Virus record (IMG/VR): IMGVR_UViG_2657245634_000002
Length of the DNA stretch: 6,182 nt
Source: a virus
Taxonomy: Duplodnaviria > Heunggongvirae > Uroviricota > Caudoviricetes
Strand: one strand, 5' to 3'
Part shown: piece after piece, positions 1 to 6,182 of the stretch
How the letters are laid out: the number at the start of each line of letters is the position of its first letter
Position numbering within the stretch: the first letter of the stretch is position 1
Made by a program: the position numbers and the translations under genes
Notes under the pieces: model-generated
Told to the model about the DNA's origin: nothing
Databases searched by the model: none
What the model saw: the letters and a program-made list of their open reading frames with translations, nothing else

Positions 1-114
1 GCCAAACGTAGCCGTTTACGCGGCAGGCTACCGGAAATCAAAACAATTGACGGCGAGATGATAAATTCATTTGCTAATTACTTGTTTTTGCCATGCTTAT
101 CCTGAGCGATAAGT

Positions 115-282
115 TCATCCATAAGGCTGTCTGCCACACTTGTCGCGTTTCTTCCAGCTGTGAACGGTTGCAACTTTCTCGCCCAGCATTTCAGCAATGC
201 GGGCTACACGGTATCCCTGAAAGTACAGCAGCATGGCCTGCCGACGGGGATCGAGATCTGCGGGTGTCAGTGTGGTGTTCAT
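115..282 (-). pseudogene. Possible truncated N-terminal fragment of terminase ATPase subunit (gpP-like), 55 codons then TGA
   Basis: Minus-strand ATG at 282 lies 142 nt upstream of and divergent from gene O, the position and orientation of gene P in P2. Translation MNTTLTPADLDPRRQAMLLYFQGYRVARIAEMLGEKVATVHSWKKRDKCGRQPYG looks like the HTH-like N-terminus of P2-family large terminases (recalled, not searched). All three minus-strand frames hit stops between 282 and 1, so no full-length P can be encoded here. Confidence 0.3.
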
Positions 283-328
283 GGCACAAACCTACAGCCT
301 TGAATGAAGGCTTTCCCCGCCTGCGGTT

Positions 329-346
329 TGTGTGGTAGTCGGTACA
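329..346 (+). promoter_or_regulatory. Candidate late-promoter activator (Ogr/Delta-type) site, TGT-N12-ACA, upstream of gene O
   Basis: Sequence TGTgtggtagtcggtACA at 329-346 matches the TGT-N12-ACA half-site arrangement of P2 late promoters. Its centre is about 55 nt upstream of a plausible start site near 390, with a weak -10-like CATAAG around 385-390 and the O start codon at 425. Confidence 0.35.
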
Positions 347-424
347 AATACCGCGCATTGTTTCACTGCCCCCATCACCGCAACCATAAGGCTCCAGTAA
401 GTTTTTTCTAACGGAGCACGGCTC

Positions 425-1258
425 ATGACAGTGAAAGCAAAGCGTTTTCGCATCGGGGTGGAAGGTGCCACCACCGACGGACGCGAAATCCAGCGTGAAT
501 GGCTGGAACAGATGGCAGCCAGCTACAACCCGGCGGTGTACACCGCGCTGATTAACCTTGAGCACATCAAGTCTTATCTGCCGGACAGCACCTTTAACCG
601 CTACGGCAAGGTGACGGCGCTGTTTGCTGAAGAAATCACGGAAGGCCCGCTGGCGGGCAAGATGGCACTGTATGCCGACGTTGAGCCAACGGAGTCCCTG
701 GTGGAACTGGTGAAAAAAGGCCAGAAATTATTCACCTCTATGGAAGTCAGCCCGAAGTTTGCAGATACGGGCAAAGCCTACCTGGTCGGCCTGGCTGCTA
801 CAGATGACCCTGCCAGTCTGGGCACTGAAATGCTGACATTCAGCGCCAGTGCAGCCCATAACCCGCTGGCAAACCGCAAGCAGAATCCTGCCAATCTCTT
901 TACCGCTGCAGAGGAAACGGTGATCGAACTGGAAGAAATCCAGGATGACAAACCGTCCCTGTTTTCCCGCGTCACGGCGCTGTTCACCAAAAAAGAGCAG
1001 TCAGACGATGCCCGGTTCTCTGATGTGCATAAGGCCGTGGAGCTGGTCGCCACTGAGCAGCAAAACCTGAGTGCGCGCACCGAAAAATCCCTGTCTGAAC
1101 AGGAAGAACGCCTGTCTGAGCTTGAGACAGCCCTGCAGGCACAGCAGACCGCCTTTAACGAACTGGTGGACAAGCTGAGCCATGAAGACAGCCGCCAGGA
1201 CTACCGCCAGCGTGCAACAGGCGGTAACGCCCCCGCTGACACTCTGACCAATTGCTGA
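425..1258 (+). CDS. O: Capsid scaffolding protein (P2 gpO family)
   Basis: 277-aa ORF with ATG start and GGAG 8 nt upstream. N-terminus FRIGVEGATTDGREI...INLEHI, central SMEVSPKFADTGKAYLVGLAATDDPASLGTE and C-terminal ATGG...TNC closely resemble P2 gpO as recalled. It sits directly upstream of the major capsid gene. Confidence 0.95.
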   Translation: MTVKAKRFRIGVEGATTDGREIQREWLEQMAASYNPAVYTALINLEHIKSYLPDSTFNRYGKVTALFAEEITEGPLAGKMALYADVEPTESLVELVKKGQKLFTSMEVSPKFADTGKAYLVGLAATDDPASLGTEMLTFSASAAHNPLANRKQNPANLFTAAEETVIELEEIQDDKPSLFSRVTALFTKKEQSDDARFSDVHKAVELVATEQQNLSARTEKSLSEQEERLSELETALQAQQTAFNELVDKLSHEDSRQDYRQRATGGNAPADTLTNC

Positions 1259-1274
1259 TGGAGCACAAAACCTG

Positions 1275-2333
1275 ATGAAGAAGAATACCCGCTTTGCTTT
1301 TAACGCTTACCTGCAGCAGCTGGCGCGTCTGAACGGTGTGGCAGTTGAAGAACTGTCCAGCAAGTTCACCGTAGAGCCGTCCGTGCAGCAGACGCTGGAA
1401 GACCAGATCCAGCAGTCCGCCGCATTCCTGACGCTGATTAACGTCACGCCAGTGACTGAGCAGTCCGGTCAGCTGCTTGGATTGGGTGTTGGCAGCACCA
1501 TTGCCGGAACCACTGATACCACCGCGAAAGAGCGTGAGCCTGTCGATCCGACGCTGATGGTCGATGTGGAATATAAATGCGAGCAGACCAACTTTGACAC
1601 GGTGCTGACCTACGCGAAGCTGGATCTGTGGGCGAAGTTTCAGGATTTCCAGGTGCGCATCCGTGACGCCATCGTGAAACGTCAGGCACTGGACCGCATC
1701 ATGATCGGCTTTAACGGCGTGAAGCGTGCGAAAACCTCCAACCGTAGCGAAAACCCGCTGCTGCAGGATGTGAACAAAGGCTGGCTGCAGAAAATCCGTG
1801 AGGATGCACCGGATCACGTCATGGGCAGCACCACCACGGGCGGTGAAACCACTCCGGGGGCGGTGAAAGTCGGGAAAGGTGGCGAATATGCCAACCTGGA
1901 CGCCGTGGTGATGGATGCCGTTAATGAGCTTATCGACGTGGTCTACCAGGACGATGACGATCTGGTGGTGATTTGTGGTCGTGAACTGCTGTCTGACAAG
2001 TATTTCCCGCTGGTCAACAAAGAGCAGGAAAACAGTGAAAAACTGGCTGCCGATATGATCATCAGCCAGAAACGCATGGGTGGCCTGCAGGCCGTGCGTG
2101 CGCCATTCTTCCCGCCGAATGCGCTGCTGATCACCCGTCTGGATAACCTGTCCATCTACTGGCAGGAAGACACCCGCCGCCGTTCAGTTATCGACAACCC
2201 GAAACGTGACCGGATTGAAAACTTTGAATCCGTTAACGAAGCCTATGTGGTTGAGGACTACCGCTGCGCCGCACTGGTGGAAAACATCCAGATTGGCGAC
2301 TTCAGCGCCGCCGCAGCAGAAACCGGAGCGTAA
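1275..2333 (+). CDS. N: Major capsid protein (P2 gpN family)
   Basis: 352-aa ORF. Motifs TRFAFNAYL, KFTVEPSVQQTL, LDLWAKFQDFQVRIRDAIVKRQALDRIMIGFNGVKRA, NLSIYWQEDTRRR and ENIQIGDFS match the P2 gpN capsid family as recalled. Position after O is conserved. Confidence 0.95.
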   Translation: MKKNTRFAFNAYLQQLARLNGVAVEELSSKFTVEPSVQQTLEDQIQQSAAFLTLINVTPVTEQSGQLLGLGVGSTIAGTTDTTAKEREPVDPTLMVDVEYKCEQTNFDTVLTYAKLDLWAKFQDFQVRIRDAIVKRQALDRIMIGFNGVKRAKTSNRSENPLLQDVNKGWLQKIREDAPDHVMGSTTTGGETTPGAVKVGKGGEYANLDAVVMDAVNELIDVVYQDDDDLVVICGRELLSDKYFPLVNKEQENSEKLAADMIISQKRMGGLQAVRAPFFPPNALLITRLDNLSIYWQEDTRRRSVIDNPKRDRIENFESVNEAYVVEDYRCAALVENIQIGDFSAAAAETGA

Positions 2334-2336
2334 TCC

Positions 2337-2987
2337 ATGAGCCTGAGTCCCGCACGGCAGCATCGCCTGCGCGTTCAGGCTGAACAGGCCGCCCGTGAGG
2401 GTGGCAGTGTTCGCCACGCGTCGGGCTATGACCTGATGCTGCTGCAACTGGCAGAAGACCGCCGCCGTCTCAAGGGCGTTCAGTCCACGGTGAAAAAAGC
2501 GGAAATCAAGGTGGAGCTGCTGCCGAAATATGCCGCCTGGGCGGAGGGCGTCCTGGCTGCCGGAGGCGCTCAACAGGATGACGTGCTGATGTACGTGATG
2601 CTGTGGCGCATTGATGCCGGAGATTATGCCGGGGCGCTGGAGATCGGGCGTCATGCCCTGCGTCATGGCTGGGTGATGCCGCTGGGTAACCGCAACGTGC
2701 AGACCGTGCTGGCAGAGGAAATGGCAGACGCCGCGCAGAGCGCAATACTTGCCGCCACCGGCTTTGATGCCGATCTGTTGTTGCAGACGCTGGAGCTGAC
2801 AGACGGTCTGGATATGCCGGACCAGTCACGGGCGCGTCTGCATAAAGCGATTGGCGCTGTCCTGAGTGAAAGCAATCCGGCTTCCGCCCTTAATCATCTC
2901 AACCATGCGTTACAGCTCGATCCCCGCTGTGGCGTGAAAAAAGACAAACAGCAGCTGGAGCGCAGACTGCGCAATGACAGCCGCTGA
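2337..2987 (+). CDS. M: Terminase small (endonuclease) subunit (P2 gpM family)
   Basis: 216-aa ORF starting 4 nt after the N stop, with GGAGCG upstream. Arg-rich N-terminus and conserved synteny O-N-M-L. Assigned by position and family resemblance. Confidence 0.88.
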   Translation: MSLSPARQHRLRVQAEQAAREGGSVRHASGYDLMLLQLAEDRRRLKGVQSTVKKAEIKVELLPKYAAWAEGVLAAGGAQQDDVLMYVMLWRIDAGDYAGALEIGRHALRHGWVMPLGNRNVQTVLAEEMADAAQSAILAATGFDADLLLQTLELTDGLDMPDQSRARLHKAIGAVLSESNPASALNHLNHALQLDPRCGVKKDKQQLERRLRNDSR

Positions 2988-3082
2988 CAGAACGTGCCCC
3001 CGCGCACGGGCGGCACGGGGTGGCGAAAGGCACTGCCACATCAAAACCCCGTCCACCGCCCTCTATTTCAGGAGAAAGCAGC

Positions 3083-3547
3083 ATGAAGTTTGTTGCGCCA
3101 GAACAGGCACCGGAACAGGCGGAAATCATCAGGAATACGCCGTTCTGGCCTGATGTGGACTTGTCGGAGTTTCGCAGTGTCATGCGCACTGACGGCACGG
3201 TGACGCAGCCGCGTTTAAAGCAGGTTGCGCTGTCGGCAATTTCGGAGGTCAACGCAGAGCTGTATGAGTTTCGCAGACGTCAGCAGATGCTGGGGTATGC
3301 GTCGCTGGCTGAGGTTCCGGCGGAACAGCTGGACGGCAAAAGTGAGCGCATTCAGCATTATTTCAACGCGGTTTACTGCTGGGCACGCGCCATGCTCAAC
3401 GAACGTTACCAGGACTATGACGCCACGGCGTCCGGTGTGAAGCGGGGCGAGGAACTGGCGGAAGCAAGCGGTGATTTGTGGCGTGACGCCCGCTGGGCCA
3501 TCAGCCGGGTGCACGATGCGCCGCACTGCACAGTGGAGCTTATCTGA
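3083..3547 (+). CDS. L: Head (capsid) completion protein (P2 gpL family)
   Basis: ATG at 3083 preceded by GGAG at 3071-3074. The ORF track's longer version begins at a GTG at 3020 with no RBS. Protein MKFVAPEQ...NTPFWPDVDLSEF...NAELYEF...DLWRDARWAISRV resembles P2 gpL. Its stop overlaps the X start (TGATGA). Confidence 0.9.
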   Translation: MKFVAPEQAPEQAEIIRNTPFWPDVDLSEFRSVMRTDGTVTQPRLKQVALSAISEVNAELYEFRRRQQMLGYASLAEVPAEQLDGKSERIQHYFNAVYCWARAMLNERYQDYDATASGVKRGEELAEASGDLWRDARWAISRVHDAPHCTVELI

Positions 3548-3750
3548 TGAAAGTGCGTGCGCATCAGTATGACACGGTGGACGCGCTTTGCTGGCGTCAT
3601 TACGGGCGCACGCAGGGTGTCACGGAGCAGGTACTGAAGGCAAATCCGGGGCTTGCCGAATACGGCCCCTTTTTACCTCACGGGCTGCAGGTGGAGCTGC
3701 CGGACATTCCGACCACCACCACCGTGCAGACCGTCCAGCTATGGGACTGA
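3547..3750 (+). CDS. X: Tail protein X (P2 gpX family, LysM-related fold)
   Basis: 67-aa ORF MKVRAHQYDTVDALCWRHYGRT...NPGLAEYGPFLPHGLQVELPDI, the right size, position and sequence character for P2 gpX. Start overlaps the L stop. Confidence 0.85.
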   Translation: MKVRAHQYDTVDALCWRHYGRTQGVTEQVLKANPGLAEYGPFLPHGLQVELPDIPTTTTVQTVQLWD

Positions 3751-3753
3751 ATT

Positions 3754-3969
3754 ATGACGCTTGAGCGAATCAGCGCCTTTATCACGTATTGCATCGCCGT
3801 CGTGCTGGCCTGGCTGGGCGATTTGTCCATCAAGGATGCCTCAACGCTGGGCGGCCTGATGATTGGTGTGCTGATGCTGGCTATCAACTGGTACTACAAA
3901 CACAAAGCCTACCAGCTTCTGCGCGACGGGCAGATCTCGCGGGAGGACTATGAATCCATCAATCGTTAA
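3754..3969 (+). CDS. Y: Holin, class II (two TMDs), pinholin-like
   Basis: 71-aa protein with two hydrophobic helices (ISAFITYCIAVVLAWLG and LGGLMIGVLMLAINWYY) and a charged C-terminal tail. Sits immediately upstream of, and overlapping, a SAR-type endolysin. It is shorter than the P2 Y holin and resembles the phage-21 S pinholin class in size and topology. Confidence 0.8.
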   Translation: MTLERISAFITYCIAVVLAWLGDLSIKDASTLGGLMIGVLMLAINWYYKHKAYQLLRDGQISREDYESINR

Positions 3970-4465
3970 ACGCTGCCTTGTCGGGGCCGTGCTGGCTATT
4001 GCTGCCACGCTGCCGGGTTTTCAGCAGCTTCACACCTCCGTGGAAGGGCTGAAACTGATTGCCGATTACGAAGGTTGTCGTCTGCAGCCGTATCAGTGCA
4101 GCGCGGGTGTCTGGACCGACGGCATTGGTAATACGTCGGGCGTCATTCCCGGCAAAACCATTACGGAGCGACAGGCAGCAGAAGGGCTGATCTCCAACGT
4201 GCTGCGTGTGGAGCGGGCGCTGGAAAGGTGTGTGAAGCAACAGCCGCCGCAGAAGGTGTATGACGCTGCGGTGTCGTTTGCCTTCAACGTGGGTACGGGC
4301 AATGCCTGCAGTTCCACGCTGGTGAAATTGCTCAATCAGCGGCGCTGGGCGGATGCGTGCCGACAGTTGCCGCGCTGGGTTTATGTGAAAGGTGTTTTTA
4401 ATCAGGGGCTGGATAACCGCCGTGCGCGGGAGATGGCCTGGTGCCTTAAAGGAGCTGGACTATGA
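3950..4465 (+). CDS. K: SAR endolysin, T4-lysozyme-like muramidase (GH24)
   Basis: 171 aa. N-terminal weakly hydrophobic Gly/Ala-rich segment KRCLVGAVLAIAATLPGF typical of a signal-anchor-release domain. Catalytic-triad-like spacing E-x8-C-x5-T in YEGCRLQPYQCSAGVWTDGIGNT. Downstream FAFNVGTGN...STL...LNQ...ACRQL.RWVY block resembles P21 R / RrrD-type lysozymes. Strong GGGAGGA RBS 4 nt before the ATG. Start lies inside the 3' end of the holin gene. Confidence 0.9.
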   Translation: MNPSIVKRCLVGAVLAIAATLPGFQQLHTSVEGLKLIADYEGCRLQPYQCSAGVWTDGIGNTSGVIPGKTITERQAAEGLISNVLRVERALERCVKQQPPQKVYDAAVSFAFNVGTGNACSSTLVKLLNQRRWADACRQLPRWVYVKGVFNQGLDNRRAREMAWCLKGAGL

Positions 4466-4890
4466 CGCGTGCGCTGGCAGTAGTGGTGGCGCTGGCACTC
4501 GTTGCGCTGGGCTGGCAGTCGTGGCGGCTTAACAGCGCCAGCCACACCATCGAAACGCAGCGCGCGGCGCTGAAAAGTAAAGCGCAGGAACTGACGAAGA
4601 AAAACAGCCAGCTGATCGGTCTGTCCATTCTGGCTGAAACCAACAACCGGGAGCAGGCGCGGCTCTACGCCGAAGCTGAACAAACCAGCGCACTGCTGAG
4701 ACAACGACAACACCGGATTGAGGAACTGAAACGTGAGAACGAGGATTTACGCCGCTGGGCTGATACTCCTTTGCCTGCTGACATTATCCGGCTGCGAAAA
4801 CGTCCGGTATTCACCGGAGGTGCAGCTTACCGTCAGTGGTTGTCCGCGAGTGACGCCGTGTCGGCTGGATCAGGCCGCGCCGCGCACTAA
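4462..4890 (+). CDS. lysB: i-spanin (Rz-like, P2 LysB family)
   Basis: 142 aa. N-terminal TMD ALAVVVALALVALGW, then a long charged predicted coiled-coil region (ETQRAALKSKAQELTKKNSQ...IEELKRENEDLRRW). ATG overlaps the endolysin stop (ATGA) with GGAG upstream. An out-of-frame lipoprotein gene is embedded at its 3' end. Confidence 0.85.
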   Translation: MTRALAVVVALALVALGWQSWRLNSASHTIETQRAALKSKAQELTKKNSQLIGLSILAETNNREQARLYAEAEQTSALLRQRQHRIEELKRENEDLRRWADTPLPADIIRLRKRPVFTGGAAYRQWLSASDAVSAGSGRAAH

Positions 4891-5023
4891 CGGTGATCTG
4901 AACGCATTGCTGGATGAAACGGAGGCCGCCTGGGCGGTCTGTGCAGACAAAGTGGACATGATTATTGCGTGTCAGGAGCGAAACAGTGAACAAACCACAA
5001 TCCCTGCGCCACGCCCTCAATAA
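4733..5023 (+). CDS. lysC: o-spanin, outer-membrane lipoprotein (Rz1-like, P2 LysC family)
   Basis: GTG start within lysB in another frame. Signal peptide with lipobox LTLSGC, a Pro- and Cys-containing mature region, short overall length. It overlaps the lysB 3' end and extends past it (overlapped rather than fully embedded spanin architecture). Confidence 0.8.
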   Translation: MRTRIYAAGLILLCLLTLSGCENVRYSPEVQLTVSGCPRVTPCRLDQAAPRTNGDLNALLDETEAAWAVCADKVDMIIACQERNSEQTTIPAPRPQ

Positions 5024-5417
5024 AGCAGTGCCTTATGTCCGTAATAACCCGGACAAACTGCATCTGTTTGTAGATAATGGTTCGCTGGTTGCCACCGGGG
5101 CCAGCTCCATGTCATGGGAGTATCGTTACACCCTGAACGTGGTGATAGAGGATTTCAGCGGCGACCAGAATCTGCTGATGGCCCCGGTTTTGCTGTGGCT
5201 GCGTGATAACCAACCTGATGCCATCAATAATCCGGCATTACGGGAAAAGCTATTCACCTTTGAGGTGGATATTCTGCGCAACGATGTCTGTGATATCAGC
5301 CTTAACCTGCAGCTGACAGAGCGTGTGGTGGTCAACACTGACGGCAGTGTGTCGAGCGTTGAAGCTATAGCGGAACCCGATGAACCTGAAGAAATGTGGA
5401 CGGTGAAACGTGGCTGA
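4986..5417 (+). CDS. R: Tail completion protein R (P2 gpR family)
   Basis: Protein ...KPQSLRHALNKAV...NPDKLHLFVDNGSL...RYTLNVVIEDFSGD..LLMAPVLLWLRDNQPD...ISLNLQLTER resembles P2 gpR. Preferred start is GTG at 4986 with AGGAG at 4974-4978. The ORF track's TTG at 4965 is an in-frame alternative. Overlaps the lysC 3' end. Confidence 0.85.
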   Translation: MNKPQSLRHALNKAVPYVRNNPDKLHLFVDNGSLVATGASSMSWEYRYTLNVVIEDFSGDQNLLMAPVLLWLRDNQPDAINNPALREKLFTFEVDILRNDVCDISLNLQLTERVVVNTDGSVSSVEAIAEPDEPEEMWTVKRG

Positions 5418-5859
5418 ATTGCAGAAGGTGGACGACTGGCTGAGTGCCTTGCTGGCGAATCTGGAGCCTGCCGCAAGAAGCCGCATGATGCGCCAGCTGG
5501 CGCAGGAACTGCGCCGGACACAGCAGCAGAATATCAGGATGCAGCGCAATCCAGATGGCAGCAGTTATGAGCCGCGACGGGCAACAGCACGCAGTAAAAA
5601 AGGCCGCATCAAACGCCAGATGTTTGCAAAGCTGCGCACCACAAAATACCTGAAAACTGCCGCCAGCGCCGATTCTGCCAGCGTGCAGTTTGCTGGCAAG
5701 GTGCAGCGTATTGCCCGTGTTCATCACTACGGCCTGCGAGAACGTATTCAACGAATTAATATGTCTATTAAGTATCCATGTAGAAAGTTGTTGGGAGTTA
5801 ATGAACAATTAATCATTGACTTAGAAAAATTATTAGTAGAGTATTTCGCTCAAAATTAG
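5410..5859 (+). CDS. S: Tail completion protein S (P2 gpS family); 3' end compositionally atypical
   Basis: 149-aa ORF whose GTG start overlaps the R stop by 8 nt, the same R/S overlap arrangement as in P2. Basic central region and VHHYGLRER motif fit gpS. The last ~35 codons (from about 5745) are AT-rich, unlike the rest of the gene. Confidence 0.85.
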   Translation: MAELQKVDDWLSALLANLEPAARSRMMRQLAQELRRTQQQNIRMQRNPDGSSYEPRRATARSKKGRIKRQMFAKLRTTKYLKTAASADSASVQFAGKVQRIARVHHYGLRERIQRINMSIKYPCRKLLGVNEQLIIDLEKLLVEYFAQN

Positions 5860-6182
5860 TACATCTGTGTGACAATATGCAACAGTTTATTCAGATTTTA
5901 CAAACTATTTCCACATGGCCGTTTGCTTTCATCTTTGGTCTATGTATTTTATATCGTCCTATAAATATGTTGTTTAGTAGATTTATTGAAAGTAATACGG
6001 CAAAAGCTAAATTAGGATTTGTGGAGCTAGAGATTGGAGAGCTAGCTAAAAAAGGAAGAGAGGCTGTTGATAATTTTAATGAGTTAACCATTGTTATGGC
6101 TAAGACTCGGTTGTTGGAGTTAGAGGTTACTAAAGAGAACTTTTCTGCAGCGTTTTCATCTAATCAGCAAGTTAAATTAAAT
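5745..6182. other. Abrupt low-GC segment: start of a horizontally acquired cargo (moron) region at the S-V variable locus
   Basis: By eye, base composition changes from well over 50% G+C across 1-5740 to roughly one third G+C from about 5745 to the window end. The boundary falls inside the 3' end of gene S, not in an intergenic gap. Confidence 0.6.
5877..6182 (+). CDS. Hypothetical membrane-anchored protein, first gene of low-GC cargo; 3' end outside window
   Basis: ATG at 5877 opens a frame that stays open for 102 codons to the window edge despite AT-rich sequence, where chance stops are frequent. Translation MQQFIQILQTISTWPFAFIFGLCILYRPINMLFSRFIESNTAKAKLGFVELEIGELAKKGREAVDNFNELTIVMAKTRLLELEVTKENFSAAFSSNQQVKLN has one N-terminal hydrophobic helix followed by a charged, helix-prone region. 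No family recognised. No clear Shine-Dalgarno; the start is 17 nt after the S stop. Confidence 0.5.
   Translation, partial: MQQFIQILQTISTWPFAFIFGLCILYRPINMLFSRFIESNTAKAKLGFVELEIGELAKKGREAVDNFNELTIVMAKTRLLELEVTKENFSAAFSSNQQVKLN

Follow-up and report, generated by a model that had tools for sequence, protein, structure and literature searches.

The 6,182-nt stretch of viral DNA analysed here, referred to as the window, carries at bases 134–137 a novel joint at which lambdoid prophage DNA gives way, inside the terminase gene P, to the late region of a P2/186-like prophage. A single genome, that of Escherichia coli O111:H21 strain 15A (NZ_CP077477.1), matches each of the two pieces at 100% identity; there they lie 465 kb apart and on opposite strands. 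On balance we slightly favour a real and very recent illegitimate-recombination breakpoint between the two prophages, arising most simply by an inversion of about 465 kb. A joint created during library preparation or assembly is the principal alternative, and both readings are weighed below.

The late region and the truncated terminase gene

The features on which the argument depends are given below, from left to right.

1–61, plus strand: 3' end of the lambdoid antitermination gene N, comprising the last 19 codons (PNVAVYAAGYRKSKQLTAR) and a TGA at 59–61
78–135, minus strand: 3' end of the lambdoid superinfection-exclusion gene sieB, comprising the stop at 80–78, the final 18 codons (ADSLMDELIAQDKHGKNK) and a single base of a Lys codon split by the break
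115–282, minus strand: chimeric ORF of 55 codons, comprising 48 gpP codons, Cys, GRQPYG and TGA
134–137: novel joint, with lambdoid identity through 135 and P2-like identity from 137, placed by three-way alignment and direct print-outs
137–282, minus strand: 5' part of the P2-like gene P, for the large subunit (ATPase) of terminase, with codons 1–48 and two bases of codon 49
283–424: divergent P/O late-promoter region, intact and 100% identical to the 15A prophage
425–1258, plus strand: capsid-scaffold/protease gene O, intact, the first gene of the late operon (Pfam Phage_GPO, E = 2.8e-113)
1275–2333: P2-like major capsid gene N (Phage_cap_P2, 3.5e-152)
2337–2987: small terminase gene M (Phage_term_smal, 2.3e-40)
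Downstream of M, to 5859: L, X, Y (holin), K (lysozyme), lysB/lysC, R and S
3950–4465: lysozyme gene
4462–4890: lysB
About 4775–5023: lysC (o-spanin) frame, overlapping lysB/R
Downstream of the end of S at 5859: start of an AT-rich cargo gene

Most of the window consists of the late genes, for morphogenesis and lysis, of a P2/186-like prophage. Assignment to the Peduoviridae follows from the gene order, P<->O-N-M-L-X-Y-K-lysB-R-S, together with the family-specific capsid, scaffold and small-terminase proteins. Every late gene here has its full length and a strong score for its own family; the annotated 15A prophage is collinear with this region at 100% identity, and relatives show a matching gene order. 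A protein identical to gpO was found in 1460 blocks of public assemblies and the gpS allele in 1212, and P adjoins O at every place listed from these two look-ups.

Within the P/O promoter region, a TGT-N12-ACA dyad at 329–346 occupies the site of the annotated activator (Ogr) binding site of P2; two such dyads occur in the window, which by themselves are not above chance. A promoter and terminator scan of bases 1–500 returned nothing exceeding the shuffled background. The window lineage has no lysA between the lysozyme gene and lysB, where a LysA of 125–131 aa is found in three close relatives (L003, L004 and L018). Beyond S, the GC content drops to about 0.29 over bases 5860–6182, and a 127-aa ORF starts at 5877; in relatives this ORF is followed by a 404-aa PcfJ-domain gene inserted between S and V, a position occupied in P2 by the AT-rich orf30. 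Matches continuing through base 6182 were found in only 5 of 5,426 complete E. coli genomes, against the 1212 blocks that carry the adjacent S allele.

The initial annotation, made from the sequence alone, had drawn attention to a short frame where gene P should be, and its description of that frame holds. A minus-strand ATG at 282 opens 55 codons that end at a TGA (117–115), and none of the three minus frames stays open as far as base 1, the first bases of their stop codons lying at 117, 99, 69, 30 and 18, at 80, and at 76 and 40. The peptide had been likened to a terminase N terminus, and it does match Pfam PF06056 Terminase_5 (gpP-like) with E = 3.3e-20 and 72 bits against a cut-off of 20.3 bits, covering positions 1–41 of the 58-position profile; NCBIfam contained no model matching it. 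The comparison with P2 gpP proposed at the time gave 60% identity (pairwise E 1e-14), and residues 1–48 are identical to those of the intact 588-aa gpP WP_001098431.1 (49 of 50 residues identical to its N terminus). The spacing between the start codons of P and O, which had been given as about 140 nt for P2, is 142 nt in the window (O starting at 425) and in close relatives, but 173 nt in P2 proper.

That P is truncated in this sequence was right, but a stub of 55 P codons overstates what is left. Codon 49 of the ORF encodes Cys rather than Trp, and the tail GRQPYG with its stop is encoded by lambdoid DNA, in a frame other than that of sieB. Because the joint lies at 134–137, the last seven residues, CGRQPYG, consist of the junction base and lambdoid DNA. 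The P fragment matches strains 15A and WAT at every base, and what it encodes is limited to most of the N-terminal helix-turn-helix domain. Intact relatives of gpP (about 588 aa) carry the three domains Terminase_5, Terminase_6N and Terminase_6C, whereas neither the ATPase (PF03237 Terminase_6N) nor the nuclease domain (PF17289 Terminase_6C) is present in the stub polypeptide. On the question raised initially, whether the element can still package DNA, the remaining part of P, having neither domain, could not do so.

With the stub as query, a homology search recovered no proteins but further gpP fragments, truncated or frameshifted, and the CGRQPYG tail occurred in none of them. Short N-terminal stubs of gpP are common in public data (P0121–P0148); four of them (P0129 and P0131–P0133) are frameshifted at an AAGAAAC run in codons 45–47, and P0121, P0123 and P0124 represent three independent breaks past residue 55–56.

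Two simpler accounts of the stub can be set aside. The first is that P is intact and that its stop stems from a sequencing-type indel or point error around bases 100–130, a check on which had been advised. Frameshifted stubs at the AAGAAAC run are common enough in public assemblies to make such an error plausible in principle, but P is continued in no minus frame, and DNA homology to P ends completely at 134–137, with identity to P stopping at 137 and 135 of 135 lambdoid bases following; this account is refuted. The second, in line with one option in the initial annotation, is that the window belongs to a cryptic P2 remnant of some age, in decay and long without P and Q. Elements of that kind do exist, L028 among them, and many short gpP stubs are on record; against this, the window shows not one substitution in 6046 nt relative to a prophage with intact P and Q, its late genes are full length with strong family scores, and the DNA to the left of the stub is a second prophage, identical to 15A at 135 of 135 bases, rather than host DNA. 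A decayed remnant is effectively refuted. The 6046/6046 identity and the intact late genes instead mean that the late region is pristine, and therefore that the break is either very recent or artefactual.

The lambdoid flank and the joint

Bases 1–135 of the window correspond to NZ_CP077477.1 1021337–1021471 on the plus strand (135/135), and bases 137–6182 to 1486960–1480915 on the minus strand (6046/6046). The end of the lambdoid N gene is identical to 1021337–1021397, the end of CDS WP_001440957.1, homologues of which carry the N-peptide Pfam family PF25694, and the sieB end is identical to the 3' end of the strain 15A sieB CDS WP_001066167.1. The convergent N and sieB 3' ends, with the full identity to the 15A lambdoid prophage, place this piece in a lambdoid immunity-left region. 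Lambda-like, HK140 and VT1-Sakai records among the matches listed are 96–97% identical over bases 1–135 and have N and sieB annotated at that spot, a context shared with many lambdoid and Stx phages. Of the 5,426 complete E. coli genomes, only that of strain 15A matched the lambdoid piece at 100%; both parents can therefore be assigned to one lineage, and not to a cross-sample mix. The window would then derive from a very close relative of 15A or from another sequence version of that strain.

In strain 15A, the lambdoid prophage is at icd and the P2-like prophage at ybjL; the latter has an intact P, encoding 588 aa, and an intact portal gene Q. Beside Q, strains 15A and WAT and several relatives carry a cargo of a DprA-like protein and a phosphoribosyltransferase (L002 787–2323; NZ_CP077477.1 1489638–1491174). 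In other relatives this place is taken by AIPR, GmrSD, a reverse transcriptase, putAbiC or DUF4145, which makes the Q-side position a variable hotspot. Separately, three variants of the lambdoid N protein (P0002, P0009 and P0011) are alike over their N-terminal 60–85 residues and unrelated at their C termini, which suggests that in lambdoid prophages the end of the N gene is a frequent place for mosaic or rearrangement joints, at its 3' side.

At the joint itself, the two parents have CC at 134–135 in common, whereas A136 is templated by neither, the lambdoid parent having T and all nine P2-like relatives compared having C at that position. Beyond this CC no stretch is shared at the joint, the longest common runs within 40 nt on either side being 5 nt, and homologous recombination was accordingly rejected. 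No Chi site lies within 1.5 kb of the joint, which disposes of a Chi-stimulated break. The initial annotation had also suggested that something was inserted into P just left of the window. Foreign DNA is indeed present, but it begins inside the window, at base 136, and is lambdoid rather than IS or host DNA. With N/sieB DNA as the flank and neither IS-like features nor meaningful repeats at the joint, of which one end is visible, IS insertion into P was discarded as well. An integrase-type att junction was likewise rejected, both breakpoints being internal to prophages: the lambdoid int and xis genes are about 6 kb from the breakpoint (icd being attB), and P is internal to the P2-like prophage, which borders host ybjL beside ogr and whose immunity end lies outside the stretch analysed. 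Just to the right of the lambdoid breakpoint is a motif, TTCCTGGCAAACC, that to our eye resembles a gix half-site. Crossover by a DNA invertase of the Gin/Cin type at a pseudo-site was dropped because the dinucleotide at which such a crossover would take place lies some 13 nt away from the joint.

The joint was found in no collection searched. BLAST searches with window bases 1–600 gave about 2,000 matching records among 5,426 complete E. coli genomes and 369 among 50,697 phage records; the P2-like matches listed begin at 134 or 137, and none spans the joint. No record in the plasmid collection spans it, and the exact 33-mer at window 118–150 had no match in viral, species-representative genome or metagenome contigs. 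Five ORFs that span or adjoin the joint, the 55-aa stub among them, were absent from a 15-billion-protein collection on exact look-up. The reciprocal joint predicted from the same exchange (...GCGGCCCATAGTCACCC and then, give or take a base or two, TTCCTGGCAAACCTAATG...) was sought as a pattern with 0–6 variable bases in three contig collections, viral, genome and metagenome, with no match.

Origin of the joint

As we reconstruct it, bases 134–137 would be a breakpoint joining two prophages that are unrelated to each other but belong to a single E. coli lineage, in essence that of O111:H21 strain 15A. The left side would come from the immunity-left region of the lambdoid prophage, with its convergent N and sieB ends, and the right side from the 186/P2-like prophage, entered at codon 49 of P, the two having been joined by recombination that was independent of homology or used 2 bp of microhomology. 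A single inversion of 15A 1021472–1486960, with its ends in sieB of the icd prophage and in P of the ybjL prophage, could account for this, and is proposed because the order and orientation of the pieces match it. The geometry is what we infer, since the left partner is visible over 135 nt only.

Several points count towards a joint present in the DNA of the cell. The sieB and P genes are dispensable prophage genes, so that the rearrangement would be free of cost to the host. No k-mer is common to the two parents at the joint; a graph-based assembler could therefore not have created the join, and the reads must contain it. Internal deletions and inversions occur in the same prophage family in other public assemblies (L020, L021, L025, L026 and L028), and E. 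coli has a ligase-A-dependent end-joining that uses microhomologies, as described in PMC4872102, citing Chayot et al. (2010).

Other points count against it. Neither the joint nor its reciprocal was found anywhere else, which leaves the reading without independent support, and the closest complete genome has an intact P. Base 136 is untemplated and homology is essentially nil; to our knowledge, E. coli is without classical non-homologous end-joining. The icd and ybjL sites of 15A are taken, from the K-12 map, to be on the same replichore, so that an inversion would flip 465 kb against replication, and flipping DNA in this way is usually counter-selected. Large natural and laboratory rearrangements mostly proceed via IS elements or other long repeats (PMC4173774). 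As for the inversion in particular, a random chimera looks inversion-type with a 50% chance.

Among the rearranged members of the family, L026 (5444–8341; GCA_917065395.1), at ybjL, has its capsid gene inverted, O and L/X fused or truncated, and tail genes deleted, and L020, L021 and L025 are P2-like prophages with tail-gene deletions. These four show natural or assembly-derived rearrangement within the prophage family.

The main competitor is a joint that is an artefact, either a chimeric molecule or read (for example, fragments ligated in library preparation) or a manual or computational mis-join, the real prophage being intact as in 15A; we regard this as a serious possibility, though not the probable one. 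In the nearest complete genome each half has a perfect counterpart, at two loci that are intact and apart; neither the joint nor its reciprocal recurs in any of the collections searched; and the pieces are joined across strands and 465 kb, which would be costly in vivo. The extra A136, between ...GCC and CACTTG..., would also fit ligation of an A-tailed fragment end. Set against these points, the lack of a shared k-mer excludes de Bruijn-graph misassembly, and a chimera at the level of reads would have to outcompete the true path. Both ends, moreover, fall in prophage genes; a random partner end would do so in roughly 10% of cases, a rough figure that takes prophage DNA to make up about one tenth of the genome and the sample not to have been enriched for phage DNA.

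A real joint might also have another geometry, either P having received a lambdoid fragment or sieB a copy of the late region from the P2-like prophage. This sub-case of a real joint, which we think unlikely, would put the remainder of P and Q shortly to the left, or an intact second copy elsewhere. The window shows a single joint and 135 nt of the partner, as an insertion would allow, and excised or replicating lambdoid DNA could supply free ends. An insertion, on the other hand, needs two illegitimate joints, against the pair that results from one inversion; on the lambdoid side its end falls within sieB, some 6 kb away from int/att, and is not an integrase product; and the joint has neither IS-like nor att-like features.

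Consequences and comparison with known systems

If the joint is real, P retains 48 codons of its N-terminal DNA-binding domain and would have lost the ATPase and nuclease domains. Splitting of the prophage would leave Q and the rest of P far from the late genes O to S. In P2, cos adjoins Q, and if the same holds here cos would have moved away with Q. The P2-like element would then be unable to package DNA or to excise as a unit despite the perfect late genes in the window: a freshly disabled prophage, without a terminase ATPase, whose capsid, lysis and tail genes are still perfect. Transcription from the lambdoid pL-N unit would enter the P2 late operon in sense orientation. More generally, a real joint would be a clean, homology-independent join of unrelated prophages, a rare class beside the rearrangements mediated by IS elements or repeats. 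If the joint is chimeric, the prophage is most likely intact as in 15A, and the finding becomes a quality flag on the source sequence.

A bolder version of the real joint, a working lambdoid/Peduoviridae hybrid, seems very improbable to us. The pL-N unit (N ending at 61) would drive O to S (425–5859), with their P2-type capsid, lysis and tail-completion functions, without Ogr upon lambdoid induction, and the reciprocal joint would give a SieB–gpP fusion. A precise reciprocal joint would yield an in-frame 714-aa SieB(1–175)–gpP(50–588) fusion; this match of frames was given little weight because it arises by accident in one case out of three.

Compared with the gpP family (Terminase_5, Terminase_6N and Terminase_6C; WP_001098431.1 and P2 NP_046758.1), the window is alike in the divergent arrangement with O and in the late-promoter region, but its stub has the N-terminal helix-turn-helix part only, and the last 7 residues are foreign. 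Cryptic P2 remnants are known in E. coli K-12 and B. In decayed P2-like remnants the deletions lie within one prophage and there are several lesions, whereas in the window the partner is an unrelated prophage. L028 (Logan ERR6503634 contig 398) resembles the window in having a short gpP N-terminal ORF beside O; it differs in that its P stub is 81 aa, the rest of P and Q are deleted and there are several internal deletions, the window being otherwise pristine.

Inversions between prophages occur in O157 strains, and the formation of lambda bio and gal transducing phages is illegitimate recombination involving prophage DNA. The prophage- or IS-mediated inversions of E. coli (LTEE, PMC4173774) have breakpoints in mobile or dispensable DNA, as here, and the outcome proposed for the window is likewise a large inversion that splits a prophage. 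The known inversions, however, use long homologous repeats (IS copies or similar lambdoid prophages), whereas the joint described here is non-homologous, with a 2-bp overlap and one untemplated base. Illegitimate recombination and alternative end-joining, described for E. coli by Chayot et al. (2010; cited in PMC4872102), resemble the joint in operating with little or no homology; most events reported are deletions that remove at most tens of kb around the break, whereas the window would represent an inversion-type join across 465 kb. Chimeric reads and contigs share with the window a unique junction of two perfect loci, no homology and one extra base, but this joint could not be produced by k-mer graph assembly and has both of its ends in prophages. 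Real or artefact, it is a local structural event of an ordinary kind, a new instance of such events and not a new biological system.

Follow-up and report, generated by a model that had tools for sequence, protein, structure and literature searches.

Nucleotide comparison of the window, that is, the whole 6,182-nt stretch of DNA that was analyzed, showed 100% identity with E. coli chromosomes, and identity with phage Cartapus was 97%. In the best overall explanation, which is considered likely as a whole, the window comes from an E. coli prophage of the P2 family (Peduoviridae, Elveevirus-like) and represents its late (O) operon, with the lysis cassette at positions 3754-5023. The gene order was O-N-M-L-X-hol-lys-lysB-lysC-R-S. 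The upstream edge of the cassette is marked by the gene for tail protein X (3547-3750, plus strand), a P2 gpX homologue (PF05489, 2.2e-34) with the same position in P2, Cartapus, SEN8 and others, and the downstream edge by the tail completion gene R (4986-5417, plus strand), a P2 gpR homologue (PF06891, 3e-47). The start of R in RefSeq corresponds to window position 4986, and the list of open reading frames also permits a TTG start at 4965.

The reading frames of the cassette are real genes and not chance ORFs, and the same DNA was present in E. coli chromosomes and in Cartapus. The gene features described in the first-pass annotation, namely a 71-aa holin with two membrane segments, an endolysin with an E-x8-C-x5-T pattern, an ATGA overlap between the endolysin gene and lysB, and overlapped spanins, were all present where it had placed them. 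Antisense and other-frame ORFs within 3754-5023, such as 3959-4240 and 4402-4713 on the minus strand and 4392-4532 on the plus strand, were taken as coding-strand shadow ORFs. No Rfam family was matched anywhere in the window at gathering thresholds. Terminators were not in excess in a scan of 3400-6182, which also covered promoters and gave nothing informative within the cassette; its promoter-like matches were weak (9 of 12 positions). PADLOC gave no match to the cargo genes downstream of S.

The same annotation had proposed that a holin and endolysin foreign to P2 were set in a P2 backbone, P2 itself carrying Y-K-lysA-lysB-lysC, and both parts of this description held. According to the P2 record, the Y-K-lysA-lysB-lysC genes lie in the same place between X and R; the flanking X, R and S of the window, as well as lysB and lysC, were P2 homologues, the latter two with the same overlapped architecture. 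However, the P2 holin Y has three TMDs and belongs to another family (PF04550, phrog_175), the P2 endolysin K is soluble and unrelated to that of the window (phrog_90/17029), and P2 has LysA, while the window has none. The holin and endolysin of the window differed from Y and K in PHROG and Pfam, and BLASTP showed no significant similarity. GC content was 0.56-0.61 over the cassette and its flanks, with no compositional trace of a recent swap. This HP1-type holin was found together with the SAR endolysin in 1,029 of 5,426 complete E. coli genomes, compared to 1,498 with the P2 Y-K type. The cassette is one of two standard lysis modules in the P2-family prophages of E. coli, and the combination of holin, SAR endolysin and two spanins is already known and annotated in hundreds of genomes. 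Cartapus was 97% identical over 3500-5100, with an identical gene order and a holin protein that was 100% identical.

The holin and endolysin genes

The first gene of the cassette (3754-3969, plus strand) encodes a class II holin of 71 aa that belongs to the HP1 holin family and is a probable pinholin. It matched PF16080 (HP1 holin family; TCDB 1.E.7) with 36.7 bits (E 4.3e-9; curated cut-off 28.8 bits) and phrog_20 'holin' at 1.9e-26, and the same PHROG was also matched by S21 of phage 21 (1.1e-32) and by HP1 Hol (9.3e-10). The match to PF04971 (P21 S) was 23.2 bits, under the cut-off of 26. The relation to these holins shows at the profile level only: in BLASTP the alignment to HP1 Hol had 21% identity and was not significant (E 0.19), and there was no alignment to S21. 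The identical protein is named 'HP1 family phage holin' in RefSeq. Hydropathy placed TMD1 at residues 6-22 and a second hydrophobic peak at about residues 28-48 (TMD2 about 32-48), with an acidic loop (charge -1) and a charged, basic C-terminal tail (5 K/R and 4 D/E). Small size, two membrane segments (judged by hydropathy only), a charged tail and a position just upstream of the endolysin gene are all characteristics of HP1-type class II holins.

TMD1 (ISAFITYCIAVVLAWLG) had a mean KD of 2.12, a summed Hessa energy of -0.56 and 35% G/A/S/T, and by hydropathy it was not a weakly hydrophobic, G/A/S/T-rich segment of the SAR-like type; neither S21 nor HP1 Hol had a KD17 peak of at least 1.5 at TMD1. 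Because the segment is far more hydrophobic than its S21 and HP1 counterparts, it is doubtful that TMD1 of the window holin would leave the membrane in the manner of S21. This suggests that not every holin of the S21/HP1 family can fit the S21 model in which TMD1 exits, which bears on the prediction of pinholins from sequence. The gene has a single Met start and no dual-start antiholin motif, because an in-frame stop codon (3748-3750) lies directly upstream of the ATG. HP1 Hol is likewise without the motif (PMC7312051), so a dual start is not universal among pinholins. Phage 21 resembles the window in having a 71-aa, two-TMD class II holin (S21-68) of phrog_20 next to a GH24 SAR endolysin (R21), but the window holin has neither the MKSM dual-start antiholin of S21 nor its weakly hydrophobic TMD1, which is rich in G/A/S and exits the membrane.

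Since TMD1 is strongly hydrophobic, unlike that of S21, pinholin status is something we infer from family membership and from the pairing with a SAR endolysin, and the term 'pinholin-like' that had been applied to this holin stands to that extent. The feature that fits the term least well is the same TMD1, and the pairing has a second possible reading, as SAR endolysins work with canonical holins as well as with pinholins (PMC9025707). A canonical class II holin making large holes could serve here, the collapse of the membrane potential freeing the SAR endolysin as P1 LydA does for Lyz. We regard this as unlikely, though a serious alternative. It would suit a TMD1 that is not SAR-like, and the likeness of the window holin to S21 and HP1 Hol, the two pinholins studied by experiment, is confined to profiles; on the other side, the family is named after HP1 Hol and the PHROG is that of S21, both of which behave as pinholins (PMC7312051), and a holin gene that adjoins and overlaps a SAR-endolysin gene is the typical pinholin layout (PMC9025707). 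The SEN8 homologue, 80% identical, is labelled 'pin holin', which is an annotation only.

The endolysin gene (3950-4465, plus strand) shares its first 20 nt with the end of the holin gene, has a GGAGG Shine-Dalgarno sequence at 3942-3946, and encodes a GH24 enzyme of the P1 Lyz type with 171 aa (PF00959, 4.7e-40). Its best solved relatives were the structures of P1 Lyz, a disulfide-isomerization SAR endolysin, in the inactive form 1XJT (2.1e-26) and the active form 1XJU. Identity to HP1 Lys was 34% (2e-27), with the same N-terminal Cys, E-G-C and catalytic Cys pattern, and the R21 structure 3HDE was matched with an E of 1.5e-17. R21 itself has an E-D-T triad, the canonical one, and is activated by another mechanism. 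In the window, residue-by-residue alignment to 1XJT identified a predicted catalytic and regulatory motif, E41-G-C43-x6-C50-x5-T56 (4070-4117, plus strand), in which E41 (codon 4070-4072), C50 (4097-4099) and T56 (4115-4117) form the pattern E-x8-C-x5-T. E41, C43, C50 and T56 aligned with E42, C44, C51 and T57 of P1 Lyz, which bears out the triad variant that had been read from the sequence at the outset.

The N-terminal segment that had also been called SAR-like at the outset (residues 9-24, CLVGAVLAIAATLPGF; 3974-4021, plus strand) is by hydropathy a predicted signal anchor of the SAR type; it follows K7-R8 and contains Cys9. It had a hydrophobic core of 13 residues (C9-L21), a mean KD of 1.8-1.95 and 35-41% G/A/S/T. 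Together with C43 and C50, Cys9 makes up a three-Cys set that corresponds to C13, C44 and C51 of P1 Lyz, where a Cys is also found in the N-terminal hydrophobic segment. The N-terminal Cys was kept in 16 of 19 diverged homologues having a hydrophobic segment, and the Cys at E+2 was kept in all 19. The two enzymes also differ: the SAR segment of the window is shorter and less glycine-rich than that of P1 Lyz, and the window enzyme is without the 12-residue insertion in the C-terminal lobe. These comparisons support the prediction that the window encodes a P1 Lyz-like SAR endolysin.

It is very unlikely that the N-terminus is instead a cleavable Sec signal peptide, releasing a soluble periplasmic enzyme under some other control. 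Cleavable signal peptides can have a hydrophobic core as short as this one, a helix-breaking P-G comes after it as in many signal peptides, and SignalP called the N-terminus of HP1 Lys a signal peptide (PMC7312051). However, a rule-based check found no SPase I (-3,-1) site 3-7 residues past the core; strict (-3,-1) matches fell either inside the core or in the conserved catalytic domain, 12 residues further on. Conservation of the N-terminal Cys together with the Cys at E+2 and the catalytic Cys is a pattern that would be expected only of a segment retained by the mature enzyme, as it is in P1 Lyz, and the alignment to 1XJT begins at query residue 13, so it includes the segment.

Spanins and the predicted course of lysis

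The lysB gene (4462-4890, plus strand) encodes a 142-aa, Rz-like spanin of the inner membrane, whose N-terminal TMD was placed by hydropathy at about residues 4-18 (peak at residues 1-17). Its ATG overlaps the endolysin stop codon (ATGA at 4462-4465), and an AAGGAG Shine-Dalgarno sequence was found at 4448-4453. The protein matched TIGR03495 (174.9 bits; cut-off 92.75) and phrog_89 (5.8e-47), and was 34% identical to P2 LysB over 76 aligned residues (5e-10). The lysC gene (4733-5023, plus strand; GTG start) encodes an Rz1-like outer-membrane lipoprotein spanin of 96 aa, which matched PF23793 and, over residues 5-88, NF038368 (124 bits; cut-off 27). It has the lipobox LSGC with Cys21 (4784-4795), a residue other than Asp at +2, and an N-terminus, MRTRIYAAG, that compares with MRTKIFAAG in P2 LysC. 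The 'overlapped' spanin architecture is seen in lysC, which begins within lysB, is read in a different frame and extends 133 nt past the end of lysB; the start of gene R lies in turn within the 3' end of lysC. This gene is subject to gaps in annotation, being absent from the Cartapus record and truncated at its start in RefSeq annotations of E. coli.

The closest experimental parallel to the cassette is that of Haemophilus phage HP1 (Peduoviridae, Hpunavirus), for which experiments published in 2020 demonstrated a pinholin and a SAR endolysin (Adamczyk-Poplawska et al., PMC7312051). Expression of HP1 hol was lethal without lysis and without leakage of beta-galactosidase, whereas HP1 lys caused lysis on its own in a Sec-dependent manner; HP1 is without an antiholin, and the gene that follows is lysB-like (PMC7312051). 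As in the window, a small holin gene is followed by an overlapping endolysin gene and directly by the LysB-like gene (orf25), both cassettes are without a dual start and without an antiholin gene, and the holins share PF16080 and phrog_20. In contrast, the window TMD1 is far more hydrophobic, the two holins are not detectably similar in pairwise comparison, and the HP1 cassette lies after the tail tube genes while that of the window lies after gene X. The window also has a clear P2-type LysC lipoprotein, and no obvious spanin features were found for HP1 (PMC7312051). The topology of the HP1 holin was described by its authors as unusual and unresolved (PMC7312051). P1 is less similar in its organization, with several unlinked holins (LydA, LydC and LydD) and an antiholin, LydB (PMC9025707).

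A pinholin acting with a SAR endolysin is the likely mechanism of this cassette, because the holin shares its PHROG with the pinholins of phage 21 and HP1 and because the endolysin is closest to P1 Lyz and has the same three-Cys pattern. The holin, a 71-aa class II protein from the family of the HP1 and phage 21 holins, would build up in the inner membrane until, at a critical level, it depolarized the membrane, most likely through small pinholes. The GH24 endolysin would meanwhile be exported by Sec and tethered by its N-terminal SAR segment to the periplasmic face of the membrane in an inactive state, in which the catalytic Cys50 is probably caged by a disulfide with Cys43, as in P1 Lyz. Depolarization would free the SAR segment, allowing Cys9 to attack the caging disulfide and Cys50, once free, to take part in murein cleavage. 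LysB, the inner-membrane spanin, and LysC, the outer-membrane lipoprotein spanin, would then disrupt the outer membrane. With neither a dual start nor LysA, the cassette would operate without an antiholin. Sec export, tethering and release by depolarization have been tested by experiment for P1 Lyz and HP1 Lys (PMC9025707, PMC7312051), and the explanation as a whole, mechanism included, which has been shown for relatives, probably applies to the window as well. The mechanism class having already been demonstrated in HP1 (PMC7312051), the cassette matters little for discovery.

Presence and absence of lysA

The P2 LysA family (phrog_162; NCBIfam NF038378, DNZ54_00345 family) consists of proteins of about 125-141 aa with four TMDs. 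The first-pass annotation had noted that the window encodes no such protein, and this was confirmed by tblastn in all frames of the window using P2 LysA and two LysA-like queries, for which the best match was short with an E of 0.24 (a positive control scored 6e-79 with the same queries). tblastn with LysA queries did not find lysA in the whole Cartapus genome either. In lysA-positive relatives, a 378-bp gene located between the endolysin gene and lysB encodes a 125-aa protein with four hydrophobic segments, which matched phrog_162 at 4.6e-43 (P2 LysA, 1.8e-67). Based on blastn break-points and junction sequences, the corresponding junction in the window was located at 4456-4462, where seven bases stand in for 383 bp of SEN8 (L007 2703-3085).

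The lysA-positive relatives included KP12, 500465-1, 813R9 and 4LV2017, with holins that were identical to that of the window or 97-99% so, and SEN8 and MLG42, with holins 80% identical. The KP12 holin was 100% identical, yet lysA is present in KP12. In the same set of 5,426 complete E. coli genomes, the lysA-like gene was counted in 780 and the lysA-less junction in 233, beside the 1,029 with this holin and endolysin; about three quarters of the E. coli copies of the cassette carry lysA. The lysA-less form was also found in Cartapus, Dagavirus ST13-OXA48phi12.1, RCIP0057, YenM_06.16-2 and HP1, and lysA was absent from Yersinia and Klebsiella peduoviruses. In the Dagavirus the same type of junction occurred at only 77% DNA identity. 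A recent deletion of lysA was considered and rejected: compared to 500465-1, the arm to the left of the junction was 97% identical and the arm to the right 89%, and the Dagavirus, at 77% identity, has a junction of the same type. The allele without lysA is old and widespread, and exists beside a lysA-containing allele with the same holin and endolysin. It is a frequent natural variant, and the arrangement is not new, given the HP1 study (PMC7312051) and database annotations.

Decay by deletion in a defective prophage, which would mean that the cassette is not a working design, is a most improbable explanation of the missing gene: relatives at about 95-97% identity have lysA and several frameshifted endolysin-LysA fusion alleles in databases indicate that the junction does mutate, but the junction here is tidy, with an intact endolysin stop codon, the Shine-Dalgarno sequence and the ATGA coupling to lysB, it is present in 233 complete E. 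coli genomes and its type recurs in the Dagavirus, lysA is also absent from the Yersinia and Klebsiella peduoviruses and from HP1, Cartapus releases encapsidated genomes (PMC9928086) with no lysA anywhere in its own, and the P2 record lists lysA as non-essential even in P2.

The absence of lysA had at first been read as part of the alternative lysis strategy swapped in with the holin and endolysin. This part of the proposal did not hold, as phages with an identical holin carry a LysA homologue. Because phages with identical or near-identical holins carry a homologue of P2 LysA, as do about three quarters of the E. coli copies, the swap of holin and endolysin and the presence or absence of lysA are separate polymorphisms. 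Given that lysA-less and lysA-containing alleles coexist with the same holin and endolysin, LysA is probably an optional timing accessory, and not a component that the swap made redundant.

LysA homologues adjoin lysB behind two unrelated pairs of holin and endolysin, P2 Y/K and the HP1-type holin with the SAR endolysin. As they are found behind both pairs, and are present or absent beside holins that are 100% identical, it may tentatively be suggested, although we consider it quite unlikely, that LysA is not a holin-specific antiholin and could act on a shared target, such as the LysB/LysC spanin step or membrane energetics. If so, such a role could be tested directly with the alleles that occur naturally with and without lysA. 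Whatever LysA does, alleles that differ in lysA and have identical holins and endolysins constitute a natural experiment on its function.

Database entries for a 296-aa protein that appear to describe a two-domain enzyme, 'endolysin + PF28015', were found to arise from 1-nt frameshifts that fuse the endolysin with the LysA-like ORF that follows it, and the position of the frameshift differed between entries.

Gene order of the late operon

Judged from its gene content, the window is a P2-type late operon. The ORF list and family scans identified scaffold O (425-1258), capsid N (1275-2333), terminase M (2337-2987), head completion L (ending at 3547), tail X (3547-3750), holin (3754-3969), endolysin (3950-4465), lysB (4462-4890), lysC (4733-5023), tail completion R (ending at 5417), and S (5410-5859), all on the + strand. 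For gene L, the mechanical ORF from a GTG at 3020 (3020-3547, 175 aa) is longer than the form in RefSeq and phage records, which starts at window position 3083 (154 aa), and the Pfam match of the long form starts only at residue 37.

The window DNA was 100% identical to prophages in E. coli chromosomes, such as that of strain WAT, and positions 3500-5100 were 97% identical to Escherichia phage Cartapus (Peduoviridae, Elveevirus), a P2-like prophage of strain LF82 whose encapsidated genomes are released from LF82 cultures (PMC9928086). In the E. coli copies, RefSeq names the lysis genes 'HP1 family phage holin', 'lysozyme', 'Rz-like lysis system protein LysB', and 'Rz1-like lysis system protein LysC'; elsewhere the databases contain 'pin holin' (phage SEN8) and 'SAR-endolysin' (RCIP0057). 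This holin and endolysin were found in 1,029 of 5,426 complete E. coli genomes, and the P2-type Y-K pair in 1,498. The lysis cassette is already known and common, and as a finding is therefore of low interest.

Immediately past gene S, GC content falls from ~0.58 to 0.33 (5860-6182, continuing at 8744-10316 of the WAT prophage locus). The WAT gap between S and V, the position of P2 orf30, encodes a 127-aa hypothetical protein starting at window position 5877 and a 404-aa PcfJ-domain protein (PF14284, 1.2e-11), and PADLOC gave no match to either. In Cartapus and phage 813R9 the gap holds other cargo, encoded on the opposite strand. The gap is a variable moron/hotspot locus of P2-like phages.

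Holin and endolysin

The first-pass annotation had proposed a pinholin-like holin of 71 aa with two hydrophobic segments, and that length and both segments (residues 6-22 and about 28-48 by hydropathy) were found, as was every other sequence feature that it listed. The protein scored 36.7 bits against the HP1 holin family PF16080, above the curated threshold of 28.8, and 23.2 bits against the phage 21 S model PF04971, just below the cut-off of 26. It belongs to phrog_20 (1.9e-26), which is also matched by the S21 pinholin (1.1e-32) and HP1 Hol (9.3e-10); the S21 query matched its counterpart in phage 21 (record OL657228) at 100% identity. Pairwise BLASTP of the window holin against S21 and against HP1 Hol detected no significant similarity. 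Multiple alignment of the three revealed a common layout, with an N-terminal [ED][RK]IS, an LSxxD loop, and NxY[YF]K past TMD2. With a stop codon three bases upstream of its ATG, the holin lacks a dual start.

Activation of the S21 pinholin requires TMD1 to exit the membrane. TMD1 of the window holin, ISAFITYCIAVVLAWLG, is strongly hydrophobic (mean Kyte-Doolittle 2.12, 35% G/A/S/T), whereas S21 TMD1 and the corresponding HP1 segment show no hydropathy peak. We therefore reasonably infer a pinholin from family membership and gene context, the sequence itself being no demonstration, and pinhole formation and its manner are uncertain given this hydrophobic TMD1. That the protein is a canonical holin is less probable in light of the same family and context, but this reading is a serious rival because canonical holins as well as pinholins can serve SAR endolysins, as a P1 study found (PMC9025707).

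A pinholin, the preferred reading, would resemble the system of HP1, a P2-family phage in which hol kills without lysis or beta-galactosidase leakage, the product of lys is a SAR endolysin that depends on Sec and shares 49% identity with P1 Lyz, there is neither dual start nor antiholin, and the next gene is LysB-like (Adamczyk-Poplawska et al., PMC7312051). That paper mentions Lyz 1XJU only as this 49%-identical homolog of HP1 Lys. A P1 Lyz-like SAR endolysin (KP12.peg.319) was noted in phage KP12, and a pinholin partner sought (PMC9902359); from the adjacent numbering peg.319/peg.320 we infer that it is the cassette endolysin.

The window endolysin carries the proposed SAR-like segment, CLVGAVLAIAATLPGF, a hydrophobic stretch behind basic residues K7 and R8, and the proposed E-x8-C-x5-T triad variant, as E41-G-C43-x6-C50-x5-T56. 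Its best solved relatives were P1 Lyz, inactive (1XJT, E 2.1e-26) and active (1XJU), with phage 21 R (3HDE) behind (1.5e-17). E41/C43/C50/T56 align with P1 E42/C44/C51/T57, and the cysteine of the hydrophobic segment is C9 here and C13 in P1 Lyz. In P1 Lyz, these three cysteines carry out disulfide caging and isomerisation upon release of the SAR domain. By analogy with characterised relatives, the endolysin would be exported by Sec and tethered to the membrane, with C50 caged by C43 and freed by C9, and holin-triggered depolarisation would be the release signal.

A search of 1.84 billion representative proteins yielded 19 diverged homologs (≤75% identity) with the catalytic Cys and an N-terminal hydrophobic segment. 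All 19 have a Cys at E+2, and 16 have one at the N-terminal edge of the segment; the other three look N-terminally truncated. Conservation of a Cys inside the segment argues that it stays on the mature enzyme as a signal-anchor. A cleaved signal peptide would suit the short hydrophobic core (13 residues) but is very improbable given this Cys, and a (-3,-1) rule scan found no signal-peptidase site 3-7 residues past the core. The catalytic Cys at E+9 is likewise present in many soluble GH24 homologs (P0165-P0267) that lack such a segment, and roughly half of these have a Cys at E+2 as well (EGCxLxAYxC), so the Cys43-Cys50 pair is not confined to SAR-type enzymes.

Spanins

As the first-pass annotation described, lysB directly follows the endolysin with an ATGA overlap, its ATG lying over the endolysin stop at 4462-4465, and the spanins overlap, lysC starting within lysB in another frame and ending 133 nt past it. 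LysB, which carries a TMD near its N-terminus, scores above the cut-off of the TIGR03495 equivalog model. LysC does so for NF038368 and contains the lipobox LSGC (Cys21); like their characterised relatives, the two spanins would disrupt the outer membrane. The LysC N-terminus, MRTRIYAAG, matches that of P2 LysC (MRTKIFAAG), which makes the GTG at 4733 the true lysC start. In the region of this start (window 4733-4775; locus L012 8277-8352), translation from the GTG yields MRTRIYAAG..LSGC. The RefSeq (PGAP) start is a CTG codon at window position 4775, which loses most of the lipoprotein signal peptide; lysC is unannotated in the Cartapus RefSeq record, and in several phage records just a short piece of its 3' end is annotated. 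Identity to phage 500465-1 was 97.4% upstream of a junction at window 4443-4480 (X, holin, endolysin) and 89.4% downstream (lysB, lysC, R), which indicates that recombination broke the sequence between endolysin and lysB and that the spanin module has been exchanged as a mosaic.

Presence and absence of lysA

Comparison with P2 confirmed its order Y-K-lysA-lysB-lysC and the lack of lysA here: tblastn with P2 LysA and two LysA-like queries found no homolog in any frame of the window and recovered the gene in a control locus. None was found in the whole 33 kb of Cartapus, a phage that nonetheless releases encapsidated genomes. The alignments to many relatives at about 95% DNA identity were split in two by about 375 additional bases in those relatives. 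Phages 500465-1, 813R9, 4LV2017, and KP12, along with SEN8 and Yersinia MLG42, which are more distant, have a gene of 378 bp that separates endolysin from lysB. In SEN8 the difference from the window is a precise indel the size of the gene, with 383 bp in place of window 4456-4462. The 125-aa product of this gene has four hydrophobic segments, falls in the PHROG of P2 LysA (phrog_162, 4.6e-43 versus 1.8e-67 for P2 LysA), and is named DNZ54_00345 family by NCBI and LysA or antiholin in some records.

KP12 and the window have 100% identical holins, so the same holin works both with and without LysA. The proposal of a coherent alternative lysis strategy is plausible as to mechanism class, but its corollary that lysA is missing because none is needed is wrong. 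Among the 5,426 E. coli genomes, 780 have the lysA-like gene and 233 the lysA-less junction. Since relatives with and without lysA share the same cassette, holin/endolysin replacement and lysA presence or absence are independent polymorphisms.

The lysA-less junction type consists of an endolysin end KGAG[L/A], the ATGA overlap, and a LysB start MTRALA. A recent lysA deletion was considered and rejected, as this junction type is shared by Klebsiella Dagavirus ST13-OXA48phi12.1, whose DNA is only 77% identical. There is no lysA either in Yersinia YenM_06.16-2, Klebsiella RCIP0057, and HP1.

Dozens of database entries related to the window endolysin (P0007, P0013, P0016, and others) are in-frame endolysin-LysA-like fusions of 276-296 aa. 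They arise through a 1-nt frameshift close to the stop codon of the endolysin, at a position that varies among entries. These are mostly singletons and probably assembly errors, while P0013, recorded on 30 contigs, may be a real allele; if real, the fusion would fix the lysozyme to an anchor of four TMDs.

What the first reader, a model, noticed from the sequence alone, without database searches (positions are those of the whole stretch)
5745..6182. Low-GC cargo island begins at the S-V variable locus; unidentified membrane-anchored gene runs off the window
The most anomalous signal in the window. After about 5.7 kb of uniformly GC-rich P2-type late genes, composition switches sharply to AT-rich at about 5745. 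A new + strand ORF (5877 onward, at least 102 codons, open to the window end) encodes a protein with an N-terminal transmembrane helix and a charged helical region that I cannot place in any family. In P2 this exact position, between S and V, holds the non-essential orf30. Variable cargo slots in P2-like prophages (the tin/old and Z/fun loci) are established carriers of anti-phage defence and other accessory systems. A foreign-composition gene here is therefore a prime candidate for the first gene of an accessory or defence module. Only the 5' portion is visible, so function is entirely open.
Basis: partly seen in the sequence, partly recalled or inferred. Interest (0 to 1): 0.85.

Follow-up and report, generated by a model that had tools for sequence, protein, structure and literature searches.

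The report
Candidate defence gene pair in P2 prophage
A foreign, AT-rich two-gene cassette (a small membrane-anchored protein plus a PcfJ-domain protein of unknown activity) fills the known variable slot between tail genes S and V of a P2-like E. coli prophage. In other bacteria the same pair sits among anti-phage defence genes, so it is a credible but untested candidate for an undescribed defence system.

Summary
GC content falls from 0.571 to 0.313 exactly at window position 5745 (z = -10). Homology with more than 1000 E. coli P2-like prophages ends at the same place. The break lies inside the 3' end of gene S, not after it.

The open reading frame at 5877 is real. It encodes a 127-aa protein, here called OrfA, with one N-terminal transmembrane helix and a helical cytoplasmic part. 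In six E. coli genomes with identical DNA it overlaps a 404-aa PcfJ-domain gene (OrfB) by 26 nt, and baseplate gene V follows. The island is 1.8 kb and holds two genes.

Other relatives have this slot empty or filled with unrelated genes. The OrfA-OrfB pair is conserved as a unit:
- in the S-V slot of P2-like prophages of five genera;
- in a decayed prophage remnant next to a Septu defence system;
- in phage-free islands of Pantoea, Halomonas and Oceanobacter, next to AbiE, PDC-M01, PDC-S06 and ABC-3C genes.

A promoter-like element lies at a fixed distance upstream in 7 of 11 contexts. Neither protein matches any PADLOC, NCBIfam or PDB entry, and no function is published for PcfJ.

Best reading: an undescribed two-gene anti-phage module. 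Its function is inferred from genomic neighbours only, and its mechanism is unknown.

The parts
5410..5859 (+). Gene S (tail completion / virion morphogenesis), 149 aa. Codons 1-111 are typical of E. coli P2-like phages. The last ~38 codons are a divergent variant.
   Evidence: Pfam Phage_tail_S, E = 2.7e-37. Alignment with five relatives shows that conservation of Y122, R125, L127, G129 and N131 persists in the divergent tail.
5745..6182 (.). Left part of a low-GC (0.31-0.32) island. The island runs about 1.8 kb, to just past the start of gene V, which lies outside the window.
   Evidence: Change point at 5745, z = -10. Profiles. Homology with other P2-like prophages ends at 5738-5747.
5745..5859 (+). 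Swapped AT-rich 3' end of S. The recombination joint lies inside an essential tail gene, so the cassette arrived together with its own S terminus.
   Evidence: GC is 0.26 for the last 115 nt of S against 0.58 for its first 330 nt. The same holds in Atlantibacter, Kosakonia and K. aerogenes but not in C. koseri. No flanking direct repeats.
5816..5844 (+). Putative sigma-70 promoter of the cassette: -35 TTGACT (5816-5821), 17-nt spacer, -10 GAGTAT (5839-5844). It is embedded in the last codons of S. Inferred, not shown.
   Evidence: TTGAC[AT]-N17-xAxxAT lies 57-63 nt upstream of the orfA start in 7 of 11 contexts, which fall into three sequence-divergent groups. The generic promoter scan did not flag it because its -10 hexamer is weak.
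5877..6182 (+). orfA, first 102 of 127 codons. It encodes a single-pass membrane protein with a conserved cytoplasmic helical hairpin. It is the first gene of the two-gene cassette, and orfB (404 aa, PcfJ domain) overlaps its last 26 nt outside the window.
   Evidence: ORF and translation. 26 homologous clusters with invariant W14-P15 and K43-A-K..G-F.E.E.G motifs. Hydropathy. AF2 model with three helices. Full gene and neighbours in E. coli WAT and 15A.

Best explanation
The window ends in the left edge of a 1.8-kb mobile two-gene cassette. The cassette occupies the S-V (orf30) cargo slot of a P2-like prophage.

Shown:
- The cassette is foreign in composition.
- It entered by recombination within S and at the V promoter region.
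- It encodes OrfA (127 aa; one N-terminal transmembrane helix, with the positive charges after it, so the helical domain should face the cytoplasm) and OrfB (404 aa; soluble; N-terminal beta domain, helical middle, C-terminal PcfJ domain).
- The two genes overlap and travel together across Enterobacterales, Halomonas and Oceanobacter.

Inferred:
- The pair has its own sigma-70 promoter and so can be expressed from the prophage.
- It works as an anti-phage (inter-phage competition) module that benefits the lysogen.

Proposed mechanism (speculative): OrfA tethers OrfB to the inner membrane, where phage genomes enter. OrfB is the effector. Its PcfJ domain carries an invariant polar set (H268, E311, C318, Y322, R343, T345, N365) that looks like an active site. 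It includes an E311 ... E347 ... [Q/E]359-x-K361 pattern on an alpha-beta-beta-beta-alpha unit, which recalls PD-(D/E)xK nucleases. The helical middle has invariant basic residues (K135, R136, K158). OrfB may therefore bind and cut or modify invading nucleic acid. Alternatively, OrfA may be a membrane-damaging abortive-infection effector controlled by OrfB.

Approximate confidence by step: mobile two-gene cargo cassette 0.95; anti-phage function 0.5; membrane-tethered nucleic-acid-targeting mechanism 0.15.
For: Cassette and slot:
- GC break and end of homology at 5745.
- Two genes, then V.
- The P_V activator dyad TGT-N12-ACA is retained right after the orfB stop.
- The slot is empty or differently filled in relatives and in P2. 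This variation is also documented in PMC6823313.

Pair conserved as a unit:
- P2 S-V slot in Kosakonia, C. koseri, K. aerogenes and Atlantibacter.
- Outside phages in Pectobacterium, two Pantoea, Halomonas (OrfB only 27% identical) and Oceanobacter.

Defence neighbours:
- PtuA 2e-119 and PtuB 2e-79 directly upstream in an Enterobacter soli prophage remnant that has kept only the pair and a V fragment.
- PDC-M01A/B in Pantoea A4, PDC-S06 (E = 0) and PDC-M06B in Halomonas, AbiEii in Pantoea.
- ABC-3C / PDC-M68B plus RelE and an integrase in Oceanobacter.

Other support:
- Position-conserved promoter-like element.
- The same prophage carries the validated DprA-PRTase system in its other hotspot (PMC9122126).
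- The tail-gene region of P2 is reported to hold 16% of P2 defence systems (PMC13586616).
- Invariant residues of the wider family.
- Topology of the OrfB model.
Against: - Neither protein matches any PADLOC 2.0 or NCBIfam model, and no experiment exists.
- PcfJ-like proteins are common in virulent phages (LP65, A9, Shbh1, ME3, EFDG1) and on conjugative plasmids. That fits a function serving the mobile element itself, such as counter-defence.
- In P2-like prophages the pair always points the same way as the late genes. No terminator lies before or after it, and in two cases only 7-17 nt separate it from S. It would therefore also be transcribed late in lytic growth.
- H317 is N in the Halomonas homologue.
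- In the wider OrfB-like family, the OrfA partner is absent and many neighbours are housekeeping genes.
Confidence: 0.5

Rival explanations
1. Counter-defence or establishment factor. The PcfJ-domain protein helps the mobile element (phage or plasmid) overcome host immunity or process its own DNA on entry. The P2-like phage carries it for its own benefit.
For: 23 significant structural matches in the viral library are PcfJ-like proteins, many from strictly virulent phages. PcfJ domain-containing genes are annotated on Listeria, Marinomonas and Pantoea plasmids. The name comes from the pCF10 conjugative plasmid of Enterococcus (established knowledge). The profile family is large, with 3031 clusters. 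Counter-defence genes also gather in hotspots.
Against: The specific OrfA-OrfB clade sits in chromosomal islands with no phage or conjugation genes nearby (Halomonas downstream of guaA, Oceanobacter, Pantoea A4). It is also kept in a prophage remnant that can no longer make virions. A counter-defence gene would have no purpose there. A membrane-anchored partner is unusual for known anti-restriction proteins.
Confidence: 0.17
2. Lytic-cycle accessory function of the phage itself. The pair is co-transcribed with the late operons and acts in lysis timing, envelope remodelling, or exclusion of competitors only during productive growth.
For: The pair has the same orientation as S and V in every P2-like prophage examined. 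Only 7-17 nt separate it from S in E. coli and Atlantibacter. No terminator-like site lies on either side. OrfA is a small membrane protein like many lysis or exclusion factors. The slot borders the lysis genes.
Against: The pair is absent from 1019 of 1025 E. coli prophages with the same S gene and from all 50,697 phage records, so it is dispensable. It occurs and is conserved outside any phage. It carries a position-conserved promoter-like element of its own.
Confidence: 0.12
3. Selfish addiction module (toxin-antitoxin-like) that stabilises the island or prophage without protecting against phages.
For: The two genes are overlapping, translationally coupled and horizontally mobile, with a patchy distribution. 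They lie near other TA genes (AbiE, RelE).
Against: At 127 and 404 aa with a membrane anchor, the pair is not a typical type II TA architecture. There is no match to any TA family in Pfam or PADLOC. Many TA systems are themselves defence systems, so this rival overlaps the main reading.
Confidence: 0.1
4. Functionless passenger DNA or decaying genes that hitch-hiked through recombination at S and V.
For: Rare in E. coli, foreign composition, no known function.
Against: Both reading frames are intact with conserved lengths (119-129 and 373-404 aa) and conserved motifs, down to 46% (OrfA) and 27% (OrfB) identity across bacterial orders.
Confidence: 0.03

Closest known systems
P2 orf30 locus and other cargo of the S-V slot in P2-like phages
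   Same: Exactly the same position, between S and the P_V promoter. The cargo is non-essential, variable between relatives and foreign in composition (PMC6823313).
   Different: P2 orf30, the 287-aa gene of E. coli YZLc4-1 and the 175-aa gene of phage Cartapus are single genes on the minus strand. They are unrelated to this pair and none of them has a Pfam or PADLOC match. Here the cargo is a two-gene + strand operon that brought its own S 3' end.
Defence hotspots of P2-like prophages (tin/old and Z/fun; the cos-adjacent A-Q hotspot of Rousset et al. 2022, PMC9122126)
   Same: Same kind of phage and the same logic: variable, AT-rich cargo between conserved core genes. The same prophage carries validated DprA-PRTase cargo at the A-Q hotspot. 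The tail-gene region is now counted as a minor defence hotspot (PMC13586616).
   Different: A different slot. The cargo here is not among the systems recognised by PADLOC, and no accessible paper mentions it.
PcfJ-like protein family (Pfam PF14284, named after pCF10 PcfJ)
   Same: OrfB residues 238-368 match at 45 bits against a cut-off of 25. All 35 diverse relatives match. They share the L-I-x-E-G-x-x-M-x-H-C-x-x-x-Y signature.
   Different: The family has no assigned function. OrfB belongs to a ~390-400-aa sub-architecture with extra N-terminal domains. Only its closest clade has the OrfA membrane partner.
Kiwa (KwaA membrane protein + KwaB cytosolic effector) and RexAB-type two-gene membrane-linked defence systems (comparison from my own knowledge)
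   Same: A two-gene operon pairing a small membrane protein with a larger soluble protein, found in defence islands and prophages. It offers a plausible working model of surveillance at the membrane.
   Different: No sequence relationship and no PADLOC hit to KwaA/KwaB or any other model. OrfA has one transmembrane helix, not four. The resemblance is in architecture only.
PD-(D/E)xK nucleases and GNAT acetyltransferases (fold-level leads)
   Different: No significant fold or profile match to either superfamily. The second half of the GNAT fold is missing. The invariant C318, Y322, H268 and N365 are not part of either canonical site.

Membership tests
PcfJ-like protein family (PF14284) - applies to OrfB | Score above Pfam's gathering cut-off for the PcfJ model | tested here: met
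   45 bits against a cut-off of 25, E = 1.2e-11, residues 238-368. 35 of 35 diverse relatives also match.
PcfJ-like protein family (PF14284) - applies to OrfB | Structural similarity to other PcfJ-like proteins | tested here: met
   Foldseek against BFVD gives 23 hits with E <= 1e-3. All the named ones are 'PcfJ-like', but TM-scores are low (0.2-0.27) because the domains are arranged differently.
Cargo of the P2 S-V (orf30) variable slot | Located between tail gene S and the P_V promoter / gene V of a P2-like prophage | tested here: met
   S 12111-12560, orfA 12578-12961, orfB 12936-14150, Ogr-type dyad 14163-14180, V 14225 in L001. The same holds in a second genome.
Cargo of the P2 S-V (orf30) variable slot | Content varies between relatives while the flanks stay constant; foreign composition | tested here: met
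   Slot states seen: empty (69 nt), about 1 kb unannotated, a 287-aa gene, a 175-aa gene, orf30, or this pair. Island GC is 0.32 against 0.57. Present in 6 of 1025 genomes.
Known or candidate anti-phage defence systems (PADLOC-DB 2.0, including PDC/HEC candidates) | HMM match of the component proteins | tested here: not met
   OrfA has no hit. OrfB has only ShosA at E = 0.019 over 36 residues. NCBIfam gives nothing.
Anti-phage defence system (generic, by genomic criteria) | Recurrent co-location with known defence genes in independent genomic contexts | tested here: met
   Septu, AbiEii, PDC-M01A/B, PDC-S06 plus PDC-M06B, and ABC-3C/PDC-M68B lie within a few kb in 5 of 6 contexts outside intact prophages. 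No formal enrichment statistic was computed.
Anti-phage defence system (generic) | Protection against phage infection when expressed in a sensitive host | not testable with these tools
   Needs cloning and plaque or infection assays.
Kiwa | KwaA (multi-pass membrane protein) plus KwaB (DUF4868) | tested here: not met
   No PADLOC or Pfam hit to either. OrfA has a single hydrophobic segment.
PD-(D/E)xK nuclease superfamily | alpha-beta-beta-beta-alpha-beta core with acidic residues and (D/E/Q)xK on adjacent strands | tested here: inconclusive
GNAT acetyltransferases | Complete GNAT fold with an acetyl-CoA-binding beta4-alpha3 motif | tested here: inconclusive
Type II toxin-antitoxin module | Two small co-transcribed genes, one toxic and one neutralising, matching known TA families | tested here: not met
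   The genes overlap but match no TA family. Toxicity cannot be tested here.

The most novel reading that the evidence does not exclude
OrfA-OrfB is a previously unrecognised family of anti-phage defence system. Its effector uses the PcfJ domain as a new catalytic module, possibly a membrane-tethered enzyme that targets nucleic acid. If so, this would give the first function to a domain present in thousands of phage, plasmid and island proteins, and would suggest that PcfJ proteins in general are weapons in conflicts between mobile elements.
Probability: 0.4. Interest if true: 0.75.

Novelty: new variant of a known kind. Interest (0 to 1): 0.6.

Why it matters
P2-like prophages have already yielded several new immune systems, but nearly all came from the cos-adjacent and tin/old hotspots. 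The S-V slot has hardly been mined.

This cassette is compact (1.7 kb) and appears to carry its own promoter. It is conserved as a pair across bacterial orders and is absent from the current defence catalogues searched here, so it can be cloned and tested directly.

A positive result would add a defence family. It would also give a first functional handle on the PcfJ domain, for which no function was found in the searched literature. The full-length OrfB profile detects 3031 cluster representatives at 50% identity, and PcfJ-like proteins occur in virulent phages and on plasmids.

The locus also shows how such cargo moves. It does not insert between genes. It is exchanged by recombination inside an essential tail gene, so a variant S C-terminus and a variant P_V promoter region travel with it.

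Tried and rejected
- Sequence families. Pfam, PADLOC, PHROGs and NCBIfam give nothing for OrfA. OrfB yields only PcfJ and PHROGs of unknown function.
- Solved structures by sequence. No hit at E <= 10 for either profile.
- Weak-hit census. Running 35 diverse relatives against Pfam at E <= 10 showed no recurring second family, so the nuclease and GNAT ideas stay unsupported.
- Long relatives checked for informative domain fusions. Only a DnaA ATPase and a tubulin fragment appeared, once each. I judge these likely gene-calling or adjacency artefacts.
- Literature. Searches for PcfJ, PF14284 and the two RefSeq accessions turned up no functional study.
- Insertion scars. No direct or inverted repeats flank the island beyond chance-sized matches, so I rejected a site-specific insertion model.
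- Generic promoter and terminator scan. Counts were at the chance level. The conserved promoter-like element was found only by comparing contexts.
A hand-made degenerate DNA pattern was used instead.
- OrfA partner in the wider family. It is absent outside the closest clade, so the two-gene architecture is clade-specific.
- Neighbours of the wider family. The census shows scattered defence genes among housekeeping genes. There was no control set, so I treat it as weak support only.

Full report
**1. The observation**

The window is a run of P2-type late genes: O, N, M, L, X, holin, lysozyme, lysB/lysC, R and S.
- GC is 0.571 over bases 1-5744 and 0.313 over 5745-6182.
- A two-segment likelihood scan places the change at base 5745.
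- No 438-nt window elsewhere falls below 0.50, which gives z = -10.

Comparison with other genomes gives the same boundary. Of 5426 complete E. coli genomes, 1025 match the S region. In all but six the match stops at window 5738-5747, and 39 phage records stop there too.

The ORF at 5877 is open to the end of the window. The break lies inside gene S (5410-5859). The last ~38 codons of S are AT-rich and encode a divergent but recognisably homologous C-terminus.

**2. What lies beyond the window**

Six E. coli genomes carry 5300-6182 at 99.9-100% identity. I examined two of them, strains WAT and O111:H21 15A. They give the same continuation with identical protein accessions:
- S;
- a 17-nt gap;
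- orfA (127 aa);
- orfB (404 aa, annotated 'PcfJ domain-containing'), which overlaps orfA by 26 nt;
- a 74-nt gap that contains a TGT-N12-ACA dyad like the activator site of the P2 V promoter;
- gene V.

Low GC (0.32) spans about 1.8 kb and ends just inside V. No terminator-like site flanks the pair. No repeats mark its ends. The prophage looks complete. It also carries phosphoribosyltransferase and DprA genes between A and Q. That pairing was shown experimentally to protect against T7 and lambda (PMC9122126).

**3. The slot is variable**

Phages and prophages with the same S and V flanks show several states in this interval:
- 69 nt and no gene (E. coli 503440 and phage 500465-1);
- about 1 kb with no annotation (SCU-485);
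- a 287-aa minus-strand gene (YZLc4-1);
- a 175-aa minus-strand gene (phage Cartapus);
- orf30 in P2 itself.

Phage R18C has yet another gene there (PMC6823313). A 2026 survey attributes 16% of P2 defence systems to a hotspot within the tail genes, 'downstream of GpL' (PMC13586616).

**4. The two proteins**

*OrfA.* It has one hydrophobic segment (residues 7-25, Kyte-Doolittle 1.76). There is no charge before it and several positive residues follow it, which suggests a cytoplasmic C-terminus. The model is three helices: 2-38, 42-92 and 95-124. The last two form the confident part. Twenty-six sequence clusters exist, all 119-129 aa apart from one partial sequence. They share an invariant W-P in the membrane segment and a strongly conserved K-A-K-x-G-F-x-E-x-E-x-G ... 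A-x-D ... R-x-L-E-L block. OrfA matches no family in any library and no PDB sequence.

*OrfB.* It is soluble. Its model (pLDDT 79.6) has three parts: a five-strand N-terminal beta unit, a helical middle, and a C-terminal beta-alpha-alpha-beta-beta-beta-alpha unit that corresponds to Pfam PcfJ (45 bits, cut-off 25).

A full-library profile search finds 3031 cluster representatives with E <= 1e-3 and 37 with E <= 1e-30. Many are about 390-400 aa and match end to end. Across 35 members down to 21% identity, seven positions are invariant: H268, E311, C318, Y322, R343, T345 and N365. Nearly invariant are K158, D238, W271, M315, H317, E347 and W379. In a 12-member subset, R136 is also invariant, and K135 and K361 are nearly so. 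Position 359 is Q or E in those 12 sequences.

This set of polar residues looks like an active site. E311 ... E347 ... [Q/E]359-x-K361 on helix-strand-strand recalls PD-(D/E)xK nucleases. That is only a lead:
- Foldseek against PDB finds nothing.
- A census of weak Pfam hits across the 35 members shows no second family.

The viral structure library returns 23 PcfJ-like proteins, many from virulent phages. I found no functional study of PcfJ in the searchable literature.

**5. The pair is a mobile unit**

With OrfB identity falling from 100% to 27%, the orfA-orfB arrangement persists. The genes overlap by 26 nt or 4 nt, or are separated by 2-6 nt. The contexts are:

| Context | Organisms |
|---|---|
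| S-V slot of P2-like prophages | E. coli, Kosakonia, Citrobacter koseri, Klebsiella aerogenes, Atlantibacter |
| Decayed prophage remnant (only the pair and a V fragment survive, between chromosomal genes) | Enterobacter soli |
| Chromosomal or plasmid islands without phage structural genes | Pectobacterium, two Pantoea, Halomonas cupida, Oceanobacter antarcticus |

A degenerate DNA pattern for the PcfJ signature found 62 more loci in many phyla. Only the closest clade has the OrfA partner.

**6. Neighbours**

Outside intact prophages, the genes next to the pair are often defence genes:

| Organism | Neighbouring genes |
|---|---|
| Enterobacter soli | Septu: PtuA 2e-119, PtuB 2e-79 |
| Pantoea A4 | PDC-M01A/B |
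| Halomonas | PDC-S06 (E = 0) and PDC-M06B |
| Pantoea YU22 / piersonii | AbiEi/AbiEii-like genes and a large SMC-type ATPase |
| Oceanobacter | ABC-3C-type ATPase with CTD10 protein (PDC-M68B), a RelE toxin and an integrase |
| Pectobacterium | Nothing recognisable, apart from a CI-type repressor gene in one assembly |

For the wider OrfB-like family I sampled 150 neighbour ORFs. They include scattered defence hits (MADS, WYL, AriA, type I methylase, AbiEi, ZacA, MzaA, DpdJ, Cas1) among housekeeping genes. I had no control set, so I count this as weak support.

**7. Expression**

The generic promoter scan found nothing above chance. Comparing contexts shows TTGAC[AT]-N17-xAxxAT at 57-63 nt before the orfA start in 7 of 11 contexts. 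These belong to three groups whose surrounding sequence is otherwise dissimilar.

In the window this element is at 5816-5844, inside the last codons of S. In E. coli, Atlantibacter, Kosakonia and K. aerogenes the 3' end of S is AT-rich like the cassette. In C. koseri S is normal and a 212-nt spacer follows it.

I infer that the cassette carries its own promoter. I also infer that cassette exchange happens by recombination within S on one side and at the P_V / V start on the other. Because no terminator intervenes, late transcripts probably also read through the pair. This keeps a lytic-cycle role possible.

**8. Interpretation**

What is shown: a foreign, conserved, mobile two-gene cassette occupies a known variable slot.

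What is inferred: the cassette is an anti-phage module. The grounds are:
- its defence-gene neighbours in five separate settings;
- its retention in a dead prophage beside Septu;
- its patchy distribution;
- its apparent own promoter;
- the record of P2 hotspots as defence carriers.

I put this at about 0.5.

The mechanism is open. The model I favour is OrfA holding OrfB at the inner membrane, with the PcfJ domain acting enzymatically on incoming phage material. An abortive-infection variant, with OrfA as a membrane effector, is equally compatible with the data.

The main rival is a function that serves mobile elements themselves, such as counter-defence or establishment. This is suggested by PcfJ-like proteins in virulent phages and on plasmids. 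Other rivals are a late lytic function, a pure addiction module, and inert DNA. The last is made very unlikely by the conservation pattern.

**9. Novelty and score**

The hotspot and the general logic are known. The cargo is not in PADLOC 2.0, NCBIfam, PDB or the accessible literature, and its core domain has no assigned function. I class it as a new variant of a known kind.

Interest is 0.6. It is a concrete candidate that is easy to test and could give the PcfJ domain a function. It rests on genomic association only.

Noticed in passing
L001 2624-4160 (E. coli WAT; same prophage, outside the window, between replication gene A and portal gene Q): The prophage also carries phosphoribosyltransferase and DprA genes in the cos-adjacent hotspot. 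This pairing was shown to protect against T7 and lambda (PMC9122126). The prophage therefore holds cargo in two separate slots.
   Followed up: partly
window 3950-4890 (lysozyme 3950-4465, lysB 4462-4890): No lysA-type gene lies between the lysozyme and lysB genes here. Relatives L002, L012, L013, L014, L006 and L079 have a 125-aa LysA / DNZ54_00345 gene at that point. This is a second presence/absence difference within the late region.
   Followed up: no
L083-L086 (Enterobacter soli and related metagenome contigs), about 1835-7029: A decayed P2-like remnant keeps only Septu (PtuA/PtuB), the orfA-orfB pair and a 246-aa V-derived ORF. It is flanked by chromosomal genes (short-chain dehydrogenase, Asp-Al_Ex transporter, ybjM). 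It looks like selective retention of cargo after the phage was lost.
   Followed up: partly
L002 6584-7450 (-) and L015 4069-4599 (-): Alternative S-V cargo genes of 287 aa (E. coli YZLc4-1) and 175 aa (phage Cartapus) have no Pfam or PADLOC match either. These are further unexplored candidates in the same slot.
   Followed up: partly
L037 1828-2649, L048 4592-5443, and L078 upstream of its OrfB-like gene (Desulfococcus-type MAGs): In these distant relatives the OrfB-like gene is preceded by a 274-284-aa ORF with a strongly hydrophobic N-terminal segment (KD about 2.3-2.4). It is unrelated in sequence to OrfA and may be an analogous membrane partner.
   Followed up: no
L001 18193-19970: A recombinase-family (invertase-type) gene sits next to minus-strand tail-fibre and tail-fibre-assembly genes, downstream of the plus-strand tail-fibre gene. 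This suggests an invertible host-range segment in this prophage.
   Followed up: no
window 5891-6091 (-): A 66-aa minus-strand ORF lies entirely inside orfA on the opposite strand. It is not annotated in the two genomes examined. I take it to be a chance ORF in AT-rich DNA.
   Followed up: partly
window 1-5299 versus L001: The window is not an exact substring of the WAT locus, although 5300-6182 is 100% identical. The window therefore comes from a related prophage that differs somewhere upstream. I did not identify the source genome.
   Followed up: no
OrfB residues 125-198 (L001 about 13308-13529): Two sub-threshold hits fall on the same helical stretch, which contains the conserved K135 and R136; K158 is conserved as well. 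One is to the C-terminal part of the DprA-like ShosA (PADLOC, E = 0.019, OrfB residues 125-160). The other is to a helical domain of oedema factor (Pfam, E = 0.0028, residues 125-198). This is a possible helix-turn-helix-like nucleic-acid-binding element.
   Followed up: no

What the first reader, a model, noticed from the sequence alone, without database searches (positions are those of the whole stretch)
5740..5859. Mosaic junction inside gene S: the last ~35 codons are recoded in low-GC sequence
Gene S keeps an intact reading frame of the expected length (149 aa against about 150 in P2), but its 3' end (roughly ...RERIQRINMSIKYPCRKLLGVNEQLIIDLEKLLVEYFAQN) is encoded in AT-rich codons unlike the rest of the gene. 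This implies the recombination that delivered the downstream cargo had its crossover inside S. The cargo travels with a compatible S 3' end, a signature of homologous-flank exchange of morons between P2-like phages of hosts with different GC content.
Basis: seen in the sequence. Interest (0 to 1): 0.6.

Follow-up and report, generated by a model that had tools for sequence, protein, structure and literature searches.

The report
Cargo cassette carries its own S-gene tail
In this P2-like E. coli prophage, the last 40 codons of the essential tail gene S belong to an AT-rich accessory-gene cassette inserted between genes S and V; this is one example of a general pattern at a known variable site, and there is no sign that it came from a low-GC host.

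Summary
Gene S (5410-5859, 149 aa) is intact. Its GC falls from 0.58 (GC3 0.65) in codons 1-110 to 0.275 (GC3 0.25) in codons 111-150. The best-fit change point is 5745, and about 1,000 E. coli prophages lose DNA similarity at 5738-5747. The tail is a genuine but diverged gpS C-terminus (13/39 residues identical to the ordinary tail), not a synonymous recoding. It is under purifying selection (dN/dS 0.17).

The AT-rich block runs from S codon 111 to the base before the V start codon. It holds a 127-aa ORF, a PcfJ-domain gene and its own Ogr-type V promoter.

The pattern is general. Among 83 loci, 75 of them with 96-99% identical S N-termini, I found 22 cargo types (all 30-37% GC) and 26 tail types, paired almost one to one (ARI 0.95). 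Recent spread moves the whole of S plus the cargo, with crossovers in the flanking genes.

The low-GC-host idea is not supported. Every relative lies in Enterobacterales phages with 55-64% GC backbones. Cargo GC3 is 0.22-0.33 in six genera. Four collection scans found no AT-rich donor.

The S-V (orf30) site is a known variable locus. I did not find the boundary inside S described. Interest is moderate.

The parts
4986..5417 (+). Gene R (tail completion protein). This is conserved left flank in which recent crossovers occur.
   Evidence: Pfam P2_Phage_GpR at 160 bits; RefSeq annotation of the identical locus; L005 is 96.8% identical here and 100% from S onward.
5410..5739 (+). Gene S codons 1-110: backbone-type sequence (GC 0.58, GC3 0.65), shared at 90-97% nucleotide identity among prophages that carry different cargos.
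5738..5748 (.). Mosaic junction: the point where similarity to other S alleles ends and the GC change point falls (maximum-likelihood position 5745).
   Evidence: the junction is at S nt ~318-339, depending on which allele is used as reference.
5740..5859 (+). Gene S codons 111-149 plus the stop codon: a cassette-linked, AT-rich allele of the gpS C-terminus (tail type T1). Residues 132-147 are predicted to form a helix.
   Evidence: Homology tests, PHROG 26 to aa 147, dN/dS 0.17, helix at pLDDT ~84, co-occurrence with the cargo.
5816..5842 (+). Promoter-like element inside the S tail, TTGACT-N15-TAGAGT. It is invariant or nearly so at nucleotide level in four diverged T1-family tails. This is a candidate only.
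   Evidence: alignment. Not reported by the consensus scan, which requires a 16-18 nt spacer.
5860..5876 (.). 17-nt spacer between the S stop codon and the cargo start codon.
5877..6182 (+). 5' part of the first cargo gene (orf127, a 127-aa hypothetical protein), which runs off the end of the window. In the complete locus a 404-aa PcfJ-domain gene follows, then a cassette-specific V promoter, then V.

Best explanation
Window 5740-5859 is the left end of an accessory-gene cassette that occupies the known variable site between the late genes S and V (the orf30 site) of a P2-like prophage. The cassette-specific DNA is about 1.8 kb at about 33% GC. It starts inside S at codon ~111 and ends at the base before the V start codon, which P2's record marks as the V-operon transcription start. 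It therefore contains three things: its own allele of the gpS C-terminus, the cargo (orf127 plus a PcfJ-domain gene), and its own copy of the Ogr-activated V promoter.

Both embedded backbone functions keep their function but not their sequence. The tail keeps the LLG motif, the amphipathic helix pattern and the protein length, and it is under purifying selection. The promoter keeps only a TGT-N12-ACA box centred near -55.

Cassettes move between phage backbones by homologous recombination in the conserved flanks (R and S 5' on the left, V to J on the right). The S tail and the V promoter lie between those flanks and the non-homologous cargo, so they are almost never separated from the cargo and have diverged with it. 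The junction inside S is the inner limit up to which crossovers can still occur.

Shown here: the boundaries, the homology and constraint of the tail, the tail-cargo pairing, the variable recent breakpoints, and the uniformly low GC across hosts. Inferred: that the divergence reflects long-term linkage of old cassette alleles, and that the AT-richness is a maintained property of cassette-linked DNA rather than a trace of a foreign host.
For: Left boundary and GC shift.

Right boundary: similarity to other prophages resumes at the V ATG. Among 23 cassette types the mean pairwise nucleotide identity is 0.90-0.97 over S nt 1-330, then 0.70, 0.64 and 0.43 over nt 331-450. It is 0.32-0.34 over the 90 nt before V and 0.93 from V +1.

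V promoter: a TGT-N12-ACA box lies 45-48 nt before the V ATG in 26 of the 27 cassette-tail representatives printed. P2's record places the activator site and the transcription start there.

Tail homology and constraint.

Tail-cargo pairing: 22 cargo clusters against 26 tail clusters, ARI 0.95, reached by 0 of 2,000 permutations. 36 empty sites share one GC-rich tail. The top 120 gpS cluster representatives hold 81 distinct tails.

The same tail family accompanies diverged orf127-PcfJ cargo (61-77% aa identity) in other genera, including on a very different S N-terminus in Atlantibacter.

Flank exchange: a block of at least 99.5% identity (whole S, cargo and pre-V) sits in backbones that are 84-93% identical elsewhere, with breakpoints in R, between L and X, at the start of V, or after J.

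Stable AT-richness: cargo GC3 is 0.22-0.33 in six genera while the flanks are 0.56-0.72, and dS between the E. coli and C. amalonaticus cassettes is 1.4-2.0.
Against: The linkage is not absolute. The C1 cargo family occurs with five tail types, including an ordinary GC-rich tail plus a 212-nt spacer in C. koseri, and cargo C14 sits behind an unmodified empty-site tail.

The 83 loci are not phylogenetically independent, and 75 of them (the IMG/VR set) were chosen for high S N-terminal identity, so the permutation result overstates independence.

Passive linkage does not by itself explain why the tail is as AT-rich as the cargo, since it belongs to the same highly expressed gene as the GC-rich part of S.

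Outgroup-polarised substitution counts do not show a clean equilibrium: AT>GC changes outnumber GC>AT in the cargo. In the tail, the E. coli branch drifted towards AT (5 to 0) and the C. amalonaticus branch towards GC (6 to 1), on very small numbers.

The invariant TTGACT...TAGA(G/A)T block hints that selection on the DNA itself also acts in this cassette.
Confidence: 0.75

Rival explanations
1. One reading: the cargo and S tail were recently imported by recombination with a P2-like phage of a low-GC host, and the AT-richness is the donor genome's signature.
For: The tail and cargo have GC3 of 0.25-0.30, far below the backbone. The wider PcfJ family is found on plasmids of low-GC Firmicutes such as Listeria, but only at about 25% identity.
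Against: All cargo homologues at 48-77% identity are in Enterobacterales. In every locus examined the backbone is 55-64% GC. Cargo GC3 is equally low in six genera despite saturated synonymous divergence. All 22 unrelated cassettes at this site are 30-37% GC, which would require a low-GC donor for every one of them. No T1-type tail was found on an AT-rich S gene in 50,697 phage records, 185,579 species genomes, IMG/VR or JGI metagenomes. The pattern scans need near-exact 8-10-residue matches, so remote donors could be missed.
Confidence: 0.08
2. The AT-rich tail is shaped, at least in part, by a second function of the DNA. Because orf127 starts only 17 nt after the S stop codon, its lysogenic promoter, or a silencing or regulatory site, would have to lie inside the S tail. 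On this reading the cassette 'owns' the tail because the tail codes for two things at once.
For: ATTGACTTAG is invariant, and TAGA(G/A)T follows at a fixed 15-nt distance, in four tails whose cargo is only 63-82% identical in DNA. This includes a GC-ending Asp codon in a 25% GC3 context. Synonymous divergence in the tail (pS 0.50) is somewhat lower than in S 5' or the cargo (0.64-0.70). Where S keeps an ordinary tail (C. koseri), a 212-nt AT-rich spacer precedes the cargo.
Against: The consensus scan finds no sigma-70-type site in the tail, and the candidate has a suboptimal 15-nt spacer. 19 of 22 cargo types lie on the opposite strand, converging on S, and still replace 46-136 nt of S, so an embedded cargo promoter cannot be the general cause. 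The synonymous-site difference rests on about 24 sites.
Confidence: 0.25
3. Non-homologous capture: the insertion destroyed the true S C-terminus, and the reading frame now runs into foreign DNA that happens to supply a tolerated ending (a fusion or truncation).
For: The local-alignment shuffle test on the last 20 residues alone is not significant. A few gpS variants elsewhere are read-through fusions at this point.
Against: The 40-residue tail aligns end to end without gaps to ordinary and P2 tails (z 11.3 and 6.8). The last 18 residues fit the family pattern in fixed register (p 0.0008). PHROG 26 aligns to aa 147. The length is conserved at 149 aa. dN/dS is 0.17. The exact protein is listed in 1,212 blocks of the public collection.
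Confidence: 0.02
4. Functional coupling: the gpS C-terminal helix and the cargo co-evolve. For example, the cargo might recognise the gpS tails of competing P2-like phages, with the resident tail acting as the matching 'self' variant.
For: Tail diversity is extreme (81 tails in 120 representatives) and pairs almost one to one with cargo on otherwise near-identical S genes.
Against: Cargos are unrelated to each other, yet all show the same effect. The non-coding V promoter on the other side is equally cassette-specific, which passive linkage explains more simply. The same cargo family works with five tail types. Within a cassette lineage the tail is under purifying, not diversifying, selection.
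Confidence: 0.04

Closest known systems
The orf30 site between S and V of phage P2, one of the three classical variable regions of P2-like phages (TO region, Z/fun region, orf30)
   Same: The position is the same: after the last gene of the O operon and before the Ogr-dependent V promoter. The content is non-essential, foreign-looking and differs between relatives (P2 record; PMC3091744; PMC6823313).
   Different: The sources I read describe this site at the level of whole genes. Here the variable block starts about 120 nt inside S and includes the whole V promoter. This cargo (orf127 plus PcfJ) is on the same strand as S, whereas P2 orf30 and 19 of 22 cargo types are on the opposite strand.
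Defence hotspots of P2-like phages and P4 satellites (Rousset et al. 2022, PMC9122126; 2026 preprint 10.64898/2026.02.27.708500)
   Same: Unrelated AT-rich cassettes are swapped rapidly between near-identical backbones. The preprint also lists a hotspot within the late genes.
   Different: Those studies report almost no linkage between defence genes and whole core genes and leave the recombination process open. Here a short part of one core gene, the last 15-44 codons of S, is tightly linked to the cargo. This cargo matches no known defence model (PADLOC).
Morons and mosaic junctions of lambdoid and other tailed phages (Hendrix, Juhala and colleagues; recalled from my own knowledge)
   Same: Extra genes of deviant base composition sit between conserved genes, and sharp similarity boundaries mark past recombination.
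   Different: A moron is defined as a self-contained unit between two genes, with its own promoter and terminator. Here neither was detected by the consensus scan, and the unit overlaps an essential coding region and supplies the neighbouring operon's promoter.
Hitch-hiking of flanking sequence with old polymorphic gene clusters, such as gnd next to the E. coli O-antigen locus (recalled from my own knowledge)
   Same: Divergence peaks next to a non-homologous polymorphic block and decays with distance as crossovers in the flanks erode it. Compare the identity gradient of 0.90, 0.70, 0.64, 0.43.
   Different: The scale here is tens of bases inside one small phage gene. The linked segment is also compositionally shifted, which simple hitch-hiking does not predict.

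Membership tests
gpS / Phage_tail_S (PF05069; PHROG 26, tail completion or Neck1 protein) | Significant match to the family profile | tested here: met
   Pfam 128.4 bits against a cut-off of 24.3, aa 3-133. PHROG 26 E 3e-46, aa 1-147.
gpS / Phage_tail_S (PF05069; PHROG 26, tail completion or Neck1 protein) | Position after R and before V in a P2-type late gene order, with a length of about 150 aa | tested here: met
   Gene order O N M L X Y K lysB R S, then cargo, then V. Length 149 aa against 150 aa in P2.
gpS / Phage_tail_S (PF05069; PHROG 26, tail completion or Neck1 protein) | C-terminal 40 residues homologous to the family's C-terminus | tested here: met
   Ungapped Smith-Waterman z 11.3 and 6.8; register-anchored test p 0.0008. 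One local test on the last 20 aa alone was not significant.
Cassette of the P2 S-V (orf30) variable site | Lies between S and V and differs between otherwise closely related phages | tested here: met
   22 cargo clusters plus an empty state among loci with 96-99% identical S N-termini.
Cassette of the P2 S-V (orf30) variable site | Ogr-type late promoter for V retained downstream of the cargo | tested here: met
   TGT-N12-ACA box ending 46 nt before the V ATG in this cassette and in nearly all others. Its position matches the P2 annotation. Promoter activity was not tested.
Cassette of the P2 S-V (orf30) variable site | Cargo dispensable for phage growth | not testable with these tools
   Indirect only: 36 of 83 loci have an empty site.
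Moron (self-contained transcription unit) | Own promoter and terminator flanking the extra gene(s) | tested here: inconclusive
   No sigma-70-type site upstream of orf127 and no terminator on the + strand in the consensus scan. A conserved TTGACT-N15-TAGAGT candidate lies inside S.
Moron (self-contained transcription unit) | Inserted between two genes without altering them | tested here: not met
   The cassette-specific DNA replaces S codons 111-149 and the whole V promoter.
Known anti-phage defence system | Match to a described defence protein model | tested here: not met
   PADLOC gives no hit for orf127 and only a 12-bit chance-level hit for the PcfJ protein. Pfam PcfJ domain at 45 bits against a cut-off of 25, function unknown.
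Recent horizontal import from a low-GC host | Closely related sequence resident in a low-GC genome or phage | tested here: not met
   relatives occur only in Enterobacterales phages with high-GC backbones.

The most novel reading that the evidence does not exclude
The last 15-44 codons of gpS may be more than a passive passenger. They could form a hypervariable identity module that co-evolves with the adjacent cargo. One version: a self/non-self tag that the linked exclusion genes use to spare the resident phage while targeting competing P2-like phages. Another version: a dual-coding segment that carries the cargo's regulatory signals. Alternatively, the uniform ~33% GC of tail, cargo and promoter could mark DNA that has escaped the recombination-associated GC maintenance acting on the phage backbone. 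That would make this site a natural experiment on why accessory DNA is AT-rich.
Probability: 0.07. Interest if true: 0.8.

Novelty: new member of a known kind. Interest (0 to 1): 0.42.

Why it matters
P2-like prophages are major carriers of anti-phage and other accessory genes in enterobacteria. A 2026 survey states that the recombination process swapping these genes is still unexplained.

This locus gives a concrete anatomy for one hotspot. The exchangeable unit is bounded by the last conserved stretch of S and by the first transcribed base of V. It carries its own versions of an essential protein's C-terminus and of a late promoter, and it moves by crossovers anywhere in the conserved flanks.

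There are two practical consequences. Hotspot miners that delimit cargo by whole 'core genes' will miss that the S tail is a marker of cassette identity. And gpS tolerates dozens of different C-terminal helices, which is useful for engineering and for reading tail-assembly structures.

The result also cautions against reading low GC as evidence of a low-GC donor.

Tried and rejected
1. A protein search with the 40-aa tail alone found nothing because the query is too short for the word index. It cost one of three searches.

2. The genome-collection scan with the tail alignment gave one hit, L103. It is a chance 'IDLEKLLLEY' match inside an 851-aa enzyme of a 67% GC MAG.

3. The local hmmsearch shuffle test on the last 20 residues was not significant. 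I replaced it with a register-anchored test.

4. The embedded-promoter idea fails as a general cause, because most cargos are on the opposite strand. I kept it as a lead for this cassette only.

5. Nested mosaicism within the tail (T1 against T10 and T12): only 61-62% nucleotide identity over nt 316-387, so there is no recent shared sub-block.

6. Outgroup-polarised substitution counts, meant to test compositional equilibrium, were inconclusive. The data are saturated and the tail numbers are tiny.

7. My dN/dS for the Atlantibacter tail was mis-registered by one codon and should be ignored.

8. The AlphaFold model of gpS was too poor (pLDDT 61, pTM 0.29) to justify a fold search. Only the C-terminal helix is confident. 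There is no solved structure detectable by sequence.

9. Distant blastn of the whole AT-rich block and tblastn of the PcfJ protein against the phage collection found no match.

Full report
**What the window is.** The 6,182 bases are the late region of a P2-like (Peduoviridae) prophage of E. coli. The genes run O, N, M, L, X, holin, lysozyme, lysB/lysC, R (4986-5417) and S (5410-5859), followed by the start of a further ORF at 5877. The window is 100% identical over the region compared (5300-6182) to six complete E. coli genomes. It is probably IMG/VR contig UViG_2690316066_000001. In E. coli WAT (locus L001, where window coordinate = L001 coordinate minus 3701), S is followed by a 127-aa hypothetical gene, a 404-aa PcfJ-domain gene, and then V, W, J, I, H.

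**Checking the observation.** S is intact at 149 codons. Codons 1-110 have GC 0.582 and GC3 0.645, like the rest of the operon (GC3 0.54-0.75). Codons 111-150 have GC 0.275 and GC3 0.25. A two-segment likelihood scan puts the change point at 5745 (log-likelihood ratio 30.6). No 120-nt window upstream falls below 0.408 GC. As an independent check, about 1,000 E. coli genomes match the S 5' part at 93-96% identity, and every match ends at window 5738-5747. The alignment shows the collapse at S nt ~330.

**Is the tail still gpS?** Yes.
- Pfam Phage_tail_S aligns to residue 133 and PHROG 26 to residue 147.
- The 40-residue tail aligns end to end without gaps to the ordinary E. coli tail (Smith-Waterman 60; shuffles 18.2 ± 3.7; z 11.3) and to the P2 tail (z 6.8).
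- The last 18 residues, scored in fixed register from the conserved LLG against 24 other tail types, give z 3.3 and p 0.0008. This is within the range of the other tails (z 1.65-6.6).
- A local-alignment shuffle test on the last 20 residues alone was not significant. I attribute this to low power for a short amphipathic helix.
- Residues 132-147 are predicted as a helix at pLDDT ~84 in an otherwise poor model.
- Against the C. amalonaticus version, the tail has 12 synonymous and 12 non-synonymous differences, giving dN/dS 0.17. It is therefore read and constrained in the S frame.
- It is not a recoding. Only 13 of 39 residues match the ordinary tail, and GC1 and GC2 are also shifted.

**Extent of the foreign block.** GC stays at 0.26-0.38 from L001 9441 to 11224 and returns to above 0.5 in V. 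Similarity to prophages with other cargos resumes exactly at the V ATG. P2's own record marks that position as the V-operon transcription start. The record places the activator (Ogr) site just upstream, an O-operon terminator and the non-essential orf30 after S.

**The pattern is general.** I collected 80 IMG/VR loci whose S residues 1-110 are 96-99% identical to the window's. Adding the loci from other genera gave 83 loci with both S and V.
- 36 loci have an empty site, with 68 nt between the S stop and the V ATG, and share one GC-rich tail (...LLGVNDDVEAMTRDMILQWLAG/E).
- The rest fall into 22 cargo clusters of 631-2,229 nt, all at 30-37% GC, and 26 tail clusters.
- Tail and cargo pair almost one to one (adjusted Rand index 0.95; reached by 0 of 2,000 permutations).
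- The point where each tail departs from the empty-site allele ranges from S nt 318 to 405. The window's type is at the upstream extreme.

Between cassette types, mean pairwise nucleotide identity is as follows:

| Region | Identity |
|---|---|
| S nt 1-330 | 0.90-0.97 |
| S nt 331-360 | 0.70 |
| S nt 361-390 | 0.64 |
| S nt 391-450 | 0.43 |
| 90 nt before V | 0.32-0.34 |
| V from +1 | 0.93 |

The only conserved feature before V is a TGT-N12-ACA box ending 45-48 nt upstream of the ATG, which puts its centre near -55. So each cassette carries its own allele of the gpS C-terminus and its own V promoter. The top 120 gpS cluster representatives in the large protein collection hold 81 different tails.

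**This cassette in other hosts.** PcfJ homologues at 48-77% identity occur only in Enterobacterales.

| Host (locus) | S tail and context |
|---|---|
| C. amalonaticus (L015) | T1-family tail (...IKYP.R.LLG.N.QL.IDLEK.LVEYF...) |
| Atlantibacter (L016, L108) | T1-family tail on a very different S N-terminus |
| Leclercia (L014) | T1-family tail in a decayed R/S pseudogene |
| C. koseri (L017) | Ordinary GC-rich tail followed by a 212-nt spacer |
| K. aerogenes (L018) | A different tail |
| Kosakonia (L019) | A different tail again |
| Pectobacterium (L020), Enterobacter (L021) | Cargo with no S upstream |

The linkage is strong but not obligatory.

**How it moves.** The exact chimeric gpS is listed in 1,212 blocks of the public collection, and it was followed by orf127-PcfJ in all 10 places examined. 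I compared ten such loci with the window's locus. A block of at least 99.5% identity, containing the whole of S, the cargo and the pre-V region, lies in backbones that are only 84-93% identical elsewhere. Its breakpoints are inside R (L005), between L and X (L007-L009, L012), at the start of V (L007-L010), or after J (L005). This is direct evidence for exchange by homologous recombination in the flanks. It also shows that recent crossovers were not at the junction inside S. That junction is the inner limit of cassette-specific sequence.

**Where the AT-richness comes from.** I found no support for this.
- Every locus with this cargo or tail has a 55-64% GC backbone.
- Cargo GC3 is 0.22-0.33 in six genera while flanking S and V are 0.56-0.72. 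This holds even though dS between the E. coli and C. amalonaticus cassettes is 1.4-2.0.
- All 22 unrelated cassettes share the same low GC.
- The AT-rich block and the PcfJ protein have no match in 50,697 phage records.
- The tail alone gives only weak, in-register hits to other gpS C-termini.
- Scans of species-representative genomes, IMG/VR and JGI metagenomes with the tail alignment returned only the E. coli and Atlantibacter types plus one chance hit.
- The wider PcfJ family does occur on Listeria plasmids, but at about 25% identity.

I conclude that low GC is a stable property of cassette-linked DNA at this site and not a recent donor signature. Why it is maintained is not resolved. The polarised substitution counts were inconclusive.

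**A possible second function of this tail.** orf127 starts 17 nt after the S stop codon, so any promoter active in the lysogen must lie inside S. The consensus scan finds none. However, ATTGACTTAG is invariant, and TAGA(G/A)T follows exactly 15 nt later, in four tails whose cargo DNA is only 63-82% identical. This is a lead for this cassette only. It cannot explain the general pattern, because 19 of 22 cargo types lie on the opposite strand and still replace 46-136 nt of S.

**Comparison with what is known.** The S-V (orf30) site is one of three classical variable regions of P2-like phages (PMC3091744; PMC6823313; P2 record). A 2026 preprint notes a defence hotspot within the late genes, reports little linkage between defence genes and whole core genes, and says the recombination process remains to be elucidated (10.64898/2026.02.27.708500). 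Rousset et al. 2022 treat the gpA-portal hotspot. In the papers I could read, nobody describes the variable block reaching into S or including the V promoter, but I could not read Nilsson et al. 2004. The cargo matches no known defence model, and its function is unknown.

**Verdict.** The feature is a new, well-delimited member of a known kind: a hotspot cassette exchanged through homologous flanks. It comes with a generalisation that may be new, namely that each cassette brings its own gpS C-terminus and its own V promoter. Interest is moderate.

Noticed in passing
L001 1-1160 (E. coli WAT, upstream of the window's prophage portal gene): A phosphoribosyltransferase gene and a DprA-like gene lie next to the portal gene. 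This looks like the DprA-PRTase type cargo described for the gpA-portal hotspot, so the same prophage carries cargo at two hotspots.
   Followed up: no
window 4462-4468 (lysozyme/lysB junction); compare L002 2789-3166: The window has no LysA gene between the lysozyme and lysB genes. Many relatives (L002, L003, L005, L016-L018) have a 125-142-aa LysA/DNZ54_00345 gene there, so this is a second presence/absence polymorphism in the late operon.
   Followed up: no
L007, L008, L012, L013 (E. coli-type loci), L014 (Leclercia), L021 (Enterobacter): Decayed prophages that have lost V-H, or almost everything, still keep an intact orf127-PcfJ pair. This suggests the cargo is retained for the host's benefit.
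   Followed up: partly
L020 3340-5203 (Pectobacterium): An orf128-PcfJ pair lies outside any P2 context, just downstream of what reads like the 3' end of a tyrosine recombinase gene. The cargo therefore also occurs in other mobile contexts.
   Followed up: no
L001 9936-9961 (beyond the window's end): orf127 and the PcfJ gene overlap by 26 nt in all loci, which suggests they are translated as a coupled pair.
   Followed up: no
L001 11151-11224 and the 75 nt before V in L022-L101: The V promoter region is cassette-specific and unalignable between cassettes, apart from a TGT-N12-ACA box at a fixed distance. Similarity resumes exactly at the V ATG, which P2's record marks as the transcription start.
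   Followed up: yes
window 5816-5842: TTGACT-N15-TAGAGT lies inside the S tail. The TTGACT block is invariant at nucleotide level in four diverged relatives, making it a possible embedded promoter for orf127.
   Followed up: partly
P0059 (199 aa), P0063 (209 aa), and one IMG/VR locus among L022-L101: Some gpS variants run on as long read-through or frameshift products starting at the junction region. These are probably S genes damaged by cassette turnover.
   Followed up: no
L001 15193-16970 (outside the window): A recombinase gene lies next to oppositely oriented tail-fibre and fibre-assembly genes. This looks like an invertible host-range segment in the same prophage.
   Followed up: no
window 4775-5023: A lysC (Rz1-like) gene is embedded out of frame across the lysB end and the region before R, as annotated in the identical RefSeq locus.
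   Followed up: no
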